A stretch of DNA of 36,134 nucleotides. Origin: an uncultured bacterium (GTDB taxonomy: Bacteria > CSSED10-310 > CAZUFC01). The notes below the pieces were generated by a model. That model saw nothing but the letters and a program-made list of their open reading frames with translations. It made no database searches and had not been told where the DNA came from. The stretch spans positions 1 to 36,134 of the forward strand of contig CAZUFC010000091.1 of the NCBI GenBank assembly GCA_964619725.1. Reading direction: 5' to 3'. The position numbers and the translations under genes were made by a program. Shown one piece after another: positions 1 to 36,134 of the stretch. How positions within the stretch are numbered: position 1 is the stretch's first letter; each line of letters begins with the position of its first letter.

Positions 1-156
1 GGACCTTCATTTTTAATTGGTTTTACTTGGATCCACACACAGCGGAAAAAGCTCCGTGATCAAAATACACGGTTTTCTGAAAATCCTCTCCCTTGGCGAA
101 CACGGATAACAATCATGTGATCTGTTAAACCTTTTTCACGGGTAAAAGAAAAGAAG

Positions 157-606
157 ATGCCCAAAAACCGTATCCTCCAATTTGAGCAATCACGAAAAAA
201 AGATCACAATGAACTGTCCGATTATTGGGGTACCGAAACTGTTCTCATTGCTGAAGACGACGACCAGTTCAGAGACCTCACTTCTGAAATACTCAAAAGA
301 CAAGGCTATTCCCTCCTCGTAGCTTCCGACGGACAGGAAGCCCTGGACTTGCTCCAGAAACATGACGGAACCCTGCACCTGCTCCTCACCGACGTAATTA
401 TGCCCGAAATGAACGGCATTCAATTGAGCAAAAAAGTCGAAGAGCTTCATCCGCATGTTTAAACCATTTACATGTCAGGACATACCGACAACGTGATCGC
501 TCATCACGGCGTCCTGGATGAAGGCATTAATTTCATTCAAAAACCCTTTTCATTCAGCTCCTTGCAGAAAAAAATAAGAGAAGTTTTGGATAAGCATTTT
601 GCCTGA
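157..606 (+). pseudogene. Stand-alone response-regulator receiver (REC) domain with an in-frame TAA
   Basis: ORF 157-462 has ETVLIAEDD and LLLTDVIMP. After TAA (460-462) the same frame continues [30 protein letters not shown]... to TGA at 604-606, matching the C-terminal REC of the downstream kinase. Confidence 0.85.
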
Positions 607-692
607 CAGCGAAAAGCATTTGGAAGGCAACATTCACTGACTGTACAATTTCTGTTTTTTCCCCGAGGCTCCAACAGAAATAAAGAAAATAA

Positions 693-722
693 TTGACAAA
701 ACATCGCATTGTTAATTAAAAT
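693..722 (+). promoter_or_regulatory. Putative sigma70-type promoter for the hybrid kinase
   Basis: TTGACA (693-698), 18-bp spacer, TAAAAT (717-722), with an A-rich upstream tract. Confidence 0.45.
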
Positions 723-1056
723 GTATCAATACGGTCTCGATATCGGGTTTCTTCCGTTTATTTGAGCCGTTAGAAATATTTTTGTAGACAGGTGCATCGG
801 CAGATCCTGAGTGAATTCCCCCTCTTCTGTATAGAAATCATGAATATAAACAAGCAGATCGGTTTATCATCAACTGTTGATTTGTATGTCGGCTTCAGTT
901 TTTCCCTACAGAAGGCTCTGATTAAGCCCCTGTTCAAAAAGGCGGCTTTTTTATCTCTGCTCGGGAGGGAACGGAAACCGCAACGCCTTTCCGGCGATAA
1001 AATTTCCATCGGTAATTTAGTTAAGGGACAGGCGCTGACGAGGAAGAATAATGATT

Positions 1057-4000
1057 ATGAAAAAAAATAGGCGTTCAGGCAGTTTTGCGGGTGAGTCTGA
1101 GAACTTGGAACGGCGCATCCGGGAGTTAGAGGAAAGCTTTCGGACAGCTTTATTTCATGTAGATAACGGAATGATCGCTGCTGATATTGAGGGCAGTATT
1201 GTACAAATGAATCCGGCGGCTGAGGTTCTGACGGGGTGGAAGGAGTCTGAAGCGATTGGGCGGCCTGTCGAGGATGTTTGCCGGCTTAGAGACGAAAAAA
1301 ACGGCGATGTGGCTGAGGACCCGGTGAGGAGAGTATTACGGGAAGGGAGGGCTGTTGAATCGGATAATCATATTTTAATTGTTTCGCGCGACGGCAGGGA
1401 ACAGTTTACAGAATATAGAGGATTGCCTGTCAGGGATGAACAGGGAAACCCCCGGGGAGTCATAGCGTTTTTTCGGGATATCACCGAAAAGCGGGAAGCG
1501 CAGGTGCGTGAGGAACAACTGAACCGGATTCTTCAAGCCATCCGGAACATGAATCGACTTATCACGGATGAAAATGACCCGGAACGTTTAATAGAAAAAG
1601 CGTGTGAGCATTTAACGGAGAAGCTGGGATACTATCATGCCTGGATTGCCCTTTTGGATGAAGAGGGCGGGTCGGTTACAGCTTGCACCGGTTCAGGTTT
1701 CGACGGCGGCTTCATGGAAATGGAGAAACGCCTGAAAAAAAATGAGTGTCCCTCATGTATGAAAAGGATATTGGAGAAGGATGAGCTGTTGATTGTGAAG
1801 AATCCCCCGAAAGAGTGCCCTGATTGTCCTCTTGCGGATAAATATGGAGGAAGGGCGGGATTGTCGCACAGCATATCCCGTGATGAACGCATTTTCGGCG
1901 TTCTGACAGCATCGGTTCCCGCCGTTTACGCTGAAGATCATGAAAAGCTGTCTCTTTTCTGCGAATTAGCCGGTGATATGGGTTTTGCTCTGAGTAAGAT
2001 AGAAAAAACTGAAGCACTTGATGAAAACAGGGAAAAATACAGAATACTCTTTGACACTATGGTTCAGGGAGTGATTTACCAGGATGCGGAAGGAAAAATT
2101 GTTTCCGCGAATCCGGCTGCAGAAAAGATATTAGGGCTTTCACTGGAGGAGATGTTGGGGAGAAATTCGGAAGATAAGCGGTGGAAAAGCATACGTGAGG
2201 ACGGGAGCGAATTTCCCGGAGAATTGCATCCCTCGATGCAGGCTTTAAGAACCGGTGAATCTGTCGAAAATGAGGTTATGGGCGTTTTTAACTCCAAACT
2301 GGATGAATACCGCTGGATCAAAGTCAATGCCGTTCCGCTTTTTAAACCGGGACAGGATGTTCCCTACCAGGTTTATACGACCTTCGACGACTTCACTGAA
2401 CGCAAAAAAGCGGAAGATGCGCTCAAACTCAATGAAGAAAAGTTCCGCATGATAGCTGAATCAAGCGCTGAAGATATCTGGCAACTTGACCCGGAAGGAA
2501 ACGTGACTTACGCATCTCCTGCTGTAGAGAGTATTTTCGGTTATTCTGCCGAGGAAGCCATGAGAACCGCTTTCCAGGACTTTTTTCTGGAAGAAGATGG
2601 GGAGCGAGCGGAAAAGGCATTTAAGGATGCTCTGTCAGGAAAAGAATATCAGTTATTGGAATTTAAAGGAAAAAGAAAAAATGGCGAGGAAGTTCCGATT
2701 GAAGTGAGTGTTGTACCGATCATTCGAAACAGAGAGATAGTAGGAGTGCAGGGTATCGCCCGAAACATTACCCAGCGAAAACTGGCCGAAACGGCCCTGG
2801 AGGAGAGCGAGCGACGTTACGGCGAGTTATTCGAGACGAGCAGAGACGGTTTTGTTTTTGTCGATGCGGAAGGTCATTTTATTGATGCCAATGAGTCCTA
2901 CTGTGAGATGTTGGGTTATACGCTGGATGAACTGAAAGAAAAGAAAGATTTCTATGAAATAACGCCGGAAAGGTGGAGGAAATGGGAACAGAAGGAGATA
3001 TGGGAAAAACGGCTGATGAAAGAGGGCTATTCCGGCATTTACGAAAAGGAATACATTCGAAAGGACGGTACGGTTTTTCCTGTGGAGCTTCAGTCCTACG
3101 CATTTTTTGATGACGAAGGGAACCCGGAATACCTGTGGGGAATAGCGAGGGATATTACGGAAAGAAAGCAATCAGAGAAGGCCTTGCGGGAAAGTGAGGA
3201 AAGATTCAGGGCGCTTGTTGAATCTGCTCCCATGTCGATTTTGCTTTTACGTGACGGCAAATATATTTACGGTAATCCTGAAAGCGCCCGTTTATTGGGG
3301 TATGAAAGCGCAAACGACATCGTAGGCATGGATGCATTGAAAACCATTGCTCCGGAATTCCAGAATGATGTGCTGGAACGGATGAAGAGCATTGCAGAAG
3401 GTGAGGATAACGCCTCAATGGAGCTTCGTCTGGTAAGACCCGACGGTGGGATATTGTGGACCCTTTCCAGGTCAGTCTCGGTTCAAATGGACGGACAACC
3501 GACCGCGATTATTGTGGGACAGGATATTACGAAACTCAAACAGGCCGAAGAGGCGCACCGTGAAGCGATGCTGCGGCTGAAAGAGGTTGTGAGAGCGTCG
3601 AATGTGGGTCTGTGGGACTGGGACCTCACGACGAACAAGGTTCGATATTCGCCGGAATGGAAAAGTCAGATCGGTTATGAGGAACATGAAATTGGCGATG
3701 ATTTTGAGGAATGGCGCAAAAGGGTTCATCCAGACGATTTGGAAAACGCTTTAAAAGGTATTCAAACAGCCTTGGAAGAAAAGTATCCGGACCATGAAGT
3801 TGAATTCCGTTTTCGTCATAAAAACGGTTCCTATCGTTGGATATTGACTCAGGCATCAATCATGTACGATGAATCAGGGCGTCCCGTACGCATGCTGGGT
3901 TCGCATGTGGACATTACCGACAGAAAAAAAGCGGAAAGGGCATTACGCGAGAGCCAGGCGAACCTGAAGGCTTTAATCGAAAATACCGACGGCTGGATAT

Positions 4001-6225
4001 GGTCTGTTGACCGGAATTATCGGTTGATAGTGGGCAATTCGATATTTCATAATAACATTGAATCTGTGCGAGGCCGATCATTCGCTCCCCGCGATGATGT
4101 GCTGCCGGATGATTTCCGGGAGATACGGGAAAAGTGGCGGAGTTATTACAACAGGGCGCTCAGCGGCGAGAATTTCAACATTGAAAATAAAAGACGATAC
4201 ATCGATTCAACCCGCTACATGGAATATCGTTTCAGTCCGATTCGTTCCTCTGAGGGCGTCATAACCGGCGTGACCGTATTCGGCCGGGATATTACCGAAC
4301 GTAAAATAGCTGAAGAAAAACTGAAGGAAAGCGAGAGCCGATACAGGGAGCTGATAGATACGATACCCTACGGAGTGGAGGAAGTTGATCTGGACGGACG
4401 CATGATATTTCTTAACGATTCCTACCATAAAATTCTCGGATACGGACCGGACGAACTTATCGGCAAATATATATGGGATAACGATCCGACGCCGGAAGAT
4501 GTCGGCAGACTGAAAGAATACTTTGAATATTTAAAAAGAGAACAACCGGCTCCAGAACCTTACATTTCAAAAAACGTGAGAAAAGACGGAAAAATTATTG
4601 AAGTGCACGTGGACTGGAATTACAAGAGAGATCAGGACGGCAATCTTAAAGGCTTTATAAGCGTCGTAACCGAAATTACGGAAAGAAAACGTGCGGAGGA
4701 AGCTCTGAAGGAGAGCGAAAAGCAGAAAAAATTGATATTGAATTCTACCGCTGAAATGGTGGCATATTATGATACTGAGTTGACGGTGATCTGGGCCAAC
4801 CGTGCGGCCGGCGAATCTGTGGGAAAAACCCCGCAAGAACTGGTGGGTCGTCACTGTTACGAAATATGGAATGTCCGCAACGAACCATGTCCGGGATGCC
4901 CTGTCATAAAAGCGCGTGACGAAAAAATTCCCGTTCGATGCGAGATGGAAACCCCCGATGGGCGATATTGGTCGTTGCGAGGTTATCCAGTTTTGGATGA
5001 TAAAAACGAGGTCATAGCCTTGGTCGAGTTCGGGCAGGACATAACGGAGCAAAAGAAACACCGGGAAGAAAAAGCACGGTTGGAAGAGCAGTTCCATCAG
5101 GCCCAGAAGCTGGAATCCGTCGGAAGACTGGCGGGCGGAGTAGCGCACGATTTGAACAACCTGCTCTCTCCTATACTGGGATACAGCGAAATACTGCTTA
5201 TGGATGCCAAGAATTATATTGAACTGAAAGAACCCCTGGAAGCGATCATAAATGCAAGCATGCGCGCCCGGGACATGGTGAAAAGGCTTCTGGCTTTCAG
5301 CCGTAAACAGACGCTGGATTTTAAACAGGTCGATATGAACCGGCTTTTGAAAAATTTTGAAAAACTATTGAGGCGCACCATACGGGAAGATATCACTATT
5401 CACGTTAAATTGGCTCCGGCTCTGCCCTCGGTCAAAGGCGATGCCGGACAACTGGAGCAGGTCGTCATGAATCTGGCCGTCAACGCCCAGGATGCCATGC
5501 CTTCCGGCGGCGATCTGACGCTGGAAACCGCTCACGTCCTCCTGGACAACAAAGAGCCCGGAGAACAGGGGCCGGAGCCGGGCGAATTTATTATGCTGGC
5601 TGTCAGCGACACCGGTTGCGGCATTGACGATGAGATCAGAGAACACCTGTTCGAGCCTTTTTTCACGACAAAAGATAAGGATAAAGGTACCGGCTTGGGG
5701 CTGGCGACGGTTTATGGAATAGTCAAACAACACGGAGGCGACATCGTGGCTCACAGTGAACCCGGCAAAGGCGCTGTTTTCAAAGTTTATCTTCCCGTTT
5801 CTTCGGAAATCCTTGATGCCCGCACAGGCGGGACAAAAAGGCCGTCCGACCTGAAAGGGACAGAAACCGTCCTGCTCACAGAAGACGACGAGAATGTGAG
5901 AAAACTCGCCATGAAACTTCTAAAAAGACAGGGATACAAGGTGATAGCTGCGTCAGGCGGAAAAGAAGCCCTGGAAAAATTGAAAGATTGCCAGGATGAA
6001 GTGCACCTCCTTCTGACGGACGTGATTATGCCCGAAATGAACGGAAAAGAACTGTACGAAAAAATAAAAGAAAAACACCCTAATATGAAAGTCCTCTACA
6101 TGTCAGGATACACCAACGACGTCATTGCACACTGCGGCGTCCTGGACGAAGGCATTCACTTCATTCAAAAACCCTTCTCCATCAAAACTCTGGCCGCTAA
6201 AATACGGGAAACTCTGGATGAGTGA
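1057..6225 (+). CDS. Multi-PAS/GAF hybrid sensor histidine kinase with C-terminal receiver
   Basis: Nine PAS/PAC units ending in DITE-like motifs, one GAF, H-box GVAHDLNNLL, N-box NLAVNAQDAM, DTGCG, FEPFFTTK, GTGLGL and REC (EDD...LLLTDVIMP...KPF). Start is 1051 or 1057. Confidence 0.95.
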   Translation: MKKNRRSGSFAGESENLERRIRELEESFRTALFHVDNGMIAADIEGSIVQMNPAAEVLTGWKESEAIGRPVEDVCRLRDEKNGDVAEDPVRRVLREGRAVESDNHILIVSRDGREQFTEYRGLPVRDEQGNPRGVIAFFRDITEKREAQVREEQLNRILQAIRNMNRLITDENDPERLIEKACEHLTEKLGYYHAWIALLDEEGGSVTACTGSGFDGGFMEMEKRLKKNECPSCMKRILEKDELLIVKNPPKECPDCPLADKYGGRAGLSHSISRDERIFGVLTASVPAVYAEDHEKLSLFCELAGDMGFALSKIEKTEALDENREKYRILFDTMVQGVIYQDAEGKIVSANPAAEKILGLSLEEMLGRNSEDKRWKSIREDGSEFPGELHPSMQALRTGESVENEVMGVFNSKLDEYRWIKVNAVPLFKPGQDVPYQVYTTFDDFTERKKAEDALKLNEEKFRMIAESSAEDIWQLDPEGNVTYASPAVESIFGYSAEEAMRTAFQDFFLEEDGERAEKAFKDALSGKEYQLLEFKGKRKNGEEVPIEVSVVPIIRNREIVGVQGIARNITQRKLAETALEESERRYGELFETSRDGFVFVDAEGHFIDANESYCEMLGYTLDELKEKKDFYEITPERWRKWEQKEIWEKRLMKEGYSGIYEKEYIRKDGTVFPVELQSYAFFDDEGNPEYLWGIARDITERKQSEKALRESEERFRALVESAPMSILLLRDGKYIYGNPESARLLGYESANDIVGMDALKTIAPEFQNDVLERMKSIAEGEDNASMELRLVRPDGGILWTLSRSVSVQMDGQPTAIIVGQDITKLKQAEEAHREAMLRLKEVVRASNVGLWDWDLTTNKVRYSPEWKSQIGYEEHEIGDDFEEWRKRVHPDDLENALKGIQTALEEKYPDHEVEFRFRHKNGSYRWILTQASIMYDESGRPVRMLGSHVDITDRKKAERALRESQANLKALIENTDGWIWSVDRNYRLIVGNSIFHNNIESVRGRSFAPRDDVLPDDFREIREKWRSYYNRALSGENFNIENKRRYIDSTRYMEYRFSPIRSSEGVITGVTVFGRDITERKIAEEKLKESESRYRELIDTIPYGVEEVDLDGRMIFLNDSYHKILGYGPDELIGKYIWDNDPTPEDVGRLKEYFEYLKREQPAPEPYISKNVRKDGKIIEVHVDWNYKRDQDGNLKGFISVVTEITERKRAEEALKESEKQKKLILNSTAEMVAYYDTELTVIWANRAAGESVGKTPQELVGRHCYEIWNVRNEPCPGCPVIKARDEKIPVRCEMETPDGRYWSLRGYPVLDDKNEVIALVEFGQDITEQKKHREEKARLEEQFHQAQKLESVGRLAGGVAHDLNNLLSPILGYSEILLMDAKNYIELKEPLEAIINASMRARDMVKRLLAFSRKQTLDFKQVDMNRLLKNFEKLLRRTIREDITIHVKLAPALPSVKGDAGQLEQVVMNLAVNAQDAMPSGGDLTLETAHVLLDNKEPGEQGPEPGEFIMLAVSDTGCGIDDEIREHLFEPFFTTKDKDKGTGLGLATVYGIVKQHGGDIVAHSEPGKGAVFKVYLPVSSEILDARTGGTKRPSDLKGTETVLLTEDDENVRKLAMKLLKRQGYKVIAASGGKEALEKLKDCQDEVHLLLTDVIMPEMNGKELYEKIKEKHPNMKVLYMSGYTNDVIAHCGVLDEGIHFIQKPFSIKTLAAKIRETLDE

Positions 6226-6455
6226 GGATATGGACGACGGGTAAATTTCTCGGAACGGACCTGGCGAATGAGCTGCAGCCGATTTTATATATTTTTTTGG
6301 TTTATGAGAAATGAAAGAGACGGGAATTTTTCGTTCCGGACAATATAGCGACCTGTCGGAATGAGAGCAGAACGGCATTGGTTCATTAAGACAATACAAC
6401 ACAGGAGGACATAGCTCAAGCAGCTTTGACGCCCCTGTTGAAAAGCGAGCATAAT

Positions 6456-7490
6456 ATGAAATTTTCGCTTGAAATTCTACGCTTATATTGGATAGCAGGT
6501 TTTATCGTCTATGTCTGCCTGGTTTCAATTACCGCATTTTTATTCAGAAGAGTATTCCTACAACCGACGAAGTTAAGGTCTTGCATAATACGCGTCGCAC
6601 TTTCAATCTTTACGTCGCTTGCTGTTTTTTTTCTATTCGAATTCGTCTTTTCATTTTTGATAGCGCAATCGGACGGTTTCGGGCATACGCTTGCCTCACG
6701 ATTATGGTTTAAAAAATATTGGAAACCGATTAATTCATTCGGATACCGTGATACTGATAAGAAAGATTTTAGAGGCAGATCGGTATTGTTTGTAGTCGGC
6801 GATTCATTTGTTGCGGGACACGGCGTCAAACAAATAGAACATCGCTTCTCAGAGAAACTTGCAGAAATGCTTGGAGATGCCTGGGAATATGTGGTAATCG
6901 CACGCAACGGGTGGCAAACGGCACAGCAGTTGAAGGCTGCCGGCGATTATCCGGTCAATCCTGATGCCGTCATTCTTTCCTATTTTATCAATGATATTCA
7001 AGGTGCGGCAGAAAAGTCCGGCCTTTCCATACCCCTTTATTTTCCTCAACCTTCTTCGTCCATAAAAAAAATAATCGAACATTCCTTTTTTCTAAACTGG
7101 ATATATTGGAGAGTCGTTCGGGGCTCCATGGGTTCAGATTACTGGAACTACCTCAAAAATTGTTACTCAAACCGGGAGGTCTGGTACGCTCACACTGAGG
7201 AACTTAGCGGTTTCATTCAATATGCAGAAAAAAGGGGATCGGACTTATGCGTCGTGGTATGGCCCAATTTTTTTAAGATTAAAGAATCGCTGGAATTTAC
7301 CAATCGCGTGGCGACTTTTTTCAGAAGTAAAGGAATCCCCGTCGTCGATCTGGCTGATTATTTCAAAAACCGTTCAGCTTCTGAACTAATAGTTAACCAC
7401 ATGGACGATCATCCGAATCCGGAAACTCATCAGAAAGCTGCAACTCTGATTTATGAAAAACTCATCAAAATGGGAGTCGCAGAGCCATGA
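6456..7490 (+). CDS. Membrane-anchored SGNH/GDSL-family hydrolase or O-acyltransferase
   Basis: Two N-terminal hydrophobic helices, NSFGYRD, block I VVGDSF, YFIND and C-terminal DDHPN (DxH). ATG 6456 preferred over TTG 6426. Confidence 0.8.
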   Translation: MKFSLEILRLYWIAGFIVYVCLVSITAFLFRRVFLQPTKLRSCIIRVALSIFTSLAVFFLFEFVFSFLIAQSDGFGHTLASRLWFKKYWKPINSFGYRDTDKKDFRGRSVLFVVGDSFVAGHGVKQIEHRFSEKLAEMLGDAWEYVVIARNGWQTAQQLKAAGDYPVNPDAVILSYFINDIQGAAEKSGLSIPLYFPQPSSSIKKIIEHSFFLNWIYWRVVRGSMGSDYWNYLKNCYSNREVWYAHTEELSGFIQYAEKRGSDLCVVVWPNFFKIKESLEFTNRVATFFRSKGIPVVDLADYFKNRSASELIVNHMDDHPNPETHQKAATLIYEKLIKMGVAEP

Positions 7491-7790
7491 TACTTCCGAC
7501 AGTGATTTTATAGGAAAATTCGAGTGAAGATCAAAATACCCGTGTTTATAAAAACAACCTGCCGGCCATTCTTTGGGTTGTCATCCGGTATTTTTCCAGC
7601 TTGATGCCTTCTTTTACTATAATTTTACACATCCTGACACTGACTGACAAAAAATTGTGAAATATGAAAGTATTTGAGCATGAGCGTTGCGGAAAAGGTG
7701 ATGCCTATGTCGAAAAGGTTTGCAACGCCGGTCGATGGATCGTCATAAATTCCGGGCTCTGTATCGCAACCGAGCTCGGTTTGTCCTGCG

Positions 7791-9305
7791 TTAAATCCTG
7801 AGTAAAGGCATCATTTTCCTTGCTTTCTTCTCCTTATCTTTGAAAAAGCGGGACAGAACCCGGATGCGCAGCGTTCTCGTCAGGGATGTGTAAAACTTTC
7901 TGATTGTTGCGAAGTAACCGAAATAAAATAAATAAAAAGAGACTCGAACTATGCCGGCTTTTCTCTTTTCCAGCCAGAAGTTCACCAGTCGCTTCCGCGC
8001 GTATGGCGTCGTTCTCAGCAACCGGTTCAAGTATGTTTTGGAATAGCGGCAGTTTTCTCCTTTTCTCAGCAATTCGGGTTGTTCCGTTTTTATTCCACCG
8101 GATTCGGCCTGCATCGTCAGCCGTGTTCCCGGATAAAAAACCAGCGGGAAGATATCAAGCTCGAAATTTTTGGGCAGCCGGTTGAAAGCTTCAACAGTTT
8201 CGACGAATTCATCCTCGGTTTCAAAAGGATTATCCACGATGACATCGAAATACTTATTCATTTCCGGAGCGCTGGTGTTCAAAATGCTTATGCTTCTTTG
8301 AATGAGCGCCGCGCCTGTTTTCCTGTTGAAAATATCGTTGCATATCCGTTCGTTGAAACTCTGTATTCCCATAGCTGTCGCTGCCAGACCCGCCTCTTTC
8401 AGCATGCGTACATTTTGGCTTGTTACATATTTGGGATGAATTTCGCAAATAAACGGCAGGCGGATATTCTTTTTGTATTTTTCACTGAATTCTTCCAGCC
8501 ATTCCTGCGGAGCGGACAAAAACAGATCGTCGGCTATAAAGAATCCCAAAAGTTCAGGAAAATTTTGCAGAACCTGCTGCATTTCAGCAATGACTTTATC
8601 CGGTTTCATGCGCCTTACATAAGGTCCTGAACTCAAATCCTTCAGAGATGAATTGACGCAGAAACTGCATTCCTCAGGGCAGCCTCGACTGGTTGAAATG
8701 AGATGAATATATGAACTGTGCGGAGGATACCTCTTCATCAACTGATGAGAGAGGGTTTTTATTTTGCCCTTATGAATTACGGCGTGACGGTCTATGCGAT
8801 AATCGGGAAAGGGCAGGCTGTTCAGATCGAAAACGGGGGATTCGGGTTCATTTCTGATCCATTGTTTTTTTGAATCCCAAGCCCAAATTCCCGGTATGTC
8901 AGAAGTCTTGTCTCCCTTTGCCAGGCGTTCAATGAACCTCAAAAAAGGTTTTTCGCCTTCTCCTATGCAGACATAATCGACAAGTTCCGGTGTTTTTTGC
9001 GGTTCGAGGGTGGGATTAAGGCCGCCCCAGACCAGCGGATTCCCGTTTTTTTTCTTTAATGCCTCTGATATTCGTCGCGCTTTCATATCATCGCAAAACA
9101 TTGAACTGACGCCTGTAATGTCCGGATTCAATTCTTCGACATAGGCCAAAAGAGAGTCGATTTCCGCGTTGCTGAGATGTTTGCGATTATCTGAAGGGAT
9201 AAAGCATAGAAACGTTTCATGACCATGCTCGGTCAGAAGGGCGGAGAGGTATCTGATACCGAAAAGCGAGAGATATTTTCCGAATCCTATGAGCAAAATT
9301 TTCAT
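7791..9305 (-). CDS. B12-binding-domain radical SAM protein
   Basis: N-terminal cobalamin-binding fold (GIRYLSALL...VWGGLNPT...IGEGE) and SRGCPEECSFC (CX3CX2C), ADD, GIQS. Confidence 0.92.
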   Translation of the reverse strand: MKILLIGFGKYLSLFGIRYLSALLTEHGHETFLCFIPSDNRKHLSNAEIDSLLAYVEELNPDITGVSSMFCDDMKARRISEALKKKNGNPLVWGGLNPTLEPQKTPELVDYVCIGEGEKPFLRFIERLAKGDKTSDIPGIWAWDSKKQWIRNEPESPVFDLNSLPFPDYRIDRHAVIHKGKIKTLSHQLMKRYPPHSSYIHLISTSRGCPEECSFCVNSSLKDLSSGPYVRRMKPDKVIAEMQQVLQNFPELLGFFIADDLFLSAPQEWLEEFSEKYKKNIRLPFICEIHPKYVTSQNVRMLKEAGLAATAMGIQSFNERICNDIFNRKTGAALIQRSISILNTSAPEMNKYFDVIVDNPFETEDEFVETVEAFNRLPKNFELDIFPLVFYPGTRLTMQAESGGIKTEQPELLRKGENCRYSKTYLNRLLRTTPYARKRLVNFWLEKRKAGIVRVSFYLFYFGYFATIRKFYTSLTRTLRIRVLSRFFKDKEKKARKMMPLLRI

Positions 9306-9391
9306 TTTATTGTTCCGACTTTAGAAATGGTTGTTTTCCGCAGAAAAACCAGTGAAAAAAATTGACCCACATCAGGATGAATATTTCTGCA

Positions 9392-10492
9392 TCACCAGCC
9401 GTCGCAATCGCCTATCATGGAATACCAGTTGTTTGGGTTTTTCAGCATGGACAGATTAATGTTTTGATTCCAGGTTCGCACGACCAGGAAGACTTCATCT
9501 GCTTTGGGACGCCTTAAGAACCCCAGGAGCATCAACAGTCGGGCGATCCAGTCATTGCCTAAATAATAGGTGATTATTTTACTGACCCGCCGTTCTTTCG
9601 TGAAATCGCGGACGACTCTTATCAGCAAATAGGCTAGATACATTTTGTATTCGGGATCGGCGACGTCAAGAATCCAGTCCATTATGCAGCAGACCCTTTC
9701 CAAACCGGTTTCGATCAGTCGAGCGACAATCCAGCAGCACGGTCTTCCCTGCTTATTTTTCAATTCGTAAATCCTATATTTGAACAGGGGATGCACAACG
9801 TAACGCCATTGAAGATATTCTCTGTCCCGGACGATGGCCAGACGCCTGTCCGCCGTAAATTTCCGGGCAATTTCATCCGCTTCAGGCGGAAAATTTTCGA
9901 CCTCCTCAATAGAGCAGGATTCCATTCTGTAGGCTGAATGGTTAATCATTTCAACTGTTTTCTGGTAGAGTGCAAAAAGCGGACGACTGAGAAATCTTAA
10001 AGACGCAGACGAAAACTTTTCTGAATGCTGAAAGACGGCTCCGGCATCCAGGGGTTTAACATATTTTTTTAGTATTCCGACGTCTTCGTAATGAAGAATT
10101 TTACGTCCGTAGGCCGCTGCTGATCTGTTGGGAAAGCCGAACGCGACGGGGAGGTTCGATTTTTCGAAATCCTTGAAGCAGGCCTTCGCCAGCGCACCGA
10201 AGAGTCTGTTTTTACTGAGGCTTTTCCGGTATTCCGGCGCTACCAGCGAATCCACTACCTGACAACATGTCATGATATGATCGCCGATTTTCAACTTCAC
10301 CGGCAAGGCGGCATATTGGCCAACGATTTCATCATTAAGGACGGCTACCTTAGCGCTGACAGGTCCAGCAGGATTTTTTTCGGTTTTCCATTTCCAGTAT
10401 TCCCTATCTATTTTCCTGTCGAAAACACGGTTATAGAGCCGGATCAATTTTTCCGCATCCGTTGTTTGATAACTTCTGATCAGAGGCTTCAT
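9392..10492 (-). CDS. GNAT-family acyltransferase (long, tandem-GNAT type)
   Basis: IRSY...YWKWK...NPAG, IVGQYA, DSLVAPEYRK, AFGFPN, RDREYLQWRY and C-terminal GDCD. Start taken at ATG 10492; the track start 10552 overlaps the upstream gene. Confidence 0.8.
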   Translation of the reverse strand: MKPLIRSYQTTDAEKLIRLYNRVFDRKIDREYWKWKTEKNPAGPVSAKVAVLNDEIVGQYAALPVKLKIGDHIMTCCQVVDSLVAPEYRKSLSKNRLFGALAKACFKDFEKSNLPVAFGFPNRSAAAYGRKILHYEDVGILKKYVKPLDAGAVFQHSEKFSSASLRFLSRPLFALYQKTVEMINHSAYRMESCSIEEVENFPPEADEIARKFTADRRLAIVRDREYLQWRYVVHPLFKYRIYELKNKQGRPCCWIVARLIETGLERVCCIMDWILDVADPEYKMYLAYLLIRVVRDFTKERRVSKIITYYLGNDWIARLLMLLGFLRRPKADEVFLVVRTWNQNINLSMLKNPNNWYSMIGDCDGW

Positions 10493-10538
10493 AGTTATTG
10501 AATTTCCAGTTTTATGAAAGGAGAGCGGGTCACGGTTA

Positions 10539-12092
10539 TTATACTCCCGCAAGTTTGAGAAGCAGCCGAACCGCCTGCCGGTGTGAAAGGAGATTTTGGC
10601 GTCGTCTTATGATTCGTGACGCTGCGATGCCGACCGCCCTTTCCATATTGATCCGGATACCTGAAAAATAAACGAAGTAAATCAGATTAAAAACGAGGAT
10701 CATGGATTTTCTGTGACGGTTTTTCACAAGCGTCCTGAGAAGCGCACCGGGAATAAACGGAGACATCCGCATAGCCCTATTCAACAGCGTCGGTTCGTAT
10801 TGTCCTGTTTCCCGTTTATAATAGTCCTTGTCCTCATCCGTCAGAAGTCCTTCTCGTTCAGCCCTTTTCCTCAGGGCCGTACCCCTGAAGAAAAAAAGAG
10901 AACGGATTTCCGCACGAAAAGGTTTTCGGAGATTCGAAAGGGTCATGACCGTTTCAGCGGTTTCATCTTGCGACTCAAAGGGATTATCGGTAATCACGTC
11001 ATATCTTCTGTCGAAAATATGTTCATGATATTTTTCCACCGTCCGTGCGGCCCTGATAAAACTTTGTTTTGTTACGTTACGGGTGAATACTTCCCGGTTG
11101 ATGCGATCACACCCGGATTGAAGGCCGATATGAATGCCGGCTAAACCTGCCTGGACCAGCAGACGCAACTTGTTTTCCTCCATGTCGCCGGGATGTGAAT
11201 AGCAGAACAGCGGCAATTCGACTCGTTCAGCGTATGATTCTGAAAATTCTTCCAGCCAGTTCTGCGAAGCCGACAGCAAGGAATCATCCATGAACATGAC
11301 GGCGTGAACAGCGCCGCTGAAGAGCCGTTTCACATCCGCCAGCTCTTCGATGATGCTGCCGACCGATTTTTGTCTTCTGGAAGGACCGGGACTGAGTTTC
11401 TGAAGAGCGGGCGTGCAGCAATAGGAACATGACCGGCTGCAGCCTCTCTGGGCCAGGACGAAATGAAACCCGATGCTGTAGGGTGCAGTTTTCAATGTTT
11501 CTTCAATCGTCATTCTCTGAACTTTTGAATCTTTAAGAATCCATTGAGTATCGGGATCGAAATCAGGCGCCGGCAATGCATCGATATCCCGCACTTTAGC
11601 GCTGCAACTCAGTTTATCACTGTCGGACGGACCGTCCGGATAAAAGCTGTCTGACGGGATAATGCCCGGTATATCGGCCGGAAAAGTTCTTCCGCCCTCC
11701 CATTCCTCCAGAAAATCGACCAGTGTTTCCTCTGCCTCGCCCCGGCATATCAAATCAGCTTCGCGCAAGCATTCCACGGGATTCAGCGTGGGATGACAGC
11801 CGCCCCATATTACCGGAGCATCCACGGTTTGACGGAAAAAACGGGTCAAATGAACAGTCTTGCTGTAATTGTTTTCCATCAGGCTTATTCCGACCAGATC
11901 AAACTGTCGCTCATTGATGAATCCGGCTGCCTTTTTCAATTCCTCCGGCGTTTCCAACTCATTGAACGGCCGGGGTATGAACAGCATGTCGCAATTATGA
12001 GACCGGCTTTTTATGACTGAAGAAAGTCCCCTGATGCCCAGACCGATTACGGTTTCATCCAGGCCGATCAGTAATATGCGCTTACTTTGCAT
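10539..12092 (-). CDS. B12-binding-domain radical SAM protein
   Basis: LGIRGLSS...IWGGCHPT...RGEAE, QRGCSRSCSYC, MDD, GLQSG. Closest paralogue in the window is 7791-9305. Confidence 0.92.
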   Translation of the reverse strand: MQSKRILLIGLDETVIGLGIRGLSSVIKSRSHNCDMLFIPRPFNELETPEELKKAAGFINERQFDLVGISLMENNYSKTVHLTRFFRQTVDAPVIWGGCHPTLNPVECLREADLICRGEAEETLVDFLEEWEGGRTFPADIPGIIPSDSFYPDGPSDSDKLSCSAKVRDIDALPAPDFDPDTQWILKDSKVQRMTIEETLKTAPYSIGFHFVLAQRGCSRSCSYCCTPALQKLSPGPSRRQKSVGSIIEELADVKRLFSGAVHAVMFMDDSLLSASQNWLEEFSESYAERVELPLFCYSHPGDMEENKLRLLVQAGLAGIHIGLQSGCDRINREVFTRNVTKQSFIRAARTVEKYHEHIFDRRYDVITDNPFESQDETAETVMTLSNLRKPFRAEIRSLFFFRGTALRKRAEREGLLTDEDKDYYKRETGQYEPTLLNRAMRMSPFIPGALLRTLVKNRHRKSMILVFNLIYFVYFSGIRINMERAVGIAASRIIRRRQNLLSHRQAVRLLLKLAGV

Positions 12093-12184
12093 ACTTGACT
12101 AGATACACTGAGGTGATCATGAGATCAAGTTATATTTTTTTGTCGAACTGGCTGTCGGAAGCCGCCGACTTTCATTACTTGTTT

Positions 12185-13684
12185 TTACTTCCATGAATAG
12201 AGTCTCCACCGGTTTAAGACGCGAACGCGGGTCAGAAGCGAAAACAAGCGCCATTCCGGGGCAAACCCGGAGGTTCCGTTCTGACTGTACAGCCTGTAAC
12301 GGGCAATTTTTTTCAGGACATTCATACCCGGTATTTTTCTGACTTTTTCGCTTTTGCTGAACAGGAGGGGAAGATACAGGAAGAACGCTCTTTTAACGTT
12401 TTTTTCTCTTTCGGGAGAAAGCCATTCCATTTTATCGTTTTTGACGTACATAGAGAACCGGTGCAGATTTTCCGGATCGGGCCTGCTTACGCCGTATGAG
12501 TAGGCTTTTTCGCCTGCGCTTGTTCCGGGAATGGGTGAGAACCTGTAGAAGACGAAGTTAGTTTGCGGCCAGGACCGGTTTATTTCATCCAGAAAACGAA
12601 TCGTGGTTTGAAATTGAGCTGCCGATTCATCCGGGGAACCAAACATGAAGTTAACATGCGGTGTAATGCCGGCTGCCGTCAACCCGGATAATTGTTTTTT
12701 GATCAAATCTTGCGGGGAGTCTTTACGCAGCTTCAAGTTCAGTCCTTCGGCAGCCGTTTCGCCGCCTGTTTCAACGTCCCGCAGTCCCGCGGCGAAGAAT
12801 CTTTTCCACTCTTGCGGACGGAAGCGATCCAGGTGCCTGACGTGTCCAGCGGCCCGCCAGTTCATTTTGACGGGGCGTTTTTCTAATTCTTCTGCAAATG
12901 AGCGGACCCGGGCCGGATCGACGAAAAAGTCCATGTCTGTGAATCTGACCGTTTTAACGCCGAATTGAGCGGCCAGGATTTCCGTTTCATCAGCGATTCG
13001 CTTTGCAGGCAAGCCGGTCCACTGTCCCGGATAGACCGCCTGAATAGCGCAAAAATTACAGGGACGGGGACAGCCGCGACTGGAAAGATAGTTGATTTCC
13101 TTTTCTGGTCCGAGGTATTGACTGAGGTTTATAGCGCTGTAAGGCATTGGCGGAGTTTCCGATATGTCTGGAAAATTCTTCGCTTTGGGTTGTCGAATTC
13201 TATTTCCGTTTTTACTCCACAGGTTCGGAATTACTGTAATACGGCTTTCGGAAGGCTGATCGCCCTCAGTTTGAGCTAACAATTTCGCGAGTTGCAGCAC
13301 GCTCCTTTCACCGGCGCCGGAGATTACGTAATCGATGTTTTTATGCATAACGCACGTTTCCGGCAGAACGGAAGGAAACCAACCCCCTAAAACGATGGGA
13401 ATGTCCTGTTTACGATTTTTTATTGCTGATGCTAATTCAAGAGCCTTCCGGACCTGTCGTCCCGGTCTGCATGAAATGCCCGCCAGCAGAGCATCCTGCG
13501 CCTCATTCAATGCTTTTGCGAAAGCTTTTTTCCCTTCAATTCTCTCGTCTATAATCTTGACGTCGAATCCTGCGGGTTCCAGGACGGCATGCAGGGACAG
13601 CAGTTCCAGCGGCGGGTATACCGGATTCTGAAAAGGAAAAAGCATGGGAAAATATAAAACGATCTTTTTTTTCGCCAACTTCAT
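12185..13684 (-). CDS. B12-binding-domain radical SAM protein
   Basis: PPLELLSL...IIDER...VLGGWFPS, SSRGCPRPCNFC, GGET. Start at ATG 13684, 4 bp after the upstream stop. Confidence 0.92.
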   Translation of the reverse strand: MKLAKKKIVLYFPMLFPFQNPVYPPLELLSLHAVLEPAGFDVKIIDERIEGKKAFAKALNEAQDALLAGISCRPGRQVRKALELASAIKNRKQDIPIVLGGWFPSVLPETCVMHKNIDYVISGAGERSVLQLAKLLAQTEGDQPSESRITVIPNLWSKNGNRIRQPKAKNFPDISETPPMPYSAINLSQYLGPEKEINYLSSRGCPRPCNFCAIQAVYPGQWTGLPAKRIADETEILAAQFGVKTVRFTDMDFFVDPARVRSFAEELEKRPVKMNWRAAGHVRHLDRFRPQEWKRFFAAGLRDVETGGETAAEGLNLKLRKDSPQDLIKKQLSGLTAAGITPHVNFMFGSPDESAAQFQTTIRFLDEINRSWPQTNFVFYRFSPIPGTSAGEKAYSYGVSRPDPENLHRFSMYVKNDKMEWLSPEREKNVKRAFFLYLPLLFSKSEKVRKIPGMNVLKKIARYRLYSQNGTSGFAPEWRLFSLLTRVRVLNRWRLYSWK

Positions 13685-13688
13685 TGCA

Positions 13689-15155
13689 TCAGCGCCAGGC
13701 GTAAAGGCGTCCTTCGGCCAGAAGTCCGGCCTTGACGAATAACCAGTATATCCACCATTCAAAGGGAAAAGCGAGTATACCCATCCGCAGCCTGATATGT
13801 GCCGATTTTTTTAGAAATTTGAGAATCCTGGTTTTAAGACTCGAATCATCTGAATCCGGGGTCCAGAAAGCCAGGGGAAAATAGAAATAAAAGGCTCGTT
13901 TAATGCGTCTTTCATGAAATGAGGAGAGCCAGGGCATAATGGGCAAATCGACGTAATACTTGAATTGAGGCAGTTCCGAACCTTTTTCCGGTATTCGCAT
14001 ACCTGTTTTGAGCGCTTTTTCGCCCAGGGTTGACGTCGGTATGGGTGAAAAGCGGAAGAACAGGTAGTGCATATCAGGTTTTAATTTCTGAATTTTAGCG
14101 GCTATTTTAAAGGTGTTGTAGAAATCGCGACGGCTTTCGCCGGGCGGTCCCAGCATCCAGTTCATGCTTCCGCCTATGCCGTGTTTGTTCAGTATGCGGG
14201 TGAATTCGACCAGGTCACCGGGATGAATGCCTTTCTGGTACATTTCGAGAACAGAATCCGATCCCGATTCCGCGCCTACTTCGATGCAATAGCAGCCGGC
14301 GCGACGCAGGAGGTCGTAAAATTCGTCATTCTGCTCGATCATGGTCGCCACTCTTCCTAACGCCCACCATTTAAAATCGATATTTCGCCGGAGTATCTCC
14401 TCGCAGAATGAAATGGCCCGGTCTATGTCGGCAAAGAAATCCGTGTCCGTGAAGTGAATACGCTTAACATCGTAATCGGTTACAAGACGAGAGATTTCAT
14501 CCAGCATGCGTTCCGGAGCCAGTCCGGTCCATTCTTCTTTATAGATGCATTTAACTGCGCAGAATTCGCAGGAACCAGGACAACCGCGGCTTGAAATATA
14601 GTTGATTTCACGTTCCCGGGTCAGATGTTTTTCCACGGGAATCAGATCATATGGCATGGGAAAAGTATCATTGATATCTTCCAGCTTTCGCCATTCCGCC
14701 TGCCTGATTTTTCCCTTCTCTTTCCACAGGAGTCCCTTGACGTCGTTGAATTCCCGTTCGCCGGCCATGGCTTCGAGCAATTCAAGTATGGCCCTGTCGC
14801 CGTTTCCCCTGATGACGTAATCCACAGCCGGATGATCGACCATCAGCTCGCCCCGTATGCTCCCGTACCATCCGCCGATGACTACTGAGCAATCCGGGTT
14901 GACCCTTTTGACCAGTTCTGCTGCCCTGAGGCCTCGTTCAACCTGGTTCCCCGGTCTGATCGATATGCCGAAAAGTCCTGCCTCTTTTGCCGCTGCGCAT
15001 ACCGCATCGTCAGGCCGCTCAGACAGCCTGTCGTCAAGAATGGCAAAATCATCTCCATGACCTTTTAAAGATGCAGCTATCGACATTATGGACAGCGGAG
15101 CCCACAAAGGGTATTGATTCTCGATTAATGTCGGAAAAAATAATACTGTTTTCAT
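13689..15155 (-). CDS. B12-binding-domain radical SAM protein
   Basis: APLSIMSIA...VIGGWY, SSRGCPGSCEFC, GAESG. Closest paralogue in the window is 12185-13684. Confidence 0.92.
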   Translation of the reverse strand: MKTVLFFPTLIENQYPLWAPLSIMSIAASLKGHGDDFAILDDRLSERPDDAVCAAAKEAGLFGISIRPGNQVERGLRAAELVKRVNPDCSVVIGGWYGSIRGELMVDHPAVDYVIRGNGDRAILELLEAMAGEREFNDVKGLLWKEKGKIRQAEWRKLEDINDTFPMPYDLIPVEKHLTREREINYISSRGCPGSCEFCAVKCIYKEEWTGLAPERMLDEISRLVTDYDVKRIHFTDTDFFADIDRAISFCEEILRRNIDFKWWALGRVATMIEQNDEFYDLLRRAGCYCIEVGAESGSDSVLEMYQKGIHPGDLVEFTRILNKHGIGGSMNWMLGPPGESRRDFYNTFKIAAKIQKLKPDMHYLFFRFSPIPTSTLGEKALKTGMRIPEKGSELPQFKYYVDLPIMPWLSSFHERRIKRAFYFYFPLAFWTPDSDDSSLKTRILKFLKKSAHIRLRMGILAFPFEWWIYWLFVKAGLLAEGRLYAWR

Positions 15156-15321
15156 GTCTGTATTTTTTGTTTCTTTGGAAAAGATTAGTCCCTCAAAAAA
15201 GCATCAGCATTTTTTATGAACGTTCCGAATAACCCAATCAACATTTCCTCTTCATCTCCAAGGGTAAAAACCGCGATTAATGTTAAAAACGATCCGTAGT
15301 AATGTCAATCTTGTTTCTTGA

Positions 15322-15519
15322 ATTAAAGGCGATCAACGGACTATTACGCCAGAATATCCATATTGCGATACCGGCAATCCGACAGATTCTCCCGCGGCAA
15401 CCCATATCGGTTCGCCTACTCCAGCGCCGACAATAACATCAACTTTCACCCCGACATTGACCATGACGCCGACCCCTGCGCTTTCCTCGGCGATAGGGCC
15501 GACTTCGGCATTATGGTGA
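15322..15519 (+). pseudogene. Remnant of a Pro/Thr/Ser-rich linker protein
   Basis: Stop-to-stop frame reads ...YPYCDTGNPTDSPAATHIGSPTPAPTITSTFTPTLTMTPTPA..., the same repeat style as 17748-21875, with no start codon at its 5' end. Confidence 0.5.
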
Positions 15520-15548
15520 AAAGAAGCGGATGCTTGCCGGAAAATCGT

Positions 15549-17564
15549 TTACTTTGCCGGCAGTCTTTCCGCAACGGCGACTACCCGTTCCGGCGTGATG
15601 TCGAATTCCTCATAGAGCCTTTTATAAGGAGCGCTGGCGCCGAAATGATCCAGTCCGATGCTCGCTCCTTTCAACCCCACATAATGCTCCCAACCTGTCG
15701 TGATGCCGGCTTCAACTGATATCCTCATTTCCATGTCCGGCGGCAGTATTTTATCCCGGTATTTCCGGGTTTGCCGGTCGAATATTTCCCAGGAAGGCAT
15801 GGAAATTGTTCTGACGTTGATTCCTTTTTGGGATAGCTTTTGCGCTGCCTGGACAGCGGTATGAAGTTCCGATCCGGTTCCGATAAGTATGATATCCGGA
15901 TCGGAATCCTCGTCCGTTTGACTGACGATGTATGCTCCCCGGTGCAGGTTTTCTTGCACTCTGCCGTTAGCGGTTTGAATCAGGGGGAGTTTCTGTCTGC
16001 TGAGAACAAGCGCCGTAGGCCCCGTTGAATTTTTAACCGCTGCTTTCCAGGCTTCTGCAGTTTCAAATGCATCCGCAGGGCGAATAACGGTGAGATTGGG
16101 AACGGAGCGGAGGCTCATCAGGTGTTCAACGGGTTGGTGGGTCGGGCCGTCTTCTCCCAGTCCTATGCTGTCGTGAGTAAAAACGTATATGACCTGCTGT
16201 TTCATCATGGCGGCCAATCTCATTGCCGGTCGCATGTAATCGGAAAAGGTTAAGAATGTAGCGACATAGGGTATGCACCCTCCGTGAAGCGCTGCTCCAT
16301 TCGCTATCGCTGCCATAGCATGTTCTCTGACCCCAAAATGGACATTGTTCGCCCTTTCCTGGTCGCTGCCGAAATGGCCGTAATTTTTTAAAACAGTCTT
16401 GTTGCTAGGTCCCAGGTCGGCAGAACCTCCTATCAGATTTTCTATTTTACCCGCAAGCCTGTTCAACGTTATTCCCGAAGCGCTGCGAGTCGCTACAGGA
16501 CCGTCAAATTCTTTGCTGATGTCCGACAGACTGCTTTCCCAATCACCGGGAAACGTCTTCTTGATATAGCTCTCTAATTTGTGGGCCCTGTTTGGACGCC
16601 GGCGGGAGTAACTTTCAAAAAGCTCTTCCCATTCGTTTCGTTGTTTTTGCCCCCGTTCCAGGACTTTTCTCATATGCGAATAAACCTCATCCGGCACGTA
16701 AAAATGTTTATCCTCAGGCCAGCCGAGTTCTCTTTTGGCAGCAGCTACATTTTTTGTTCCCAGCGGCGCGCCGTGCACTTTGGCCGTATTCTGGTCCGGA
16801 CTGCCGTATCCGATGATGGTGCGACAGATGATTAATGATGGTTTATGCTGCTCCTGCTGAGCCGCACGGATCGCCTGTTGAATTTCACGGATAGAGAATC
16901 CGTCGACAGGTTCTATCACTTGCCATCCGTATGCGTCGAAACGTTTGGCGACATCTTCGGTAAAAACAGTGTCGGTGGGGCCTTCTATCTGCATATCATT
17001 ATCGTCGTAAAGGCAGATCAGTTTACCCAGTTTCCACGTTCCGGCAAGACTCGCCGCTTCTGCAGATATGCCTTCCTGGAGGTCCCCGTCAGATGCCAGG
17101 GCATAAGTGTAATGATCGATGATTTTCATCTCGTCGTCATTGAAATTATCCGAAAGCCATTTTTCGACTAAAGACATTCCCAAGGCCATGGAGAAGCCCT
17201 GACCAAGCGGTCCGGTCGTGGCTTCCACTCCCGCCGTCAATCCGTATTCCGGATGGCCGGGCGTTTTGCTGTTCCATTGACGGAAATTCTTGACCTCTTC
17301 AAGCGGAAGATTATAACCGGTCAAATGCAGCATGGAATAAAGCAGCGCCGAAGCATGCCCAGGCGACAGAATAAATCGGTCACGGTTAAACCAGTCCGGA
17401 GTCCCCGGATCATGTCTCAAAAACCGGTTCCAAAGAGTATAAATAACGGCTGCAGCGCCCAGAGGCGTACCCGGATGACCTGATTCCGCCTTCTGTACCG
17501 CGTCGACGGCCAGAAATCTGATCGTATTAATGCATAATTGATCTAAATCTGTGTTTTCACTCAT
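15549..17564 (-). CDS. tkt: Transketolase
   Basis: SGHPG, NRDRFILSPGHAS, TPGHPE, TTGPLGQG, SDGDLQEG (ThDP motif), GVREHAM, THDSIGLGEDGPTHQP. ATG 17564 is preceded by GAAGGGA. Confidence 0.98.
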   Translation of the reverse strand: MSENTDLDQLCINTIRFLAVDAVQKAESGHPGTPLGAAAVIYTLWNRFLRHDPGTPDWFNRDRFILSPGHASALLYSMLHLTGYNLPLEEVKNFRQWNSKTPGHPEYGLTAGVEATTGPLGQGFSMALGMSLVEKWLSDNFNDDEMKIIDHYTYALASDGDLQEGISAEAASLAGTWKLGKLICLYDDNDMQIEGPTDTVFTEDVAKRFDAYGWQVIEPVDGFSIREIQQAIRAAQQEQHKPSLIICRTIIGYGSPDQNTAKVHGAPLGTKNVAAAKRELGWPEDKHFYVPDEVYSHMRKVLERGQKQRNEWEELFESYSRRRPNRAHKLESYIKKTFPGDWESSLSDISKEFDGPVATRSASGITLNRLAGKIENLIGGSADLGPSNKTVLKNYGHFGSDQERANNVHFGVREHAMAAIANGAALHGGCIPYVATFLTFSDYMRPAMRLAAMMKQQVIYVFTHDSIGLGEDGPTHQPVEHLMSLRSVPNLTVIRPADAFETAEAWKAAVKNSTGPTALVLSRQKLPLIQTANGRVQENLHRGAYIVSQTDEDSDPDIILIGTGSELHTAVQAAQKLSQKGINVRTISMPSWEIFDRQTRKYRDKILPPDMEMRISVEAGITTGWEHYVGLKGASIGLDHFGASAPYKRLYEEFDITPERVVAVAERLPAK

Positions 17565-17747
17565 TTGTATTCCCTTCTGCCTGATCTTCAACACAATAAA
17601 AATTCAACGCGCTCTTTTTTTTATATTAATCGATGAAAAATTGCAATTGGCATGAGGGGATTATTTCTTCGCCGGCCAAATTGCATTGAGTCCGATAATA
17701 AGTTAACATGGCATGAGAGTAGTGATTGTAACCGGAGGAGGGAAACA

Positions 17748-20700
17748 ATGAGTCGATCATTTGGCAAATTAAATATTGTTATATCAATTTTCTTTGTGTT
17801 TTCATGTTTATGGACGGTGACTTCAGGAGCGCTGGAAGTTTTAACGCCGGTTCAGTTGACTTCAGGCGGCACGACCGAGGACAAGCCGCAATCGAAGTGC
17901 TGGCATCACGGCGGAACCTGGTGGTGCGTTCTGCCTTTGTCCGGCGGCAGTTATATATTGCGGTTGGACGGAGATGCGTGGACGCCGGCATTGCAGTTAA
18001 GTACGACGAGTTATTCAAAATGCGACTGCCTGGCAACGGGAGACCTGGTTCACGTACTTTTATTCGCCGGGTCGTCGTCGAAGCTGGCATCGGCCGAGTA
18101 TGTACCGGGTAGTCCGGGGACTTATCAGTTGTGGAGCGGGAGACCCGCGTTGTCCGACGTTTCTCTGGGGGATGAAAGTTGTTGCCTGGCGTTGGATTCC
18201 ACGGGGCGATTGTGGGCGGCTTATGATACGAGCAGCGCCATAGAGGTGAAATGGAGCGACACTCCCTATTCATCATGGTCATCGGCCATTCAGATTCAAA
18301 CGGGAGTTTCCAGTGATGATCTGTGTGCCGTCGCATCCTTTCCCGACGACAAAATCGGGATCATGTGGTCTGACCAGGCGCGAGACGAGTTCGGATTCAG
18401 AATGCATAACGACGCTGATCCTCCGGGAACCTGGTCGGTCAAGGAGGACCCGACCACGCAGACGAATGAGGCGGACGATCATATCAATTTGGCGGTCGAA
18501 AGCGACGGCGACATGTATGCGGTGGTGAAGACCAGTTTCGATACCGCCGGACGGATCGTGATAGGATGTTACAAAAGGTCTGCAGACGGCACGTGGAGTC
18601 CTCTTTATGACGTATCCTATGCCGGAACTCGGGGAATAGCCGTATTGGATGAAGCCGGAGGCAAACTTTTCGGTATTTATACGAATAACGGCATTAAATA
18701 CAGAATTTCCGACATTGATGACATCAATTTCGGGCCTGAACAGAGTTTGTCTATCAGCGGCAACAATGCTCAGAGCACGAAACAGAATGTGGGAGCAATA
18801 GGAGAATTCGTTACGTTGTCATCTGCCTCGTCTTACGCTTACTCATCAATATTAACGTTAAATTCGACGCCTACGGCTACGACGATTCCCACTCCCGGAC
18901 CTACTGGGCTGCCTACTAATACGCCTATACCGGGATCGTCGCCGCCTTATCACTGTTGCCTGGAATTCATCGGTCAGAAGTCCTGCACGGTTCCGGGTCA
19001 CAACGATTTCGGACTGGAAGAGTTTACTTTAACCGCCTGGATATATCCCACAGATACGACGGGAACGAGAGCCGCATTGGCGCACGGCGAGTCTTTCGAT
19101 ACAGACAAAATGAATTATCTTCTGGCGGTTCAGAACGGTCAGGCTTATTTCTGGTATGAATTGGACAATGACGATGACTACAGCCTTCTGGGCGGTTCAA
19201 TTGCGGCGGATGACTGGTCTTTTCTGGCAGCGACCAGGGATGATGCCGGCAATGCGGCGCTGTATGTGAACGGGAGTCCGGTAGACAGCGGTACGGGTTT
19301 TCCGGCGCCGGCGACCATACCCTGGCATATTGTAACGATAGGATCAAGAACCAACAGTCCCAGTACATATCAGGACTGGTTTCAGGGATACATTGAAGCG
19401 CCGTCGATTTACAACCGGGCGCTTTCATCAACTGAAATCGCCGCTCTCTATGCCGGCGGGGAGGTCTCCCCGGATGCTTCGACCATGGGTATGTGGCGGT
19501 TTAATGAAACTTCAGGACAGGCTATCGTCGATCAAAGCGCAGGCGGTCATAACGGATACCTAGGCAAAGAATCCAGCAGCGACTCGTTCGATCCCGCCAG
19601 ATATTGCCTGACGAGCCCGACGCCTACATCGCCGCCGACATTGACGCCTACATTGACTCCGACCAATACGGAGACGCTTACTCCGACCGCCACCCTATCC
19701 CCAACCTGGTCGCCTACATTATCGCCGACTGAAACCCCGACGGATACGCCGACGCCTCTGCCGACCGCTACGCCTCTGGAACCGGCAGACGCTCCCTTCA
19801 CCTGCTGGCTGGAGTTTAACGGCGCTCAATGCTGCACAATACCGGCGAGCGACGATTTCGGGCTTGAAGCATTTACGTTGTCGGCCTGGTTTTACCCAAC
19901 GAGCGTGGATGGGCCGAGAGCTTTAGTGGTGCACGGCGAGTCTTTCGATACCGATAAATGGAATTATTACCTGGCGGTTCATACAGGAGAGGCTTATTTC
20001 TGGTATGAAGTCGCCAATGACGACGATTACACGCTGCAGGGCGGGACCATCACTCCGAACGACTGGTACTTCATGGCAGCGACGCGTGATTCCGCAGGAA
20101 ACGTCGCGCTTTATCTTAACGGCGCCCTTATTGACTCGGCTTCAGGATATCCCGCGCCTGAAACCATTCCCTGGCATTTCGTCAATATAGGCGTTCGGAC
20201 GAATGAGCCCGATGTTTACCAGGACTGGTACGAAGGGTACATCGATGCCGTGTCCATATATGACCGGGCGCTTTCGTCGACGGAAATAGCGAATATTTAT
20301 ATGACGGGAGAAATCGGGCCGGATACTTCAACCATGGGCATGTGGCGCTTTAACGAAGGTTCAGGACAGACGATAATTGACCAGAGCAGCAGAGGAAACG
20401 ACGGTTACCTGGGCAAAACAGCGAATCCCGAAACTTTCGATCCCATACGTCATTGCGACTACTTTACGCCCACGCCAATGCCGACCTCAACGCCGACCGC
20501 GACGCCGGGACCGCCTTTCGTCTGCTCGCTGGAGTTTTCCGGGCAGAAATGCTGCGTTGTTCCCGCTCATGACGATTTCGGCCTGGATGTATTCACTATA
20601 ACCGGCTGGGCATATCCCACGAATACAACCGGAACCAGGGCCGTCGTCGCCAACGGCGAATCCTTCGATACGGATAAAATGAACTATCTGCTGGCCGTTC

Positions 20701-21875
20701 GCGAAGGACAGGCCTATTTCTGGTACGAAATTTCCAATGACGACGATTACAGGCTGGAAGGCGGAAGCATCACTCCCAACGAATGGTATTTCCTTGCCGC
20801 GACAAGAGATGCATCCGGCAACGCAGCTCTTTACCTGAACGGCAACCCGGTTGATACCGGTTCAAGCTTCCCGGCTCCCGATATACTGGATGGCCATATT
20901 GTGACGATGGGCGCGCGGACGAACAGTCCGAATACTTATCAGGACTGGTTCCAGGGCAATATAGATGCCGTTGCCGTTTACGACAGGGCTATGGATGCCG
21001 CCGAAATAGCGGTCCTCTATGCCGAAGGTGAAACTGCACCCGATGCCTCATGCATGGGTATGTGGCGGTTTAATGAATTCGACGGACAGACCATTGTCGA
21101 TCAAAGCAGCGGAGGACATGACGGCTATCTCGGAAAAACCTCCGACCCCGATGCCTTCGATCCCGTTCGCGATTGCTTGCCCACGCCCATTCCTACCAAT
21201 ACTCCAACATCATCGCCCACGATGAGTCCTACGCTTTCGCCTACGATTTCTCCCACGCTGACCCCGACGCACACTCTGAGTCCCACATTGTCACCCACTT
21301 TATCTCCTTCTTTAACGCCTTCACCGACATTAACCCCCTCATTAACGCCCACGGATTCGCCCACTACTTCGCCGACAGCTTCCCCGTCAATGTCTCCAAC
21401 TCCGACCGATTCGCCCACTTTGACCCCTTCTCTGACGCCTTCACCTACCTTAAGCCCAACTTTGTCGCCTACCGATACGCCAAGTTCAACGCCTACATCT
21501 ACTCCCACTTCTACTCTTACATTAACTCCCTCCGCAACTGAATCGCCGACACTGACGCCAACCCTGCAGCCGACGAATTCTCCCACGTCTTCGCCGACCT
21601 TCTCGCCCACTGAAATTCCTACGGAGACTCCTACTTCATCGCCTACCGCTTCACTCTCTCCCACTGAATCGCCGACTCCCTCGGCAACTCTCTCCCCCAC
21701 CATAACCTTTACTCCCACTGTTACAATGTCGCCTACGGCTGCCCCCATACCGTCGCTGGGGACCACCGGCATTTCTGTCGTCATTCTGCTTTTCTCTTGC
21801 CTTACGTTCGGATTGGGCAGATCAAAGAAACTCTTGTCTGCCATTAACAGAATTATTAGATGTTTCATCTTATGA
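17748..21875 (+). CDS. Secreted surface protein: N-terminal beta-rich domain, three LamG/ConA-like domains, S/P/T-rich stalk and IPTL-CTERM-like anchor
   Basis: RBS GGAGGAGG before ATG 17748 and a signal peptide. Three ~220-aa repeats (FTLTAWIYP...WxFLAATRD...LYxNG...FQGxID...YxRAL), long SPT/TPT tracts, and tail IPSLGTTGISVVILLFSCLTFGLGRSKK. Confidence 0.88.
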   Translation: MSRSFGKLNIVISIFFVFSCLWTVTSGALEVLTPVQLTSGGTTEDKPQSKCWHHGGTWWCVLPLSGGSYILRLDGDAWTPALQLSTTSYSKCDCLATGDLVHVLLFAGSSSKLASAEYVPGSPGTYQLWSGRPALSDVSLGDESCCLALDSTGRLWAAYDTSSAIEVKWSDTPYSSWSSAIQIQTGVSSDDLCAVASFPDDKIGIMWSDQARDEFGFRMHNDADPPGTWSVKEDPTTQTNEADDHINLAVESDGDMYAVVKTSFDTAGRIVIGCYKRSADGTWSPLYDVSYAGTRGIAVLDEAGGKLFGIYTNNGIKYRISDIDDINFGPEQSLSISGNNAQSTKQNVGAIGEFVTLSSASSYAYSSILTLNSTPTATTIPTPGPTGLPTNTPIPGSSPPYHCCLEFIGQKSCTVPGHNDFGLEEFTLTAWIYPTDTTGTRAALAHGESFDTDKMNYLLAVQNGQAYFWYELDNDDDYSLLGGSIAADDWSFLAATRDDAGNAALYVNGSPVDSGTGFPAPATIPWHIVTIGSRTNSPSTYQDWFQGYIEAPSIYNRALSSTEIAALYAGGEVSPDASTMGMWRFNETSGQAIVDQSAGGHNGYLGKESSSDSFDPARYCLTSPTPTSPPTLTPTLTPTNTETLTPTATLSPTWSPTLSPTETPTDTPTPLPTATPLEPADAPFTCWLEFNGAQCCTIPASDDFGLEAFTLSAWFYPTSVDGPRALVVHGESFDTDKWNYYLAVHTGEAYFWYEVANDDDYTLQGGTITPNDWYFMAATRDSAGNVALYLNGALIDSASGYPAPETIPWHFVNIGVRTNEPDVYQDWYEGYIDAVSIYDRALSSTEIANIYMTGEIGPDTSTMGMWRFNEGSGQTIIDQSSRGNDGYLGKTANPETFDPIRHCDYFTPTPMPTSTPTATPGPPFVCSLEFSGQKCCVVPAHDDFGLDVFTITGWAYPTNTTGTRAVVANGESFDTDKMNYLLAVREGQAYFWYEISNDDDYRLEGGSITPNEWYFLAATRDASGNAALYLNGNPVDTGSSFPAPDILDGHIVTMGARTNSPNTYQDWFQGNIDAVAVYDRAMDAAEIAVLYAEGETAPDASCMGMWRFNEFDGQTIVDQSSGGHDGYLGKTSDPDAFDPVRDCLPTPIPTNTPTSSPTMSPTLSPTISPTLTPTHTLSPTLSPTLSPSLTPSPTLTPSLTPTDSPTTSPTASPSMSPTPTDSPTLTPSLTPSPTLSPTLSPTDTPSSTPTSTPTSTLTLTPSATESPTLTPTLQPTNSPTSSPTFSPTEIPTETPTSSPTASLSPTESPTPSATLSPTITFTPTVTMSPTAAPIPSLGTTGISVVILLFSCLTFGLGRSKKLLSAINRIIRCFIL
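21178..21746 (+). repeat. Low-complexity coding repeat (xSPT/xTPT tetrapeptides, about 12-bp period)
   Basis: About 190 aa of PTLSPT/TPTxTPT; synonymous positions vary between units. Confidence 0.9.
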
Positions 21876-21877
21876 AT

Positions 21878-21906
21878 TTGACTTCCTTTGCCAAATAGGT
21901 TATAAA
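21878..21906 (+). promoter_or_regulatory. Putative sigma70-type promoter for the collagen-like gene
   Basis: TTGACT (21878-21883), 17 bp, TATAAA (21901-21906). Confidence 0.4.
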
Positions 21907-22187
21907 TATGATGATTAGGTTGAAAAACGCCGAGCGGAGCTGCAACTAACGTACTCATATTCGCAGTAAGAAAAGGATAAAGCGAAACGCAAACCTTTGA
22001 ATCGAGGCGGATTTTTTGACGGAGGCGTTTTATTGCCGGAAATTTTCGATGGTTTCAGCAAGCCGGATGCCGGCTGACGGACCGCTGATAGGGATGAAAT
22101 ATTCCTTCATTTTATCGGCAACTCGATGAATGTTACATTTTCCAGGTCTGATGAAGCGGCATTCAAACCTAAAAAGGAGGGTTTATA

Positions 22188-24011
22188 GTGAAGGGAAAAA
22201 TTTTTATTTTCTTTGTCGCTGCAATATTGAGCGCAGGCACGGTAGCGGCGGCGATCCCGCACCAGATCAACTATCAGGGGCACTTGACGGATGAATTCGG
22301 TGAACCGATGAGCGGTTCATTCGATTTCGCGTTCACGATTTATGATGCTCCACTCGGCGGCGCTGCGTTATGGACGGAAGCGCATAATGCTGTAACGGTC
22401 AGTGAAGGCATATTCAACGTAATGCTTGGAAGCGACTTCGCCATTGATCTTGCTTTCGATGGCGCCTGCTGGCTTGAGGTCGAGGTTGAATCGGAGACTT
22501 TAACGCCGAGATTGAAGATGACGAGCGTCGGCCAGGCCTATGCAGCGGAGGACGTACCGTGCGAGGACATTACTCCGCAGACGGTATCGATATGCGGACA
22601 AGGCATGGTCATTGATGATGCAGGCATGTGGGTCGGAGATCCGACGGGTTTGACGGGCCCCACTGGTCCGACGGGACCTACAGGCCCGATGGGTATGCAG
22701 GGCGCTGCCGGTCCGACGGGACCGTCAGGCCCGATGGGGATGCAGGGACCCGCTGGTCCGTCGGGACCGTCAGGTCCGATGGGGATGCAAGGCGCTACAG
22801 GTCCGTCGGGACCGTCAGGCCCGATGGGAATGCAGGGAGCTACAGGCGCCCGCGGACCAAGCGGTCCGACAGGATCAACGGGTTCGCGCGGACCGAGCGG
22901 TCCGACAGGCGCAACGGGTTCACGCGGCCCCAGCGGACCCCAGGGCGTAGGACTGTCATGCGGCAACGGTTTGTCATGTTCCGGCGGATTTAACTGGTAT
23001 CTGTACAATACGGATGGGACCGGACTCTACGCCAGCAATTCGACGACTTCCGGGTATTGCCTCCGAACGAGCGGGGGATACCGCGGACTTTACGCCTCAA
23101 CATCCTCCGGCGGCGAGGGCGTAAACGCCACTGCTTCAGGCAGCGCCGGATGGGGCGTCTTTGGTTCCGGCGGCAGCACCGGATGCCGGGGATACGGCGG
23201 CAATACCGGCGTATATGGTTCAGGCAGTTCTTACGGCGGATATTTTTATTCCGGCAGTTCAAGCGCACATGGAGTATACGGTTACAGCAGCAATTATCTG
23301 GGAGTTGGAGGATATTCGTACGGCAGCGCCAGTAATTCGAATTACGCCGTATATGGTCATTCGTCATACGGTATAGGTCTATATGCATCGAATTACACTA
23401 CCGGTTATTACAACATTTATTCCTGGCCCATGGGCGGATTATCATCCGCGTATGGTATAGGCGTAAAGGGACAAGCCGTTTTCTTTGATGCTGCCTATTT
23501 CTACGGCTCCAAATCAGGATATGTCGTAGACGTCGGAGAGAACGATGCCAAAAGACCCCTCGAAACGGGAGACGTCGTAGTCATAACCGGCTCCAGCGAG
23601 CCAGTTATCGGTGAGATACCCTGCATAACCGTCGACGTTACGGAGAAAGCCTATCATACGGGAGTCGTCGGCGTAATCGACAGTCGACATGTGGAAAATG
23701 AAGAACTGGCCGACATTAAAGACATGGAAGCGGAGAGAGCTGCAGGTCGCGTACTCGTCAAAGTAAAAAGCGCCAAAGGCGATTCCCTGCCTGGCGAATA
23801 CGTCAGCGTCGTGACTTTGGGCGCTTATAAAGCCATTAAAGCGGATGCATCGTTTGGTGAAATCGAACCCGGCGACCTGTTAGTCACCTCGCCTAATCCG
23901 GGTTACGCCATGAAAGGCGTTGATCCCCAGGAAGGGTCTGTCGTCGGTAAAGCTCTGGAAGGCCTTAAATCCGGGACCGGCAAGATCGCTGTTTTCGTTA
24001 TTCAAGGCTGA
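22188..24011 (+). CDS. Secreted collagen-like fibre protein with Gly/Tyr/Ser-rich region and C-terminal chaperone-like domain
   Basis: RBS AAGGAGG before GTG and a signal peptide. [14 protein letters not shown]-domain, 33 consecutive Gly-X-Y triplets, GVYG-type repeats, and C-terminal GDVVV...[16 protein letters not shown]...VVGKALE. Confidence 0.88.
22647..22943 (+). repeat. Collagen Gly-X-Y repeat with 45-bp and 36-bp higher-order units
   Basis: GPxGPxGPMGMQGxx four times, then GxRGPSGPxGxx about three times. Confidence 0.92.
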
Positions 24012-24041
24012 TTCGTAATCTGATAAGATATGATCAACCAT

Positions 24042-24071
24042 AAGCCGGGGACTCCGGTTCCCCGGCTTTTT
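24042..24071 (+). terminator. Rho-independent terminator
   Basis: AAGCCGGGGA-ctccggt-TCCCCGGCTT followed by TTT, 30 bp after the stop codon. Confidence 0.85.
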
Positions 24072-24112
24072 GTAATATATGAATTTTTATGCCGCAAAGG
24101 AGATTTTAGTTT

Positions 24113-26539
24113 TTGAAGATCGTCAGAAATCAGTTTTTACCGGCAATTCTTCTTTTTACAATTGTATTCGGATTAGCGCTCTTCAAGCTGAACGAAGGCG
24201 ATATACTGTTTCATATTAAACAGGGTGGGATCATTTGGGAAACCGGCGAAATACCAGGTGAGGATATTTTTACCTTCACCATGGAGGGAGCCCGCTGGAC
24301 GAACCACGAATGGGGAAGCGCCGTCATTTTTTATCTCATCCGCCAGCTGACGGGTTTCGATGGAATCGTAATCTTCAAAGCGGTCCTGACTGCCGTTGCC
24401 TTTCTTATTCTTTATCGTTGTTCACTTTTCGCCGGCGCCGGTCCCTGGATATCTCTACCCCTTTTCAGCCTGGGAGCGGCGACCGCCCGATTCCATATGT
24501 ACGCCCGCCCACAGATTTTTACCTATTTGTTTCTCTCCCTGATTTTCAGTATTCTCCTTAAAAACAGAGGAAACCATGACCGCCGGCTGTGGGCGCTGCC
24601 TGTAATAATGATCGTATGGGGCAATCTCCATGCCGCCTGTATTCTCGGCATCATTTTTTATGGAGCATTTATTCTGTTGGAACTAATTCGGCCGGTTTTT
24701 CCATTCCGGGGAGCAGCCGGACGATACAAGAAAAGGGCTTCAGACCTTAAGTTCAAAGCGCTGATAGGAGCGCTTATGATCGGCGGCCTGTTCGCCAATC
24801 CCAGTACTTACCGGTTGCCGCTTTACCTGTTTGAAATACCGGTAGGCGACAGCTCTGTCGTCATTTCGGAGTGGCTGCCTGCTTACAGTCAGGATTCTTT
24901 TCCCCTGTTCTGGGGCATGGCGATAATGTTCGTCTTGAGTTTTATATTTTCTATTAAAAGAACCAATTCCTTCATTACGGTTATCGGTACAATTACTCTT
25001 ATTTCAGCCGTCCTTCATGTCCGAAACATAGAGTTGTTTTCCATGTTCGGCGGCGTCGCTATCGCTTTACAGGGGACGATTTGTCTTTACAAGGTTCGAG
25101 AAATCATCCGCAAGAGACAAAAAGGAGAACTGCCGGTTAAAGCTCTCAAACAGTTTACGCCTTTGTTTTCTTTGACGGCGGTTTTCATTCCTGTATTTAT
25201 TATTTTTTTCACCAGGTTCGGCGATCATCCCGTCCTGTTCGAACCTGGCGTAGGTCTTAATCGCAAAGCATTTCCGATCGAAGCCTGCGATTTTCTGCAG
25301 GAATACGACCTGAACGGCAGAATATACAACGATTCCTCCTTCGCCGGATATCTCGTATGGCGCTGGGGACCTGAACGTAAAGTATTCTGGGATGTCCGCA
25401 CCGAATATACGCTTCCGATCATGGAAGAGGTCATGCGGACTTCTTTTTCTGATTATCTTGATAAAATGAACGTCCAGATTGCCCTTAACGATCTGATCAT
25501 TACGCCGGGCGGATTCCTGCATTATTTCCTGAACGACGGCAGCCGCTGGGCACTCGTTTATGTTGACGATCTGACCGCCCTCTTTCTGCGCAGAAGTCCT
25601 CAGAACGCCTCGATCATCGCTCGCTTTGAATATAAACATTATCGACCCGATCTCGATCCGATCCTGGTTCCTGATCCGATCATATCCCATATACTGGAGG
25701 AGATGAACGATCCGAAGCGTCCGGAAGGAGCCTCTTACAGGAACCTGGTTTTTGAAGGCTTCCTTCATACGAGACAGAAGGAGTTCTCCAGGGCGGAGGA
25801 GCATTTGAAAAAAGCTTTTTTCATGAATTCCTGCAGCGGAATAGCAGACATCGCTCTAGCCTTTCTGTTCCTGGAAAAAAATGATCTCGATAGAGCTTAT
25901 CTTTGGGCGAAACGCTCTGTAAAAAGCTATACGGCATTCCCGTTTGCGTATCGCCTGGCAGCGCATATTGACAATTTGCGAGGGCAGCCGGGTAAAGCAA
26001 TCCGATACCTGGAAACCTATTTAGAAACAGCCCCGGATGATCTGGCTTCACATAAATATCTCGCTCAACTCTATGAAGATACAGGCGAAACAATGAAGCA
26101 GGCGGAACTTTCCCGCAAGATAGAGGTCCTGGAGAATCGCGTTTTTAGTGACAAAATCAGGGAAGGACTGCTTCACCAGACTATGTTTAATTACGCGGAA
26201 GCCGAAAAAGCTTATCAGGAAGCCCAGACTCTGAAACCGCGAATGATCGAGTCTCTGCTTTATCTGGGGAAGCTCTACGAGGAAATCGGCCGGTTCGACT
26301 GGGCTGAAAAAGCATACAAGGACGCGATCGACAATGATCCTGGGACGGCTATTTCTTATCTGTATCTCAGCCGCCTCTACGTTACGGAATTAAATGAATC
26401 CGTCAAAGCGCTGCCTTACCTGAAAAAGTACATTGAATTCGCTGAAAACCAACCGTCGTTGCCGTTCATTGAAGAATCCCGAAAATGGCTGAATGAAATA
26501 ACAGCTCAGGATTCATACGGACAATATAAAGCCAAATAG
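24113..26539 (+). CDS. Polytopic membrane protein (GT-C-like glycosyltransferase candidate) with C-terminal TPRs
   Basis: About 10-11 hydrophobic segments. First loop EGDILFHIKQG...D.FTFT...WTNHEW, plus RPQIF, WGNLH and ISEW. C-terminal TPR-like helices (AEKAYQEA, LYLGKLYEEIGRFDWAEKAY). TTG start after AAGGAG. Confidence 0.75.
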   Translation: MKIVRNQFLPAILLFTIVFGLALFKLNEGDILFHIKQGGIIWETGEIPGEDIFTFTMEGARWTNHEWGSAVIFYLIRQLTGFDGIVIFKAVLTAVAFLILYRCSLFAGAGPWISLPLFSLGAATARFHMYARPQIFTYLFLSLIFSILLKNRGNHDRRLWALPVIMIVWGNLHAACILGIIFYGAFILLELIRPVFPFRGAAGRYKKRASDLKFKALIGALMIGGLFANPSTYRLPLYLFEIPVGDSSVVISEWLPAYSQDSFPLFWGMAIMFVLSFIFSIKRTNSFITVIGTITLISAVLHVRNIELFSMFGGVAIALQGTICLYKVREIIRKRQKGELPVKALKQFTPLFSLTAVFIPVFIIFFTRFGDHPVLFEPGVGLNRKAFPIEACDFLQEYDLNGRIYNDSSFAGYLVWRWGPERKVFWDVRTEYTLPIMEEVMRTSFSDYLDKMNVQIALNDLIITPGGFLHYFLNDGSRWALVYVDDLTALFLRRSPQNASIIARFEYKHYRPDLDPILVPDPIISHILEEMNDPKRPEGASYRNLVFEGFLHTRQKEFSRAEEHLKKAFFMNSCSGIADIALAFLFLEKNDLDRAYLWAKRSVKSYTAFPFAYRLAAHIDNLRGQPGKAIRYLETYLETAPDDLASHKYLAQLYEDTGETMKQAELSRKIEVLENRVFSDKIREGLLHQTMFNYAEAEKAYQEAQTLKPRMIESLLYLGKLYEEIGRFDWAEKAYKDAIDNDPGTAISYLYLSRLYVTELNESVKALPYLKKYIEFAENQPSLPFIEESRKWLNEITAQDSYGQYKAK

Positions 26540-26685
26540 ACGACAATTCAGCGGAAGAAGACGACCTGAAGCGTTTTGCACGAGCGTAAGTTATGCCGTA
26601 ATTTATTGCTGGAGCTGTCGGTCTTGATCGAAAAGGAACTCCTGGATGCTGGTTGGACTGACAGTAAGCGCTTTTCTTTGACGGA

Positions 26686-27954
26686 TCAATTCCAGCCGAA
26701 CTCGACGGAGTCTATGGGACTGAACAGATCGGAGAAATCCTGGGTTAAGAAGGCGGCGTGAAATTTTAAACCTGAGCCTGGGTAGTCTGTATGGGGCCAG
26801 ACGAAATCCAGGATTTCTTTGTTGAACGGTGAGATGCCTATATCGACATATTCATAATTGAACTGTTCGGTCCAGGTGGGATGCCAGAAGAAAGAGGCCC
26901 CGTAGACGTCAAGTACGACTACGAAAGGGACATTCTGGTATGCCTGGTTTCCATTTGTTATAAAAGCGTTCAAGAGGAACCTGTCGCCCGGATTGAAAAG
27001 CGGGCGGGACAGTTGAAGATGTACCTCCGGACCGGATTGATGCGACGATGTGGGCGTCGGGGTTACCGCCGGAGTCGGAGTGGGCGTCGCTCCGGTTTGG
27101 TGGAAAGCATCGGTGAAGTCCCAGGTTATCTCGTGAACGTCCATGTATCCGCCGCCTTCGCCTTCAATCCGGAAATCCTGCATGGACTTGCGGGCGTGCC
27201 ACAACAGCCCGTCGGGACAGTAATAGTTCAGCATTCTCCCGTTTTCGCCTACGCTGTTCATGTCGACTTTGTATGTGTTGCATCCGTTGACGGGCTGTCT
27301 TCCGGTGCATCCGCCGGTAAACATGATCGTCTGGGAGCCGGTCAGGTCATAATCGTAATCGCCCATATCCGTGTTGAAAGTAATGTTTCCGGACATATGC
27401 ATCAGGAAATCGACGTCCCATTCCATACCCGTATCCAGAGGCCATACATAATCTTGCATATAAGGACAGCAGTCTATTTTCACGTCGTCAGCCGACATGG
27501 CTCCTATGTTGGTCCACGAACCGAATATTTTTCCCCAGATTTGCGAATAGGAATTCATGCGCATTCTGACAGCGGTCAGATCATCGGTTTTTATCCATAT
27601 TTCGCCGGAAGTCGTTCCCTGCCTGAGCTCTAGATCGATAGGAAAGCCGCTGCCCGGTACAAATTCACCGGTTCCCGTCATCGAACAGTTACTGAATGAA
27701 ATGACGTATACTTCATACTGTGCCGGACAGCTCGGAATATTTTTCATCGTCTTCTGCGTCACCGTCCAACGGCAAGTCGGAAGATAAATATCAAACTCAA
27801 TTTCATTGCCGTCCGTAAATCCCGTAACATCAATAGTCTGTTCGACATCGAACCAGTCGCCCACACGCCACGTCGGCGTTTGAGCCGCCGAATTGCATGC
27901 TGCAGGCAGGATAATCGTCAACAATACCAAACAATTGAACAATGTCCCTTTCAT
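26686..27954 (-). CDS. Secreted hypothetical protein with TPTPTP linker and ~115-aa C-terminal domain
   Basis: GGGAGA RBS, signal peptide, PTWRVGDW start of a beta-rich domain, TPTPTPAVTPTPT linker, and C-terminal domain similar to 28090-28506. Confidence 0.85.
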   Translation of the reverse strand: MKGTLFNCLVLLTIILPAACNSAAQTPTWRVGDWFDVEQTIDVTGFTDGNEIEFDIYLPTCRWTVTQKTMKNIPSCPAQYEVYVISFSNCSMTGTGEFVPGSGFPIDLELRQGTTSGEIWIKTDDLTAVRMRMNSYSQIWGKIFGSWTNIGAMSADDVKIDCCPYMQDYVWPLDTGMEWDVDFLMHMSGNITFNTDMGDYDYDLTGSQTIMFTGGCTGRQPVNGCNTYKVDMNSVGENGRMLNYYCPDGLLWHARKSMQDFRIEGEGGGYMDVHEITWDFTDAFHQTGATPTPTPAVTPTPTSSHQSGPEVHLQLSRPLFNPGDRFLLNAFITNGNQAYQNVPFVVVLDVYGASFFWHPTWTEQFNYEYVDIGISPFNKEILDFVWPHTDYPGSGLKFHAAFLTQDFSDLFSPIDSVEFGWN

Positions 27955-28089
27955 TTAATGTCTCCCGATAAGCTTATAACATTCGTTGAAATTTAAGCCA
28001 TCTTGCCAGGCGGCTGTGTGTCAGCCGACGATCTCGTCAGGATGAACTATATCAAAAAAACGTCGTCTTACGTCAAGTTTTATCTTTCT

Positions 28090-28506
28090 TCAAAGCTGAT
28101 CAGCCGAACTCCATTCAACCATGTCCCAATTCAGCAGCTCGTATGACGCCGAATCGAAACACGCGCCCCAGAAACGGATGTCCTTGAATTCACCAACGCC
28201 TGAAGGCCAGGTGAAGGACAACAGGACGTCATAGCCGTATTGACCGGGATTCAGCGACTCTTCCTGCCAGTCTGTCTCCTGTGTGAATCCGGGATAGAAC
28301 CAGTATTCGCCGTTCACGTCCAGGAGAATGAATTCTGTGAATTCCACTCTTGCTTCATCCGCATTTCCGAATCGCCTTTCCAGGATGAACAGGTCCTTTT
28401 CCGCAAGAGAGGTATCCGGCATGTGCCATCTGTAATGCAGGTTCTCTGCAGGCGGAGCATCCGAATGCTCGAACCACTGGGCGTGTTTTCCGATCTTACA
28501 TGTTCC
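28090..28506 (-). pseudogene. 5'-truncated gene retaining only the shared C-terminal domain
   Basis: Frame stays open 28 codons upstream of ATG 28422 (...QWFEHSDAPPAENLHYRWH-MPD) up to a TAG, with no RBS or signal peptide. Aligns by eye with the C-terminus of 26686-27954 (LDVxG..(F/W)(F/W).P.(W/F)T; L.F.WP). Confidence 0.6.
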
Positions 28507-28619
28507 CTATTCCTTCTTTTAAGATTCTATGCAAAAAGATTTCACTGAAAAATTTTACACTCTTTCGAAACGGCGACAATTGTTTTTTCTGTTTATGCCG
28601 TTACCGCATTTTTATGTTT

Positions 28620-28648
28620 TTGCTTTTCATCCGGAAAAGGTGTATATT
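28620..28648 (+). promoter_or_regulatory. Putative sigma70-type promoter
   Basis: TTGCTT, 17 bp, TATATT, 28 bp upstream of the ATG with GAGGAG RBS. Confidence 0.5.
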
Positions 28649-28676
28649 GGGTTGGACTGAGTTTTGAGGAGTCAAG

Positions 28677-29141
28677 ATGAAGGAAGAGTGCTTAAAAATT
28701 TTCACGGAATATTACATGGAAAAGACGAATCAAAATGAAAAGGAACTTGTCGATGCGCTGACAGAGCTTATCGAGCCTTGCCGGAGTTGTCTTGAGAGGG
28801 TCAGGAAAGCCGTCGAGCGGTACAAAGCGGAAAAGGGACAATTCGATAAAATAGACTTTCTGAAGTCTCATCGTCATTTAATTCGAGAATCCAAAGGCGA
28901 CCAGATACGTGAAAATTGTTTCAGCCGGTATTCAGATTATTTTGACGGAGAATTGAGCCAAAAGCAGCGGATAAATATAGAAAAGATCGCTGCAGAAGGC
29001 TCGCCCTGCAAGCCTTGTTATGCAGCCGTCGAATGGATGCTGGAACTCTTTCACTCCATCAAGTCCGAACCTTTTCCTGACGAATATCGAGTTAAATTAA
29101 GGAAGGAACTGAGGATTAAAATAGGTCAATCCAGCGAATGA
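28677..29141 (+). CDS. Small protein with two zf-HC2/ZAS-like anti-sigma modules
   Basis: GAGGAG RBS; EC...EYY...PCRSC and NC...SDYFDGELS...PCKPC...EPFPDEYRVKL. Confidence 0.65.
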   Translation: MKEECLKIFTEYYMEKTNQNEKELVDALTELIEPCRSCLERVRKAVERYKAEKGQFDKIDFLKSHRHLIRESKGDQIRENCFSRYSDYFDGELSQKQRINIEKIAAEGSPCKPCYAAVEWMLELFHSIKSEPFPDEYRVKLRKELRIKIGQSSE

Positions 29142-29214
29142 TAGCGTCAAAAAAAGGTCAAAGGCGTTGATGTTGAAGTAAGCGAAAAGCTATGTGAGTG
29201 CGTTCAAAACCAGA

Positions 29215-29751
29215 TCAGCTCAGGGCTTTAAACGGTTCGAACGTTAGAAAATCGGCGTGATGCACGATATAGGATTCGACGGTCCGGGGACCGAGATCGC
29301 CTTCCTTGGAATGAGTAGCGATAATGTGGCAGATATCGTCGGGAATATCGAACCGGTAAGCCAGGCCCACGCCGCTGAAGGGATGCCGCAAAAGTTTGCC
29401 GGAGTCGCTGACCGCCATTTTGCCGTCCTTCTTCGTATACTCAAGCAATTTCCCCACATCAATCAGAACAGCCCCCGCAATGAGTTTGTCCATATCGATA
29501 GGCAGAGCATCGCCGTAAAATTTTTTCATAATGAGCGCCGCTTCACGGCATATCTGCACCACGCTCCTTTTATGAGCGATAAAACTGACGGCTTTGGACG
29601 TCAGCAAGGTGAACGGCACTTCTGAAAGGTCTTCAGGTTTCAAAACGCTGAGTTCAAAAGCATGCTCCCAGACCTTCGCCGTTTTTTCACGAAGCTCTTC
29701 ATCTTCTATCCACTCGATTTCCGGAAATAATTCTTTTATTCTTTCGTTCAT
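29215..29751 (-). CDS. HD-domain (HDIG-like) phosphohydrolase family protein
   Basis: AGGAGG RBS; H...LIDVGKLLEY...RHPFSG...HS...HHAD pattern. Confidence 0.82.
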   Translation of the reverse strand: MNERIKELFPEIEWIEDEELREKTAKVWEHAFELSVLKPEDLSEVPFTLLTSKAVSFIAHKRSVVQICREAALIMKKFYGDALPIDMDKLIAGAVLIDVGKLLEYTKKDGKMAVSDSGKLLRHPFSGVGLAYRFDIPDDICHIIATHSKEGDLGPRTVESYIVHHADFLTFEPFKALS

Positions 29752-29767
29752 GGGACAACCTCCTGGT

Positions 29768-29953
29768 TCAAGTAAACAACGAACCTATTAAAACAGACTT
29801 TTGAATGATTGTCATCACACGCTTCGTCGTATAATCCGCATAACCGCCGTGATTAAACCCGTCAATATCGAAACGACTCACCCAGTGAGGAATATAATCG
29901 AATATCTCCTGGACGGTAAATTCGCGTGGAATGTAACCCGGCGAATCCTTCAC
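29768..29953 (-). pseudogene. Probable gene fragment, possibly an alpha/beta-hydrolase C-terminus
   Basis: DIDGFNHGGYADY resembles the IEGGNHxxFGDY catalytic-His motif; the frame begins exactly at the edge of the repeat cluster. Confidence 0.3.
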
Positions 29954-29959
29954 TATCTA

Positions 29960-30102
29960 GTTTTTGTCCATAAACGGCGAATTTTCCCTAATGCTGCTTC
30001 AGGCGTCGGATTTGCTCAGTCAACGTATAATAAATACGCCTTCTTCGTAAATCCTTGCCTTCCTTGCCTTGAGAAAAATTCGCCCGTTTATGGATCAAAA
30101 AC
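29960..30102. mobile_element. MITE/REP-like palindromic element (~143 bp)
   Basis: Left end GTTTTTGTCCATAAACGGCGAATTTT and right end AAAATTCGCCCGTTTATGGATCAAAAAC are imperfect inverted repeats; nested inner stems GGATTTGC/GTAAATCC and CGTAT/ATACG. Confidence 0.65.
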
Positions 30103-30105
30103 CCA

Positions 30106-30223
30106 AGTGGCTGTCCAGCATTAAATTTTGAATCGAGATTCGAGTTTATGGACAGGCACTATCTAGTGACTGTCCAACATTAAATTTTGAATCGACAATC
30201 GAGTTTATGGACAGTCACTATCT
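30106..30223. repeat. Two tandem 59-bp palindromic units
   Basis: AGTGRCTGTCCARCATTAAATTTTGAATCGA..TCGAGTTTATGGACAGKCACTATCT at 30106-30164 and 30165-30223; ends are inverted (AGTGACTGTCCA/TGGACAGTCACT). Confidence 0.9.
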
Positions 30224-30605
30224 AGTAACCGAATTTTTTGATTATTCCATGCAAAGCGCCTTTGGGCTGCACGACTTTCATTATAGTATTCATCTCTCTC
30301 ATCCCATGGTGAATCGGTAATTCTGCGTATAACTCCGAATGAATCACGCCCTAAAATTCACCAAAAAACGGCAAAAACTCATTCTCGGTTTGGTGAAATC
30401 AACTGAAAATGAAATTAATTTATACCAAGCCTCTAAAACGCCCCCAGGGTTTCATATTAGGCGTATCCTGACCCAACCGACGGTTGCTTTTGAGGGACAA
30501 ACAGGGAGGCTTGCAATAACGGATCGCTTCAACATGGGGCGCTTGCACTTCCTCCGTTCTCAGACAAAATGACTTCCTGTCATTCCAGTTCCAAAGAGAA
30601 TGCTG

Positions 30606-30640
30606 AAAAAAAAGCTGAAGACCGGTTAAAGCCTTCAGCT
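30606..30640 (-). terminator. Rho-independent terminator of the RRM gene
   Basis: AGCTGAAG/CTTCAGCT stem followed on the minus strand by a T-tract, 25 bp after the stop. Confidence 0.75.
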
Positions 30641-30665
30641 CTTTACTTCAAATTGGATTTACATC

Positions 30666-30983
30666 TCAGAAGCGATTGCGTCCGCCGCCGCCGAATCCAC
30701 CTCGCCGACGTCCTCCTCCTCCGCCGCGATTATCGCGTTGGGCTTTCGGACGCGCTTCATTGACCGTAATGGCTCTACCGTTGAGTTCTTTTCCGTTCAG
30801 TTCCTCAATTGCTTTTGAGGCTTGTTCCTTATCAGACATCTCAACGAAACCGAAACCTTTTGACCGGTCCGTATAACGGTCCATGATTATTCTTGCAGAT
30901 TCAACTTCGCCGTACCCTGCAAACATCTCTTTGAGTTGATCATCTGTTACCTGATAATCAAGATTGCCGACATAAATATTCAT
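30666..30983 (-). CDS. RRM RNA-binding protein with Gly/Arg-rich tail
   Basis: RNP2 IYVGNL, RNP1 KGFGFVEM, VNEARP and GGGGGRRRGG tail. Confidence 0.96.
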   Translation of the reverse strand: MNIYVGNLDYQVTDDQLKEMFAGYGEVESARIIMDRYTDRSKGFGFVEMSDKEQASKAIEELNGKELNGRAITVNEARPKAQRDNRGGGGGRRRGGFGGGGRNRF

Positions 30984-31452
30984 TTCTCAAATCCTCTATC
31001 GCCATGGTTAATTAGATCGAAAATCTGTCCATGGCGTGAAACATCTTTCGACGGTAACCTTTTCGGTTCCCAAACAACAATAATAATCTTATCACAGCAG
31101 AAAGTCAATTTCAAATATATTAATTATCTTTCAAGAAAAAAAGTTGAAAAAACGAGTGATCAACCCCCAGTTTCATCAGTCCCGAAAATTTTAAGAACTA
31201 TGGCGCTTGCATATTAGAAAGCGGATTATGACCTTTTTGCAGGAAATGGAGAAACGTTCTCATTCGAGAATGCGCTGAAAATCAGCGCACTATCCAGGAA
31301 AAGTCTGAAGAAACTCATCTACAGATTCAAACAAAAGATGACTGTCCTCAATAAGCGCATTCCTCCTGCCTGAGAAAAAATGTCAAGGGATTTTTCGGGT
31401 CCGTCGCGGCTGATTCAAAAGTCCGCCCTGTATATTGAAAAAAAAAAGGCGG

Positions 31453-31875
31453 CTACAATATTCCTGCCGTTTTAAATGCTTTCTCCAGCAATTCCGACAA
31501 CTCCAATTCAGATGCCCTGTGATGCGGGTAATCAATGTCAAGCTTGTCCCTCTGGACTTTTAGAAGGCCGAGAACAGCTTTCCATTGCCGGCACGATATC
31601 ATGTCCCCTTTCCGGTACCGGTCCAGCTTGTTCAAATGTCCTCAGGGGATGTAATAAAAAAATAAACGATTCGGTCTTTCCTCATCAAGCACATCATACC
31701 GACGCCGCGTGAAAGCCTTCTTTTCCTAAGGCGTGTCCTTGATCAGGAAAACATCGATTTTAATCATGGCAGCCAAATGAATCCGTGACATTTTTTCCGC
31801 TGGTCCCGTATTTCGCATGAGCGAATACAGAAATTCCTCTGCCTTGCTGTTCGTATCCGAAATTCCTGTTTGCAT
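31453..31875 (-). pseudogene. Degraded two-gene module: small partner N-terminus fused to the C-terminal half of a nucleotidyltransferase-like protein
   Basis: ATG 31875 MQTGISDTNSKAEEFLYSLMRNTGPAEK, then IHLAAMIKIDVF, TAG (31726-31728), KKAFTRRR, FFITSPEDI in a shifted frame, then LNKLDRYRKG...RQWKAVLGLLKVQ. Confidence 0.65.
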
Positions 31876-32086
31876 TTTCTCGACTTCTCACGGAATAAAA
31901 GCAGTTTTAAAAGAAATAGTTGTTGTAGGAAATAGACCGAAACCTGATCAGTTCCTGATGCTTCCTCCTCACGGAATAGTAAACTTATCGTAACCAAAAA
32001 TTCTATGGCGTTTAAAATATCTTGCTTTTATTTCTGTTTTGGAATAAACTCCATTTTGGTTATGCTTATTCGGAGGTAACTTCCTG

Positions 32087-33247
32087 ATGGTTTATTTCGA
32101 GAGAATTATCGACATGGAACTGCCGAAAGGGCAGTCTGCTTTCCTGTGGGGCGCGCGGAAAACGGGAAAGTCCACCTACCTGAATAAACAATTCAGCGAC
32201 AGTATTTTGTATGATTTTCTTCAGACCGATTTAACGTTCGAGCTGATCAAACGTCCCTGGAAGCTGAGGGAGATGCTGGCGGCGGAAAACGCGGCAAAAT
32301 TGAATCGTCCCATAATATTGGATGAGGTGCAGAAGGTCCCTCAAGTTTTGAATGAAGTGCACTGGTTAATAGAAAACAGGAATTTATCATTCATATTGTG
32401 CGGATCAAGTGCAAGAAAACTAAAAAGAGGAAATGCCAATCTTCTGGGCGGAAGGGCATGGCGGTATGAGTTATATCCTTTGACGTCGAAAGAAGTGGAA
32501 AATCCTTCTCTTTTACGCGTATTGAACCGGGGCATGTTGCCGGCGCACTATCTTCAGGAGAAACACGAAAAATCCATCAAGGCGTATGTCGGGGATTACC
32601 TGAAAGAAGAGGTATTTGCGGAGGGTTTGACCAGAAACGTGCCGGCATTTTCCCGTTTTTTCGAAGCAATGGCCTATTCACATGGAGAAATGATTAACTA
32701 TTCCAATATAGCCAGGGATTGCGGAGTAGACTCAAAGACCGTCAAGGAATACTTTCTGATATTGACGGACACGTTATTGGGCCGACTCGTTTCACCGTTC
32801 AAAAGGCGACAGAGCCGCCGGGAAATACTCAAAACCCCCAAGTTTTATCTTTTTGATGTAGGAATTGCCGGTGGAATAATTAAGAGGGAGATCAAGGAGG
32901 AGCGGGGAGAGCAATTCGGCAAAGCGCTGGAGCATTTTATTTTCATGGAATTGCAGGCGTATGATTCATACCGGGAAACAGATTTTGATATAAACTACTG
33001 GCGCACGAAGACGGGATTGGAGGTTGATTTCATCCTGGGAAGGGGACATACGGCTATTGAAGTGAAGGGTTCAGATAATATAAAAAACAGAGATTTACAT
33101 CCGATGAAAGCTTTCATTGAAGAATACTCGCCGAAAAACGCAATCGTAGTCTGCAATGAAAAAAGGGCAAGGATCCAAAAAGGAATAAGAATATTACCCT
33201 GGCGAATGTTTCTGGAAGAACTGTGGGAAGGAAAAATAATCGGGTAG
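32087..33247 (+). CDS. AAA+ ATPase (AAA_14-like) with DUF4143/PD-(D/E)xK-like C-terminus
   Basis: GGAGG RBS; Walker A GARKTGKS, Walker B ILDEVQ, CGSS, LLGGRA, PKFYLFDVG, YWRT..GLEVDF...AIEVK. Confidence 0.92.
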   Translation: MVYFERIIDMELPKGQSAFLWGARKTGKSTYLNKQFSDSILYDFLQTDLTFELIKRPWKLREMLAAENAAKLNRPIILDEVQKVPQVLNEVHWLIENRNLSFILCGSSARKLKRGNANLLGGRAWRYELYPLTSKEVENPSLLRVLNRGMLPAHYLQEKHEKSIKAYVGDYLKEEVFAEGLTRNVPAFSRFFEAMAYSHGEMINYSNIARDCGVDSKTVKEYFLILTDTLLGRLVSPFKRRQSRREILKTPKFYLFDVGIAGGIIKREIKEERGEQFGKALEHFIFMELQAYDSYRETDFDINYWRTKTGLEVDFILGRGHTAIEVKGSDNIKNRDLHPMKAFIEEYSPKNAIVVCNEKRARIQKGIRILPWRMFLEELWEGKIIG

Positions 33248-33687
33248 TTTCCTGTCCGTCGAATCATTCATAAATCAAGCTCCCCGTTTCCGCCCCAAGT
33301 TTAATACGGAAAGTTGAACTGATCCGCTGCACACGCCACCGTGATCCATTCAGGTCAAGGCGTCCTCGCCCCGTTCCGTCGAGTCTCCGGTATAAATTTT
33401 GCTATAATATCATGAATTTTATCGTGAATCAGTTTCATGATGCGGTTTGCCGATAAAAAATCATAATTTTCCGAAAAAAATCCCGCCAAAGGACAAACTG
33501 AAAAATGCTTTTTTTCCGAAGCCGTTTCCGCCGCATACTCATTCACGCGTGAATCCCGGTCATCTTGACCCGGCGATATTGTGTGCATCCTTGACATGGC
33601 AGACTAAATCAATCCTCATATCCATAGGCTTCATTCAACCAACTGTCTGGGAGATTCATCCGTCTAAGCTTGCCGCGAAGCGGTTTA

Positions 33688-33776
33688 GTTCAACGGCTCA
33701 GGATAACCGGCGTCGAGGGAGTCGTGTTGACTTTTGGTTAAGTGTTTTCGCCGTCCGGTTCATCCGGTGGTTATCC
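33688..33776 (-). mobile_element. Integron attC site (89 bp)
   Basis: Minus strand: R'' GGATAAC, L'' GGATGAAC (extra G), L' GTTATCC, R' GTTGAAC; 21 bp after the PIN toxin stop. Confidence 0.85.
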
Positions 33777-33797
33777 ACTGGCTAATGGGAAAAGTAT

Positions 33798-34250
33798 TCA
33801 CTTAGCATTCCCCTCCATTTCATCTGATGAGGCCGATCTTCCTTGCAGCATCGCATCTATTTCATCAGGACCAAACACCGGCAGAACAGCATGTTTAAAA
33901 TCGGCAATATCACGGGTGATTATCCCATCGGCAGAGATAGCTCTTGCTGATTCATGCAGCACGGCATCTTCAAAATCGCCGAAATCCAGGGTCAAAGCAT
34001 CCAATAATACAGGTCGGTTTACAGGAGCGATTTCAAACAGCTTCAATAATGAAGAAAGACATTTCCTTGCGACATCAACCCCAAGGTTTTTGCGAACAAT
34101 GTAATAAATTGTCGTTACAGTTGTTCCGCACAGGTAACCCGCTATCTCGCCTGTTTCCACTAGAGCGAATATTCGTAAGGCTGATTCCCCAAACGGATGT
34201 CGTTTGAGCAGGACATCCAAAATGACGTTTGTATCAACCAGAACTTTCAT
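33798..34250 (-). CDS. PIN-domain (VapC-like) toxin
   Basis: MKVLVDTNVILD, DFEDAV, IITRD..DF; ATGA overlap with the upstream antitoxin. Confidence 0.92.
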   Translation of the reverse strand: MKVLVDTNVILDVLLKRHPFGESALRIFALVETGEIAGYLCGTTVTTIYYIVRKNLGVDVARKCLSSLLKLFEIAPVNRPVLLDALTLDFGDFEDAVLHESARAISADGIITRDIADFKHAVLPVFGPDEIDAMLQGRSASSDEMEGNAK

Positions 34251-34492
34251 CGGTGCTTTTCCTCGAGATGATCAAAATATTCACGCTCATCAGCACAGGT
34301 TCCTTCGAGAATTCCCCAAAGGGAGCGCGTGATGGGCGGCAAGTCATCCGCCATTACTGCCGCCGAGGTCCTGCTAAGGAAGGCGAAGTAATTCTCGACT
34401 AGCTTGGATAAAGATGTTTCTTTGCGCTGAGCATAATCTTTCGCCCGCTCTATTATCTCAGAGTCCAATCGGAGAGTCAGTTTGGTTTGCAT
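34247..34492 (-). CDS. RHH-type antitoxin (DUF6364-like)
   Basis: TKLTLRLD.EIIERAK.YA....SLSKLVENYF and PPITRSLWGIL; AAGGAGG RBS. Confidence 0.88.
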   Translation of the reverse strand: MQTKLTLRLDSEIIERAKDYAQRKETSLSKLVENYFAFLSRTSAAVMADDLPPITRSLWGILEGTCADEREYFDHLEEKHR

Positions 34493-34502
34493 AAGCGCCT
34501 CC

Positions 34503-34554
34503 TTGCACGTGCAATCACCTCATCTAATATACGTCATCTCTTGTTGGATGTCAA
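34503..34554 (-). promoter_or_regulatory. TA-cassette promoter and palindromic operator
   Basis: TTGACA (34554-34549), 17 bp, TATATT (34531-34526); perfect palindrome TTGCACGTGCAA at 34503-34514 abutting the RBS. Confidence 0.75.
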
Positions 34555-34679
34555 AAATTTAATAATTTCAGAACTCCTGATAAGGACAACCTAACATATT
34601 GAAATCAATTGTCTTTTTTATACAGAGTCTCGGCATAAAATTGTGCAGTTTTTAGCCCCCCCTATATCCGGTAGAAGAG

Positions 34680-34783
34680 CGTTGATTTAATCGAAATTCG
34701 ATGCGAACCATGGAAATAAGAAAAGATTTTGAGATATGATGTCTAATGATTTTTAAGGGCTTTCATTTTCAATTAAATCAACG
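34680..34783. repeat. Inverted-repeat-bounded element (MITE-like)
   Basis: CGTTGATTTAATCGAAA (34680-34696) and TTTCAATTAAATCAACG (34767-34783) are a 16/17 inverted match. Confidence 0.55.
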
Positions 34784-34984
34784 GACCCACAGGCGGGGGG
34801 ACTTTGTTTTACTTGAATTTTTTTGATCGATTGCTGGATTTTCGTCAAACATTTCACAATTTTTTATCGGTCAATGTCAGGATATGTGAATTTCTATTGC
34901 CCAAACAAACGATTTCAGCGTTTTATGTCAAGGAACACAAAGTTTTCTAGCATAAGACGATATTATTGACTCACGATGCTATTC

Positions 34985-35054
34985 GGATAACGGTTAAAAT
35001 CAGCCGCCAACCGGAGCACCGCGGAGGTTGGTCGGCTGCATTTTTTTGTTATGC
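34985..35054 (-). mobile_element. Integron attC site (70 bp)
   Basis: Minus strand: R'' GCATAAC, L'' AAATGCAG (extra G), CCGACCAACC/GGTTGGCGG stem, L' CTGATTT, R' GTTATCC; 19 bp after a stop codon. Confidence 0.9.
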
Positions 35055-35073
35055 AAACTCTTAACTTCACAAA

Positions 35074-35463
35074 TTATATTTTCCATTCAATATGTCCCTC
35101 TTTTTCAGCGCCAGAACACCAATATGACATGCCGACATGCGAAACACGAATAACTTTCCCCATACGTTTGGCTTTTGTTTTAAATCTTTGATGATGAATT
35201 ACTCGGCGGATAAAATTAGCGACTTCTTCTTTCCTCACATCGAGATAAACCAGACAGTATCCTGAATAACATAATTTGCGGTTATAAAAATCGTCATCAC
35301 GAGTAAAAAATGTGGGTTTATTTAGTTGATGTAAATAGGGAATTATTTCAGAATCTTTCATCCCCTTCCGTCCAACTTCATATCCAATCTGACGCACATT
35401 TATCCTCAAGCTTTTTAACAGGCGACGCTGGTTGTCGATAATGTTTTCGTCGAGAATATTCAT
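35074..35463 (-). CDS. PIN-like toxin (DUF5615/VapC45-like)
   Basis: MNILDENI, KDSEII, FFTRDDDF; ATGA overlap with the DUF433 gene. Confidence 0.8.
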   Translation of the reverse strand: MNILDENIIDNQRRLLKSLRINVRQIGYEVGRKGMKDSEIIPYLHQLNKPTFFTRDDDFYNRKLCYSGYCLVYLDVRKEEVANFIRRVIHHQRFKTKAKRMGKVIRVSHVGMSYWCSGAEKEGHIEWKI

Positions 35464-35732
35464 ACCGCTGTGGAGTCCAAAGTGTATTTCTCTGCATTTT
35501 CAAGAAAAGCTTGTCTTGATAATCTGACAGATTCAGCGATAGCCTCATAGGAAACACTTCCACGCCATTCTTGAATGATTGTCTCCCAGGCAAGACCAGC
35601 TGCGACTTGTTCAAGAACATCAGCAACTAAAATGCGTGTTCCACGAAATGTCGGCTTACCATGACAAATTTCCGGATCAGTGACGATGTAACGTCCAACG
35701 AATTTTCTTTTCACCTTTTTAACGTCTCCCAT
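35460..35732 (-). CDS. DUF433 antitoxin
   Basis: IVTDPEICHGKPTFRGTRILVADVLE; AAGGAGG RBS before ATG 35732. Confidence 0.92.
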   Translation of the reverse strand: MGDVKKVKRKFVGRYIVTDPEICHGKPTFRGTRILVADVLEQVAAGLAWETIIQEWRGSVSYEAIAESVRLSRQAFLENAEKYTLDSTAV

Positions 35733-35756
35733 TGATTTCTTATCCTCCTTAATCAT

Positions 35757-35814
35757 CTGTGTGTCGATCCACACACATCCGCTTAATTATAAAAATTTAA
35801 TATTGAAAGATCAA
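35757..35814 (-). promoter_or_regulatory. Promoter and operator-like inverted repeat of the DUF433 cassette
   Basis: TTGATC (35814-35809), 17 bp, TATAAT (35791-35786); TGTGTG-tcgatc-CACACA inverted repeat between promoter and RBS. Confidence 0.65.
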
Positions 35815-35855
35815 TAACGTGGAATCCATATCGCTATAGAAAATAGAAATCAGAC

Positions 35856-35914
35856 AACGAACGTTCTGCGTCAGCCGCAAGCGAAGCGAATCAGACTGAA
35901 CGCAGTTGTTATGC
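35856..35914 (-). mobile_element. Integron attC site (59 bp)
   Basis: Minus strand: GCATAAC-AACT-GCGTTCAG...CTGACGC-AGAAC-GTTCGTT, i.e. R'', L'' with an extra T, L' and a degenerate R'; 7 bp after a stop codon. Confidence 0.85.
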
Positions 35915-35921
35915 CAAAAAT

Positions 35922-36134
35922 TTATTTGGTTAGCATCCAAAACAGCAGCCCCAAGGATAAGATTGTGCCAATCCCGGCAGAGGCAGCACACAAATAATAG
36001 AACAGGCTGTTTGCTTTACTCATGCCTTTTGTTCCAAAAGTGACATATCTTTTATTCCTGAAATGAGGAATCTTGGCCATAACCCAAGTTTCCCAGAAGG
36101 AAAAATAAGAATTCAGTAAAATCAATGGGTTAGG
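35922..36134 (-). CDS. Partial cassette-borne hypothetical membrane protein (5' end outside window)
   Basis: Frame is open to the window edge, has a hydrophobic C-terminal helix, and stops just before attC. Confidence 0.6.
   Translation of the reverse strand, partial: PNPLILLNSYFSFWETWVMAKIPHFRNKRYVTFGTKGMSKANSLFYYLCAASAGIGTILSLGLLFWMLTK

Follow-up and report, generated by a model that had tools for sequence, protein, structure and literature searches.

The analysis of the right-hand end of the window (the whole 36,134-nt stretch of DNA examined here, which is a complete contig, C91) indicates that positions 33688-36079 are very probably a fragment of an integron cassette array without an adjacent integrase (CALIN). 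An array of attC sites with two consecutive toxin-antitoxin cassettes had been proposed in the first-pass annotation, and covariance models, structure, box matching and Pfam support that proposal. Such an array, here on the contig of a little-sampled microbial-mat bacterium, is a known kind of element, and the window holds nothing surprising to specialists. The metagenome-assembled genome (MAG) has 9.17 Mb and is 90.9% complete and 6.5% contaminated. The array and its borders comprise the following features.

33660-33687, no strand: short flank of the site 1 R' box (hairpin CCGCGAAGCGG); it recurs, identical or as a variant, at the corresponding place of six other attC sites of the genome
33688-33776 (89 bp), minus strand: attC site 1, 21 nt past the stop codon of the PIN gene (33798-33800)
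33694-34990, minus strand: DUF6364/PIN_3 toxin-antitoxin cassette, which later received a nested MITE-like insertion
33798-34250, minus strand: predicted PIN-domain toxin gene (150 aa; Pfam PIN_3, 1.3e-25), with a 4-nt overlap with the upstream gene
34247-34492, minus strand: putative antitoxin gene (81 aa; Pfam DUF6364, 1.9e-23)
34526-34554, minus strand: promoter-like TTGACA-17-TATATT ahead of the DUF6364/PIN pair, a lead only (11 of 12 positions match the consensus)
34563-34893, no strand: nested MITE-like repeat in the leader of the PIN cassette, outer element about 215 bp, inner about 116-150 bp
34985-35054 (70 bp), minus strand: attC site 2, 19 nt past the DUF5615 stop codon (35074-35076)
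34991-35861, minus strand: DUF433/DUF5615 toxin-antitoxin cassette
35074-35463, minus strand: predicted PIN-like toxin gene (129 aa; Pfam DUF5615, 1.8e-05, 25.0 bits against a cut-off of 23.8)
35460-35774, minus strand: predicted DUF433 (COG2442) antitoxin gene (104 aa from GTG; Pfam DUF433, 1.2e-13), with a 4-nt overlap with the toxin gene
35786-35814, minus strand: promoter-like TTGATC-17-TATAAT ahead of the DUF433/DUF5615 pair, a lead only (10 of 12 positions match the consensus)
35856-35914 (59 bp, with the R' box of the R2 alignment described below) or 63 bp from 35852, minus strand: weak attC site 3, 7 nt past the stop codon of a 52-aa ORF (35922-35924)
35862 to about 36079, minus strand: truncated cassette with the 52-aa ORF
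35922-36080, minus strand: 52-aa ORF of the third cassette, with its ATG at the junction with the terminal repeat
36080-36134, no strand: 55-nt edge of a repeat, at which the array is cut and the contig stops; two other contigs have it at their ends

The minus strand encodes the cassette genes; the bottom strand of attC, which is the one that folds, is the plus strand of the window. Three minus-strand attC sites of 59, 70 and 89 bp, located 7-21 nt after stop codons, had been annotated, and all of them were found at those places, with those lengths and distances. Their lengths are within the attC range of about 57-141 bp and each site is just downstream of a co-oriented ORF. The annotation had also described R''/L''/L'/R' boxes with an extrahelical base. 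The outer boxes, R'' (..AAC) followed by R' (GTT..) on the cassette strand, were indeed present at all three sites. On that strand site 1 reads R'' GGATAAC ... R' G/TTGAAC and, on the plus strand, a T and a C bulge out of its 3' arm; site 2 reads R'' GCATAAC ... R' G/TTATCC and has the same T/C bulge geometry. Site 3 (minus strand GCATAAC...GTTCGTT) has a stem of 9 bp with a single bulge, an A, where the other sites have their second one. On the bottom strand its R'' box, GTTATGC, is the same as in site 2, and the succession of bulge, 5 bp, TT and GTTATGC is common to both.

Classical attC sites of mobile integrons, for example attC-aadA7, have AAC/GTT outer boxes and form an imperfect hairpin with two bulged bases on one bottom-strand arm. 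The window sites share the boxes, the imperfect hairpin, the bulged arm and, at 59-89 bp, the length. In the classical sites, however, the bulges are T and G with a different spacing, whereas those of sites 1 and 2 are T and C, with 6 bp of stem separating the two, a geometry that was found in 12 of the 13 same-phylum genomes. The differences between the three sites had been taken to imply mixed origins. Their sequences do differ: in a blastn search of the genome sites 2 and 3 were unique and site 1 was multicopy, with a family of about 39 members. Different attC sequences need not mean different recombination systems, because sites 1 and 2 share their bulge geometry.

Two covariance models were constructed, both free of window sequences. 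R1 was derived from 31 other genome copies of the site 1 family, and the broader R2 from 22 diverse sites of this genome and two phylum-mates, two of which adjoin intact IntI genes of the phylum-mates. R2 matched the plus strand at 33685-33780 (site 1; 61.5 bits, E 5e-18), at 34982-35057 (site 2; 50.0 bits, E 3e-14) and, weakly, at 35853-35918 (site 3; 18.1 bits, E 0.001). These were the only matches at E<=0.001 when both strands of the 36 kb were searched, and the fourth-best had an E of 1.4. With R1, site 1 scored 95.4 bits (E 1.7e-28) and site 2 scored 23.9 bits (E 3e-5); site 3 reached 8.7 bits on the wrong strand. Both models come from the same genome or phylum and test consistency with the local family; the attC nature of the sites rests on structure, borders, orientation and the link to integrases. 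At the gathering threshold no Rfam family, among which there is no attC model, matched the window, and the single Rfam match in 16 related loci was one tRNA. Two further scans were set aside. A genome-wide structural regex scan recovered sites 1 and 2 as well as new arrays, and no enrichment is claimed for it (65 hits against 54 in a reversed-sequence control, where another repeat family dominates). A relaxed local scan (165 against 86 in shuffles) was too noisy and served only as a source of candidates for R2 scoring.

The hairpin itself is well conserved. In a MAFFT alignment of the 22 diverse sites, 8 of the 12 inner-helix pairs have changes in both partners and 90% of the inner-helix cells are paired. 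Compensatory cells number 58, against 20.6 +/- 3.7 in shuffles (0 of 500 reach 58), and the covariation score reaches 0.388, where slid partners give no more than 0.114. The bulge columns are conserved (T in 20 and C in 19 of the 22 rows), and 20-21 of these 22 reference sites have the AAC and GTT outer boxes. The hairpin is common to sites 1 and 2, with a bulged T and C on one arm and compensatory changes behind it. Within the 89-bp family the covariation score (0.092 against 0.095 in shuffles) is uninformative, the copies being too alike, and RNAalifold recovered part of the helix only. DNA folding of the individual sites gave z -3.47 for site 2 (0 of 200 shuffles as good) and -2.31 for site 1; site 3 folds no better than shuffles (z -0.83, 45 of 200 as good). 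An initial scan for AAC...GTT with folding had ranked site 2 first and site 1 fifth, with unrelated hairpins also in its list. Taken as an attC, site 3 is a weak candidate.

Because cassettes excise as circles, the box at the start of a cassette is expected to match the R'' box of its own attC. The PIN cassette starts with TTATCC, which is the distal portion of R' in site 2, and its own attC begins with GGATAAC. The exact complementarity of these ends, to which the first reading had drawn attention, was borne out, the pair from site 2 to site 1 matching at 4 of 4 variable positions. Over 11 adjacent pairs, which were hand-picked and whose boxes were read by eye, the R' box of the upstream site and the R'' box of the downstream site agree at 38 of 44 variable positions (permutation mean 26.1, p about 6e-4), whereas boxes within one site match at 37 of 72 only. 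For the DUF433/DUF5615 cassette (site 3 to site 2) the match is 1 of 4, or 0 of 4 by eye, unscored, with the R' box chosen by R2. Orientation is likewise biased: in 24 of 30 assessable family copies a co-oriented ORF ends within 250 nt upstream of the site or runs up to about 40 nt into it. The upstream ORF belongs to a toxin-antitoxin family at 14 of 31 copies.

The layout of both gene pairs, DUF6364 with PIN_3 and DUF433 with DUF5615, fits the predicted type II (VapBC-like) arrangement of a small antitoxin gene upstream of an overlapping toxin gene. For DUF6364 an antitoxin role is suggested because the gene is upstream of the PIN gene and overlaps it by 4 nt. The 52-aa ORF, which had no match in Pfam, NCBIfam or PADLOC, may be spurious or truncated. 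The two promoter-like sites occur in a region where such sites are no more frequent than in shuffles (7 against 5.8). The suggestion that such cassettes may confer phage defence found no support here, with PADLOC matching 0 of the 5 cassette proteins. Relatives of the DUF5615 toxin in metagenome contigs are 57-78% identical, and the closest relatives of the PIN toxin, from scattered phyla, at most 53%. R1 was also applied beside 80 PIN homologues in other genomes, with nothing convincing (best E 0.036), and beside 24 DUF5615 homologues in metagenome contigs (best E 0.16); the model is family-specific and these searches say little.

For most of the PIN and DUF5615 homologues elsewhere, R1 detected no site after the gene, which counts against the array reading.

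Repeats are present at both ends of the array and inside it. The MITE-like repeat in the PIN cassette has 45-117 blastn copies per position in the genome and a summed contig depth of 200-330, against about 10 in its flanks, and some contigs skip its inner part. Four public runs, all of one microbial-mat study, contain the window stretch, and the only joints in their contigs are inside this repeat; no attC joints were found in these contigs, a kind of data that drops rare variants and circles. The 55-nt terminal repeat is identical to the ends of contigs C231 (reverse) and C279 and 98% identical to C309:3158-3209; the body of this repeat was not found in the MAG. In contig joining no contig overlapped the ends of C91, and the 55-mer was all that was shared. 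At the other border, the stretch flanking site 1 was found by blastn, exactly, on C290, C52, C166 and C282. On C282 it runs into a tyrosine recombinase gene and an IS91-family transposase gene.

A genome-wide search with R2 located about 50 attC sites on 33 contigs, in 9 clusters and 26 singles, the largest cluster having 5 sites (C166). At least 13 of the singles are more than 5 kb from any contig end and many are behind a toxin-antitoxin gene; some may belong to arrays broken by assembly. The search for IntI that had been recommended was carried out and returned degraded copies only, none on the window contig. The sole match over the TIGR02249 (NCBIfam) cut-off in the MAG is at C123:22396-23022 and covers model positions 105-313 of 315. 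It has lost the N-terminus, has kept the extra IntI domain and is about 4.4 kb from two family attC copies. An intI remnant on C213, a contig with two family attC copies, has an internal deletion and a TGA, and the other IntI-like pieces carry deletions or stop codons. Among other genomes, R2 matched 12 of 13 from the same phylum against 5 of 27 others, and 6 of the 7 relatives carrying IntI over the cut-off. The closest kin in the genome library searched are related at phylum level only.

As to the integrase, the annotation had left a choice between an intI beyond 36134 and a CALIN. The latter is favoured by the contig without IntI and the degraded intI genes of the genome, and an intI beyond the end is the less favoured part of that statement. 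This second possibility, that a complete integron extends past the repeat at 36080, with intI and attI there, unassembled or unbinned, and the array as its distal part, appears improbable to us. The cassettes are read from right to left, and a classical divergent intI would be expected on the right, exactly where the contig stops in a repeat common to three contig ends. An intact intI may exist unassembled, given a MAG completeness of 90.9% and a contig that stops in a repeat, and full-length IntI matches were found in 4 of the 13 same-phylum genomes. Against this, an intI with the extra domain and an attI were not seen beside the array, the one match over the cut-off being truncated and on another contig, and the 9 clusters and 26 singles on 33 contigs imply that most arrays cannot adjoin an integrase. 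A sedentary chromosomal integron with one large homogeneous array beside intI was likewise not found in the MAG, where no cluster exceeds 5 sites.

A reading without integron recombination at any stage would make the sites mere look-alikes of attC: palindromic repeats scattered over the genome, either REP- or MITE-like elements or terminators that close toxin-antitoxin operons. It is very hard to sustain. The copies of the site 1 family are spread over about 30 contigs, many amid housekeeping-like genes, the genome is rich in other small repeats and excision joints were absent from the contigs. But a MITE or REP model predicts neither box matching across cassette borders nor a strand bias behind genes, nor does it predict that unrelated sequences should keep the bulges while their stems change in a compensatory way. 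This architecture is, moreover, present beside intact IntI in other genomes, and IntI remnants are beside copies of the family in this one. That sites 1 and 2 alone are attC, site 3 being a chance hairpin and the DNA to the right of 35775 no third cassette, we regard as a substantial possibility, somewhat short of even. The poor fold of site 3, the opposite strand of its R1 match, the low agreement of its R' box with the R'' of site 2 and the 52-aa ORF without family all point that way, and 18.1 bits is not significant genome-wide, the site being absent from the genome-wide R2 list. On the other side, site 3 is the third-best R2 match in the window, on the correct strand and well separated from the next (E 0.001 against 1.4), and it has the geometry of site 2 and a position 7 nt past a stop codon.

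In the preferred reading, a CALIN, each cassette would terminate in an attC whose bottom strand forms an imperfect hairpin, the bulged bases being on the 3' arm. Cleavage by an integron integrase would fall between A and C of the AAC box on that strand, and the cassette could leave as a circle and re-insert. Each toxin-antitoxin pair is probably expressed from its own promoter and would make loss of the array costly. The array is probably immobile now unless an integrase acts in trans, and the IS and repeat activity at both ends may have separated it from its integrase or let it outlive the integrase.

Cury et al. (2016, PMC4889954) use the term CALIN for two or more attC sites that share a strand and are spaced by less than 4 kb, when no integron integrase is close by; a sedentary chromosomal integron there has more than 19 attC sites. 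The window has sites 1 and 2 1.2 kb apart and site 3 0.8 kb further on the same strand, in agreement with that definition in count, spacing and strand; its contig has no TIGR02249 match and stops 220 nt past site 3, inside the repeat. A further common point is that the cassettes are unrelated to resistance cassettes. The origins suggested in that paper, integrase loss or rearrangement, fit the IS elements and the intI pseudogenes elsewhere in this genome. Unlike the CALINs described there, the present array was called with home-made models and is cut by a contig end. Toxin-antitoxin cassettes of Vibrio sedentary integrons (PMC13108822 and PMC11023631) are likewise type II pairs in a chromosomal array, each packaged with an attC and apparently also a promoter of its own. 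Those arrays number hundreds of cassettes, whereas here there is a three-cassette fragment and no active integrase was found in the genome. Single attC sites, known from work on SALINs and attG insertion (bioRxiv 10.1101/2022.09.11.507474), also occur in this genome, as 26 among 50 R2 matches. The window, in contrast, holds a cluster, and integrase insertion at genomic sites is here a conjecture. For Synechocystis VapBC10, a DUF433 (COG2442) antitoxin and a PIN toxin were shown to be a toxin-antitoxin system, with the DUF433 gene likewise upstream of and overlapping a PIN-like nuclease gene (PMC3834315). The predicted toxin of the window differs in being a DUF5615 protein that only just exceeds its Pfam cut-off.

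The wider distribution suggests, tentatively, that toxin-antitoxin cassettes could be selfish passengers of integrons, which spread through the chromosome and then outlived the integrase as cargo that cannot be lost; we consider this possible rather than probable. A lineage-specific attC type, with bulged T and C and a 6-bp stem between, marks about 50 sites in the 9-Mb genome. The 89-bp family of site 1 mostly follows toxin-antitoxin genes, every integron-integrase copy found is degraded, and an IS91-family unit is directly against the R' box of seven attC sites. Such passengers might have spread through integrase-mediated insertion at non-att sites or through co-mobilisation with the IS91-family unit.

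Overall, the data add a verified array of cassettes, with toxin-antitoxin genes as cargo, in an uncultured bacterium of a microbial mat. The attC architecture recurring across the phylum could help to tune attC detection outside Proteobacteria, and the window sites offer substrates on which the intact integrases of related genomes can be tested. The scattered attC-bearing toxin-antitoxin cassettes, in a genome with only decayed integrases, bear on the origin and persistence of CALINs and single attC sites.

The MAG studied here comprises 9.17 Mb in 344 contigs (90.9% complete, 6.5% contaminated), and the array occupies the final 2.4 kb of contig C91, which over its full length (36134 bp) constitutes the window. 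All credible genes of this region are on the minus strand. The first-pass annotation placed three minus-strand attC sites with consecutive toxin-antitoxin cassettes at 33688-36134, and re-measurement of the sites returned the same positions, lengths and distances from stop codons throughout:

33688-33776, minus strand: attC site 1, 89 bp, 21 nt past a stop codon
33798-34250, minus strand: PIN_3 gene, 4-nt overlap with the DUF6364 gene
34247-34492, minus strand: DUF6364 gene, 4-nt overlap with the PIN_3 gene
34985-35054, minus strand: attC site 2, 70 bp, 19 nt past a stop codon
35074-35463, minus strand: DUF5615 gene, 4-nt overlap with the DUF433 gene
35460-35774, minus strand: DUF433 gene, 4-nt overlap with the DUF5615 gene
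35856-35914, minus strand: attC site 3, 59 bp (63 bp with an alternative AAC), 7 nt past a stop codon
35922-36080, minus strand: ORF of the third cassette, 52 aa, no assigned family

Searches for domains and defence families gave no match for the 52-aa ORF. A toxin-antitoxin type combining DUF433 (COG2442) with a PIN toxin has been shown by experiment (PMC3834315). DUF6364 is a putative antitoxin, a role suggested by gene order. The two top predicted promoter-like sites of the region lie immediately 5′ of the two gene pairs; overall, such sites were no more numerous than in shuffles.

Folding of the window plus strand was compared with shuffled sequences. Site 2 gave z -3.47, with 0 of 200 shuffles as good, site 1 was moderately better than shuffles (z -2.31) and site 3 was not better (z -0.83). 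The analysis by blastn and iterated nhmmer revealed that site 1 is one member of a family of 82-89-bp elements, with about 39 copies distributed over about 30 contigs of this genome; these searches gave no further copies of site 2 or site 3, each of which is unique. In the aligned family copies the left side is made up of an ..AAC box followed by a spacer and GGATAACCGGCGGCGA, and the right side of TCGCCG-T-CCGGTT-C-ATCC followed by a spacer and a GTT.. box; together they form a hairpin whose 3′ arm carries two bulged bases, a T and a C. A covariance model built from 31 family copies with the window left out (R1) scored 95.4 bits on site 1 and also aligned with the whole of site 2, on the strand of site 1 (23.9 bits, E 3e-5; E-values of this model and of R2, described below, are rough). 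Site 3 reached no more than 8.7 bits, and this on the wrong strand. No covariation could be demonstrated within the site 1 family because its copies are too uniform.

R1 together with a structural scan identified attC-like sites that share this geometry but differ strongly in sequence on C259 (three), C166, C122, C282, C318, C270, C102 and C248, and also adjoining intact integron-integrase genes in the phylum-mates G004 and G008. Twenty-two such sites, none from the window and two from G004 and G008, were aligned with plain MAFFT as the basis of a second model, R2. In this alignment the inner helix is 90% paired and 8 of 12 of its pairs change on both sides; compensatory cells numbered 58 vs 20.6 +/- 3.7 in shuffles (0 of 500), and the covariation score was 0.388 vs at most 0.114 with slid partners. 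This shows that the structure is genuinely conserved. Applied to the window, R2 gave three matches at E<=0.001, all on the plus strand and all at the sites first annotated by eye: 61.5 bits for site 1, 50.0 for site 2 and, weakest, 18.1 for site 3. The fourth-ranked match had E=1.4.

The TT of the upstream R′ box opens an integron cassette and the G of the cassette's own R′ box closes it, and therefore its first bases should complement the R″ box of its own attC; no such match is required between the two boxes of a single attC within an array. Across 11 adjacent pairs, hand-picked and with boxes read by eye, 38 of 44 variable positions matched at cassette borders (permutation mean 26.1, p ~6e-4), and without the two window pairs 33 of 36 did (p ~0.01). 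R″ and R′ of one and the same site matched at 37 of 72 positions. The PIN cassette (the DUF6364/PIN_3 pair) matched at 4 of 4 positions with an unusual box, GGAT, so its start does complement the start of its attC, as had been proposed. The DUF433/DUF5615 cassette matched at just one of 4 positions, a result that speaks against site 3 or suggests a subsequent change.

The right end of the contig (36080-36134, 55 nt) is identical to the ends of C231 (start, reverse) and C279 and 98% identical to C309:3158-3209, inside that contig. Thus an unassembled repeat truncates the array within the third cassette, at the start codon (ATG) of the ORF; the shared 55 nt probably represent the terminus of an IS or another repeat, the remainder of which is absent from the MAG. 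The long leader of the PIN cassette contains a nested MITE-like repeat (34563-34893; 45-117 genome copies): its outer element, about 215 bp long, carries a GC-rich hairpin and then a T-run, and a second, inner element measuring about 116-150 bp is inserted in the loop. Its depth in metagenome contigs is 200-330 vs about 10 for the flanks, 20-30 times as high, and part of the metagenome contigs skip the inner element. Without the repeat the PIN cassette would measure about 970 bp. No excision joints were seen among the contigs of four runs, all belonging to a single microbial-mat study.

Leftward of site 1 neither R1 nor R2 had an additional match in the window. A possible fourth, decayed unit (33314-33693), matched by neither model, starts with TTGAAC at the site 1 R′ box and holds an 80-aa ORF (33355-33597) with no family match; GTTGAAC at 33314-33320 (plus strand), which lies beside a 6-bp hairpin, has exactly the complementary sequence that the R″ box of such a unit should show. 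Convergent with the array is an AAA_14/DUF4143 ATPase gene (32087-33247, plus strand) that matches the PADLOC candidate defence family PDC-S01 (best E 1.5e-50) and has no flanking attC site.

The R′ box of site 1 adjoins a short hairpin-bearing stretch, found in the same or variant form at six other attC sites. On the cassette strand this unit starts TTGAAC TAAACCGCTTCGCGGG directly against the R′ box, at seven sites of two different types:

33660-33687, window
C282:1472-1839
C166:4562-4918
C6:106032-106381
C52:10430-10795
C290
C60

IS91-type elements prefer GTTC as a target, and the unit may be such an element targeting the GTTC of the box. On C282 it continues into a tyrosine recombinase and an IS91-family transposase (Zn_Tnp_IS91), and on C123 an IS91-family transposase likewise comes after an IntI remnant. 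Alternatively, the unit may be a cassette that recurs as a neighbour of these sites; the C166 copy terminates in a 56-nt hairpin with an R″ box complementing the start of the unit.

Genome-wide, R2 gave 50 matches at a rough E<=0.1 on 33 contigs (150 candidates scored). Under a 4-kb rule 24 of these sites form nine clusters of 2-5 and 26 are single, at least 13 of the latter being separated from both contig ends by over 5 kb. A co-oriented ORF precedes 24 of 30 assessable copies of the site 1 family, and that ORF, or the gene paired with it, falls in a toxin-antitoxin family for 14 of 31 copies (PIN, DUF5615/DUF433, HicA/HicB, DUF3368/UPF0175, DUF4258/DUF2283, TumE or DUF2442). Other arrays with the same attC type hold defence-like genes (C282:1913-3279; C248:3016-4542 and 5908-6858; C122:20607-23267). 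Two attC sites enclose genes for a ThsB-like TIR protein and a caspase-family protease; the further products are a TIR/SEFIR protein of 509 aa, a protein with an AbiJ N-terminal domain, an Mrr-type nuclease and a fragment of DruA.

A single match in the genome exceeds the integron-integrase cut-off (C123:22396-23022, 292.9 bits). It spans model positions 105-313 only, keeping the IntI-specific insertion and missing the N-terminus, and has VP instead of the usual GH ahead of the catalytic tyrosine region. A second copy (C213:2623-3147) has an internal deletion and a TGA, and two of three shorter pieces (C152:14373-14504, C104:15477-15614 and C252:4025-4279) contain stop codons; none of the five integron-integrase-like pieces is intact. 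C123 and C213 each also carry family attC copies. In the window (29969-30209), direct repeats with GGACAGGCACTA..TGTCCA and TTAAATTTTGAATCGA motifs come after a 124-bp near-perfect hairpin (29969-30092), and much the same motifs lie immediately 5′ of the truncated intI (C123:21900-22330).

R2 sites were found in 12 of 13 same-phylum genomes vs 5 of 27 others, and in 6 of 7 relatives with IntI above the cut-off. The architecture with bulged T and C occurs in 12 of the 13 same-phylum genomes, eight of them without an IntI match above the cut-off. G004, also 9.2 Mb, has 29 R2 matches, with clusters on C43 and C56 of its own assembly, plus four IntI matches; G015 has 15 R2 matches, and further ones occur in G001, G010 and others.

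Overall, the window holds a real integron cassette array, as first annotated, with two firm attC sites, one weak site and two toxin-antitoxin cassettes. CALIN (PMC4889954) and SALIN (bioRxiv 10.1101/2022.09.11.507474) are published categories, and the attC clusters and single sites of this genome fit them; toxin-antitoxin cassettes in chromosomal integrons have also been described (PMC13108822, PMC11023631). On present evidence the array is a CALIN, an attC cluster without integrase, in a genome with decayed integron integrases, and it is a further example of an array type already known.
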